Source of the DNA: Anaeramoeba ignava BMAN
Taxonomy: Eukaryota > Protista > Anaeramoebae
Assembly (NCBI GenBank): GCA_028826165.1
Contig: JAPDFW010000137.1
Coordinates: forward strand, 58,111 to 122,110
DNA: 64,000 nt
Direction of reading: 5' to 3'
Part shown: piece after piece, positions 1-64,000 of the stretch
How positions within the stretch are numbered: position 1 is the stretch's first letter
Layout: each line of letters opens with the position of its first letter
The notes under the pieces: generated by a model
The model's database searches: none
Seen by the model: only the letters and a program-made list of their open reading frames with translations
Told to the model about the DNA's origin: nothing
Position numbers and translations under genes: made by a program

Positions 1-142
1 TAAATTTTAATTTTAAATTTAATTTTAATTTTAATTTTAAATTTTAATTTTAATTTTAATTTTAATTTTAATTTTAATTTTAATTTTAATTTTAATTTTA
101 ATTTTAATTTTAATTTTAATATTCAAATTGATAAAGAATTAC

Positions 143-3100
143 CTTCAGGATCACTCCAAAGTAAATCACACATTGCACCTTCATGTGGAACTTCTAATTT
201 TCTATCAATTACTTGAATCTAAATTTTCATTAAAATAATTTTTGTTTTTAAATAATTTTTGTTTTTAAATAATTTTCATTAAAATAAATTGAATTTTCTT
301 TTTTGATAAATTTACTTGATCAATTGTTGAAACTGAAGGAGATAAACCACCATGAACACAGAAAATTTCTCCTCCAACAAGAGCAGCTAATGGAAGATAA
401 TCAAAAACTTCAGTACAATATCTCCAAACATTTGCATTAGTATATCTTCTTAAACACTCTTCATAAAATCCATAAACCTTTTTTAATTTTAATTTTAAAT
501 ATTATTTTAATTTTAATTATAAATTATAATTTTAAATTTAATTTTAATTTTTATTTCAATTTTAATTATAAATTATAATTTTAATTTTAATTTTAATTTT
601 AATTTTAATTTTAATTTTAATTTTAATTTTAATTTTAATTTTTATTTTAATTTTAATTTTAATTTTAATTTTAATTTTAATTTTAATTTTAATTTTAATT
701 TATTTTAATTTTAATTTTAATTTTAAATTTAATTTTAATTTTAATTTTAATTTAATTTTAATTTTAATTTTAATTTTAATTTTAATTTTAATTTTAATAT
801 AATTATAATTTTTATTATAATTCTAATTTGAATAAATTTACTTGAGTAATTTGTCTACTTTCGTGATTTCCTCTAAGTAAGTAAATTCGATCAGGGTAAC
901 GAACTTTAAGAGCAAGAAGTAATAAAAAGGTTTCAAGAGAAAAATAACCACGATCAACATAATCTCCCATAAAAAGATATTTTGTTTTTGGACAAAAACC
1001 CCCAATTTTAAATAATTCTTGTAAATCATAAAATTGTCCATGAATATCTCCACAAATCTAATCAATTTAATTATAAATTTAATTATAAATTTTATTATAA
1101 ATTTTATTATAAATTTAATTATAAATTTAATTATAAATTTAATTATAAATTTAATTATAAATTTAATTATAAATTTAATTATAAATTTAATTATAAATTT
1201 AATTATAAATTTAATTATAAATTTAATTATAAATTTAATTATAAATTTAATTATAAATTTAATTATAAATTTAATTATAAATTTAATTATAAATTTAATT
1301 ATAAATTTAATTATAAATTTAATTATAAATTTAATTATAAATTTAATTATAAATTTAATTATAAATTTAATTATAAATTTAATTATAAATATAATTATAA
1401 ATTTAATTATAAATATAATTATAAATTTAATTATAAATATAATTATAAATTTAATTATAAATTTAATTATAAATATAATTATATATATAATTATAAATTT
1501 AATTATAAATTTAATTATAAATTTAATTATAAATATAATTATAAATTTAATTATAAATAAAATTTAATTATAAATTAAATTATAAATTTAATTATAAATT
1601 TAATTATAAATTTAATTATAAATTTAATTATAAATTTAATTATAAATATAAATATAATTTAATTATAAATTTAATTATAAATTTAATTATAAATTTAATT
1701 ATAAATTTTATTATAAATTTAATTATAAATTTAATTATAAATTTAATTATAAATTTAATTATAAATTTAATTATAAATTTAATTATAAATTTAATTATAA
1801 ATTTAATTATAAATTTAATTATAAATTTAATTATAAATTTAATTATAAATTTAATTATAAATTTAATTATAAATTTAATTATAAATTTAATTATAAATTT
1901 AATTATAAATTTAATTATAAATTTAATTATAAATTTAATTATAAATTTAATTATAAAATTTAATTATAAATTTAATTATAAATTTAATTATAAATTTAAT
2001 TATAAATTTAATTATAAATTTTATTATAAATTTAATTATAAATTTAATTATAAATTTAATTATAAATTTAATTATAAATTTAATTATAAATTTAATTATA
2101 AATTTAATTATAAATTTAATTATAAATTTAATTATAAATTTAATTATAAATTTAATTATAAATTTAATTATAAATTTAATTATAAATTTAATTATAAATT
2201 TAATTATAAATTTAATTATAAATTTAATTTAATTATAATTATAAATTTAATTATAAATTTAATTATAAATTTTAATTATAAATTTAATTATAAATTTAAT
2301 TATAAATTTAATTATAAATTTAATTATAAATTTAATTATAAATTTAATTATAAATTTAATTATAAAATTTAATTATAAATTTAATTATAAATATAATTAT
2401 AAATATAATTATAAATTTAATTATAAATTTAATTATAAATTTAATTATAAATTTAATTATAAATTTAATTATAAATTTAATTATAAATTTAATTATAAAT
2501 TTAATTATAAATTTAATTATAAATTTAATTATAAATTTAATTATAAATTTAATTATAAATTTTAATTATAAATTTAATTATAAATTTAATTATAAATTTA
2601 ATAATTATAAATTTAATTATAAATTTAATTATAAATTTAATTATAAATTTAATTATAAATTTAATTATAAAATTTAATTATAAATTTAATTATAAATTTG
2701 ATTATAAATTTAATTATAAATTTAATTATAAATTTAATTATAAATTTAATTATAAATTTAATTATAAATTTAATTATAAATTTAATTATAAATTTAATTA
2801 TAAATTTTAATTATAAATTTAATTATAAATTTAATTATAAATTTAATTATAAATTTAATTATAAATTTAATTATAAATTTAATTATAAATTTTATTATAA
2901 ATTTAATTATAAATTTAATTATAAATTTAATTATAAATTTAATTATAAATTTAATTATAAATTTAATTATAAATTTAATTATAAATTTAATTATAAATTT
3001 AATTATAAATTTAATTATAAATTTAATTATAAATTTGATTATAAATTTAATTATAAATTTAGTTATAAATTTAATTATAAATTTGATTATTTGGGTTTTT

Positions 3101-3254
3101 TAAAATATACAGTAATTGGAGGATCAAGATAAATTAGATTTCCATCATCAAGAAGAACTTCTTGAGCTTTGATACATAATTTTTTAACTTCATTTTCTGA
3201 AAGTAATTCTCTTTTATAAAGTTTTTCAATTTGAATATCTATTTGACTTGACAT
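143..3254 (-). CDS. PPP4C: Ser/Thr protein phosphatase catalytic subunit, PP4-like (PP2A family); 3' part continues beyond the left edge of the window
   Basis: Exons 3254-3111, 1057-842, 477-316 and 218-143 joined by GT-AG introns. They give MSSQID...[16 protein letters not shown]...[14 protein letters not shown]...[29 protein letters not shown]...HGGLSP...[30 protein letters not shown] and SDPE favour PP4 over PP2A or PP6. Confidence 0.85.
1064..3085. repeat. 12-bp tandem repeat (AATTATAAATTT)n filling intron 1 (1058-3110) of the phosphatase
   Basis: About 2 kb of near-perfect 12-mer with almost no G or C. The INL and NYKF ORFs here are artefacts. Confidence 0.97.
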
Positions 3255-3510
3255 TTTAAAAAGGGATTTTTTTTTCTTGTTCTTTTTTTTTTTTATTTTT
3301 TTTTTTAAATTGATTTTTTTTTTATAGAAATAGAAATAGAAATAGAAAATGGAAACAAACAAAAAAAAAACACAAAAAAGGAAAAAACTTATTCTAACGT
3401 AATTAGAAAAATGAAAAAAAAAAATTAAAAAAAAAATTTAATTAAAACTTAAAAAAAAGAGAAAAGAAAAAAAATTTTTATTTTTCTCCTTTTATTTTTT
3501 TTTCTCCTTT

Positions 3511-5931
3511 TTATTTTTCTAATTCATTTTCTGAACTTAAAATTTCTTCCATAAAATCTTCATCTAAACAACAATTTTCATTTTGGAATTCATTTTGATT
3601 TTCATTTTCATTTTCATCTATATTAATATCAAAATTTAAATCTTGAATTTGATCTGAAATATTTTTTTGGATTAAATTTTTTTTCTTTTTAGAAATTTTT
3701 AGTTTTTTTGTTTTTTGATTAAAAGAATTATCATTATTTATCAATTGAAGATCATCATCAAAAAAATCAAAAGAATCAATTTTAATTTGATTTTTGATTT
3801 TGATTTTAATTTGATTTTGATTTTGATTTTGATTTTGATTTTTATTTTTAATTTGATTTTGATTTTGATTTTGATTTTGATTTTGATTTTGATTTTGATT
3901 TTTAATTTGATTTTGATTTTGATTTTTAATTTTGATTTTGATTTTTAATTTGATTTTGATTTTTGATTTTGATTTTGATTTTGATTTTGATTTTGATTTT
4001 CATTTTGAATTTGATTTTGATTTTGATTTTGATTTTGATTTTGATTTTGATTTTGATTTTGATTTTGATTTTGATTTTGATTTTTAATTTGATTTTGATT
4101 TTGATTTTTAATTTGATTTTTAATTTTCATTTTCATTTTTGATTTTTGATTTTGATTTTATTTTTCATTTTGAGATTTTGATTTTGATTTTCATTTTGAT
4201 TTTGATTTTCATCTTTTATCTTTTTATCTTTTTATCTTTTTCAAAAATCTTTATCTTTTTATTTTTTTATTTTTATGTTTCTTTTTATCTTTTTATCTTT
4301 TTTGTTTTTTATCTTTTTTATCTTTTTTATCTTTTTTATGTTTATGTTTATGTTTATCTTTATCTTTATCTTTATGTTTATTTTTATGTTTGTCTTTATC
4401 TTTTTCTTTCTTGTGTTTATGTTTATCTTTTTCTTGATTTTCATCAATTTGAATAATTTCATATTTTGGTTCATTTTTATCATTTTCTTTTAATTCTAAA
4501 TCATGGAATTTCTTTTTATGAAGCGATAAAGTTGATAAATAACTAAACAATTTCCCACAAAATAGACACTTATATCTAATGCCTTTATGAACAGCATTGA
4601 TATGAGCATTAAGAGAAGACAAAGTTGCAAATGAAGAATTACAATCTTTATGATTGCAAACATAAACCTTTCGATTGAGCTCATGAACTTGGGAATGATT
4701 TTTTAAATTTCTTTTTGAATTAAATTTCTTTCCACAAACATCACATTCATATTGCAAGGCATGAAATTCTTTAATATGTCTTTGAAGCTCGTTAAATTTC
4801 AAGAAACTCAATCCACATTCACCACAAATATGAGTTTTTTCTTTAGTATGAACAGAACGAATATGTCTTTTGAGTTGTGAAGGGTAATCAAAGCACATCC
4901 CACATCCTTCATAGGTACATTGATAGGGTTTCTTTCCTGTATGGATAGCTTTGTGACGAATCAATTGATTTTTTTTGACGAATCTTGCTTGGCATCCAGG
5001 AAAGTCACATTGATATTTTTCTTTTTTGTGAACGTTATTGATGTGCCGAGTTAATTTTTCTTTTCGGAAATATTTTTTATTACATCCTTCATAAGGACAT
5101 GAATATTTTTTCTCTCTGTCTTCTTTGTGTGTTTCCATGTGGTTTTGTAAGTGATCTTTTCTCTTGAATTTCTTGTTGCATCCTGGAAATGGACATTCAA
5201 ATTTCCTTTCGTTTGTATGTGTTGTCATGTGTCGATTTAATCTTGATTGTTTAGTAAATTCTGATCCACAAATTGGACATTCAATTATTTTTCTTTTTTT
5301 GCGTGAATTTTTTGAATTTTTTCTATTTGATTTTCTATTTGATTTTCTATTTGATTTTCTATTTTGATTTTCTATTTTGTTTTCTATTTTGTTTTGTAAA
5401 TTGTTTTGTAAATTGTTTTTGTAAATTGTTTTCTATTTGATTTTCTATTTGATTTTGTAAATTGTTTTGTAAATTGTTTTGTAAATTGTTTTTTAAATTG
5501 TTTTGTAAATTGTTTTCTATTTTGTTTTCTATTTTGTTTTCTAAATTGTTTTGTAAATTGTTTTGTAAATTGTTTTGTAAATTGTTTTGTAAATTGTTTT
5601 CTATTTCATTTTCTAATTTGTTTTGTAAATTGTTTTCTATTTGATTTTCTATTTGATTTTCTATTTTGTTTTCTAAATTGTTTTGTAAATTGTTTTCTAT
5701 TTTGTTTTCTAAATTGTTTTCTATTTTGTTTTCTATTTTGTTTTTTAAATTGTTTTCTAAATTATTTTGTAAATTGTTTTCTATTTCATTTTCTATTTTG
5801 TTTTCTATTTTGTTTTCTATTTTGTTTTCTATTTTGTTTTGTAAATTGTTTTGTAAATTGTTTTCTATTTTGTTTTCTAAATTGTTTTCTATTTCATTTT
5901 CTAAATTGTTTTCTATTTGATTTGCTTGCAT
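3511..5931 (-). CDS. GTF3A: TFIIIA-like protein with nine C2H2 zinc fingers and low-complexity N- and C-terminal extensions; apparent frameshifts in the repeats
   Basis: Nine consecutive C2H2 fingers at about 5283-4503, from CPICGSEF to CLFCGKLF...HKKKFH. They include the TFIIIA-typical KNQLIRH...KPYQCTYEGC...PSQLKRH. An extra A near 5418 and further indels between about 4300 and 3750 split the reading frame, so the N- and C-terminal joins are inferred. Confidence 0.75.
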
Positions 5932-6025
5932 AGAAAAGTTTTTTGTTTTGAAAAAAAAAATGAAAAAAAATTTTTTTAATTTTTTTAATTTTTTTAATTT
6001 TATTTTTTTTGTTTTATTTTTGTTA

Positions 6026-6817
6026 ATGAATTACAAAATTTTCTTCTTTCTTTTTTGGATATTAACACCTTTTATTATTTATTATTCAATTAATCTCTTT
6101 CATTTTAATGAAAAACAAATTCAAAAACTTTCAAATAATTACAATTTAAAATCAAAAAAAGTTCTTTTAATTTTTGCTCATCCAGATGATGAATGTATGT
6201 TTTTCGGGACAACAATTCAAATTCTAGAGAAAAATGGATTTGAAATTCATTGGCTATGTTTATCAACAGGAAACTATAGAAATCAAGGCGAAAAACGAAA
6301 AATTGAACTTTTGGAAAGTGGAACAATTTTTAATATCCCAAAAAACAAAATTCACATTTACGATCACCCTCAAATCCAAGACGGATATCCTTTTAATGAA
6401 TCCCTTATCGCGGAAATAATTGAGAATGAAATAGATTCTCTTGATATAAACTTTATAATAACATTCGATGAAAATGGAATTTCAAATCATAAAAATCACA
6501 TTTCAATTTTTAATTCAATACAGAAAGTTTTAGAACACAGAAATAATAACAAAATCCCTGGCAAATCATTGTTGGTTTTGAAATTGAAAACTGTTTCTGT
6601 TTTTAGAAAATATCTCTCCTTTTTAGACTTTTTTTTGGATCAATTAAAATGTTTGTTTTTTAATAATAAGAACCATTTTTCAATCACTTTTTTTTCTCTT
6701 CCTTTTCAATCAATTCAAGCAATGCTCCAACATAAATCTCAATTAGTTTGGTTTAGATATCTTTATGTTATTTTTTCTCGTTATATGTTTTTAAATACAT
6801 TAGAATTGATTGAATAA
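6026..6817 (+). CDS. PIGL: GlcNAc-PI de-N-acetylase (PIG-L/GPI12)
   Basis: N-terminal membrane anchor, AHPDDE motif, FDENGISNHKNH, and the C-terminal AMLQHKSQLVWFRYLYVIFSRYMFLNTL typical of PIG-L. Intronless. ATG 6026 is preferred over the upstream poly-T stretch. Confidence 0.93.
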   Translation: MNYKIFFFLFWILTPFIIYYSINLFHFNEKQIQKLSNNYNLKSKKVLLIFAHPDDECMFFGTTIQILEKNGFEIHWLCLSTGNYRNQGEKRKIELLESGTIFNIPKNKIHIYDHPQIQDGYPFNESLIAEIIENEIDSLDINFIITFDENGISNHKNHISIFNSIQKVLEHRNNNKIPGKSLLVLKLKTVSVFRKYLSFLDFFLDQLKCLFFNNKNHFSITFFSLPFQSIQAMLQHKSQLVWFRYLYVIFSRYMFLNTLELIE

Positions 6818-7139
6818 AATTTAAAATTTAAAATTTAAAATTTAAAATTTAAAAAGCAAAACCGTTAAAATTTAAAGTTAAAAATTAAAATTAAAATTTT
6901 TGGATTGTTCTTGTTTTTATTTTTAGATAAGATTTCTTTTAAAAAAAAAATTTTTTTTTCTCTTTTTTTCTTTTTTTTTTTTTAATAAAAAACCAAAAAA
7001 AACAAACAAAAAAACAAACAAAAACAAACAAAAACAAACTTAGAAGAAAATTTACAAAAATTTTTTTTCATTCTTTTTTTTTTCATTTTTTTTTATTCTT
7101 ATTAAATTTTTTTTTTTATTATTCAATTTTTTTTTTATT

Positions 7140-10100
7140 ATGACTCATTCTTTATTAGAAAAACAACATTTACAAACTAAACAAGAATTATCAATTCAAC
7201 CCAAACTTTCAAAATTCTCACAAAACAACCAAATAAAAGAAATTTCAAACCTTGAAACTCAACAAGCAAATAAACTTGAAAATAAACAAGTAACCCAACT
7301 TGAAAATAAACAAGAAAAAAAACTCGAAAATACGAACAAAAAACCTAAACCAATTCCAAATCCAAAACCAAAACAATTTCAAAATTTAAATTCAAAACAA
7401 AATAAACCAAAAACTAAAAAAAAACCAATTCCAAATCCAAAACCAAAACAATTCCAAAACCTAAAATTAAATCAAAATGAAATTAAAAATGAAAATCAAA
7501 TTGAAAATCAAAATCAAAATCAAAATCAAAATCTATTTGAAAATGAAAAAGAAAAAGATAATCAAAATCAAAATAAAAATCAAAATCAAAATCAAAATAA
7601 AAATCAAATTGAAAATCAAAATGAAAATCAAAATCAAAATCAAAATCAAAATCAAAATCAAAATCAAAATCAAAATGAAAATGAAAATCAAAAATCAAAC
7701 CGAATCCAAAAACCAAAACCAAATCGATTCCAAAAACTCAATCCAAATAGATTTAAACATTTAAAACAAAATCCAGATCGATTTAAAAATTTAAAAGAAA
7801 ATCGATTTCAAAATCAATTTAGCAACCTAAAATCAAACCCGAATACAAATATAAATCAAAATCAAAATCAAAATCAAAATCGAAATCGAAATCAAAATAA
7901 AAATCTAAAATCAAAACCAAAATCAAAAATAAATCCTAATCTAAAGCCATCTCAATTCAAAAATAAAAATAAAAATAAAAATAAAAATGAAATTAAAAAT
8001 GAAATTAAAAATAATAAAAATCAAATTGAAAATCAAAATCAAAATAAAAATAAAAATAAAAATGAAAATGAAAATCAAATTGAAAATCAAAATGAAAATA
8101 AAATTGAAAATGAAAATCAAATTGAAAATCAAATTGAAAATGAAAATAAAATTGAAAATAAAATTGAAATTGAAAATCAAATTAAAAATGAAAATGAAAA
8201 TAAAATTGAAATTAAAAATGAGATTAAAAATGAAAATCAAATTGAAAATCAAAATCAAAATAAAATTGAAAATCAAAATCAAAATGAAAATAAAATTGAA
8301 AATGAAAATGAAAATCAAATTGAAAATCAAATTGAAAATGAAAATCAAAATCAAAATGAAAATAAAATTGAAAATCAAAATCAAAATGAAAATAAAATTG
8401 AAAATCAAAATCAAAATGAAAATAAAAATGAAAATAAAATTGAAAATCAAATTGAAAATCAAAATGAAAATAAAAATAAAAATGAAAATGAAAATAAAAT
8501 TGAAAATCAAATTGAAAATAAAATTGAAAATCAAATTGAAAATAAAATTGAAAATCAAAATGAAAATGAAAATAAAAATGAAAATGAAAATGAAAATAAA
8601 ATTGAAAATGAAAATAAAATTGAAAATGAGAATGGAAATCAGATTGAAAATTTACTCAAAATTCCAAATGAATGGATTTTAATGTTTCCTAAACCAAATA
8701 AAAAACCAGATGTTTATGTTGAAAAAGTACTTTATCCCCCACAAAAATTATTAGATAATTCATCAAACGATGTAATTGAACGTAATGCTTTTGATCCTTT
8801 TACTCAAAATCCTCAATCTAATACTGATTCATTTTTTGGTTTGAACAATCAAGAATTAAAAAATAATAAAGAATTAAATGAATCAAAAGATAATCAAGAA
8901 TTAAATCAATCAAAAGATAATAAAGAATTAAATCAATTAAAAGATAATAATGAATCAAAAGATAATAAAGAATTAAATCAATTAAATGATTCAAAAGAAT
9001 TAAATCAATTAAAAGATAATAAAGAATTAAATCAATCAAATGATTCAAAAGAATTAAATCAATTAAAAGATAATAATGAATCAAAAGATAATAAAGAATT
9101 AAATCAATTAAAAGATAATAAAGAATTAAATCAATCAAAAGATAATAATGAATTAAATCAATTAAAAGATAATAAAGAATTAAATCAATTAAAAGATAAT
9201 AAAGAATTAAATCAATTAAAAGATAATAAAGAATTAAATCAATCAAAAGATTCAAAAGAATTAAATCAATCAAAAGATAATAAAGAATTAAATCAATCAA
9301 ATGATTCAAAAGAATTAAATCAATTAAAAGATAATAATGAATCAAAAGATAATAATGAATTAAATCAATCAAAAGATAATAAAGAATTAAATCAATCAAA
9401 AGATAATAAAGAATTAAATCAATCAAATGATTCAAAAGAATTAAATCAATTAAAAGATAATAATGAATCAAAAGATAATAATGAATTAAATCAATCAAAA
9501 GATAATAAAGAATTAAATCAATCAAAAGATAATAAAGAATTAAATCAATTAAAAGATAATAAAGAATTAAATCAATCAAAAGATAATAATGAATTAAATC
9601 AATTAAAAGATAATAAAGATTTAAATGAATCAAAAGATAATAAAGAATTAAATCAATCAAAAGATAATAAAGAATTAAATCAATTAAATGATTCAAAAGA
9701 TTTAAATCAATTAAAAGATAATAAAGAATTAAATCAATTAAATGATTCAAAAGAATTAAATCAATCAAAAGATAATAAAGAATTAAATCAATCAAAAGAT
9801 AATAAAGAATTAAATCAATCAAATGATAAAAAGAATTAAAAATAAGATTCAAAAGATAAAAAGAATTAAATCAATTAAATGAATCAAAAGATAATAAAGA
9901 ATTAAATCAATCAAAAGATAATAAAGAATTAAATCAATCAAAAGATAATAATGAATTAAATCAATCAAAAGATAATAAAGAATTAAATCAATTAAAAGAT
10001 AATCAAGATTTAAATCAATTAAAAGATAATAAAGAATTAAATCAATTAAATGATTCAAAAGATTTAAATCAATCAAAAGATAATAAAGAATTAAATGAAT

Positions 10101-13100
10101 TAAAAGATAATAATGAATTAAATCAATCAAAAGATAATAAAGAATTAAATCAATCAAAAGATAATAAAGAATTAAATCAATCAAAAGATAATAATGAATT
10201 AAATCAATCAAAAGATAATAAAGAATTAAATCAATTAAAAGATAATCAAGATTTAAATCAATTAAAAGATAATAAAGAATTAAATCAATTAAATGATTCA
10301 AAAGATTTAAATCAATTAAAAGATAATAAAGAATTAAATGAATTAAAAGATAATCAAAGAATTAAATCAATTAAAAGATAATAATGAATTAAATCAATCA
10401 AAAGATAAAAAAGATAATAAAGATTAAATGAATTAAAAGATAATAAAGATTTAAATCAATTAAAAGATAATAAAGAATTAAATCAATTAAATGATTCAAA
10501 AGATTTAAATAAATTAAAAGATAATAAAGATTTAAATCAATCAAAAGATTCAAAAGAATTAAATCAATCAAAAGATAATCAAAATTTAGCAAATTTTAAA
10601 CAATTGAAAGAATTTAAAAATTTTAAAAACTCAAAAGATATCCAAAATTCAAACGAGACAGACACTTTAAAAGATAACCAAATTCTACAAGATTTAAAAG
10701 ATTCAAAAAAAATCAAAAATACAAATGAATTAAACGAATCAGAAGATATTCTAATTTTGCAAGATACAAAAGAAAGCAAAAATCGGAAAAAAAGCAGAAA
10801 AACTAAAAAAGCAAAAAGATCAAAAAGATCAAAAAGAAACAAAAATGTTGACAATTTAAAAAAAGCGAAAAACGCAAAGCAAATATTAATACAATCACCA
10901 AATATAAGCCCAAGAATGAGAAGATTTACAATTTCTTCACCCAGACCAAATCTAAACCAAACAAAAAGCAATCCTTTACATCCTTCTCAATCACATCGTG
11001 TTACATTTTTTGAGCTAACAAAGCGCCCAATTGAACAGGAAAAATACATGGATGTTAATAATTTAAATAATGAATCAATTTTCCATTTAATTAAAGATGA
11101 AACTAATTTTATCAAGTCATTAATAAAACTTAAAGAAGTAAATATTTTATCAAAAAAAAAAATTTTAATAATTAAATTAAATTTATTTGATTTGATTTGA
11201 TTTAATAGAATTTTATTGAAAAAATTGAATCACTACAAATAATCCCCAAAAATATCCAAAGTTTATTGTTTGAAAATATAAAAGAACTTTATCAACATCA
11301 AAAAAACTTTCTCCAGAAAGTTCATTCATTAGCAAAAGATCAATCCTCGACAATAAAAGTCTGTTTCAAGGACTTCAATTTCCAAATATTTAGAAAATAC
11401 ATCCAAAACTTCGAAGTTATTTTATATTATTTCGATGATTTATTGCAAAAAAACGCGCAATTTTCGCAGATTTGTAAAGATCTCGAAAAAGAAATGGGAG
11501 AAAAAATCAAGCTTCTTTTATTTAGCCCACTTCAAGAAATCAACCAGTATTATCTGAATATCCACAAGTTCTTGTCAAATATCGATCCGAAATCGGATAT
11601 TTATTCAAGCTATTATCCTATTCTCCAAGAAATCTTCAAAATATCTGAAGAACCGAATTTTCATCCCTATCTTTATTTGTTTGAACACCAAAAGGAATTG
11701 GGAAATATCGAAAAACAAATCGATGGATTGAAGGATTTTGAGCTGGAAAATCCGCGCAGATATCTGCATCGGATTGGCAGTTTCCGACGTATCATGCGGA
11801 ACAAAAATTACCCAGGAAAATATTACGCATTCAATGATATGATGATTGTTGCCAAAGCGCCGAAATCAAAAGAAACAACAAAGTTCGACCATCTGTTCAA
11901 ATACCAAGAAATCCAACTGAGAAATCTAGTGGATGACGAGAATATTGGGATCCAAAACGCAATTGAAATCATTTTCCCAGAAACGGCTGATCTATATATC
12001 TGCTCATTTTCAACATCGGAAGAAAAAAACACACTTTGGAAAGAACTGACAATTGATTTCAACGTGAAAATTGATGAAACATCGCTCTCGGCAGAAAAAT
12101 TGCAACAAATGATGCAAAAGAAACGGATATTAGTTTCTTATCCAAAAGACAAAGACTCAAATATCGATGATTTTCCCATTCCAAAAAATACTAATACTGA
12201 AAAACGCGGAAATATCATCCTCGAAATTATTCAAACAGAAGAAGACTATCTCTCAAGTCTCAATATCATCATCGAATACTACAAAAAACCTCTGGTTCAG
12301 AAAAAAATCATTTCCTCAGAAGATTCAACAGAAATATTCAAACAAATCGAAACTATTTTTGGAGTGAATAAACAACTCCTCGAACTTTTAAAAAAGGATT
12401 TGCCTAAAAATCCAAAAGAAATCTCAGATCTGAAAATAGGGAACATATTCCTTCAAGTCGCTGATTTCCTCAAGCTTTATATCGATTATTGCTCCTCTTA
12501 CACATTTTCAATGAAAAGGCTCAACAAATACACATCAAACTCAAAGTACACAACTTTCATCTCCAACACACGCAAAACAGTGCCAGAATGCAAGGGTCTT
12601 GACTTGCTAGATCTGCTAATCAAACCAATACAAAGAATATGCCGTTATCCCTTGTTGTTTCAACAACTGCTCAAAACAACAGGACAAGATCATCCTGATT
12701 TTTTGGAAATCAGAAAAACCTATTCAAAATTAAATGGAATTGCAACACAAGTCGATCAAAGAAAAAAAGCAGCAGAAGCGGCGAAATTTTTGGTTGATAT
12801 CACATCCAAAATCATCGGAATCAAAAAGAAATTCCCACTTTTAGAACCTTCAAATCCGAGAACTTTGATTAAAGAAGGTTTTATGAACAAAAAATCAGTT
12901 AAAAAAATTCAAGAAAGATATTTTTGGCTTTTCAATGATGTTTTGATTTATGCAAAAGCTATTATCAGAAATCACAAATACAGCTATAAAGGCCGTTTAT
13001 TTCTTGCTGGTGCTTTTGTTCGTGATTTATCTTCAACAAATCATACTTTCCATATGATTCCTTATGGAAGTAAAAAAAGTTATATTTTTTATTGCAATTC

Positions 13101-13188
13101 TGAAGATGAAAAATTAAGTTGGATTAATGAAATTAAAAATCAAATTTTGAATTTGGAATCTAAAGAAGTTCTTCCAAGAATCAAATGA
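7140..13188 (+). CDS. Dbl-family RhoGEF with tandem DH-PH/DH-PH modules and a long low-complexity N-terminus
   Basis: Intron 11138-11208 (GTAAAT...TAG) joins [17 protein letters not shown] to the 640-aa ORF. The second DH has [19 protein letters not shown]...[15 protein letters not shown] and is followed by a PH domain ([13 protein letters not shown]...EKLSWINEI). The link to the 7140 ORF crosses apparent indels at about 9830-9860 and 10350-10420 inside the minisatellite. Confidence 0.8.
8850..10580 (+). repeat. 27-bp coding minisatellite (KELNQSKDN and variants)
   Basis: Unit AAAGAATTAAATCAATCAAAAGATAAT repeated over about 1.7 kb. Confidence 0.95.
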
Positions 13189-13368
13189 TTTTAAATTTTT
13201 TTCAAAAACGAAACAAAACGAAATCGAAATCGAAACAAAACAAAACAAAACAAAACAAATTAATTATTCAGATTTGCATAGATTTCTTTATTTTTTTTTT
13301 AAATTTTTTTATTTTTTTTTTTGAATGAATGAAGAGCAAAAAAAAAAAGAATTAATTAATGAATTGAT

Positions 13369-16300
13369 TTATTTTTTTTTTCTATTTTGATTTTTTCTAT
13401 TATTATTTTTATTTTGATTTTTTCTATTTTGATTTTTATTTTGATTTTTATTTTGATTTTGATTTTGATTTTGATTTTGATTTTGATTTTTATTTTGATT
13501 TTGATTTTTATTTTGATTTTGATTTTGATTTTTATTTTTATTTTGATTTTGATTTTGATTTTGATTTTTTTGTTGTTGTTGTTGTTGTTGTTGTTTTTTC
13601 TTTTTAAGTTCTTCTACAATATGTTTAAATCTTAAAACACAATCTTTCTTTGTTTTTCCAGGAACTAATTCTGCAATTTTATCCCAATTTTTTGGATTAC
13701 TTGGAGGATATAAACTTAAACCTTTTTCAAGTGCTTTATGTTGTTCAATTGTCCATTTTTGAGGATCTGTTGAATTTTCATTTTGATTTTGATTTTGATT
13801 TTGATTTTGATTTTGATTTTCATTTTGATTTTGATTTTCATTTTGATTTTGATTTTGATTTTGATTTTGATTTTGATTTTCAATTTGATTTTGATTTTGA
13901 TTTTCATTTTCATTTTGATTTTCATTTTGATTTTCATTTTGATTTTGATTTTGATTTTCATTTTGATTTTGATTTTCATTTTGATTTTCAATCTCATTTT
14001 GATTTTCATTTTTAATTTCATTTTTAATTTCAATTTCATTTTTAATTTCAATTTCATTTTTAATTTCATTTTTAATTTCATTTCCATTTTTAATTTCATT
14101 TTCATTTTTATCCTTTTTTAAAACTCGATCATAATCAATTGTCAATTCATCTTCTTTATAAACTTTTTTTTTATAAAGTTTTTGCTTTCTTTTATTTTGA
14201 AATAATTTGAATTCATCCATTTCAGGTAATTTTTCTTTTCCAGAACGAATTAAATTAACTTTATGCATAATTTCTTTTGTTGATTTAGTTTTAATTTCAT
14301 TAGATATTAAAGCCCAACGATTTTTAGTTCCTCCAGGATATTTTGTTATTGCTCTTGAAAGAGCAGTAAGTTCATCAATTGTCCATTTTGCATATTGTTT
14401 TGGTTTTGATTGCTTTTGTTTTTTTTTCTCTTCTTCTTCCAATTTTCTTTTTTGTAGTTGTTCTTCTTCTCTTTTTTTAATTATTTGTAATTGATTATCA
14501 TATAATTGTTTAAGATTTTGAACTAATTGATTTTTTTGATTTTTTTGATTTTTTTGATTTTTTTGATTTTTTTGATTTTCTTCATTTTTAACTTCCATTT
14601 CCTTCAACTTTAATAATAAATCTTGTAATTTATCACAAAATTCTGTTAATTCTTCAAATGTTAATTGATTGCATAATTTTTCTATATCAACAGGATCAAA
14701 ATCAAAAGGAAAAATTGAAGAAAACTTCCTTAATTTTGCTTCTTGTTGATTTTTTTTGCGAATTTTTTTTTGGATTTCTTCTTCTTCTTTTTTTAATTGA
14801 TCAATTTTTTTTTGTTCTTCTAATAATTTTTGCTTTTTTTCTTCTTCAATTTGTTTATTAAATTCTTCATGTTTTTTTGCTTTAATTTTTTTGATTTGTT
14901 CTCTTTTCTTTTTTTTTTCTTTTAATTCTTCATCTCTTAATTTTCTAATTCTTGGATCTTTTTGGAAAGCCAATTCTACTAAATTTGCTATTCTTTGATT
15001 TTCTTTGTTTTTTCTTTTTTTTCTTCTTTTTTGGTTTTTACGAATCATCCATCTTTTTTCTTCTCTACTTTCTGCAACTTCAATATCTATAAATTTAATT
15101 TTGATTTTGAATTTGAAATTGATATTGAAATTAAAATTGATTTTGAAATTGATTTCGAAATTGAAATTGAAATTTAAATTGATTTTGAAATTGATTTTGA
15201 ATTTGATTTTGATTTTGAATTTGATTTTGATTTTGAATTTGAATTTGATTTTGAAATTAATTTTGATTTTGAATTTGAAATTTAAATTGAAATTGAAATT
15301 GAAATTTAAATTGAATTTGAATTTGAAATTAATTTTGAATTTGAATTTGAAATTAAAATTAAAATTAAATTTGAAATTGAATTTAAAATTGATTTTGAAA
15401 TTGATTTTGAAATTAATTTTGAAATTAATTTTGAAATTGATTTTGAATTTGAAATTGAAATTGAATTTGATTTTGAAATTGAAATTGAAATTGAAATTGA
15501 AATTGAAATTGAAATTGAATTTGAATTTAAAATTGAAATTAAAATTAAAATTAAATTTGAAATTGAATTTAAAATTGATTTTGAAATTGATTTTGAAATT
15601 AATTTTGAATTTGAAATTGAAATTGAATTTAAATTAAATTTGAATTTGAAATTGAATTTGAATTAAATTGAAAATTATAAATACCATATTCATCTAAATA
15701 AGAAAAATCTCTCCAAGATTTAAAATGAAACCAAAAATTATAAAAATCTTGTAATTCCTCTTTTGAAGCATTTTTAACAAGTCTTGGAACAGGTTTAACA
15801 CTAGACCATTTTGAATTATTCATGAAAATTGGAGCTAAAATAATAAAAAAATTTTCATCATTAATTTCTTCTGTTTTTGGAATTGAATCATCTGTTTCTA
15901 ATGAAGAATCATAAGCTCTTCTTCTATTTTCATTTCCTAAAACTTCCCATGCTTCTTGTATTTCTCGAAATATTTCACATGCTTTTTCTCCTGAAAATTC
16001 ACTTTTATCTGGATGATATTTCAATGCAAGTTTATGATCTAAATTTAAATTTAAAATTTGAATTAAAATTGATTTAAAATTGATTTAAAATTGATTTAAA
16101 ATTGATTTAAAATTGATATAAAATTGATATAAAATTGATATAAAATTGATTTAAAATTGATATAAAATTGATATAAAATTGATTTAAAATTGATTTAAAA
16201 TTGATTTAAAATTAATTTAAAATTGATTTAAAATTGATTTAAAATTGATTTAAAATTGATTTAAAATTGATTTAAAATTGATTTAAAATTGATATAAAAT

Positions 16301-16826
16301 TGATTTAAAATTGATATAAAATTGATTTAAAATTGATTTAAAATTGATATAAAATTGATATAAAATTGATTTAAAATTGATTTAAAATTAATTTAAAATT
16401 GATTTAAATTATACATTTTTTTTTAATTTGTTCAGGTGTTGCTTGCCATTTAAGATGTTGTAAACCCAAAACTGTATAATGATCTCTTTTAAAAAGTTCT
16501 TTTAATCTTTTTTGAGCAAAATTTTCATCTTCATCAAATTCATCATCTTCATCAATTTCTTGATTTTGATTAATTTTATGGTTATTATTAATATCATTAT
16601 CAATAAAATCAACTTGAGTTTTCTTATTTTCAATTTCAAATATTTGTTTCCAATCACAAAGTTGAATTCCAAATAGTTTTTTTTTACGAAAAAAGAAATA
16701 AAATTTTGGAAATTGTGATCCAGCTGGTTCAATTTTTCTGAAACAAGGAAATCCTGATAATTCACTAAAAACTCCCAATTCTTCTTCTTCTTTTCGATTT
16801 CTTAAAAGAAGTATTTTTTTATTCAT
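13369..16826 (-). CDS. DNAJC2: Zuotin/MPP11 ribosome-associated J-protein (J domain, zuotin homology domain, two SANT domains)
   Basis: Exons 16826-16415, 16038-15685 and 15086-13369. Motifs: DHYTVLGL...[46 protein letters not shown], DPRI, and SANT domains KWTIDELTALSRAITKYPGGTKNRW and KWTIEQHKALE...WDKIAELVPGKTKKDC. Confidence 0.93.
15090..16410. repeat. Intronic microsatellites of DNAJC2: mixed TTGAAA/TTGAAT/TTGATT hexamers (15090-15670) and an 11-bp AAAATTGATTT repeat (16064-16408); exon 2 lies between them
   Basis: Direct reading of the sequence. Confidence 0.9.
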
Positions 16827-17077
16827 TTTTTGTTTTTGATAAAAAATGAAAAAATGAAAAAAATGAAAAAAATGAAAAAAATTTTTTTTCAATTTTTTAA
16901 AAAAAAATAACAAGATAAATTTTGATATTGAATATTTTTCTTTTTCTTTTTCTTCTTCTTCTTTTTTTAAGTTAATTTAAGTTAATGTTATTTTGTTGTT
17001 ATTTTTAGTTTTTTGTTCTAATAAAAAAAATAATAAAAAAATTAATAAATTAATAAAAATTATTAAAAATAAATTAA

Positions 17078-18326
17078 TTACGTTTCATCTAATAAACGCA
17101 TTTCAGTTGTTTTTGCATTTTTTTGTGTTTTTGGTCTCATTCCATATGCTTGAATATATGCAGGAATAAGTTCTGGAATAAAATAACCAAGAAATAAAAA
17201 CAACTTGAAAAGAAAAAATTTAAACGGAAGAAAAAAATTTTTTTTTGCTTATTAAAAAAAAAGTGGAATTTTTTTGCTTTTTTTTTTTTACCCAAGAATT
17301 CATATCTTTTTCCGATATTGGATGATAAAGAAACATTGCAACTTTTAATAAGAAACAAATAGAAACAAATAATGTAAGAAAAAAAGCTTTTGTCATATAT
17401 TTTTTGCGACTTAATACTAAGTCAGGTAATTTCTAAAAATGAATTTAAAATTTAATATTTGAATATTTTTTAAAGAAAAAAGAAAAACAAACTTTAAATT
17501 TTCGAAGTAAAACAATTCCATAAACCATAAATGAAATTGAAACAACAAAAAAAGCAGCTGCAACAATAACTGAATTAACTTGATAAAATGAATTTGAATA
17601 ATCTGGATCTGCAACGCTTGTTGAGAAAATAATAATAGATATTATTGTAAAGAGATAAAAAACAAAATTTGCTACTATAAGTGGAATTTTGATTGAATTT
17701 GGTGTTTTGTCATTATGTTGCAATCCTTTCGCAATTTTACTCCTATTTATTTAAACATTATTTAAATTTGATTTTGAATTTTGAATTTGATTTTTATTTT
17801 GATTTTTATTTTGATATTGATTTTAATTTAAATTTGAATTTGATTTTGAATTTGAATTTTGATATTAAAAAATACCAAAAAAAAAGTAATAAAGTAAATG
17901 AAGTGAAAAATGATAAATAAGCAATCCTTTTAACAATAAAAACTGAAAGTTTATATTTCTCAAAAGAAGTTTCTAATCCAGTTGCAATAATTCTAGCTAA
18001 AAATTTTAAAATAAAAATAAAATTTTAAAATAAAAATAAAATTTAAAATAAAATAAAATTTAAAATAAACCAATTGCGAATATAATTGATAAAACATGAA
18101 ATCTAAGTTGTAAATTATAAAAAAGTTGCAAATCTCGATAAAATATTAATCTAATAATTTGAATCTTTATTATTAAAAAAAAATTAATTTATCATCAAAT
18201 TGTTTTTTGATTTTTGATTTTTGATTTTTGATTTTTTTTTTCTTTTAAAATAATTTAATTTACTAAAAGAAACACAAATAAAATTGAATAAAAAGTAATT
18301 TCAACAGTAAATTGAGCAACATGCAT
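17078..18326 (-). CDS. THH1/TOM1/GPR137-like multi-pass (7TM) membrane protein, paralog A (6 exons)
   Basis: Spliced product MHVAQFTVEITFYSILFVFLLIQIIRL...RFHVLSIIFAIAR...IAYLSFFTSFTLLLFFWSKI...FMVYGIVL...YFIPELIPAY...LLDET*. FFTSFTLLLFFW resembles TOM1 FFSTYTLLVLFW. All five introns are GT-AG. Confidence 0.7.
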
Positions 18327-18575
18327 TTTTTTTTTGTAATTAAATGAATGAGGAAAAAAAATGAAAAATTAAAAAAATAATAAAAAAATTTGGTTTTTTA
18401 TTTGTTTAAAAAAAGAAAAATTAACAAAAAGAAATTTGGTTTTTGTTGTTTTAAAATAATTTAATTTAATAAAAATTAATCAATTGATTTGATTATTATG
18501 TTGAATTCTAAAATAAAATTAAATAGAAAAAAATTAATTTAAATTTTGAATTGAATTGAATCAAATTAAAAAAAT

Positions 18576-19807
18576 TTACTCAGTTTCTAATAAATGCATT
18601 TCTATTGGTTCCATCACTTTTTGTGATTTAGGACCCATAATAATTGATTGAATAAATGCAGGAATAAGTTCTGGAATAACATATCCAATAAATATAAATA
18701 ACTTTAAAAGTGAAAGAAATAAAAAAAATTTTTTTTTTTTGCTTATTAAAAAAAAGTGGAATTCCATATTTTTTTTTGCTTTTTTTTTTTACCATATCAT
18801 TGAATTTTTTTTGAGTTATTGGATAACAAAGAAAAACTGCAAATTTTAATAAAAAGCAAAGTGAAATGAATAATGATAAAAATGTAGTTTTTTTCAAATA
18901 TCTTTTTCGATTTAAAAGTGTTTGAAACATTTTCTAAAAAAAATGAATTTAAAATTTAAAATTTAAAATTTAAAATTTAAAATTTGAATATTTTTTAAAG
19001 AAAAAAGAAAAACAAACTTTAAATTTTCGAATTAAAACAATTCCATAAATCATAAATGAAATTGAAACAATAAAAAAAGCAGCTGCAACAATAGATGAGT
19101 TAACTTGATAAAATTTACTTGAATAATCTGGTTCTTGAATATGTGTCGAGAAAATAAAGATTGATATAAGTGTAAATAGATAAAAAACAATATTTGTAAT
19201 AACAAGTGGGATTTTGACTGAATTTGGAGTTTTATCATTATGTTGTAATCCTTTCGCAATTTTGATCCTTTTTTTAATTTAATTCAATTTAATTTAATTT
19301 TATTTAATTTAATTTAATTCAATTTAATTTAATAAAAAAAATTTAATTCGAAACTTCAATTTATAAAAAATACCAAAAAGTAATAAAGTAAATGAAGTGA
19401 AAAATGATAAATAAGCAATCCTTTTAACAATAAAAATCTCAAGTTTACGAGCTTTTAAAAAATTTTCTAAAAAAGTTACAATAATTCTAGCTTTAATTTT
19501 TAAATTAAAAAAGGAATATTAAAATAAAAAATTTTTATTTGTTTATAAATTTAAAAATAAACCAATTGCGAATATAATTGATAAAACATGAAATTTAAGT
19601 TGTAAATTATAAAAAAGTTGAATTTCACGATAAATTTTTAATCTAATAATTTGAATCTTTTAAATTAATAAAAAAAATAAGTCAAAAAAATTTTTTCGTT
19701 TTTGTTTTTCGTTTTTCGTTTTTTTTTAAAATAATTCAATTTACAAAAAGGAACACAAATAAAACTGAATAAAAAGAAATTTCAACCCAAAATTCTGCTT
19801 TAACCAT
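18576..19807 (-). CDS. THH1/TOM1/GPR137-like 7TM protein, paralog B (tandem duplicate with the same 6-exon structure)
   Basis: MVKAEFWVEISFYSVLFVFLF...IAYLSFFTSFTLLLF...YVIPELIPAF...MHLLETE*. Intron positions are identical to paralog A. Confidence 0.7.
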
Positions 19808-19899
19808 TAATTAAATAAATAAATTAAAAAGAAGAAGATAAAAAAAAAAATAAAAAAATGAGTTTTTTCAATTAAAAAAATATTTTTTTTTGAACTTTT

Positions 19900-19931
19900 T
19901 TTTTTCATTTTTTTTTTCATTTTTTTCATTT
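19900..19931 (+). promoter_or_regulatory. Triple initiator-like TCATTT motif in a T-rich tract upstream of the Abraxas ATG
   Basis: TTTTTCATTT occurs three times about 15-40 nt before ATG 19942. The same motif precedes most genes in the window. Confidence 0.5.
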
Positions 19932-19941
19932 AAAATTTTCA

Positions 19942-20833
19942 ATGGAAGGTCAACTTTTAATTTCAGGACCAACTTTTGCATCTCTTTGTTATGATATTGC
20001 ACGTTCGGAAAGGGATATTAAAGGGATTTTTTTTGGAAGATCAAAACAAAGTATTGTCGTTACTATTGAAGATACTCATAAAGAACAGGAGCAAATAATC
20101 AACACAACGAGTAAGACAAAAACTAAAAAAAATCAACCACAAAAAAACCAAGAGACAAAATATTGAATCAAAAATGATGATAAAAGTTATCCAAAGTTTT
20201 GTTCTCTTTGGAAAAAACCAGAAAAATAGTTCGTTTGTTTCGAACGATTCCAAAATAGATCGGAAAATGATACAGGACATTATAAACTCGAAGCAGAAGA
20301 ACCAAGAGATAATGCTTGGATGGTTTAGTTTTCGCAGGAACACGGTGTTAAGACCATCAATCAAAGAGATATTTATCCATCAGCAAATTAGTGATTTTTT
20401 AATAAAAGAACAAAAGCTTCCAATTTTGCCCATTTTCGCAATTATGAATGAATATCTGAGCGCTCAGAAATCAACCGTTTCTTTTGATTATCGATTTTTG
20501 GTTTTTGATCAAAAGGTGAAAAATTATTTGCCAGTTCAAATTGAAGTTCTTAATTTAAAAGAAACGACAAGTGAAGAATATTCGCAATTTTCTTCAGTTA
20601 CTTCTTTTTCTGGTTTATCTCAATTACATCCTTTTTCTGCAATTTCTCAAAATGTTGATAAGAAAAAAGGTGTTTCTGTTTTTATTGATCCAACTCCTCC
20701 TAATTTTACTCATAATGTTGAGAAATTATTTATTCAAACTTGTGACCAAATGAATGAAATTATTACTGAATATGAAAAAAAAGTTCGAGATATTAAAAAA
20801 ATTCAGAATCAAATTGATAAATTAAAGAAATGA
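19942..20833 (+). CDS. Abraxas/ABRO1 (FAM175)-like inactive MPN domain plus coiled coil (BRISC/BRCA1-A scaffold)
   Basis: Intron 20111-20186. LLISGPTFASLCY...DIKGIFFG...LGWFSFRRNTVLRPSIKEIFIH resembles Abraxas VLSGFVLGAL...EGFLLG...VGWYKFRRHS...RERLLH. C-terminal coiled coil. Confidence 0.8.
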
Positions 20834-20884
20834 AATTGAAATTAAATCAAAAATTTTTTTCTTTCATTTTTTAATAAGTAAGAA

Positions 20885-21410
20885 CCAAAAAAAAATATTC
20901 CAAATATAAATAAAAAACAATTTAAAAATAATCAATCAATCAAATTTCTTTTTATTTTCTTTTCAAAATTCAAAATTCAAAATTCAAAAATGGAAAATGA
21001 AATTAAATCAAAAAAAAATATTCTAAATATAAATAAAAAACAATTTAAAAATAATCAATCAATCAAACAAATTTCTTTTTATTTTCTTTTCAAAATTCAA
21101 AATTCAAAATTCAAAATTGGAAAATGAAATTAAATCAAAAAAAAATATTCCAAATATAAATAAAGAATAATTTAAAAATAATCAATCAATCAAACAAATT
21201 TCTTTTTATTTTCTTTTCAAAATTCAAAAGTGGAAAGTGGAAAGTGAAATTAAATCAAAAAAAATATTCTAAATATAAATAAAAATTAATTTAAAAATAA
21301 TCAATCAATCAATCAAACAAATTTCTTTTTATTTTCTTTTCAAAATTCAAAATTCAAAATTCAAAATTCAAAATTGGAAAGTGGAAAATGAAATTAAATC
21401 AAAAAAATAT
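20885..21410. repeat. Four tandem copies of a ~120-140 bp intergenic unit
   Basis: Unit AAATATTC(C/T)AAATATAAATAAA...AATCAATCAATCAAA...TTTCTTTTTATTTTCTTTTCAAAATTC...GGAAAATGAAATTAAATC. Confidence 0.9.
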
Positions 21411-21857
21411 TCTCCTTTTTTCTTTTTCTCCATTTTTTTTAATAAACAAAAAATAAGAAAAAAATTTTTTTCATTTTTCTTCTCAATTTCTTTTCTTTTT
21501 CTTTTTAATTCTTTTTCAATTTCTTTTTAAATTCTTTTTAATTTCTTTTTTAATTTCTTTTTAATTTCTTTTTAAATTCTTTTCTTCTTTTATTTTTCTC
21601 GTTATTTCTACATAATTAATAAGTAAGTAAGAACAAAAAAAAAATAAATTAAAATTGATTTAAATTAAAATTCCCAATTAAAAATATAAATAAAATCTAA
21701 ATCAAATTTAATTAAAAATATAAATGAAATTGAATATAATTATTGTGAAATTTAAAAATAAAAAAATTTAATTAAAACATTTGGGAACAATTTAAATAAA
21801 AAAAAAAATAAAAATAAATAAAAATAAAAAATAAAAAATAAAAAATAGCAAAAAAAA

Positions 21858-24339
21858 ATGGGATTTGCTTTCTATTTCTTTCTTTCTTTTTCTCTTGTTT
21901 TTTCTTTAATTCAATCTCAAGTTCAAATTAATCAAAATATGACATTACCAGCTTCAAGAGGTTCTGGATTAGTTTCTTTTGTGGATACTGAAGATGGATT
22001 TGTTTATTTTGTGGAATATACTGCTACTTCAAGATTAGTTAAATATAATCAAACAACTTTGAAAGTTCTTGATTTTCTTGATTTGGGAATTGGATATCCA
22101 GCATCTGCAGGTTTTGATAACGTTAATAAACTACTATATATTCCTTCATATTCAAATCCAAATTATGTAGTTAAAGTTAATTTGACAGAATTCAAAAGTT
22201 CTTGAAAAAATCCAATTATCAACAAATAGTTATGGAATTTGGAGAACTGAAATTGATATTATAAATCAAATGGTTTATTTTGGAACTGACTCACCATCTT
22301 ATTTAGTGAAAGTAGATTGTGAATCATTTGAAGAAGTTGGAAAAATAACACTTCCAAACGATTTAATTTATGGTTCTGTAATTGATGTTTCAGATGGAAA
22401 TCTTTATGTAGCAACTGAATCAAATTCAGCAGATAATCCAATAATTCATAAAATTGCATTATCATCATTTTCAATAATTGCTAATCTTACTTTAAATCCA
22501 ACAACAGATAATAAACCAAGTATTGGAGATGCTGATTTTGAAGCAGGATTCATTTATTTTTCAAGTTATACTGCCCCAATTCATATTGTGAAAATTCAAA
22601 TATCAACTTTTACAAAAATTGATACATTAAATTTAGATACTCAAGAAAATTATACAAGAGGATCTGTGATTGATTCAACAAATCATATAGGTTATTTTTT
22701 AACCAATACTTTTCCAGTTTATCTTGTTCGAGTTAATTTAACAACTTTTCTAAGAATTGATTCAATAAGTTTCAATATAAATGGAGCTTATATCATGTGT
22801 GGAGATTTAGAACTTAATAAAATTTATGCTTTTTTAGTATCTGCATCTACTGGAATTGCCAATTTAGAACCTTTTGAAGTTGATAGTATTGTGAAAGATC
22901 CTTATTTTTGTTATGCAAGACGTATTTTAATTGATGAACCAAATCAAATTGCTTATATTTTATTTGGTGAAGTTCGTAATCCAATTGCCAAAGTTGATCT
23001 CCAAACATTTGAATTAGTTGATTTCTTAATTTTGAATATGAGTGGTAATAGTCTTAATTATGGAGAAATTGATTCAACAAATGGATTTATTTACGCCACT
23101 TCAAATCACAATTTTTCAATAATTAAAATAAGATTATCAAATTTTACATTTGATTCAATAACAGATTATAGTTTATATTCAACAGTTTATGCAACAACTT
23201 TTGATGAAGAAACTTCTATACTTTATGTTGGAATTTATAATAGTACAAGTACAAATCACACAATTTTCAAATTTTCAACACCTGATTTGACAATTATTGA
23301 TAGCTTTGATTTTACAGTAGCTCATATCTATTATTTGTATAAGTTGATTGTTGATTCTCCAAATGAATTTATTTATATTTGGTTTTATAATAACAGTGGA
23401 GATGCAAGATATTTCCTTGAAAAGTATAATATTACAAATTTCAATAGAATTGATGGAACTAATTTAACAAATTGGGATGTAGAAACAATGATTTTTGATA
23501 AAACTCATCAATACATTTATTTTGGAACTGATTCAGGCAATTCAGGATATTCAAACAAATTAGAAAACATTGAAACAACAGCATATTATGCTGAAATTTG
23601 CCGAATTGATTTAACAAATATGGCAATTCCAGAATGTAATGAAATTGGAGGAATTTATAATTTTTTCACATCATTTATTGAATCAACAAATTCATGGATA
23701 TTTTTCATGACAACATGGCTTAATTCAGAAACAGGATTAAATGAAACCAAAGTTATTGAAATTGATTCAGTTTTAAATCAATTAATTTCTAATACTTCAT
23801 TTGATTATGTTTTTGATAGATTTATTGGAAAATTTGATTCATCACAAAATTATGAATATGGAGCTTCTTATTATGCTGATCCAACTGAAATTTTACAACT
23901 TTCTGTTCCAACACCAACACCAACACCAACACCAACACCAACACCAACACCAACACCAACTCCAACTCCAACACCAACTCCAACTCCAACACCAACTCCA
24001 ACTCCAACACCAACTCCAACACCAACTCCAACTCCAACTCCAACTCCAACTCCAACTCCAACTCCAACTCCAACTCCAACTCCAACTCCAACTCCAACTC
24101 CAACTCCAACTCCAACTCCAACTCCAACTCCAACTCCAACTCCAACTCCAACCCAAGGTGAAAGTAATTCTTCAAATACTGCTATAGTTGCTGTTGCAAT
24201 TGTTATTCCTGTTGTTGTAATTGCTGGTGTTATTATTTTTATCATTTTGTTGAAGAAACATAAAAACAAAAAAATTAAAGAAGTTGTTCAAAAAGGAGAA
24301 CAAGAAGTTACAGACAAAGATGGAATTCAAATCATTTAA
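21858..24339 (+). CDS. Type I cell-surface protein: signal peptide, beta-propeller-like repeats, (PT)41 stalk, TM helix, short tail; one apparent +1 frameshift near 22197
   Basis: Repeated G-x-I-D-x3-G-F-x-Y-F blades. Removing one A from TTCAAAAGTT gives [27 protein letters not shown], in frame with the 22270 ORF. TM helix [24 protein letters not shown] is followed by KKHKNKK. Confidence 0.8.
23908..24153 (+). repeat. Coding hexamer repeat CCAAC(A/T) encoding (Pro-Thr)41
   Basis: ACA codons at the 5' end grade into pure ACT codons at the 3' end. Confidence 0.97.
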
Positions 24340-24622
24340 AAAACAAACCAAACAATCAATCAATCAAACAAAATCTTTTCTTTGATTTTCTTTTTTCATT
24401 TCTTTTTTCATTTCTTTTTTCATTTCTTTTTTCATTTCTTTTCAAAATCAAATCTAATTCAAAATTCAAATCCAAAAATTAAATTCAAAATTAATTCAAA
24501 TCCAAAAATTAAATTCAAAAAATTAATTCAAAATTCAAATCCAAAAAATTAATTCAAAATTCAAATCCAAAAAATTTTTTCATTTTTTTTCTTTCATTTT
24601 TTTTTTCAATTTAAAATTTAAA

Positions 24623-27600
24623 ATGGGTAATTGTTGTAATACTTCTTTAAATCGAGAAGTTACAAGAGCTTTAATTCTAGATGATTCTGATAAAGAAGAA
24701 CCACATAATATAGATGAACAAGAATTTGATAATATTGATTTATTAACAACAAATGAAAATATTACAGACCAACTTAAAAATGAAATTAGAGGTTTTTTTT
24801 TCTTTTTTTTTTAACTTATTTTTTTACTTTGAAATTTTCAATTTTTTTTTTCCTTTCTTTTTGTTTCTTTTTTTATTATTATTTCTTTATTTAGACGATC
24901 CAACAAATTTTGAAAAAATTATTCCATTAATTCATAATTCTTTAATTTCTGATTTAAAAACAAATCAAAAGACTTCTGTTGATTTTATTTACAAAAATTG
25001 GGGAAATAGTAAACTATTTTACTTCTGAACTCCAAATTTATTTTCCATTTTAAAATTCATTTAAAAATTAAAATTCATTTATAAAATTAAAATTAAAATT
25101 AAAATTAAAATTAAAATTAAAATTAAAATTAAAAATAAAATTAAAAATAAAATTAAAATAAAAATAAAAATAAAATTAAAATTAAAATCAAAATTAAAAT
25201 CAAAATTTAAATTAAAATTCATTTATAAAATTAAAATCAAAATTAAAATTAAAATTAAAATTAAAATTAAAATTAAAAATAAAATTAAAATTAAAATCAA
25301 AATTAAAATCAAAATTTAAATTAAAATTCATTTATAAAATTAAAATTAAAATCAAAAATAAAATTAAAATTAAATTTAAAATTAAAATTTAAATTAAAAT
25401 CAAAATTAAAAATAAAATCAAAATCAAAATCAAAATTAAAAATTAAAATTAAAATTAAAATTAAAATCAAAATTAAAAATCAAAAATAAAATTAAAATCA
25501 AAAATTAAAATCAAAATTAAAATTAAATTTAATATTAAAATTAAAATTAAAATTAAAATTCATTTATAAATTAAAATTAAAATTAAAATCAAAATTAAAA
25601 ATTTAAAAATAAAATTAAAATTAAAAAATTAAAAATTAAAATTAAAAATTAAAATTAAAATTAAAATTAAAATTAAAATTAAAATTAAAATTAAAATTAA
25701 AATTAAAATTAAAATTAAAATTCATTTACAAAATTAAAATCAAAATTAAAATTAAAATTAAAATTAAAATTAAAATTAAAATTAAAATTAAAATTAAAAT
25801 TAAAATTAAAATTAAAATTAAAATCAAAATTAAAATTAAAATTAAAATTAAAATTAAAATTTAAAAAAATTAAAATTAAAATTAAAATTCATTTATAAAA
25901 TTAAAATTAAAATTAAAATTAAAATTAAAATTAAAATTAAAATTAAAATTAAAATTAAAATTAAAATTAAAATTAAAATTAAAATCTAAATTAAAATTTA
26001 AGGCGAAATGGAAATTCCACGATCAATTTCTTCACAATTTTATTCTTCTTTAATTGTTCTTCTTGGATCAAATGCAAGCAAAATACAACATAAAACTCTT
26101 CAAATTATAGGAAATTTAACAAGCAATTTTAATAAAGAAAAAAGTAAAGCAGCTTGTGATTTTTTAATACAACATAAATTATTACCAGCTTTAGTAAAAT
26201 TATCACAATCACCAACTCATGATGTTCAAAGAGGAATTGTTTCAATACTTGTTAATATATCAACCTTTGGTATTAAAATTAAAATTAAAATTCATTTATA
26301 AATTAAAATTAAAATTCAAATTAAAATTAAAATTAAAATTAAAATTAAAATTAAAATTAAAATCAAAATTCATTTATAAATTAAAATTAAAATTAAAATT
26401 TAATTTAAAATTAAAAAACAAAGAGGAAAATCATCTTATTCTTATGGAACATATGATTCCTTCTCTTTTAAATTTTTTCCATTCAGGATCTCATAGAGTT
26501 CAAAGAAATTCATTAATTATTTTACATCAAATCACAAAAACAAGTAATATCTAAAAAATTTAATCCAAATTTAATCTAAATTTAATCTAAATTTAATCCA
26601 ATATTATTTAATCTATTTTTTTTGGAAATTAATTCAGATTCAAAAAATCCAAAATATCCTCTTGAAATTATTGATAATTTACTTCAAATGTTGGGAGATC
26701 GTGATACTTCTGTTCAATATTATACATTAGCAAATATAGCAATATTATCTGAAATTGAAGAAGTAAAAAATTTAATCAATTTATTATAAAAATTTAATCA
26801 ATTTATAATAAAAAAATTTAAATAATTTATAATAAAATCTAATTAATTTATAATAATAATAAAATTTAATCAATTTATTATAAAAAAATTTAATTAATTT
26901 ATTATAATAAAATTTAATCAATTTATTATAATAAAATTTAATTAATTTATTATAATAAAATTTAATCAATTTATTATAATAAAATTTAATTAATTTATTA
27001 TAATAAAATTTAATTAATTTATTATAATAAAAATTTAATCAATTTATTATAATAAAAATTTAATTAATTTATTATAATAAAATTTAATCAATTTATTATA
27101 ATAAAATTTAATCAATTTATAATAAAATTTAATCAATTTATTATAATAAAATTTAATCGATTTATAATAATAATATTTAATTAATTTATTATAAAAATTT
27201 AATCAATTTATTATAAAAATTTAAAATTTATTATAATAAAAATTTAATCATTTATAATAATAAATTTAATCAATTTATTATAATAAAATTTAATCAATTT
27301 ATTATAATAAAAATTTAATTAATTTATTATAATAAAATTTAATCTAATTTATAATAATAAAAATTTAATCAATTTATTATAATAAAATTTAATCAATTTA
27401 TTATAAAATTTAAAATTTTAATAAATTTAATCAATTTATTATAATAAAATTTATTTAATCAATTATAATAATATTTAATTAATTTATAATAAAATTTAAT
27501 CAATTTATTATAATAAAATTTAATCAATTTATTTTCAATTTATTATAAAAAATTTAATCAATTTATAATAATATTTAATCAATTTATAATAATAAAATTT

Positions 27601-29914
27601 AATCAATTTATTATAATAAAATTTAATCAATTTATTATAATAAAATTTAATCAATTTATAATAATAAAATTTAATCAATTTATTATAATAAAATTTAATC
27701 AATTTATAATAATAAAATTTAATCAATTTATAATATTAATAAAAATTTAATTAATTTATAATAATAAAATTTAGATCCAAAATAAAATTATTGAAAATCA
27801 AAAAGCTATTTCTGGTTTAGTTAGTCTTGCAGGAGAAAAAACAAACTTATATTTAAATGAGAAAAATTCAAATATTTTCCAAATATTAATAATTTTCAAA
27901 AACATTTCAACAAACAAAAGTAAAAAATTAAATTTATATTTATAATATATTTATATTTAAAATATTTAAAATATTTATCAGTTAAAGGCCAAAATATTGT
28001 TGTTAATAAGGGAATTGTTCCCATTTTATTGAATATTTGTGAAACTGCAAATTTTGAAACACAAAGAGCAATTGTACAAACTTTTTCATGTCTTTCCAAA
28101 AATAATCGTAAATAAATTTATTTATTTATTTATTTATTAATTAAAAAACAAAATCGGAAAAAAAAATTTTTAATTAAATTTTTTAATAAATTTAAAGTTC
28201 AAACAACAAATGAAATGATTAAATTAAAGGTTATTGATAAGATGATGGAAATAATGGCGAAAACAGGAGAAAGCATGTTGATTCAAGATATTTTAATTGC
28301 AATTTCAATTTTTGTTGAACATGGTATTTTAAAATAAAAATGAAAATGAAAAAAATTTTCAAAAAGAAAAATGAATTAATTTTTTGTTATCAAAGAATTT
28401 GTTGCAAATTTATTGAATGATGGAAAACTTGTTTCAGATATTATTCGTACTTTATCACCACCAGAACAAAATTCAAGGATGACAACAAGTTTAACAGTTT
28501 CATTTGGTTTACAAACTAGTTGTTTTATTGCTTTAACTTCATTAATATCTCACAAATCATCAGAAAAAAATAGATTAACAGCAATAGAAAATAATATAAT
28601 GAAAATTGTTGAAGATAAATTAAATTCTTTTGATTTAAGAATACATTCTAAAATTCTTAAATTTTTAACTGTTCTTTATTCTTTTGGTAGAAACTTAAAT
28701 TTTTTTAATTTAATTCCCTTTCAAAATTTTTATTCTTCGTAATTGTTTGCTTTATTTTTAAAAAAAAAACAAAGATAATTACCGGAAAATATTATACAAA
28801 ATTACTTCCAAATATTTTACCAACAATTTTGGAAATTGATTTAAAAGATTTGAAGAATGAAAGAAATATTTTATGGTCAGCTAAATTTTGTTCTGTTTTA
28901 GCTTTGAAAAATGGTTTAAATTCAAATTCAAATTCAAATTCAAATTCAAATCCAATTAAAATTTATTTATAAAATTAAAAATTTAAAATCAAAGAAAATT
29001 TAAATGTTTTACTTCATAAAAATATTTTGGATGGATTATCTAATATATTTGCTAGTATTTATGATTATTTTCAAAGTGATGAAGCTAAATCAAAAAGAGT
29101 TACAAGAGATTTGGAAAAAGATTTAAAAAAAATAGGAAATTTACAAAGAAAAAATGTAGATTTTGAAAAGAGAGGAGTTAGTGTTTCATTTCCTATTTTA
29201 AGTTTTGAATTTATTGATGAAATTGATGGAATAACACAAACAGAAGAACAGAATTATAAATTGATTGTAATTTAAAAATATTCAAATCAAATTAAAAAAT
29301 ATTCAAATCAAATTAAAAAATATTCAAATCAAATTAAAAAATATTCAAATCAAATTAAAAAATATTCAAAATAGACTTCAGATATTTCTTCAATTTTTCT
29401 ATCATGTTCAGAAACTTCAACTAATGTAACTAAAATTATTTATCAATCCGATAAATTTTAAAATTATCCAAAAATATTTTCATTTAATTTCATTTCATAA
29501 AATTTAGAAATCACTTGAAAAAGTTTGGAAATGGATTTCAGATCAAAATCAAATTAGTATTTTAACAAAAGGATTGAATTTAGGATTTTTTCCAAATGTT
29601 CAATTTAATTGTGCAAATGCTATACTTAATATTTCATCAAATTGTATCAATTAAAAAATAATTTTTCTATTAATTTTTTTTATTCGTTTTTATTCATTTT
29701 TGATTTTTTAGCTCAATTAAATCCAATTATTTTTGAAATTGCTGGCGTTTCTTTAATTAGTTTAGCTCAATATTCAAAAAATGAAAGTTTAGTCGAAATT
29801 ATCAATTCAATTATTTTAAATTTAAATTTAACTCATAAAAATGAAATCCAAAATTTAGTTAAACAAATTCGAGAAAATTCAGATTTATTAACTGATATTT
29901 CAAATCAAAAATGA
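24623..29914 (+). CDS. Armadillo-repeat protein with an N-terminal MGNCC acylation motif (Vac8-like); about 14 exons
   Basis: Exons 24623-24791, 24895-25008, 26003-26269, 26424-26543, 26638-26762, 27775-27919, ~27982-28107, 28198-28323, 28396-28686, then five more ending at TGA 29914. ARM-like motifs LLPALVKLSQSPTHDVQRGIVSILVNIS and GIVPILLNIC. One unresolved frame problem near 28775-28800. Confidence 0.7.
25065..25998 (+). repeat. (AAAATT/AAAATC)n intronic microsatellite
   Basis: Fills intron 25009-26002. Confidence 0.95.
26765..27770 (+). repeat. ~24-bp intronic minisatellite (AAAATTTAATCAATTTATTATAAT)n
   Basis: Fills intron 26763-27774. Confidence 0.92.
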
Positions 29915-30097
29915 ATTAAAAATGAATTAATTTTAACTAAACTTTTTTTTTTTTTTTGGAAAAGATTTGAATTTTGTTTTTCATTGAAATTTGGAATGCA
30001 AATCAAATCAAATCAAATCAAATTAAATCAAATCAAATCAAATCAAATAAAAGAACAAATTTTTTTATTCTGATTGAATTAATTTTTCTTTTTTGGA

Positions 30098-30685
30098 TCA
30101 TTTTTTTTCAAATTTACAATTCAATCCAAATTTACATTTCAAACCAAATTTTGTATCTCTTTCAAAGGAACAATTACGAGAAAATTTACATTTTGAACCA
30201 AAATTTAAATGGTGAGAAAATTTGCAATTTGAACCAAAATTACATTCATTTTCCCATTTTGAAGAATGAGAAAATTTACAATCATTTTCGAATTTGCAAT
30301 TTGGTGAAAATCTTTCAGAATGACTAAATTTACATTCATTTTGGAAATGACAGTTTTTTGCAAAAGAATTTGAAAAAGAAAATTTGCATTTTGATCCAAA
30401 TTCACAATTTTCTCCAAAATTAGCAGAATAATCAAAATAACAATTTTCGCCAAATGTGCAATTGTTTCCAAAAATATTTCCTCTTTGAAATTCACATTTA
30501 TCTCCAAAATGGCAATTGTTTCCAAATTTCCAGAAATCTCCAAAAAAACTGAAACTATCAAATTTAGAACCTTCTGAAAAATTCATTCTTTCTTTTTGGA
30601 TTTTTTGATTTGGATTGAATTTTAAGAAATTATCAAGTGTTTTTTGGATTCTTTTTGATTCTCCAGTTTTCTTTGTTTTTTCCAT
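30098..30685 (-). CDS. Phe/Cys hexapeptide-repeat protein (predicted beta-helix); possibly the C-terminus of the upstream UBL gene
   Basis: About 26 hexapeptides of the form F-[GS]-x-x-C-x (FGNNCH FGDKCE FQRGNI FGNNCT FGENCY ...). Confidence 0.75.
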   Translation of the reverse strand: MEKTKKTGESKRIQKTLDNFLKFNPNQKIQKERMNFSEGSKFDSFSFFGDFWKFGNNCHFGDKCEFQRGNIFGNNCTFGENCYFDYSANFGENCEFGSKCKFSFSNSFAKNCHFQNECKFSHSERFSPNCKFENDCKFSHSSKWENECNFGSNCKFSHHLNFGSKCKFSRNCSFERDTKFGLKCKFGLNCKFEKK

Positions 30686-30815
30686 TTTCTGTTCGTGTTT
30701 TTCTTCATTTTTTTAAGTTTGGAATGAAGCATTTCTTTTGGAGGTTTTGATAAATCTTTTATTTTTAAATTTTTGGTTTTAATTTCTTTTTTTTCAATTT
30801 CTTTTAATTTTTTAA

Positions 30816-31616
30816 TTAATAATTTCTTTTTTTTTTGATATTTAATTTTTCCTTCTTTTTGTTTTCAAGTTGTTTTTGTAATTTTTTTTCTTGTTCCAAA
30901 TTTTGATTTTGATTTTGATTTTCAATTTGATTTTTTTCATAATTTTCATTTTGATTTTTTGAAATTAAATTTGCTTTTTCTGAAATTTTTTCATAATTTT
31001 GATTTACTTCAATAAATTCAAATCCAAAAATTTGATTTTGATTTTCAATTTGAATTTGATTTTGGATTTGATTTTCAATTTGATTTTCAATTTGATTTTG
31101 AATTTGATTTTGAATTTGAATTTGAATTTGATTTTGATTTTGATTTTGATTTTCAATTTGATTTTGATTTTGATTTTGATTTTCAATTTGATTTTCAATT
31201 TGATTTTGATTTTGATTTTCAATTTGATTTTGATTTTGATTTTGATTTTGATTTTGATTTTGATTTTGATTTTGATTTTGATTTTGAATTTGATTTTGAT
31301 TTTGAATTTGATTTTGATTTTGATTTTGATTTTGATTTTGATTTTGATTTTGATTTTGAATTTGAATTTCAATTTGAGGCATTTTTGTTCTTGATATCAT
31401 TTGAATAACACTTCCTTTCTTAATTTCATAATCATTTAGTTTTAAATCATCTTCTAATTGTCTTCCTGAAAAAATTAAAATAATTTCTACATTTTTAATT
31501 GATTTCAATTTGAATTTTTCAAGAATTTGACTTTTCAATTTTGATATAAAATCATTTGGTTGAATTTGAAAACTTTTTTTCACTTTATTTGTTTGATCAA
31601 AAACAAAAATTTTCAT
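30816..31616 (-). CDS. Ubiquitin-like-domain protein with an NQ-rich linker
   Basis: MKIFV...FQIQPNDFISKLKSQI...LIFSGRQLEDDLKLNDYEIKKGSVIQMI is a UBL fold with no C-terminal GG. The true 3' end is uncertain. Confidence 0.75.
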   Translation of the reverse strand: MKIFVFDQTNKVKKSFQIQPNDFISKLKSQILEKFKLKSIKNVEIILIFSGRQLEDDLKLNDYEIKKGSVIQMISRTKMPQIEIQIQNQNQNQNQNQNQNQNQIQNQNQIQNQNQNQNQNQNQNQNQNQNQIENQNQNQIENQIENQNQNQNQIENQNQNQNQIQIQIQNQIQNQIENQIENQIQNQIQIENQNQIFGFEFIEVNQNYEKISEKANLISKNQNENYEKNQIENQNQNQNLEQEKKLQKQLENKKKEKLNIKKKRNY

Positions 31617-31695
31617 TAGTTCAAAATTAAGAAGAAAAGAGAAGAAAAAAATGAAAAAAAAAAAAAAAAAGATTTTTGAAAAACGTTTGATTTTG

Positions 31696-33277
31696 TTAAT
31701 TAAGATTTTCTTTTAAAAAAGAAACCATTTCTTTTCTTGTTTGATTCAGTAATTCTTGAAAAGGTTGTTCAAAGACAAGGAAATAATATTTGGATTGAAA
31801 CTTGATTGAAATTTTTTTTGGATTAATAAAAGATATTCGACATTTCATTAAATCAAAAGATAAGTAAATTTCCTTTTGGGATTCATCAATGTTTTTGAAT
31901 AAAACTAACCAAATACTGTTTCCATTTCTTAAAGTAAAGTAATCGACTTGGATTTGATTTAAAAGACATTTTCCTGATTGAATAATTTGATCCTTTAAAA
32001 TTTTGTTTTCTTTCATTTGATTAAAAGATTGGATTTGAATCAATTCTTGATTTTGTTTTGGTTTGAAATTTGTTGGAAGTGTTTGAATTTGTTTTGATAA
32101 ATTTTTGAAAATGCATTTTGATAAATTTTCAAGAAAATGTTGTATTAAGTAAGAATGAATTGATTTAAAAGTAAGGAATATTTTTTGATTTTCTTTTGTT
32201 TTTTTAGATAAATTGATTTCTGTTTCTATTTCTATTTTCATTTTATGTCTATAACCTACTAAATCAGTCTCAATAAATTTAATTTGTAAATCTCCTTCAA
32301 TTGGGAATCTCAATATTTCTGAATATTTTCTTAAATTTCTTTTGAAAGTCAAATTTGAAATGAGTGCAAATTTTTGGAATAAAAACACAGTTTTATGTTC
32401 ATCTTCATTTTCAATTTCATTTTCGATTCCAATTTCAATCTCGTTTTTATTTTCGTTTTTATTTTCGTTTTTATTTTCGTTTTTATTTTCGTTTTTATTT
32501 TCGTTTTTATTTTCGTTTAAACCTTCAATATCAAATTGAACTTCATCAATTAGTTTTCCTAAATTTTTAATTGATGATAATCCAAATTTGGAAAGTTCTT
32601 CTTTTCTTTTTGAATTATTTGCTGATTGAACAATTTCATTAACCCAATTAGCAATTTTCTCGATATTTGATTCCAATGTTTCTTTTTAATTTTAATTTTA
32701 TAAATGATTTTTAATTTTGATTTTGATTTTGATTTTAATTTTAATTTTTGTATTTACTAAAAATAAGAAATTGTGGATCATAAGAATCACAAGAACGAAC
32801 AATTTCAGAAGCAAGTAATTTATAACGAGGAACTCTAGAAACAGGATAAATTAAAACTGAAGACAAAGTAAGATTTTGATGAAAAGTAAACATATATTGT
32901 TGAACAAATTCAGAAGTTTTTCGATTTGATAAAATTTGAGCTATTGAATTTTGATATTTTTCATAATTTGCAATATAATCAGCATAAATATCAATTTGTT
33001 CAAAAAAAGGAATTAAAAATGATCCAAAAATTTTTCGCTCATCCCATTCATTTTCTAATTCTTCTAGTTTTGGTGCAATTTCTGAATGAATTTGAACTAT
33101 TTTTTCGATTTTTTCTTTGATTTCATTGAAAATGATTTTTTCTGTTTTTTTCAAAAATGGTTCTATTTCTGGTGAAATATCTATAATTATTTGCAATGTT
33201 GATATGTAGGTTTTTTCTGTTTGATTCCATTCTTTCATCACTCTTTTTTGATACGTTTTGAATTTTCTTCTTCTCAT
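31696..33277 (-). CDS. Divergent DH-(PH) RhoGEF-family protein
   Basis: KRVMKEWNQTEKTYISTL...YADYIANY...LTLSSVLIYPVSRVPRYKLL. Intron 32682-32757 joins to KTLESNIEKIANWVNE, followed by a PH-like segment (VFLFQKFALI). Confidence 0.75.
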
Positions 33278-33472
33278 TTCTCAAATAATAATAATAATTG
33301 AAAAATGAAAAAGAAAAAATTCAAAAAAATTTTTTTCAATTCAATCCAAAAAAAAAATGGTAAAAATGTTTAAATTTTGCTTTTTATTTCATATCAATTT
33401 TAATTTTGAATTTGATTTTGATTTGAATTTTAATTTCCATTCCAAATTGATTCCAAATTGATTCCTTTTTGA

Positions 33473-35053
33473 TTACATTTGGAAATCTTTCATAAGATAA
33501 AGAATAATTCCAAAACCACAAACGATCACACAAAATGAACATCCCATTAAAGAAATTAGTGCTATAGAATCACCAAGAGTAACATTATATAATTTTCCAC
33601 ATTGTTCTTTCTATTAAAATTTATTATTTAAATATTTTGGAATTTAAATATTTTATAATTTAAATAAATATTTTGGAATTTAAATATTTTGTAAATACAA
33701 TTCCACTTCTTGTTGCCCAAACTAATCCGATTATTGTCCAAACAAGAATAAATAACCCAAGTAATCCTTGAAGAAAATAAAACATTACTTGAAAACAATC
33801 AAAAAGTGCAAGAAAAGCAAGTAAAACATTACTTGCTAAAACAATATTGCAAACTAAAATCCAAGCCCAAAGATTTTTATCACAATCCTTTTTTTAAAAA
33901 TTAATAATCCAAAAAATTAATGAAAAAGATTTATATTTATATTTATATTTATATTTAGATTTATATTTATATTTATATTTATATTTATATTTATATTTAT
34001 ATTTAGATTTAGAATTAGAATTATATTTATAATTAGAATTATATTTATATTTATATTCATATTTAGATTTAGATTTAGAATTAGAATTAGAATTATTTAG
34101 ATTTAGATTTAGATTTATATTTATATTTATATTTATATTTATATTTATATTTATATTTAGATTTAGGTTTAGATTTAGAATTAGATTTAGATTTAGATTT
34201 AGATTTAGATTTAGATTTAGATTTAGATTTATATTTATATTTATATTTATATTTATATTTATATTTATATTTGGATTTGGATTTTATTTATTTATATTTA
34301 TGGAATTTTTATATTTGATTTTGAATTTAGATTTAGATTTATATTAGATTTAGAATTATATTTAGATTTATATTTATATTTAAATTTATATTTATATTTA
34401 TATTTATTTATATTTATATTTATATTTATATTTATATTTATATTTTTATATTTATATTTTATATTTATATTTATATTTATATTTATATTTATATTTATAT
34501 TTATATTTATATTTATATTTATATTTATATTTATATTTATATTTATATTTATATTTAGATTTAGATTTAGATTTAGATTTAGATTTAGATTTGGATTTGG
34601 ATTTATTTTAGATTTAGAATTAAAATTAATATTTATTAAATTTTATATTTTAGAATTAGAATTTAGAATTTATATTTTATATTTATATTTTATTTATATT
34701 TATATTTTATATTTATATTTATATTTATATTTATATTTATATTTATATTTATATTTATATTTATATTTATATTTATATTTATATTTAGATTTATATTTAT
34801 ATTTATATTTATATTTATATTTATATTTATATTTATATTTATATTTATATTTATATTTATATTTATATTTATATTTAGATTTATATTTACTTTATCCTTA
34901 TCTTTAGCTGCAACTGCAAGTGAAGGTGCAACAAAAGCAATTGTAACAATAAAAGTTATAATAAAATTAAATAAAAGTTCTAAAAATAAAAAATAAATAA
35001 AAAGAAGAATATAAAATAAAAAATTTTTAAATTAAGTTTTTACCGTCTTTCAT
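33473..35053 (-). CDS. Small 4-TM protein with a Cys pair (TMEM272-like / membrane module of RING-H2 ligases); not in the ORF track
   Basis: Exons 35053-35044, 34979-34891, 33887-33699 and 33610-33473, all GT-AG and phase-consistent. Product: MKDELLFNFIITFIVTIAFVAPSLAVAAKDKDKDCDKNLWAWILV...FILVWTIIGLVWATRSGIKEQCGKLYNVTLG...DFQM*. Confidence 0.75.
33928..34889. repeat. (TTTATA/TTTAGA)n hexamer microsatellite in intron 33888-34890
   Basis: Direct reading of the sequence. Confidence 0.95.
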
Positions 35054-35217
35054 TTGAAAAAAAAAAAGAAAAAAAATGAAATTAAAATTTTAAAATGAAA
35101 ATTTTTTTACTTTTTTTAATTTGAATTAATCAATGTCAAAAAAAGCAAAAAAAAAAAGCAAAAAAAAAACAAAAAAAAAGCAAAAAAAAAAAGATCATTT
35201 TTTTTCTTTCAAAATAA

Positions 35218-37665
35218 ATGTCAACTTTATCTTTAAAATTGGAAAAAATCTTAAAACTTTCTTCAAAAGAAAAATCAATAGAGGAATTGTCAAAATTTAT
35301 AAAAGAAATTAGAAATTCTAACACAAAAAAATACAAACTTAGATTATCTTTAAAAGCTTGTCAAAATTTACTTGAAACATTTGAAAAAAGTTTAAAGGAA
35401 AATTCAATAAAATCAATAATAATTTGTTTGGAAACATTAAATTTTATTCTTGAATTTGAAAAAATGATGAAAATATTCATTGATTTAAAAATTGGAGCTT
35501 TGTTATCACAAAAATTTAAAGAAATTTTACTAAATATTGATCAAAAATTCTCAAATTTTCATCAAAAAAAGATTTTCCAACTTTTTATGGAAATTTTCCA
35601 AATTTTATCTAAAAATTCTGATTCTCAAAAAGAAATTGGAAGAATAATCATTTTAATAATTGAGGAAGTTTTTCTTCGAGGATGGAAAGAAATTGATTTA
35701 GAATCACAGAAATTGCAACAAAAATCAATTGAAACAGTTCTAATTTTGTTATCAAATTGCGCAGAAAATAAAAAAATTCTGTTGAATTCCAAAATAATTT
35801 CTCAAGAATATTTACTCAGAATTTTAAATCTATTCCAATCAACAAACGATATTCTCATACAATTTTTTGTAGTTGAATTTCTTTGGAGGATAATTCGTTC
35901 AGGAAATATTTCTTTGGCAAAATTTATTGATGAAAAAGAATTCAAATTAATATCTTTTTTTGATGAAGAATTAGGAAAAATCTCTCCAGATAATTTCCGC
36001 AAGGATTCAAGACACTTTATTAATAAATTTAACCAAGAAATGCTTCCAAATCCCCAAATTCTTTCTTTAGAATTCGTTTCAACAATTTTTGGTGATGTTG
36101 ATGATATGGGGATTCATAATTTAAATTGGATTGATTTTGGAGCGAATATTGTTTTTTTATGGATTGATAATTCTCTTCCAAATTTTAAAGATTTCTCAAG
36201 TTGCGTCCAACTTTATTATTCAGAAATCAAAAAAATGGAATTTTCCAAAAAAAATGTTAAAATTAGAATTAATTTGAAAAATAATTTACAAAATGAGCAA
36301 TTAAGAAAATTAATGGAGAATCAAGTTAATAAGTTTATTGTTTGTCAATTCGAAGAAAAATTGATTAAGAAAATTGAAGATTCATTAATTGAATTTGTAA
36401 CAAAAAACATTCAAAATTCAAAAAAGGAAAAGAAAAAGAGTTTTGTTAAATCATCAGTAGCATATTTTATTCCAGAAGAAGAAGAAGAAGAAATAAATCA
36501 AACAAAAAAAAGAAAAAAATCAAACAAAAAAAAATCACTTCATAAAAAGCATAAAAAGCATAAAAAACAAAATCAAGAAAATATTGAAAATAATGAAAAT
36601 AATGAAAATAATGAAAATAATGAAAATAATGAAAATAATGAAAATAATGAAAATAATGAAAATAATGAAAATAATGAAAATAATGAAAATAATGAAAATA
36701 TTCAAAATAATGAAAATAATGAAAATGATGAAAATGATGAAAAATCTTTAAGTCAACTATTTCAATCTCAACAAAATGTGGAAAATATTGAAAATATTGA
36801 AAATAATCAAAATAATCAAAATATTCAAAATAATGAAAATATTGAAAATAATGAAAATAATCAAAATATTGAAAATATTGAAAATATTCAAAATATTCAA
36901 AATATTCAAAATATTCAAAATGACGAAATTGATGAAATTGATAAAATTTTTATGGAAAAAGAATCCAAGAACAATTTCATCATTAATCAAGTAACAAATT
37001 TAGATAAAAAAAGAATAAATGCATTTCCTAAAAATCAAAATGAATCAATTACTTTAAAAGAAAAAGATAATTTCAACTTCATTCTTAAAAAAGAACATAC
37101 AAATCAAAGTAAAAAATTCAATCAAAAAAATTCCAACAAAAATGAATTAAAAGTTAAAGAACAATCATTAGATCAAAATATTTCGAATTTTATAAATCAA
37201 TTTGAAAAAGTTTTCAAGAAAAAAGTTCAAGTAAAAAAAAGAAAAACATCAGAATTGATTGAAAAATTTAAAAAAGAAAGTGAAGAAAAAATGGAACAAA
37301 TTTTATCAAATCAAAAAAAACAATTTGAACAAGAAGAAAATAATTTAATTCAAAAAACAAAAGAAATCAAAATCCAAATTTTAAACAAAGCAAAACATTT
37401 AAAACAATTTCTTGATTCTTTTTCAGAAGAAATGAAACAATTCAAAAAATTTCAGGAAAATATTTCATTATCAATTATTCAAATAGAAAAACAAATAATT
37501 TTGAAACAAAAAGAAATTGAAGAAGAAAATTCAAATCAATTTAATTCTTTATGTGAAGAAATTCAAATGACTGCAAAAGAATTACTTAAAGAATTAAATC
37601 AAATTAATTCAGATGATGAAAATTCGCTTATAAAACTTACAAAATGTTTGATTGAAGATTTTTGA
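35218..37665 (+). CDS. SYCP2: SYCP2/Red1/ASY3-like meiotic chromosome-axis core protein
   Basis: Helical N-terminal region ending DILIQFFVVEFLWR, then ISPDNFRKDSRHFINKFN and NWIDFG (compare SYCP2 DYELQVAIVEALCR, FETDCRIFLNLVN, FWIDFN, recalled from memory). These are followed by a KSSVAYFIP candidate closure motif, a disordered middle and a C-terminal coiled coil. Confidence 0.65.
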   Translation: MSTLSLKLEKILKLSSKEKSIEELSKFIKEIRNSNTKKYKLRLSLKACQNLLETFEKSLKENSIKSIIICLETLNFILEFEKMMKIFIDLKIGALLSQKFKEILLNIDQKFSNFHQKKIFQLFMEIFQILSKNSDSQKEIGRIIILIIEEVFLRGWKEIDLESQKLQQKSIETVLILLSNCAENKKILLNSKIISQEYLLRILNLFQSTNDILIQFFVVEFLWRIIRSGNISLAKFIDEKEFKLISFFDEELGKISPDNFRKDSRHFINKFNQEMLPNPQILSLEFVSTIFGDVDDMGIHNLNWIDFGANIVFLWIDNSLPNFKDFSSCVQLYYSEIKKMEFSKKNVKIRINLKNNLQNEQLRKLMENQVNKFIVCQFEEKLIKKIEDSLIEFVTKNIQNSKKEKKKSFVKSSVAYFIPEEEEEEINQTKKRKKSNKKKSLHKKHKKHKKQNQENIENNENNENNENNENNENNENNENNENNENNENNENNENIQNNENNENDENDEKSLSQLFQSQQNVENIENIENNQNNQNIQNNENIENNENNQNIENIENIQNIQNIQNIQNDEIDEIDKIFMEKESKNNFIINQVTNLDKKRINAFPKNQNESITLKEKDNFNFILKKEHTNQSKKFNQKNSNKNELKVKEQSLDQNISNFINQFEKVFKKKVQVKKRKTSELIEKFKKESEEKMEQILSNQKKQFEQEENNLIQKTKEIKIQILNKAKHLKQFLDSFSEEMKQFKKFQENISLSIIQIEKQIILKQKEIEEENSNQFNSLCEEIQMTAKELLKELNQINSDDENSLIKLTKCLIEDF

Positions 37666-37682
37666 AAAATGATTAAAAAAAA

Positions 37683-39448
37683 TTAGAAAATCAAGCATTT
37701 ATTCCTTCTTTTTTCTTTTGTTTCAATTTGAATTTGATTTTGAATTTGATTTTGAATTTGAATTTGATTTTGATTTTGATTTTGATTTTGATTTTGATTT
37801 TGATTTTGATTTTGATTTTGATTTTGATTTTGATTTTGATTTTGATTTTGAATTTGATTTTGATTTTGATTTTGATTTTGAATTTGATTTTGATTTTGAT
37901 TTTGATTTTGATTTTGATTATTAAATTTTTTAATTAATAAATCAAATAAATTTGGATTTGTTTGATTTAATTGAAAATAATCAATTCCAATTTTAATTTC
38001 ATCAATTATTTCTTGTGTAATTTCAATTTCATCTTTAATTTGATTTGAATAAATCCAATATTCAAATATTTGAAATGATTTATTACTTAATTCACTATAA
38101 TCTGTAACTTTATTAGATTTATCTTCAGTTACAGATAAAAACATTCCTCGATATAATTCGCTTCTCGTTATTAATATTAATTTAGGAAATTTATATTGTT
38201 TTTCTTTTCTTTCAATTATAAAATCTTTTTCATTTTCATTTTCATTTTCATTTTAAATAATTTTATCAAATCTTCTTCAAGATTGGAAAAAGAAGAAGGA
38301 GAATAATAAATAAATGAATTGTAAAATCCACAATAAATATGATAATTGGAAATATTTTCATTAAATCTTAATTTAGGAAGTTCAATTTGAATTGGAATTG
38401 ATTGATTTTTTGTATTTCCAGTTCCTAATTGACCAAATAAATTTTCTCCAAATGATATCAATTTCCCTTTGGAAGTTAAAATCAAAGTATGATTATATCC
38501 AACAGAAAAATCAAGAATAATATCATCATTTTCAAATAAAAATGATTTGATTTCAGTAAATTCATAAGTATTTCCATATTGGCCAAGTCCATTATATTGA
38601 TAATTTCCACATGAATAAAGTTTTCTTTTTGGATTTTGATTTTCATCTTCATTTTCAATCAACATTATTGAATGAGTATATCCACATTGAATATCAATTA
38701 TTTTGCCTTTTGGAATATTTTGGATTTTGGTTAATTTTTGGATTTTTGTTTCTTTTCTTCTTGATTTTCTTAATCCAACTTGATTAGAACTATTATCTCC
38801 GCATACAAATAATTCTTGATTTGATTTTAAAAGAAAAATATATTTTGAAGAATTTCCTGAAAATATTTTAGAAACATTTTTCATCATTAAAATTGGTTTT
38901 TTTGTTTTTTTAAGTTTTTTAGAATAAAAACTAAGTTGACCATAATAATTTGAACCAAATCCATAAGCATTTTGATTTGAAGTTAATAAGTAAACTGAAC
39001 TTCTTCCAGAAACAATATCTTGAATTATTCTATCATTTTTATCTTCAATTAATGATGAAATATTGATAAATTCATTTGGATTTTTTGAATTAATATATCT
39101 TCCTTTTGCAAATACATTTCCTTCTTTTGTTAAAATAGCTTCACTTTGATTACAAACAGTTACTTTTTGAATATTTTCTTCAATTTCTATTTTTGAAGGA
39201 TTTTGTTTTGAATTATTTTCTTGTAAATATTGTATTGCTTTTCCATTTTTAAAAAGGAAAATTGTTGAAAATCTTCCTGATGAAATTTGTTTAATTTGTT
39301 TTTCATTTTCATTTTCATTTTCATTTTCATTTTCATTTTCATTTTCATTTTCAAATTTAAATTGAATTGGTTTTTTTATTATTGTTTCTGGTTCATTTTT
39401 GATAAGTTTTGGATATTTATTTGAACCAAAAAATAAAATTTCATTCAT
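37683..39448 (-). CDS. RCC1-repeat plus BTB-domain protein ending in a CaaX box; one frameshift near 38255
   Basis: RCC1 repeats (IQDIVSGRSSVYLL...YGFGSNYYGQL; IIDIQCGYTHS; FSVGYNHTLIL...FGENLFGQLGTG). Restoring one base gives NENEKDFIIERKEKQYKFPKLILITRSELYRGMF (BTB). The protein ends KRRNKCLIF*. Confidence 0.85.
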
Positions 39449-39548
39449 TTTTGAAAAGAAAAAAATGAAAAATAATTTTTATTAATCAAGAAAAAAAGAA
39501 ACAAAACATCAATCTAAAAAAAAAAAGAAAAAAAGTTAATATTTTCTT

Positions 39549-41882
39549 TTAAATATCACTAAAATTATTTGCGAAAAGAGTAGAATAAGAAAGATTTTGA
39601 TTTTGATTTTGATTTGAATTTTGATTTGAATTTGGTTTTTGATTTGAATTTTGATTTTGATTTGAATTTTCATTTTCATTTTGATTTGAATTTTGATTTT
39701 GATTTGAATTTTCATTTTGATTTGAATTTTCATTTTGATTTTGATTTTGATTTTGATTTTTATTTTGATTTGAATTTGAATTTTGATTTGAATTTTCATT
39801 TTCATTTTGATTTTGATTTTGATTTTTATTTTGATTTGAATTTGAATTTTTATTTTGATCTGAATTTAAATTTGAATTTGAATTTTCATTTGAATTTTCG
39901 TTCATAATACTTTTTCTTTTTTCCTCTTCCTTTTGTTGTTGGCGTTGTCTTCTAAATTCAGTTCTAGCCAATCTCAATTTTTCTAGTTCTTCTTGAACAA
40001 AAGGTTTAAAGAAAATACGCAATTTATTAACTTCTTTTCTAGAAAACATTTTAATTTTAAAAGCAACATTTAATAATTTATCAGGATCAAAAGCATTTTC
40101 AGGAAGTTTTTTAATAGTAACAAATAAAGTTGCATGATCATTAGATTTAAAAAGAGATTTCTTATTAATTTTAAACAAAGCCAAAGCAATTCTAAAGAGC
40201 ATTTTATCACCTTCAAAAAGAAAAGCATCCCAAATTCTTAAGGTTGTTTCAGTTGGAGTGCAAGTTAAAAAAACACAAAGAAACCACTGTTGAGTTATTA
40301 ATTCCAAAGATACATTTGTTGATAAAATATGCGATCCAATTTTGTTCAATCTTTTCAATAATAATTTTTTTAATACTCTTAAATCAACATGTGATGAAAC
40401 CATATCTGATGAATAATAATCTCTTGGCATTTTATCTTCTATAATTGATACTAACATCCAAAATGCTTCTTCTTCATTCATGTATAATAATAAGAATGCT
40501 GCTAAAAAATTCATTGATTGACAATATCCAATTTTGTCATTTCGCCAACTGTATGCTACAAGTACATTCCGTAATTTGTCAACGTTTTCTTGTTTGCGAT
40601 AAAAATCATGATCTGGAAAAGTTCTATGCAAATCCTTTTTTTTTTAAAAAAAAAATTTCAAATCATTTCAATTTAATTTAATTTAATTCATTTTAATTTA
40701 ATTTACTAAAATTATTTCAATATTTAATTTATTAAATTCATTTTAATTTAATTTAATTTAATTAAAATTATTTCAATATTCAATTCAATTTAATTCAATT
40801 AAATTCAATTAAATTCAATTCAATTATAAATTCAATTCAATTATAAATTCAATTCAATTCAATTCAATATTCAATTCAATATTCAATTCAATTCTATTCT
40901 ATTCAATTTATTTATTCAATTAAATTTATTAAAATTATTTCAATATTTAATTCAATATTCAATTCAATTTAATTCAATTCAATTTAATTCATTTCAATAT
41001 TCAATTCAATACAATACAATACAATTCAATTCAATTCAATTTAATTTAATTTAATTAACTAAAATTATTTCAATATTCAATTCAATTCAATTCAATTCAA
41101 TTCAATTTAATTTAATTTAATTCAATTAAAATTATTTCAATATTTAATTTATTTAATTCATTTCAATATTCAATTCAATATTCAATTCAATATTCAATTC
41201 AATTCAATTCAATTCAATTCTATTCAATTCAATTCATTTCAATTTATTTATTAAATTTAATTCAATTTATTTTATTTCAATTCAATTTAATTTCAATAAT
41301 TGTGTTAATAAGGAAATTGAAAAATTTTTTTTGTTAAAATTATCCTTAATTTGATCAAAAAATTAAAAAATAAAAAATTAAAAAATAAAAATACGTTATC
41401 AATTTGTTTAGTTGATTTTGAAACTTGAGATTTATAACGGTTTAAAAGATTTGAATAATAATTAGGGTTAGCTTCTTTCATTTCTTTTGCACCAGAAAGA
41501 ATTTGCCAAACATTGCTTCTCAATTCATTTGGAATACCTTTACGAACTAATTTTTTAAGCTGTGTACTTTTTTTAATAATAGTTGCTAAACCTCCTTCTT
41601 TTTCAATAAAATTTTTCCATTGATTTTCTGCTCGAATTTTTGTTTTTCTTGTGTTTTCTCGTAATTTTTGTTCTTCTTCCCAGCTGTAATGTATTGGAAA
41701 TCCATACTCATCTTTTATTATTTCTGGTTTTGTTTGCTTTCTTTTTATTCCATTGTTTTTTTCATCAATTTTTTTTTAATTAATTTTATTTTAAAATTTT
41801 TTTTATTAAATTTTTTTTAATTTTATAATTTGCTTTAAATTATTTGTTAAGTTGATTTTTACGGTTTATTTGCATTTGACAT
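39549..41882 (-). CDS. TBC-domain Rab GTPase-activating protein
   Basis: Exons 41882-41863, 41740-41395 and 40634-39549. Motifs: DEYGF, LKKLVRKGIPNELRSNVW, QIDNDLHRTFP (Arg finger), GYCQSMNF (Gln finger), EEEAFW, LRIWDAFLFEG. Confidence 0.92.
40665..41300. repeat. (CAATT/TAATT)n pentamer microsatellite in TBC intron 2
   Basis: Direct reading of the sequence. Confidence 0.9.
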
Positions 41883-41896
41883 CTAAATTAAAAAAA

Positions 41897-41946
41897 AAAT
41901 GAAAAATGAAAAATGAAAAATGAAAAATGAAAAATGAAAAAAATGA
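41897..41946 (-). promoter_or_regulatory. Tandem array of initiator-like (TTTTTCA)n upstream of the TBC gene
   Basis: Six to seven TCATTTTT units 15-65 nt upstream of ATG 41882. Confidence 0.5.
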
Positions 41947-42366
41947 TTTTTAAAAAAACAAAATAAAAAAAAGTGGAACAAAACAATTTAATAACAAATT
42001 TAAAAAAATTAAACAATTCTCTTTTTTTTTTTCTTTTTTTTTCAACTCTTACTGAATGAATTTTTGATTAAATTTAGATATTCAATCATTATGAAAAAAA
42101 ATGAAAAAAAAAAAATGAAATTTAATTCAAATTTAAATTCAAAAAACAAAAGGTGAAAAAAAAAAAATAAAAATTAAAAAGAAGTTGAAAAGCAAAAAAA
42201 GAGAAAAAAGCAGAAAATTTTTCAATTAGAATTTCCAGTTCATTCTCTCCTATTTTTTTATTTTCATTTTCATTTTTATTTTTAATTTTTTAAATTTTTT
42301 TTTTCATTTTTTTTTCTATTCAAATTGTATTTTTGTTATTATTAAGCAGATATATATTTTGTAAAA

Positions 42367-43300
42367 ATGGGGAATTCGCAAAATAAAGAATTATTTGGTT
42401 CACCAATAAAACCATCAATGAGAACAAAGAAGCAATTTAAAAAACTAATTTCTGACAAAGTAGAAGCAATAGGATTAATCAATTCTAACGGGAATTACGA
42501 ATGCTTCAACAAAGAATTATACAAACTATTTGGATTTGAAAGTGAAGAAATGGCAAACATCACTTTAACATCAATTTTAACATTTAGTTCAGAAAAACAA
42601 CCTGATAATCAAGAAACATCAGTATCCGCTTTAAAACTTCGAACAGGACAAGCACTTTCAAATGGAGAGCACAATTTCAGATGGAAATATGAAACATTTG
42701 AAGGGAAAGAACTGGATGTTTATATCTGGCTTAATCCAATTCGTTTGGGATCCAAAATATTCTTTCAGGCAATTATCCGTCCAAAAAAACTTCGCCATTC
42801 CACTTTTTCTTTTGAGGATGAAAGTTTGACAAGTACAGAAGTATCTGGTCGTGATATCGGTGATTTTTGTTTGGAGGAAGCTGTTCGTATTACTAACTCA
42901 ATGATTGGCTTTCTCGGTTTTATCAATAAAGATCCTGATATCATTTCAATTTTTGGATTTTCAACAAATGCGATGAAACAATGTCAAACCCAATCAAAAC
43001 CGTTAATTTTTAAAGTCTCTCAAGCAGGTCTTTGGGCTGAGGCTATTCGGGAAAAAAAGATCCAAATCACAAATGATTATCGTGCTCAAAACCCCAAAAA
43101 GAAAGGTTTGCCTGATGGTCATATTGAATTGAAAAATTATCTTGGTGTTCCCTATTTTTGAAGATTCTAATAATAAAAAATTGATTTTTGTTGTTGGTGT
43201 TGCAAATAAAAATTCTGATTATTCTGAAGAAGATGCTGCTAAAATTCAGGACTTAATGTTAAAAATGTGGGCAATTTTTAAAAAGAAATTTGGAATTTGA
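42367..43300 (+). CDS. PAS-GAF sensor protein with an N-myristoylation motif; one apparent +1 frameshift near 43150
   Basis: PAS: FNKELYKLFGF...SSEKQPD...HNFRWKYETFEGKELDVYIWL. GAF: DFCLEEAVRITNSMIGFLGF...AMKQC...AGLWAEAIREKK...TNDY...GLPDGH. Removing one C from GTTCCCT continues VPIFEDSNNKKLIFVVGVANKNSDYSEEDAAKIQDLMLKMW...FGI*. Confidence 0.85.
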
Positions 43301-43389
43301 TCAAATGAAATCATTAAAAAAAAAATTTTTTTTATTCTTTTTCTTTTGAAAAAAAAACATTCATTAAAAAACGAAAATTAAATTTTAAA

Positions 43390-45760
43390 TTAATTCTAAT
43401 TAAATTATAAATTAACTTTAATTTAAAAAGGGGTTATTTTAAGATATTTTTAAAGCAAATTAAAATGGAATAAAAAAATAATTAAATTTTGATTAATCCA
43501 AAAAAATATATAAAAATTAAATTAAATTATATATTAATTATAAATTAAAATAAAAGATCGTATTTATTTAATTAAAATTATAAATTAACTTTAATTTAAA
43601 AAGGGGTTATTTTAAGATATTTTTAAAGCAAATTAAAATGGAATAAAAAAATAATTAAATTTTGATTAATCAAAAATATATATAAATAAAATTAAATTTT
43701 ATTTTAATTATAAATTAAAATAAAAGATCCTATTTATTTAATTAAAATTATAAATTAACTTTAATTTAAAAAGGGATTATTTTAAGATATTTTTAAAGTA
43801 AATTAAAATGGAATAAAAAAAAATTAAATTTTGATTAATCCAAAAATATATATAAATTAAATTAAATTTTATATTAATTATAAATTAAAATAAAAGATCG
43901 TATTTATTTAATTAAAATTATAAATTAACTTTAATTTAAAAGGGGTTATTTTAAGATATTTTTAAACTAAATTAAAATGGAATAAAAAAAAATTAAATTT
44001 TGATTAATCAAAAATATATAAAAATAAAATAAAATTATATATTAATTATAAATTAAAATAAAAGATCCTATTTATTTAATTAAAATTATAAATTAACTTT
44101 AATTTAAAAATGGGTTATTTTAAGATATTTTTAAAGTAAAAATGGAATAAAAAAAATTAAATTTTGATTAAGTCAAAAATATATAAAAATTAAATTAAAT
44201 TATATATTAATTATAAATTAAAATAAAAGATCCTATTTATTTAATTAAAATTATAAATCAAATTTAAAAAATGGGTTATTTTAAGATATTTTTAAACTAA
44301 ATTAAAATGGAATAAAAAAATAATTAAATTTTGATTAATCAAAAATATATAAAAATAAAATTAAATTATATATTAATTATAAATTAAAATAAAAGATCCT
44401 ATTTATTTAATTAAAATTATAAATTAACTTTAATTTAAAAATGGGTTATTTTAAGATATTTTTAAACTAAATTAAAATGGAATAAAAAAATAATTAAATT
44501 TAATCCAAAAAAATATAAAAATTAAATTAAATTTTATATTTATTTAATTAAAATTATAAATTAACTTTAATTTAAAAATGGATTATTTTAAGATATTTTT
44601 AAACTAAATTAAAATGGAATTAAATTTGGAATAATCAAAAAAATAAAAAAAATTAAATTAAATTTAAATTAAATATCCTATTTATTTTTAATTATAAATT
44701 AAATTTAATTAAAATTAAAAAATATTTAAAATTTAAATTAAATTTAATTTAAAAAGGGTTATTATATTTTTAAAGTAAAAATGGAATAAAAAAATAATTG
44801 AAAAATTTTTCTTAAGTCGAATAAAATTTTTAAATTAATTATAAATTAAATTCTATAAAATTAATTCTAATTAAATTATAAATTAAATTTAATTTAAAAA
44901 GGGGTTATTTTAAGATATTTTTAAAATTAAAAAATGGAATAAAAAAATAATTAAATTTTGATTAATCCAAAAAATATATAAAAATAAAATTAAATTTTAT
45001 ATTAATTATAAATTAAAATAAAAGATCGTATTTACTTAATTAAAATTAACTTTAATTTAAAAATGGATTATTTTAAGATATTTTAAATTTAAAAAAAAAA
45101 TAAAATTATAAAATTAATTTAAAATTTAAATTAATTTAAAAAGGGGTTATTTTAAGATATTTTTAAAAAATAAAATAAAAAAATAAATTTTGATTAATCA
45201 AAAATATATAAAAATTAAATTAAATTTTATATTAATTATAAATTAAAATAAAAGATCCTATTTACTTAATTAAAATTATAAATTAAATTTAATTTAAAAA
45301 GGGGTTATTTTAAGATATTTTTAAATTAAAAATGGAATAATTTTAAAAATTAAATAAATTTTTATTAATTATAAATTAAAATAAGAAAAATGGAAAAATT
45401 TAATTTATTTAAAAATTTTTGATTTTAAATTTAAAAATGGAATAAAAATAATTAAATTTTGATTAATCAAAAATATATAAAAATTTAAATTAAATTTTAT
45501 ATTAATTATAAATTAAATTAAAGATCGTATTTATTTAATTAAAATTATAAATTAACTTTAATTTAAAAATGGATTATTTTAAGATATTTTTAAATTTAAA
45601 AAAAAAATGGAATAAAAAAATAATTGAAAAATTTTTTCTTAAGTCGAATAAAATTTATAAATTAATTATAAATTAAATTTAAATTATAAAATTAATTCTA
45701 ATTAAATTATAAATTAAATTTAATTTAAAAAGGGGTTATTTTAAGATAAATTAAAAATTA
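43390..45760. repeat. AT-rich satellite with a ~170-bp monomer, about 15 copies, and higher-order duplication
   Basis: The box GG(G/A)TTATTTTAAGATATTTTT recurs at about 43430, 43603, 43773, 43942, 44111, 44272, 44442, 44579, 44756, 44901, 45064, 45143, 45301, 45570 and 45732. Confidence 0.93.
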
Positions 45761-46293
45761 AATTAAAATTGAATAAAAAAATAAAGGAAAAAATTTATTT
45801 TGGGGGATTCGAAGATTTAGATAAAATAAACAAGAATGATTTTTTTTTTGAAACAGTAAAAAATCACAATTAAAAATAAATAAAATAATTTATTTATTAA
45901 TTTTTAAGAAATTTCGAATTATTTTGCTTTTTTTTATTATTGAGTTAATTGGGGGTTAAAAAATTTAATAAAATTGATCGAATTCAAAAAAAAAATCAAT
46001 TTAAATTAAATTAAATTAAATTAAATGGAATTAAATCAAATCCAAAGAATCCAAATAAATTTCATGTTGAATTCTTTGATTTGTTTAATTAATTAAATTT
46101 AAAAGAAAAATTTTTTTAGATTCAAAAAAAGCAAAATCATTTTTCTTTTCAATTATTTTTTTTTTCTTTCACTTTTTTTTTTAATTTTTTTTTTTGTTCT
46201 TTTTGAATTGAAAAAAAATTTTTTTTATCTTTTTGAATTAAAAAATATTTTTATTATTATTTAATTTATATTGAAAAATTAATTGAATTGAAA

Positions 46294-48149
46294 ATGGGAA
46301 ATCATTCAACAGTAAATCATATAAGAAAAATGAAAACGAAAAGATATTTTAAAATGATCGAGAAAACAAAAGATAAAGTAGTTTGTATTGATAATCGTTC
46401 TAGATTAATTGGTGCAAGTCACACTGCAATTTCTTTTTTAGGATTAAAAGGTTTTAAAAAATATCATAAAAAATCAATCTTAACTTTTCTTCCAAGAAAA
46501 CAACCTGATTCTAATTTAGAACCAAATCAAATCGTTCAATTATTAATGAACGAACTTTCTGAGTAATTAATTTTCAATTATTATTTTATATTATTTTTCT
46601 ATTATTTTTCAATAATTTTTTTAATTGAAAAAAGGGAAAAAAAAAAAAGAGATCGAACCAAATTATGAATGAAAATGCTATCAAAGCAATTTCATTTAAT
46701 TTAAATATAAATATGAATTCTATTTCATAATTTAAATTAGGTTTAAAATTGGAGATTCGAATTTGAGATCAAAAATTAAAAATCCAAATTTAATATTTTT
46801 AATATTTATTTAAAATATTTTTAATATTTAATTTCAATTAAATAATAAATATTTATTTAATAATTAATATTTATTTAATAATTAATATTTATTATTACAA
46901 ATTCTCATTTCAATCTAATATTTAATATTTTTAATATTTAATATTACAAATTCCCATTTCAATTTAATAATTAATATTTATTTAAAATATTTAATATTAC
47001 AAATTCTCATTTCAATTTAATATTTATTTAATATTTATTTAATAATTAATATTTATTATTACAAATTCTCATTTCAATTAAATAATTAATATTTATTTAA
47101 AATATTTTTAATATTTAATATTTAATTAAAATTAAAAAAGTTGTGCAAATTCTATTTCATTTGATATTCAAATAAAAAATTTACTTGGTGAACTAATAAA
47201 AGTTCAAATTTGGTTATCACCATTATTCCTAAGTGGTCATTCAGTAACACAAATAATAATACGAGAAATGGAAACAATTCCTAATATGAAAAATCCAATA
47301 GAAGAATTTCTATCAACAAAAGTAAGTACAGATGAAACTACCAAAACAGAATCAGAACAAAAAACACAGAAAACAGCAACAACAACAACAGAAACTGAAA
47401 CTAAATATAATGAAAATGAAAATGAATATGAATATGATAATTTTAATGAAAATTTTAATAAAAATAAAATTGAAAACAAAAATCAAATTCAAAATGAAAA
47501 TCAAATTCAAAATCAAAATGAAAATGAAAATGAAAATGAAAATGAAAATGAAAGTGAATCAAATACTACAACAACTACAACAACTACAACAACTACTACT
47601 ACTTTTGATGAAATAGAATTTCAAGAAAATCAAAATCAAAAATGCAATCGAAATTTCAAACAATTTTATAACCAAAATCAAACTTATTTTCGTGATGGAT
47701 TTAATCATTCTTTTTCTCATCCAACATTTTCAAAAAACTCACCAAAAAAACCAATTTTGGATGATTTTTTCTCAGTTCAAGAAATTGAAGGATTGATTGA
47801 AAAAGTGGATCGAAAAATTTCCAATTTAATTTCTCAAAAAAATAAAATTCAATATCTTAAATCAAGTGATCAACAACTTAAACAAATGAAAAATTTAATT
47901 TCTGAAAAAAACAAAGAGATTAATTCATTGCAAACTGAATTGGAAGAAGCAAATATGTCCGTTAATGGTTTGAAAAAAGAAATTTTCAAAATGGAAAGCA
48001 AATGTCAAAACCAAAAGCAAAAGAAAGAAATGTTCTTAAAAAAATTTGAAGAAGTCAAAAAAGAAATTCTTAAACAAAGAAATGAAACTAAAAGATATCG
48101 AAGTAAATTAGAAACTCTTACAAATCAAAAAAAAGAAAATTTCAATTAA
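46294..48149 (+). CDS. PAS-domain protein with an MGN N-terminus, low-complexity linker and C-terminal coiled coil
   Basis: Intron 46563-47140 joins SILTFLPRKQPDSNLEPNQIVQLLMNELSD to CANSISFDIQIKNLLGELIKVQIWLSPLFLSGHSVTQIIIRE. This aligns with the PAS of the 42367 gene (SILTFSSEKQPD...VYIWLNPIRLG...FQAIIR). Confidence 0.8.
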
Positions 48150-48295
48150 ATTATCTAATTTAAATTTTGGGTTTTTGGATTATTATTTTTTTATGTGATA
48201 TTCAAAGAAAAAGAGAAAAGAAAAAGAATTATTTTTTTTATTCCACTTTTTGTTTAAATTTTTTTTTTAAAAAAAATAAAAAGAAAAAAAATTAA

Positions 48296-48672
48296 ATTTT
48301 GATTTTAATTTTAATTTTAATTTTAATTTTAATTTTAATTTTAATTTTAATTTTAATTTTAATTTTAATTTTAATTTTGATTTTAATTTTAATTTTAATT
48401 TTAATTTTAATTTTAATTTTAATTTTAATTTTAATTTTTAATTTTAATTTTAATTTTAATTTTAATTTTAATTTTAATTTTAATTTTAATTTTAATTTTA
48501 ATTTTAATTTTGATTTTAGATTTTAATTTTAATTTTAATTTTAATTTTAATTTTAATTTTAATTTTAATTTTAATTTTAATTTTAATTTTAATTTTAATT
48601 TTAATTTTAATTTTAATTTTAATTTTAATTTTAATTTTAATTTTAATTTTAATTTTCATTTTCATTTTCATT
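48296..48672. repeat. (TTTTAA)n microsatellite directly 3' of the RNF213-like stop codon
   Basis: Direct reading of the sequence. Confidence 0.95.
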
Positions 48673-48673
48673 T

Positions 48674-51600
48674 TTAATTTTGATTTTGATTTTGATTTTC
48701 ATTAAAAATATCTGAGCAAAATTGATAAACATGAGAACTGTTTCCTAATAAAATTACTTCATCATTATCAAAATTTTCTTCAATTTCTTTATAAATATTT
48801 GTTGTTTTATCTTTAATTGAAAAAAGAAATAATTTTCTAAATGGATAATTATGATTCAAATTTCCTTTAAGTTTCCTAATAAAATCTTTCAAAACACAAA
48901 TAAAATCAAATATTGGGATATTTTTTGTAATTGTTTCTAATGAATTTTTCAATAATGAAATTTGGAAAGAAGTCATTTCCCATTTGAATCTTTTATCAAG
49001 ATTTTCCAAAATATTTTCAAAATTATCTTTAAATTGTTTATGAATAAATAAAAGATGTTTCATTTTAGCAAATTGTTTAAATTTTGATAAATCATTTTCA
49101 ATATCTTCCAAATTTTTAAATTCAAATTCAAATTGAAATTCAAGTTTTGTTTTAATAAATTCTATTATTGATAAATCTTTTAATTTTGAAAATTTATTTT
49201 CATTTTTAATATTTTGACATCCCAAAATTATATATTCAATAAGTTTTCCAAAAGTTCCAAACAAATTATTCTTTTCTAATTCTTCTTTAATTTGTTTCCA
49301 TTTATCATGATTTAATTCTTTTTGTTCCCATTTTTTTTCTGTTTCAAGAAATTCTGTTTTAATTTCAATTTGTTTTCCATAATAATTAAAATTTTCAATT
49401 TCAATTTTGAAAATATTTGTTTCTTTTAAATAATTTAATTTTTTTCTAATAAATTCTTCAATATAATCTAATTCTTGAATTAAATTATTATAATTTATAA
49501 ATTCTTGAAATTCTTGGATATTAAATTTGATAATTTTAATAAAATCTGAATTTAATATTTTTGGGAAATGAAGAATTGATTCTTTAAATCCTTGAATATT
49601 TTCATTATTTTCATTATTTTGATTTTCATTATTTTGATTTTCATTATTTTCATTATTTTCATTATTTTCATTATTTTCATTATTTTCATTATTTTCATTA
49701 TTTTCATTATTTTCATTATTTTCATTATTTTCGTGATTTTCATTATTTTCATTTTTTTCATTATTTTGATTATGTTGTGAATCTTGGAAAATAGATTTTA
49801 AAAATGGAGATTTAATTAATTCATTATGAAGATTAATTGAATGTTCAATTAATATTGGAATCATTAAATTATAATTTTCTTTTCCTGTTAAACAAAAATC
49901 AATTATATCTTCTTTTTTAATTTCATATTTGAAATTATCATCATTAATTTCTTTTGTAATTTGTAAATATTTAATTTCTTTTGAACTTAATTTCCAAAAT
50001 TTTTCAAATTGTAAATATAATTTATTGATTATTGGATTGTTTTCTGTTTCAATAAATTTTTGAATTTGAATTACTTTTGCTTCTTCTTTTGAAATTTTTC
50101 CATTCATTTTTTTCATTATTAAACTTGTAAATTTAATAAATCCTTCAAATAAATTTAATATTTCTAATTTTGGATAATTTTCAATTATAAATTTAATCAA
50201 TGGATATTTTTCAAAATCTTCTTCTTTTTTTTGAATGTATAAATTAATAATTGGATATAAATTTGGTTTTGATAAATCAAATAAATTTATTTTTGTTTTG
50301 GATTGTTGTAATTTTTTGTTGATTTTATATTTTTTTTTAATATTTGAAATTATTTTTTCATGATTCTTTTTGAAAACATCAGAAAATATTTCTTCCAATT
50401 TATTTCTTGTTTCAACTTCTTTGAAATTATCTTTTCTTAATAAAAAATTTGGAATTTTCTTTTTGGAAAATAATTTTAATGTTTCATTATAATAAAGTAT
50501 TGATTGATAATTTGTAAGATTTGTTAATTTGGATATAATCAATAAATCATTTTCAATATGAGAAATTAATTGTTTGATTAATTCTTTTTGGTTTTTTGGT
50601 TTAAAAACACAATTATTAATCATTGAAATGAAATGATTTGAAAATTTTTCAGAAATAATTGAAAAAGGAAGAATTGATGAATGAATTAATAATCTAATAA
50701 TTCTAAAAGTTATTGGATTTAATTTTCGATATGTTAATAATGGATTTGAATTTGGTATTTTAGAAACTGAATAAGATAAAACATTTTCAAAAAATTCTGA
50801 ATTAATTTCATTTTCTTTTAAATTTGATTTACAAAATTCACACCAATTTTGTAATTTAATATGAGAAGATTTCACAAAATTTAAATGTCCCTTTTCACAA
50901 AATTTCCAATAACTTTTTTCTTTTTCAAATTCTTGTTGAAATGGATGTGATCCCATTGATAAAAAATATAATTTTTCAAGTATTTCTTGTTTTAATTGTG
51001 ATTCTCCAACTTCAAATAAAAGATCAGATGAAAATAAAAGTTGAAATGGTTCAAGTTTTGTATTATCAATAAATTCAACACTTTGAATTATCATTTTGAA
51101 AATTTCTTTGTTTTCAATTTCTTTTTCAATTTCCCAAAAATTTCGATAAAATTGTGAAATAATATAACTTATTTTATGTTCTGAAACAAATGAAATATGT
51201 GTTTTTTGAAATTGTAATGATAAATCATTTTCAATTTCTTTTTGTTCATAATAATATAATAATGATTGATCTTTGTTCTTTTTTGGATATTCTATTATTA
51301 TTGAATCATCACTTTTTGAATTCAAAATATTTTGAGAAATTTCTAGTTCTTTAATTTTATCAGGAATTTCTTTTTCAATAAACTTTTGAAGATAATTTCT
51401 TCCTTTATCATTTTCAATTTCATTAAAAATAAATTTAATCCATATTTCTCCACTTTTTCTTGAAAAACTATTTTTAAATTTTTGTATTATTTTTTTTGGA
51501 TTTCGAAGTAACATTTTTCTTTTTTCAATAAATTTAATAATATTTTGAATTGAGAATTGATTTTTAGAAATTGCAACCATAATATTTTTTTCTTTCAAAT

Positions 51601-54600
51601 TTGGTTTAGATTCTTTCTTGGATTTTGAATTTAAATTTGAATTTGAAATTGAAATTGATTTCAGTTGTGATTTTGATTTTGGTTTTGATTGTGATTTTGT
51701 TTCTAATTTTGATTTTGGTTTTGATTCTTTCTTTAAATTAGGTAAATCTTGATTTTTAAAGAGATTTTGTTGAATAGATTTAATCTTGTTTCTTATTTCT
51801 TCATTTTCATTAATAATTTTTATACAAGAAATAAGAATAATATTTTCTGGTTTGTTTTCTAATATTTCTTGATTTGTATTTTTCAAAAATTCATCAATAA
51901 AATTAATAATTTCTTCATTATCTTCATTTGAATTTTCGTTTTGAATAAATGAAAATAAATTTTTAAGTATTGGATAAAAAATTGAATAAATATTTTCAAT
52001 TTGTTTAACTTTTAAAAATATTTCAATTTTTTCTATTGAATAATTTAAAAATTTTTGAATAAATCCAAAATTAAATTTTTTTGTTAATTTTTTCTTGAAT
52101 AAAAATTGTTGAAAAATTATTCTTCCATAAAATGTTAAATATTCTGAAAATTTATGGAAAATATTTATAATTTCTTTTCTATATTCTTCAATTTTACTTT
52201 TTCTAATTGTTCTGAAATGTTTTGTATCATTTTCTTCAATTTCTTCTTCACAAATTGAACATTTTCCTTCATTACTTTCCAAACATAAATAAATTGGTTT
52301 TTTTTCTTTTTGAGATTTTTTACAAATTTTGATGTTTTTATAATTAATATTTTCTGAAAATAATTCTTCAATTAATTCATTTGTTATTTTATTAATCATT
52401 AATTCATTTTCAATTTTTTGATAATTATAATTTTCTCGTGTTTTTTTTGGATTTAATTGTTTTAATTGAATTGAAAATTGTTTTTGGAATGTTTGAATAA
52501 TCCATTCATTATAAAGTTTTTCAATTTCTTCTTTTTCTTCTTGTTTTTGATTTATTTCAATCCAAAATTCAAATAATTCTTCAATATTATCATTTTGAAT
52601 TATTTCTTCTTTATCTTCTTTTATTTTTTCAATCAATTCTTTCATAAATAATAAAAATGAAAATCTTTTTCTCTTTTCATTTTTTCTTTTTGTTTTGAAA
52701 TTAATTAATTTGGAAATAAAAAGTAAATTAATTAATTTTTGATGAATTTTTTCAAAATAAATTTGTTGAATTTTTTGAAATGAAATTGTTTCTATTTTTT
52801 CATTGGATTGTTGTGAATAATAATTTTTGATAATTCTTCTTAAATTAATTTTTAATTTTTGGAAAATATTTTCTTGTTCTGGATTAAGAACCAATTTGAT
52901 AAAATCTTTTAAATATTTTTGAATAATTTCATTATTGAAAGATGAATCAATAAATGTAATAATTTTGTTTTGTTGAGAAATTGTTTCATTTTGTTGAATT
53001 ATTGAATAAATTATTGATGAAAATGGAAATTCTTGTTTAATTGTTTTTGTTTTGTAAATTGGATAACAAGGAATTTCAAATTGTTGAAATATAACATCCC
53101 AAATTTCTTTCATTTTTTCATCTTTTGAATTTAATAAAATTGATAAATTTTCATTTTGATTTATATTTTGGAAAAATATATCAAAAATTTCAATTAAATC
53201 TTCTTTAACTTTATCAAATAAAATACTTATAAATTTCTTTTTCTTTTGTTTGAAATTATGTAAAATATCAAAAATTTCCCATTTAAAATTTTCATGTTTT
53301 GATTTAATTGATAATTCAATCATTTCTCTAATTTTTTGGAAAATTTGTTCTTTCATTTCTTCATTCTTAAAAAGGTTTTTTTCAATTAATTCTTTTTCTT
53401 TTTTGAAATTTTCATTTGTTAAATCTTTTTCTTTTGAAAGAATTATTCCTAAATTTTCTATTATTATTTTTTCTATTTGTTTGTTTTCTTGTAAATAATC
53501 AAATGATTCTAAAAGATTTTGAGGTAAATTTTTAAGATTAAATAAAGGTTCAATTTCTTCAATATAATAATGTTCCCAATTTTTTTCAAAATAAAAAGGA
53601 AATGATTTAGAATTTGAAGTGAAAGATAAATGAATAAATAATATAATATAAGAATTCTCTATTTTGTTTTGATTATTGTTTTGAGAAATTATTTGTTCAA
53701 TTAAAATTTTAATTTGATAAAATAATTCAATTTGATTTTGTTTGAAATGAATAATTAAAATATTTTTTTCTTTTGGAATATTGGAAATTAATTCTTCATT
53801 TTCTTCTTTGATAATTTTATCTTTGTTTTGTAAATCTAAAATTTTAAATGAATATTCTGAATATTTTTCTTCAATTTTTCCAATTTCTCTTTTATATCCT
53901 CTTGTAAAAATTATTGATTTTTTCACTTTATTTTTTAAAATTTCTTCATTTAAAAGTTCTTCAAAATTATTGTAAATAGATGAAAAATATTCTTCTTTGA
54001 TTTGATTAACTTTTTGAATTTGTTTTTTTGATAATAATTCTTTAATTTCAATCATTTTTTCAAATTTAAAAAATTGAATAATTTTCTTTTTGATTTTTTC
54101 TTCTTGATCTTTTTCATTTTGATATTTAAGAATAAGTGAAGAAAATGAGTTTTGATTAAATTCAATAATTAAATCTTCTTTTTAATTTTGTTTTCAGTAA
54201 ATTGTTTGATTGGATTTAATATTTTGAATATTTTGGATGATGATTGTTTTGGAATATTAAAAGAAGAAATATCAATTAAATGTTTTTCAAATTGATTTAA
54301 TAAATTAGGTTGATTAAATTCATATTTAATTGCTTTTGTTGTTATAATTATTAATCTGAAATTTGGATTCATTTCAATTTTTCTTATTTCATTTTCAAAA
54401 CGAATTGTTATATAAAATTTTTCATTTTCTTTAATATAATTTTGATTAAATAAATCATCTAATAATGGATAAATTTTTTGATAATCAAGAAGAATTAACA
54501 TTTTTCCTTCATAAATACATTTTTCAATAATATCTAATATTTTATTAATTTCTTGATTTTCATTTTCTATTTGTGATTCTGATTTTATTAATGAATTTGA

Positions 54601-57600
54601 ATCAAATAAAATGATTGAATTTCTGGAAAAATATTGTAAAATTATTGAAAAAATTGAAATATTTGGAATAAATATCATTAAATGTCTTGATGTTTTTATA
54701 AAATCTGAATATTTTTGAATTTCATTTTCTTTTGATAATTCTTGAATATTTTCTTTTATTGATTGAAATGTATTGAATTCTGGAAGTTTTTCAAATCCTT
54801 CAATTTTACTATTTTCCAAAATTTGATTTAATATTTTTGATTTAATTCCAAAATTTCTAAAAAGAGATTCATAACAAATATCTAGAAGTAGTTTTTTCTT
54901 TTGTTCATTTCCATAATAAAATCCAATATTATTAAGGAAATATTGATAATCTTTAATTCCATAAAAATTTAATGGTGGTTGATTTTCTTGAAGAATTGTT
55001 TTTAATTGTTTTGAAATTATTTCATTTTGATTTTGATAAATTTTATAAAATAATTCAACAAAAATATTGGGATAATTTCTGTGTATTTCTTTAGAGAATG
55101 ATTTTGTAATTTCTTTTGTTGCAATTTCTAATTGATTTCGATTTAAATTTGATAATAATAACAAATTTTTTGAAGTTAATCCTGAAATTTCAAAATTTGT
55201 ATTTGTATTTGTTAATAAAATTAATGTAAATTTTGAATTTGAATTTGAATTTGAATTATAAATCATTTTATTCATAATTTTTTTGATTTTTGAATGAATC
55301 ATAATTAAATTTTCTTTTGATAAATTTGTGAAATTTTTTAAAATTATTATTGGAATAATTTGTTTTTGTTTTTGTTTTTTGATGTTTTGGAATTGATTTT
55401 GAAGATATTCTTCTGTAAATATTTGTGAACATTGAATTTTAAATTGTTTTATTTGTGGAAGATTCCATTGTTTTAAATTTTGATCTTCATTTTGATTTTG
55501 ATTTTTATTTTGAGAAGATGAAAATGAATTGAAAATAGATTGAAAAGATTTTTTTGAAATTGCTATTTTTGTTTTAAATAAAAATAAAAATAAAAATAAA
55601 TTAATTTAATAATTATTTTTGTTATTAATTTGTTATTAATTTACCTAAATTATCAATTATTAATAAAGGTATTTGTGTAAAAAATGAAATAAATATTGAT
55701 AAAATATTTTCATTAAAATTTTGATTTTGGAAAAGATTTGTTTTGGTTAAATTAAATTGAATTGATTGAATTAAACTTTTTGTTAATTTATCAATAATTC
55801 CTTTAATTTTTATTTTTTCTAAATCTTTTTTAAAATTTCCATTTATTTTAATCTTTTTGAAATTTTCTTCAACTTTTAATAAAAATTCTTCTTTTTCTTT
55901 TTCAATAAAATATGATCCATAAACAACAAACAAAGATATTAGCATACTTTCTCTAAATATAACTCGATTTTTATTTGATAGATCATTAAATTTTTTGCAA
56001 ATTTCTTTTTCAATTAACCATTGGAAAATATTGAGAAATATGAAAACATCTTGTAATGATTGAATGGAATAATTTGTTTTGTTTTGTTGTTGAATATAAT
56101 TTCTTGAAAAATTAATTGTTTCTAAAATAATTTGAATAATTTTTTCTTTATCAATATTAACTAATTTTTTTGGAAATTTTTGGTAAATCATTGATAAAAT
56201 ATAATTGTTTTCTCCTTTTTCGCTTAAATTCCCAAAATCATAAATATCTTCAAAAAATGAATCAGGAATTAATTGAGGTTTTGAAATTATTTCTTCAATT
56301 ATATTTGATTCATTTGATTCATTTGGTTTGATTTGAGAAGAATATTTTTTTGATTGAAATGATTTGATTGAAGCTAATAAATTAATTTGTTTTGATAAAT
56401 TTAATAAATCAAAAGATCGATCTATTAAAATTTTCTTTAATAAAATTATGCATTCTTTTGATCCTGTATTGAAATCATTGAATAAAATATTAATTTTTGA
56501 ATTTGGTTTTTCTTTGATAATATTTTCAGCTTTTTCAATAATTTGTTCAATATCTTTTTTGGTTGTTTTAGAATTAATATTTAGAATTATTAATTTTTGT
56601 TTTAAGATTTCTTCTAATAAATAATGAATTAATAAGTTTTTCTCATAATCATTTCCTTCAATAAAAATAACTGGAAGTTTTGCTATTAATCTATAATGAA
56701 TATTGATTAATTTCATTAGGTTATTTGAAGTTAGAAATATTGGATAATCTTTTATATCTTGTTTTGAATTAAAAGAATTGAGAATTTTCAAAATAATTTC
56801 TTTTTCAATTTCAATTTTCTCTTCATCATTTTGGAAATTTTCATAAATTTTAATCAATACATTATTGTTTAAAAAATTTTCTAATTTTTGATTAAATAAT
56901 GATTTGATTTGATTATTGCTTATAATTATCATTTCAAGTGATTCATTTTTGTTTTGATTTAAAAAAATTGGGAAAGTGAAAAATTTTTGATTCCAATCAA
57001 TTCTATCTTTTAATAAATTTGAGAAATCTTCAAATTCATTTGTTTCTAATTTTTCTATTTTTGTACTCCATTTAATATAACGTGAAGAAATATTAACAAT
57101 AGAATCTAAATAAAATGAAAATAATTGTGAAATAAATTTTTCATAAATTTCTTCATTTTCTTCTTTGAATAAAATTATTCTTAATTGATTTGAATCCAAA
57201 AATTGACAATTTTGTAATAAAATTATTTGGGATTTTAAAATTGAACAAATAATAAATATTATTCTGAAAGTTAAAGGTTGACCTGGTAATTTTTGTAAGA
57301 TTTTCTTTTCAATTAAATTAAAGAATTCTTTTTTATCTGGTTCTTGATTAATAAATTCTTTTCTTTTTTCAATTTGAAGATTTTTAAATTGTTTGAAATT
57401 ATTATTACTTAATTCAATTAATTTAGCAACATTTTTCAATTTTTTATCTTCAATTTTTTCAATTATAAAATTTGGATTTAATTTAAATTTAATAAATGAA
57501 AATTCATCATAATTAACTTGACATTCTTTTTCTTGAAAATATTTTAATGATTGGAAATGATTTAATCCATTTTCTGAATTTTCTTTTCTATTACTTGGAA

Positions 57601-60600
57601 TTTCAAAAGCTAAAAAACAATTATTTAAATCTTCTTGATTAAAATCAAAAATGAAATTTGATGATTTTTCTTTTTGTTTTCAAATAAATTCCACATTGTA
57701 AATCCCCAAATAAAATCTAAAGTTTCTAATTCTAGGTGAAAAAGGTAATTCAATATGAAAAAATTTCTTTTCTTTTTCTTTATCTTTAATAAAATCATTT
57801 GATATTTCTTTTGATAAAATGATATTGAAATATAGATAATTTTCTTTTTGATATTCTTCATTAAATTTTTTGTGAATTTGATAAGTTTTTCCCATTCCAC
57901 TAATTTTAGAAGTAAATAATTGTATTTTTGGATAAAGTTTGTGATATTTTTTGTAAATTTGTGATATTTTTTTTTTGGAAATAATTTTGATTTTGTTTGT
58001 TATTAAACATTTTGGAAATTGGTTAACAATTCTAAAATTTCCAATTTTCTCTTCATAAAAGAAAATTATTAATGGGAAATGAATTGTGAAAGAAATATTT
58101 TGAATTTTTTCAGTTAATACTTTTAAACATTCTTGAGATAATTTATGTGAATGAAGAATTGAAAATAAATATTTGTTTTTTGGAATATTTTCATATTTTT
58201 CATTATAAATTTGATAAATATTAAAGAAATTGTTAATATCATTTTTTGTTGAATTTGAATCACAAAATAATATATTTTCTTTTAAAGGGAAATGATTACA
58301 ATATCCTAAATATAAAGTTGTAACAATTTCATAAATTTCTTTTTCTTTTTCTAATTTATAAAAGAAAAATTTTTGATTTTGATTTTGATTTTGATTTTCA
58401 AAAATTTGATTAAATTGAGAATTTGATTTTTCTAAAATATTTTCATCAATTTTGATTATTCTTTGTTTGATTGAATTTTTGATAGGAATTAATTTTTCTA
58501 ATTCATTAATAAATGTTTTGAAAAAATTTGAATCAATTTTAATTTGGGAAATTTGAATTTTGAAATTTTTAAATTCTTCATTTTTTAAATTTGGTTTAAA
58601 TGATTTAAGAAGAGATAATGAATTATTGTTTTTGTTTTTGTTTTTGTTTTTGTTTTCAAAATGAAATTCTTTTATAATTGAAAAGATTTGTTCTTTTGAA
58701 AAAATTGAAAAAGTAAATTGAATATTATTATTGTTATTATTATTGATAAATTCTGAAAATAAATTATCAATTTGTTTTGTGAAATTTCTTTCTTCTTCAG
58801 TTTCTTTTTCTTTTTGTAATAAAATTAATTCTTCAATTTTTGTAAAAATTTTCTCTAATTTTTCTTGTGAAGGATTTATTTTTTGATAAATTTTGATAAT
58901 AATTTCAAATATATCATTAAATGATTTGAAAAGTTTTTCATTATATAAATATTCTTTAAATTCTTCTCTTAAATTTTGTAAATATTCTTTGGTTTGTTTT
59001 AAATTATTGTTATTGATTTTATCAAAAATTTCTTTAAATTCTTTATCATTTTCTAATTTTTGTAAAATTTGAATTGATTGAGGAAGTAATTCAAAATTAT
59101 ATTTCTTATTCAATGTACTACCAATAAATTTATAAATTTCTTGAAATATTTCATTAATTTTTGATAAATCTTTCATTTCTTTTTCATTTTTCAAATTTGG
59201 ATTAAAAAAATTAGAATAAAATTCATTTTCATATTTAAATAATGGAACAAATAAAATAAACCAATAAGGAATTTTGGAATAATTTTTTCTGTCTTCTTGA
59301 TATTTTAAAATTGGAGAACAAATTTGTTTAATTTTATCTTTAGGAATATTGGAAATTTCAAATAATAATTCAATTTCTTTTTCTAATAATTCTTTTGTCT
59401 TTTCATTTTCAATTATTTTTAAGAATAAATTTTCAAATTGTTTGATTTTCATTTTTTGATTTGAAATTAATTTTGTTTTTTTTATCAAATCATCTTGAAT
59501 TTGTTTAATTTTATTTTGTAAATCTTCAAATGAAATTTTCTTTTTTTCATTTATTAATGATTGTTGATATTCATTCCAATAAATATTTTGAAAAATTTGA
59601 GTTTGTTTCATTTTATAAAAATTTTGGATAATTTCTTCTTTAATTTTCAAATTTTGAATTGATTTTTTAATTTCATTAATTGATTTATCACTTTCAAATA
59701 AATTCAATATTTCTTTAATTTTTAAAATATCTTCTTCAATTAAAATTGGAGATAATTCAATTAAAATTGGATTTAATTCTTTTGATAAGAAGTTTTTTTG
59801 TTGATTTAATTGTTCAAATTCATTTTTTAAAATTTGGAAATTTGGTTTTTCGAATATAGCCCAAATTGGTGAATTTTCATAATTTTGATTAATAATTTCA
59901 GAAAGTTCTTTATAAGAAATATTTAAATTTTTTGATTTTTCAATAAAATTTTTCAATTTCTTTTTGATATTTTTTAATTGATTTAAGAAATTCAAATTTT
60001 GAAATTGTTTCATTTTCAATTTCTTTTATAAATAATAAAGCATCTATCCAAATATTTTTTTCTTGTTCTGGAAGTGAATTAAAGAATTGAAATAAATTTT
60101 GAGAATTAGTTGGTAATTTGTTTCCAATATAAGGTTTCCATGATTCAGTTTGTATTTCTAAGGGAATTTTTGAATAATATTTTTTTTCTTTAATAATATC
60201 TTCTTTGGAGATTTTATCATAATTTTTCTTTAACAAATTTTCAATTAAATTCTTTATAAATTCATCAATTTGATTTATTTTATCAAGTATTTTTGATTCA
60301 ATAATTATATTTAAACGTTCGTTTTTTCTTTTTGTTTTTGTAAAATATGGTTGAGCTTTTTAAATTATTATAAATTAATTGAAATTTTGATTGATTTGGA
60401 ATTTTAGTTTTGATTTTGAATCTGATTTTTGATTTTGATTTTGATTTTTGATTTTTGATTTTGATTTTGATTTTGATTTTGATTTTGATTTTTGATTTTG
60501 ATTTTTGATTTTGAATTTGATTTTGATTTTTATTTTTATTTTGATTTTGATTTTTGATTTTGATTTTGATTTTTGATTTTGATTTTTGAATTTGATTTTG

Positions 60601-62515
60601 ATTTTGATTTTTGATTTTGTTTTTTATTTTATTTTTATTTTTATTTTTATTTTTATTTTTATTTTTATTTTTATCTTTTATTTTTATTTTTATTTTATTT
60701 TTAGTTTTATTTTTAATTTTTATTTTATTTTTATTTTTATTTTTATTTTTATTTTTATTTTTATTTTTATTTTTATTTTTATTATTATTTTAGTTATTTT
60801 TATTTTTATTTTTATTTTTTTTGAGTTTTGATTTGATTTTGATTTTTATTTTTTGATTTTGATTTTGATTTTTATTTTTGATTTTGATTTTGATTTTGAT
60901 TTTGATTTTGGTTTGATTTTCATTTTGATTTGATTTTGATTTTGATTTTGATTTTGATTTTTGATTTTGATTTTTGATTTTTGATTTTGATTTTTGGTTT
61001 TTGATTTTGATTTTGATTTTTGAATTTGTTTTTGATTTTTGAATTTCATTTTGATTTTTTTGATTTTGATTTTTGATTTTTGATTTTGATTTTGAGAAAT
61101 AAAATCTTTGCTTTTCTCTTGTAAAACATAGTCCAATTATCTATCCAATTCCCTAAATTTTCTGTTTTGTAATTTACAATAATCTTAAAAAGAAAATTAT
61201 TTAATTTTCTTGAAAAAGTTGAATAAAAAATTTGCTTGGTTCATTTCCTGTAAATTCATTGAAAAAAAGATGAGTTAATTGATCACCATTTTGATAATAA
61301 TTTGTTTGGAAAAGTAAAGTTGTAGTTTCAATAAATTCTCCAATATTTTGATGATTAAATAAAAATTGTTGAATTTCATGATATATTTCTTCTGGTTTAA
61401 TATTTGAAAATACTTGGAAATCTTCAATTTGTTTTGATTTTTGACAAAAAAAATCAAATAAGAAAAATAATTTCATTTCAAATTTTTTTTCAGAAAAAAG
61501 AAAATCAACTAAAATATTCCTTAAATCTTCAATATGTGGTTCTTTTTGTATTAATATAAATGATTGAATTTCTTTTTCAATTGGTTGAAAGAAATTTTGA
61601 GATATTTTGGAATACTTCTTTCTTCAAAATATTATCCTGAATAAATTTTATGATATAAAAAATGGAATTAAAAATAAATGGAATGCACACATTTTGATCT
61701 TTTTGGAATTGAATTGAAACTTTTTAATTAAAGTTGGAACAACTTCTCCAAATTTAATATTTTCATTCCACATTTGTTTGTAAACCTGTGATCTCTTTTT
61801 CAATTTCTTTAGTTCTTTCCAACTTCTTTCTTTTTCTTTTTCTTTTTTTTTCTAACTTTTCTTTTTCCTGTTTTAATTGTTCAATTTTTTTTCATTTCTA
61901 AATCAAATTTAAAAATATTGTTATTTTTGAAATATCTGAATTGCTTGACAAAAAATAAAAGTTTTTCTTTCAAGTTTAAAATATCATTTTTGAATTATCT
62001 TTGAAATGTGACTCATGAAATTCATTTTGAATTATTTCTTGAATAATAACTTGACAAATTTCACCATCAGAATATTCTTCTTTTAAATTTTGATCAATGA
62101 AAAAAATAAAAATATGTTCTTCTTTTTCTTGATTTTTAAATGAAATTTTAATTTTGGATTTTTTTCCAGAAATTAAACGAGATGTAATAAAGCATTCTTT
62201 ATTTTTTTGTTTTTCAACGTTTTTAAATTGTTTTTTGGAATAAAAAATTGTTAAACTTTTTTCATTTTGATTTTGATTTTGATTTTGATTTTGATTTTGA
62301 TTTTTATTTTGATTTTGATTTTTATTTTGATTTTGATTTTGATTTTGATCTTGATTTTGATTTTGAAGACTTTTTTTGAGTAAATTTATTGTTTGTTCAT
62401 CAAATAAAAAAGAAACTAATTTATCATTATTATTATTTTGTGAATTTGGTTCATAAAGAAAAGTTGCATAAATATGAAAAGTTTTGAATTGGTTTTTGTT
62501 ATTTTTTAAACTCAT
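48674..62515 (-). CDS. RNF213: Giant RNF213/mysterin-like protein (AAA+ ring, E3 module, RZ finger) with degenerate catalytic motifs; several apparent frameshifts and at least 2 introns
   Basis: RNF213-like motifs in the expected order: SKISGMGKT, FHIEL, LTSNNLMKLINIHYRLIAKLPVIFIEG, ILFNDFNT, SLQDV..F..IFQW, NENI...IPLLII, KIQCS, YGIKDY, RNFG, SRHLMI, CIYEGKMLILL...LDDLFNQNY, NPNFRLIII, LLNQFEKH, FPFS, CEKGH...CEFC, RKLNPITFRIIRLLIH. Intron 55563-55644 is clear and a repeat-filled intron lies at about 60350-61100. The 5' structure beyond 60 kb is uncertain. Confidence 0.8.
60400..61092. repeat. (TTTTGA/TTTTTA)n microsatellite, probably intronic
   Basis: Direct reading of the sequence. Confidence 0.9.
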
Positions 62516-62646
62516 TTTTAATTTAAAAAAAAGGAAAAAAATGAAAAAAAAATGAAAAAAAATAATTTTCCTTTTTTTATTAAATTTATTTCTTGTTTTA
62601 AAAAAAAAAAGAGGAAAAAAAAATGGAGAAAAAAAAAAAAGAGGAA

Positions 62647-64000
62647 TTAAATTTCTGGACCAATTCTCAAACCGTAACCGAATAAATATTGGTCTCTAGG
62701 ATAATCAATTTCTGCTGATAAACGGAAGGGAAGCCAAAGGATGAAGCATTTCCTCAAAAAGCAATTTTACCTTTTTTACGCCTTAATCAAACTGTTTACT
62801 TTAACTTGTCTTAAACGGTAATAAAAACCGAAATCCATGACACTTTCTCCGTTGTCCAAATTATAGATAATTTCTGTGCCAAGACCGATTCTGTTTGAGA
62901 TTTTCTGGACATAAGAAGCGTTGAAATATTTGGCAGGAAAAGTGGAAAAGTTGTTGATACAACTGATTTTCAGTTGCGTATCTTGTTGAGAAGAGAAGCG
63001 TGAAGTTATCTCTTCATTTGTGAGTAATATGCAAGGTCTTCGATTCCTCCGCTTAATCTTGAATTTAAGGACTGATTGTACGATGTCTTGAATACTTTTT
63101 GATTCCTTCCTTTAATTGAAATACAAAATCCGCTGTAAATAATCTAGATCTATTAATATTCCTGATTCGGTCTTTTTTGCGATAGTAATGCTTGAATCGT
63201 TGTTACAATTGCTGTTTTTATTTGGTGTATATATTTTGCATTTAGTGTTCCAGTGTTATCTAGATGTCCGATTAATGCATACTTTTAAATGATTTCATAA
63301 ATTAATTTTAAATTTAATAAATTAATTTTAATTTTATAAATTTTTAATTTTATAAATGAATTTTAATTTTTATAAAATGTGAATTTTAATTTTAATTTTA
63401 ATTTTAATTTTGATTTTTAATTTTTAATTTTAATTTTAATTTTAATTTTTGATTTTAATTTTAATTTTAATTTTGATTTTAATTTTAATTTTAATTTTAA
63501 TTTTAATTTTAATTTTTAATTTTAATTTTTGTAAAATGAATTTTAATTTTAATTTTTAATTTTAATTTTAATTTAATTTTAATTTTAAAATTTTAATTTT
63601 GATTTAATTTAATTTTAATTTTAATTTGCACCTTTGATTTTAATTTTAATTTTTAATTTTAATTTTACAATTTTTAATTTTAATTTTTGATTTTAATTTT
63701 TAATTTTAATTTTTAATTTTAATTTTTAATTTTAAATTAAATTTTAAATTTGAATTTTGATTTCAATTTTATAAAATGAATTTAATTTTGATTTTAATTT
63801 TTGGAATTTCAATTTTAATTTTGATTTTGGTTCTTTTTAATTTTAAATTTTGTAATTTGAAATCTAAATTTATGTAAATTTAGTAATTATAATTTTAATT
63901 TTCAATTTTAATTGGATTTTCAATTTTAAACAAATTTTTGATTAAATTCTTGAATAAATTTACATGATCTCAAATAAATCTGTTAGAAACCTCTCTGACT
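62647..64000 (-). CDS. TOM40: Tom40 outer-membrane translocase channel: last exon 63281-62647, intron 63282-63963, upstream exon runs off the window; multiple indels
   Basis: Frame-hopping translation gives YALIGHLDNTGTLNAKY, DLDY, SYNQSLNSRLSGGIE, TRYAT, FNASYVQKISNRIGLGTEIIYN...DFGFYYRLRQ, EEML, and LSAEIDYPRDQYLFGYGLRIGPEI*. Compare plant Tom40 SYVQKISDKVSL...YILRQ...[21 protein letters not shown] (from memory). Confidence 0.85.
63300..63900. repeat. Degenerate (TTTTAA)n in the Tom40 intron
   Basis: Direct reading of the sequence. Confidence 0.88.

Follow-up and report, generated by a model that had tools for sequence, protein, structure and literature searches.

An RNF213-like giant gene of Anaeramoeba ignava that appears to have lost its catalytic sites

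The genome of Anaeramoeba ignava, a symbiont-hosting anaerobic amoeba, contains an RNF213-like giant gene that probably encodes a non-enzymatic protein and belongs to a single old clade of A. ignava paralogs. This clade has lost the AAA4 Walker B aspartate as well as the nucleotide site of AAA3, with both of its Walker motifs and the arginine of the lid, and the RZ-finger nucleophile appears to have gone in at least the window cluster and the paralog C64. It has kept the AAA2 P-loop and, by prediction, the AAA-ring fold, along with the C-terminal scaffold from RZ to CTD. Within the clade, the young subgroup that includes the gene described here is a step ahead, its AAA4 P-loop being lost too. 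The window, by which is meant the whole stretch of 64,000 nucleotides that was analysed, carries the gene as follows:

48677..62515, minus strand: RNF213-like giant gene, ~4,300-4,600 codons as assembled, with exons defined downstream of 60025

A first-pass annotation, made from the sequence letters, had read degenerate AAA motifs here together with an intact P-loop, and had proposed a pseudo-enzyme. The motifs it listed are all present in the window sequence on the minus strand and its reading of them holds; an in-frame TGA between the P-loop and AAA3 was missed.

Relationship to RNF213 and predicted fold

Searches were run exon by exon; the pieces flanking stops were searched apart and the spliced protein was not joined. 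Exon 2 of the window gene, taken alone, matches the human and mouse RNF213 chains (phmmer against the PDB, E=4e-15). A direct match is found in the following region:

54259..55002, minus strand: AAA4-lid/AAA5 region, direct phmmer match to solved RNF213 (E=4e-15)

The AAA3 exon, the upstream exon and the C-terminal open reading frame, each alone, gave no RNF213 match by phmmer against the PDB, and Pfam returned nothing relevant on six open reading frame pieces of the gene. Paralog profiles with the window sequence as first row match the human and mouse RNF213 chains with E=1.6e-58 for AAA3 and E=3e-60 for AAA4-AAA5. When the C-terminal open reading frame was combined with its homologues in a profile, RNF213 was matched from the RZ finger through to the C-terminus (E=2e-58), and by this profile the C-terminal E3 shell/CTD is homologous to that of RNF213. 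The window gene is collinear with RNF213 through AAA3, AAA4-AAA5 and the RZ finger to the C-terminus.

Structure prediction, which the first-pass annotation had recommended, was carried out on C4, a copy 91% identical to the window gene. The AF2 model (pLDDT 77.9, pTM 0.80) has RNF213 chains as its top structural matches (E ~3e-21, TM 0.62-0.66), and it also matches AAA2-AAA3 of dynein. It should be pointed out that the VIA-align realignment excludes chains of more than 3,000 residues, hence RNF213, and gives dynein rows only. On the strength of this model the AAA-ring fold is predicted to be kept in the window gene. The proposed relationship to RNF213 is borne out by phmmer, by paralog profiles with E values of 1e-58 to 1e-60, and by the structural matches of the C4 model; judged by these comparisons, the gene is a true RNF213 relative.

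Degenerate AAA3 and AAA4 motifs

The AAA3 module carries three altered motifs:

56636..56659 (read 56659 to 56636), minus strand: degenerate AAA3 Walker A, EGNDYEKN; relatives read GETGCGKT
56474..56482 (read 56482 to 56474), minus strand: degenerate AAA3 Walker B, FND; relatives read FDE (FFDEFNT)
56048..56059 (read 56059 to 56048), minus strand: SLQD in the AAA3 lid, replacing the conserved SLRD (VSLRD)

In a MAFFT alignment of 20 paralog exons from the same genome, the same columns hold GETGCGKT and VSLRD in half of the rows (10/20), FDEFNT in nine and FDELNT in a tenth. These paralog columns, along with the profile matches to RNF213 structures, fix the equivalence of the motifs, and the readings EGNDYEKN, FND and SLQD are confirmed in them. 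A competent AAA3, i.e. GETGCGKT with FDE, is absent from the window gene.

The AAA4 Walker A motif is split by an intron, predicted from sequence:

55563..55644 (read 55644 to 55563), minus strand: GT..AG intron, 82 nt, phase 1, inside the AAA4 Walker A
55654-55645 and 55562-55549, minus strand: degenerate, intron-split AAA4 Walker A, DNL|A ISKK; relatives read GKPGSSKS
55333..55344 (read 55344 to 55333), minus strand: degenerate AAA4 Walker B, ILKN; relatives read VLDE (VILDE)

The open frame of many paralogs stops at the same place as the window intron. Intronless paralogs, which read IPLFLVGKPGSSKS and VVILDEVALAE, agree with the spliced reading across 55563-55644, and comparison with them upholds both DNLAISKK (after splicing) and ILKN. 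A competent AAA4 (GKPGSSKS, VLDE) is likewise missing, and so the two modules that work as ATPases in mammals both lack their Walker residues in the window gene, as had been claimed.

RZ finger and other domains

The C-terminal part of the gene retains a remnant of the RZ finger:

50826..50912, minus strand: degenerate RZ-finger remnant; CxxGH...CxxC kept, central CG cysteine and distal histidine absent

The column of the central CG cysteine is S in the window, a provisional reading that comes from an alignment of distant sequences; the dead paralog C64 has the same degenerate state. Pfam PF20173 (RZ) was not detected in the window C-terminal open reading frame, and is carried by a canonical paralog, P0003. 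Pfam found no RING in the window gene. A CxxCE...HF motif is present in the window and also in P0003, which is likewise without a recorded RING. Pfam found no CBM20 in the N-terminal open reading frames scanned, at the end of the gene where the model is incomplete (5′).

The AAA2 P-loop

Upstream of the degenerate modules there is an intact motif:

57884..57910 (read 57910 to 57884), minus strand: intact AAA2-type P-loop, SKISGMGKT; TSxxxGxGK[TS] family-wide

In full, the window P-loop reads TSKISGMGKT. TSxxxGxGK[TS] occurs in nearly all A. ignava paralogs examined, dead and canonical; the exception is the dead paralog L020, which has lost the preceding glycine and has the GK[TS] core only. 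The core itself is found at AAA2 in every examined paralog. RNF213-like proteins of other eukaryotes have the same motif 371-470 aa upstream of GETGCGKT, and in the window SKISGMGKT precedes the AAA3 loop by 416 aa. The intactness of this P-loop, noted earlier, is therefore a property shared by the family. In the C4 model the AAA2 P-loop is formed by a strand (26-30), a loop and a helix (38-53). A sequence profile of the AAA2 region had no match in the PDB, and thus its identification as AAA2 is based on the C4 model, the fold matches and a motif shared across the family. In RNF213, AAA2 binds a structural, non-hydrolysed ATP that glues AAA2 to AAA3 (PMC7311170).

A clade of dead paralogs

The window gene is not a singular oddity. 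The A. ignava genome has ~53 RNF213-like loci, and at least 14 of these are dead (nine as rows on the tree and five by motif reading, with ~24 of the 53 loci outside the classification). Walker-intact canonical copies, the active paralogs for which a search had been suggested, are found in the same genome. GenBank labels some family members 'E3 ubiquitin-protein ligase rnf213'; the main text of the Anaeramoeba genome paper and its available supplements do not mention the family.

All A. ignava copies fall in one clade of the tree. The Walker-dead copies form one clade nested among the canonical copies, with one change needed and SH-aLRT support of 99 (8 rows) or 85 (9 rows), in an alignment that took in the motif columns. 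Every dead-clade member whose AAA4 Walker B was read has the D-to-K change. The topology shows a single origin of the dead clade. The clade looks old; no A. flamelloides orthologue was recovered, and thus the age is read from branch lengths only. The young subgroup of the window gene (C138, C4, C111, C61, C59, C35) has also lost the AAA4 P-loop, and by its motifs the window gene is the most degenerate tip of the clade.

Might the altered motifs be sequencing or assembly errors? Single-base assembly errors do occur in this gene family. However, the same substituted motifs appear in six separately assembled near-copies, eight deeper loci have related degenerate forms, and the motifs have changed by in-frame substitutions that affect several residues, and not by indels. 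The repetition across near-copies and deeper loci effectively refutes this explanation.

Most dead-clade members outside the young subgroup still have a P-loop in AAA4 (GxxG[TN]SK[ST]), and a lysine survives in both EGNDYEKN and AISKK. One could suppose from this that the window protein still works as an ATPase or ligase through non-canonical residues, but that is very improbable. The glycines are gone from both loops, and N or K stands in place of the Ser/Thr that should follow the lysine. The acidic pair of Walker B is ND in AAA3 and KN in AAA4, the arginine of the lid has become Q, and there is no Cys in the column of the RZ nucleophile. In addition, the AAA3 motifs are almost invariant in 37 RNF213-like proteins from other eukaryotes.

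Reading-frame integrity and constraint

The window copy has four private 1-bp indels (59953, 57732, 57672, 54184), two of which are contradicted by other evidence. They define the following features:

57672..57732, minus strand: out-of-frame stretch of 21 codons with TGA at 57682-57680, bounded by two private indels
54179..54184, minus strand: private A5 run where sister copies are all A6; frame shift, with the end four codons on (KKKI*)
59949..59953, minus strand: private A5 run (A4 in C4 and C111); frame change

These breaks could mean that the window copy is an ordinary young pseudogene, a redundant duplicate within the dead clade that is decaying neutrally. This interpretation deserves to be taken seriously, although it is not a likely one. 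In its favour are the indels together with the in-frame TGA, the fact that C111 and C4 each have indels of their own, and the reading of C61 and C59 in several frames. No transcript of the window copy was found, and there is no RNA run on record.

The stretch around the TGA is better accounted for as an error. Two private indels flank it, an extra G at 57732 (+1) and a missing G at 57672 (-1), and apart from these two the window and C4 do not differ in the 400 nt around the TGA. Short-read contigs over 57732 are all without the extra G. The C35 assembly has the same deletion at the site homologous to 57672, and the transcript-derived P0001, which is the C35 copy, reads through that site. The TGA at 57680-82 is therefore probably an assembly artefact. 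P0001 also shows transcription of this sister copy; a search for contigs encoding the transcript found none. Every non-3n indel is one base long and falls in an A-rich run, and the assembly was made from Nanopore R9 reads polished with Pilon (PMC11550330), where errors persist if copies are locally identical. The short-read check that had been proposed is only partly favourable. The extra G at 57732 is contradicted, whereas the A5 at 54184 is not: X1 contigs show no extra base there, and the sole X2 contig with A6 is C4-like. The short-read evidence consists of Logan contigs, which settle 57732 at best since the copies are near-identical. The 3′ 1,323 codons of the window copy and of C111 have no internal stop.

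The dead lineage is constrained and not decaying, both at the clade level and by its depletion of nonsense changes. No nonsense change is found among 198 private substitutions in the window copy, C4 and C111, where 14.6-17 are expected (P=2e-8 to 2.5e-7); for the branch of the window copy by itself, 3.9-4.5 are expected and none is observed (P=0.009-0.018). Site conservation in the dead lineages correlates with that in the canonical lineages (rho 0.37, p=3e-20), and the dead residue equals the canonical consensus in 57% of conserved non-motif columns versus 31% of motif columns.

The dN/dS comparison, another of the proposed checks, gave a mixed outcome. Pairwise omega among young copies is 0.73-0.92 (0.73 for the window gene and C35), and that of the window branch is 0.87, not distinguishable from 1, which is what a pseudogene would give. 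But Walker-intact young pairs have equally high values (0.87-1.24), and dN/dS among young copies is thus undiagnostic; constraint is seen instead in nonsense depletion and site conservation. A mosaic dS of 0-0.63 points to gene conversion. In our judgement the window gene is probably not an ordinary pseudogene, as nonsense changes are absent and two of the four indels are contradicted. Of the pseudo-enzyme first proposed, the loss of residues, the predicted fold and the retained AAA2 loop stand, and the integrity of this copy at 59953 and 54184 is the weak point.

Possible function and significance

In mammals the ligase is turned on by ATP binding at AAA3 and AAA4, and cooperative coat formation needs both sites. 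AAA3 or AAA4 Walker A mutants of RNF213 lose E3 activity (PMC12075652), and coats fail to form when Walker A or Walker B is mutated (PMC11549300). Since the ligase switch needs ATP at AAA3/AAA4, the dead protein should be unable to switch or to ubiquitylate by the RNF213 route. It would most likely be a fixed-conformation structural partner of active paralogs, acting as an adaptor, cap or dampener. The scaffold, decoy or dampener role suggested in the first-pass annotation is likewise conjectural. Perhaps the dead giants co-assemble with the active paralogs, of which there are roughly 35 or more, and thereby cap or poison RNF213-type coats, such that symbiosome bacteria are tolerated and prey or invaders attacked. 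This extension is distinctly doubtful; if true, it would represent a dominant-negative arm built into the RNF213 immune system of a protist.

RNF213, an antibacterial ligase, is also a disease gene in humans (moyamoya), and there is still debate about what its ATPase ring is for. The A. ignava paralogs offer a natural mutational dissection of this ring, in a series that runs from fully active copies, to copies with AAA3 dead, the AAA4 P-loop kept and the Walker B D-to-K change, to copies in which all is dead but the AAA2 glue site. AAA2 seems to be the one nucleotide site that the fold is unable to lose. That the family has expanded to ~50 copies, a dead branch among them, in an amoeba with sulfate-reducing symbionts suggests that RNF213-type immunity is ancient and regulated by pseudo-enzymes.

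Comparison with known systems

Mammalian RNF213 (mysterin; e.g. PDB 6TAX, 8S24, 9JW1) is likewise a giant single chain with a dynein-like AAA ring, and has the AAA2 P-loop, AAA3, AAA4, AAA5 and RZ-to-CTD in the same order. The window gene differs in that it is without the AAA3 and AAA4 Walker motifs, the lid arginine, the RZ nucleophile and the distal His; no RING or CBM20 was detected, and its N-terminal part is shorter. In addition, RNF213 is a single-copy gene in mammals, and the window gene is one of ~53 paralogs.

The canonical A. ignava paralogs (e.g. C70, C128, C46; NCBI M0811_04787) belong to the same lineage-specific expansion as the window gene. All share the AAA2 loop and some share the intron in the AAA4 Walker A, but they have kept GETGCGKT, FFDEFNT, VSLRD, GKPGSSKS and VILDE.

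An expansion of RNF213 has been reported in chemosymbiotic bivalves, also hosts that house bacterial symbionts (PMC9993606). These are animals, however, the expansion is much smaller, and the text of that paper describes no catalytically dead clade.

In dynein and midasin, inactive AAA modules similarly keep the AAA fold as a unit that serves structure or binds nucleotide but does not hydrolyse it. Pseudoenzymes in general resemble the A. ignava case in that a dead paralog coexists with active copies. Unlike the inactive modules of dynein and midasin, the window protein appears to be without every known catalytic centre, and here the loss defines a diversified clade.

The RNF213-like gene and its motifs

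The window (G+C ~18%; the published A. ignava genome is 80.65% A+T, PMC11550330) carries on its minus strand a giant gene, which between ~62.5 kb and 48.68 kb is read through a succession of long open segments. The motifs that the first-pass annotation had equated with those of RNF213 are all on this strand, at most 2 nt from where they had been placed, and are read from the sequence as follows.

57910-57884, minus strand: AAA2 P-loop, SKISGMGKT
56659-56636, minus strand: AAA3 Walker A, EGNDYEKN
56482-56474, minus strand: AAA3 Walker B, FND
56059-56048, minus strand: AAA3 lid, SLQD
55654-55645 plus 55562-55549, minus strand: AAA4 Walker A, DNL, A and ISKK around an intron
55644-55563, minus strand: the intron, GT..AG, 82 nt
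55344-55333, minus strand: AAA4 Walker B, ILKN

Long coding-like microsatellites of the (AAG/AAT) type (KIKIKI, NQNQNQ) at 48270-48700 and 60300-61140 flank and interrupt the gene, and because of these its 5' exon structure is obscured. Just upstream of the gene, at 62640-63290 on the minus strand, there is a ~38% G+C patch in 18% G+C surroundings, in which several phases hold short open frames. One frame of 111 amino acids has a weak Pfam match to Eukaryotic porin (PF01459, E=1.6e-4, below the gathering score), and Rfam and tRNA scans found nothing. Perhaps the patch holds an intron-containing gene of the Tom40/VDAC type, or what is left of one.

Homology to RNF213

Exons were searched singly, with pieces either side of stops taken separately. 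Pfam gives no match in any piece of the gene, the AAA3 exon alone has none among solved structures, and a word search with that exon finds only a transcript-derived A. ignava protein. A direct match to RNF213 of human and mouse (E=4e-15) comes from the exon 3' of the intron.

The motif columns are fixed by paralogs. When 20 paralog exons are aligned with MAFFT, GETGCGKT and VSLRD stand in 10 of the 20 at the columns of EGNDYEKN and SLQD in the window, and at its FNDFNT column nine have FDEFNT and a tenth FDELNT. Intronless paralogs run on as IPLFLVGKPGSSKS and later VVILDEVALAE; the same AAA4 stretch in the window is IPLLIIDNL, intron, AISKK and later IIILKNF. Built into a profile headed by the window's own row, the paralog exons match RNF213 chains at E=1.6e-58, and the window's motif columns fall on IIMGETGCGKT, FFDEANT, VSLRD and KIPLFLVG. 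The exon-2 profile (E=3e-60) puts the Walker B column on VVVLDEVGLAE, and a C-terminal profile matches from the RZ finger to the C-terminus (E=2e-58). The AAA3 Walker A and B motifs are almost invariant across 37 RNF213-like proteins from other eukaryotes and A. ignava. Given the paralog columns, the profile matches and this near-invariance, the homology and the motif losses are real, and the earlier equation with RNF213 stands.

The AAA2 P-loop

The upstream P-loop, described earlier as intact, belongs to a family-wide motif, TSxxxGxGK[TS], which is kept in nearly all paralogs examined, whether dead or canonical. The GK[TS] core is present in every one of them, and is all that is left in the dead paralog L020 (SKMGKS). 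In molluscs, rotifers and environmental eukaryotes, RNF213-like proteins have the motif 371-470 residues upstream of GETGCGKT; in the window the P-loop lies 416 residues upstream of the AAA3 loop. A profile of the region gave no match to solved structures.

A structure was modelled from a 15-row paralog alignment for the near-copy C4 (91% identical and uninterrupted from the P-loop to the AAA3 end), not for the interrupted window sequence. In the model (pLDDT 77.9, pTM 0.80) the P-loop is preceded by strand 26-30 and followed by helix 38-53, and EGNDYEKN occupies the corresponding junction of strand and helix in the module after it. In a Foldseek search, RNF213 chains rank highest, with full-length matches (E ~3e-21, TM 0.62-0.66), and dyneins come next. 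A second aligner, which skips chains of more than 3,000 residues, places the model on dynein AAA2-AAA3. The upstream P-loop of the window is AAA2.

A clade of Walker-dead paralogs

The AAA3 exon matches 81 places, or ~53 loci, in the 42.8-Mb genome, from which 40 stretches were taken for paralog analysis. Tree rows and motif readings together class 29 of the ~53 loci: 14 are canonical, another 14 are dead and one is intermediate. The dead loci are as follows.

Young cluster, that of the window: C138, C4, C111, C61, C59, C35
Deeper: C64, C127a, C93a, C1a, C93b, C65, C55, C129

In a tree with nine outgroup proteins, built with the motif columns included, all A. ignava copies are monophyletic (SH-aLRT 95). 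Within them the Walker-dead copies group as a single clade among canonical ones (SH-aLRT 99 with eight rows, 85 with nine), for which one state change suffices. Its terminal branches are long, 1.3-1.8 changes per site. The dead clade has a single origin in this tree, and AAA4 has decayed stepwise within it. Lysine replaces the AAA4 Walker B aspartate throughout the members read (ILKE, FKE, LKD, LKN); the AAA4 P-loop is still found in most members (GKPGTSKT, GNSGTSKS, GRPGNSKT) and is lost in the window's cluster only. In the RZ finger, on a provisional reading from an alignment of distant sequences, the window and C64 keep CxxGH...CxxC and lack the central Cys and distal His, which are present in canonical copies and other eukaryotes.

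An environmental, otherwise canonical RNF213-like protein (P0038) has FLKE as its AAA3 Walker B, the same D to K substitution as in AAA4 of the dead clade. In addition, several places in the A. ignava genome (for example C126:357226-358314, C79:51664-52872 and C1:654557-655690) match the AAA3 half only (query 276-676), in short open frames of ~410-430 amino acids, and may be pieces of family members or short members in their own right. GenBank names the product of one dead-clade member (P0045) 'E3 ubiquitin-protein ligase rnf213'; the Anaeramoeba genome paper mentions the family neither in its text nor in the supplements examined (PMC11550330).

Constraint and frame breaks

Column by column, pairwise identity within seven independent dead lineages correlates with that within seven canonical ones (rho 0.37, p=3e-20). 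At canonical-conserved columns outside the motifs, dead residues agree with the canonical consensus in 57% of cases; at motif columns the figure is only 31%. Random sequence of 18% G+C should have a stop about every ten codons; dead-clade frames are open for 600-1,800 codons at 25-45% mutual identity.

The dN/dS comparison suggested by the first-pass annotation does not discriminate here. Omega is 0.73-0.92 among young copies (0.73 for the window versus C35), and similar values are given by Walker-intact young pairs (0.87 and 1.24) and by C64 versus C127 (0.94). Along 54537-58479 of the window, dS relative to the C35 copy (L005) varies between 0 and 0.63 from one 100-codon block to another, which points to mosaic gene conversion within the young group.

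Is the window copy a neutrally decaying pseudogene? An omega of 0.87 on its own branch, not significant, agrees with this view. However, 7.4-8.6% of random single-base changes in these A-rich codons would create a stop, and among 198 substitutions private to the window, C4 or C111 no nonsense change is seen where 14.6-17 are expected (P=2e-8 to 2.5e-7). The branch of the window likewise has none where 3.9-4.5 are expected (P=0.009-0.018). Over the 3' 1,323 codons neither the window nor C111 has an internal stop; C111 ends seven codons earlier. The pseudogene view therefore fits poorly. Since nonsense changes are absent, these copies have been kept open against substitutions, and for this reason most single-base indels are suspect.

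Compared with its near-copies C111 (~96% over the whole gene) and C4 (95% up to the contig end), each with its own set of 1-bp indels, the window has four private ones:

59953: +1, A5 versus A4
57732: +1, extra G
57672: -1, missing G
54184: -1, A5 versus A6

The 57732/57672 pair encloses 21 out-of-frame codons with a TGA at 57682-57680. Short-read-type contigs at 57732 all lack the G (205/205 and 16.7/16.7 depth), and sister copies have A or G where the window has AG. The transcript-derived protein P0001 matches the C35 copy (98-99%) across two frames that join exactly at the site homologous to 57672; the same G is missing there in the C35 assembly, but the transcript reads through. On these three grounds the pair is probably an assembly artefact. 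Around the TGA, the two indels aside, no difference separates the window from C4 over 400 nt; local identity of this kind is where Pilon polishing of a Nanopore R9 assembly, the method used for this genome (PMC11550330), fails. At 54184 all sister copies have A6, while no extra base is seen in the contigs of one short-read run (X1).

L005 (G000:C35:107104-111714) is one base short at ~1500-1515 relative to P0001; here a single-base error left in the assembly, within near-identical gene copies, is seen directly.

Possible function and comparison with RNF213

In mammalian RNF213, ATP binding activates the E3 allosterically, and E3 activity is lost when the Walker A of AAA3 or AAA4 is mutated (PMC12075652). 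Mutation of Walker A or B in either module prevents coats from forming on bacteria or on Toxoplasma vacuoles; growing coats incorporate RNF213 cooperatively (PMC11549300). With the AAA3 and AAA4 sites gone, the RZ nucleophile column lost and the AAA2 glue intact, the window protein would be held in one ring conformation and could contribute by binding only. It might serve as an adaptor, or might cap or dampen assemblies made by the active paralogs.

In RNF213, Walker motifs are absent from AAA1, ATP co-purified in AAA2 glues AAA2 to AAA3, and the competent modules are AAA3 and AAA4 alone (PMC7311170). The window gene keeps the matching AAA2 P-loop, but the AAA3 and AAA4 sites are lost. The RNF213 expansion in bivalves with symbionts (PMC9993606) is a loose precedent.
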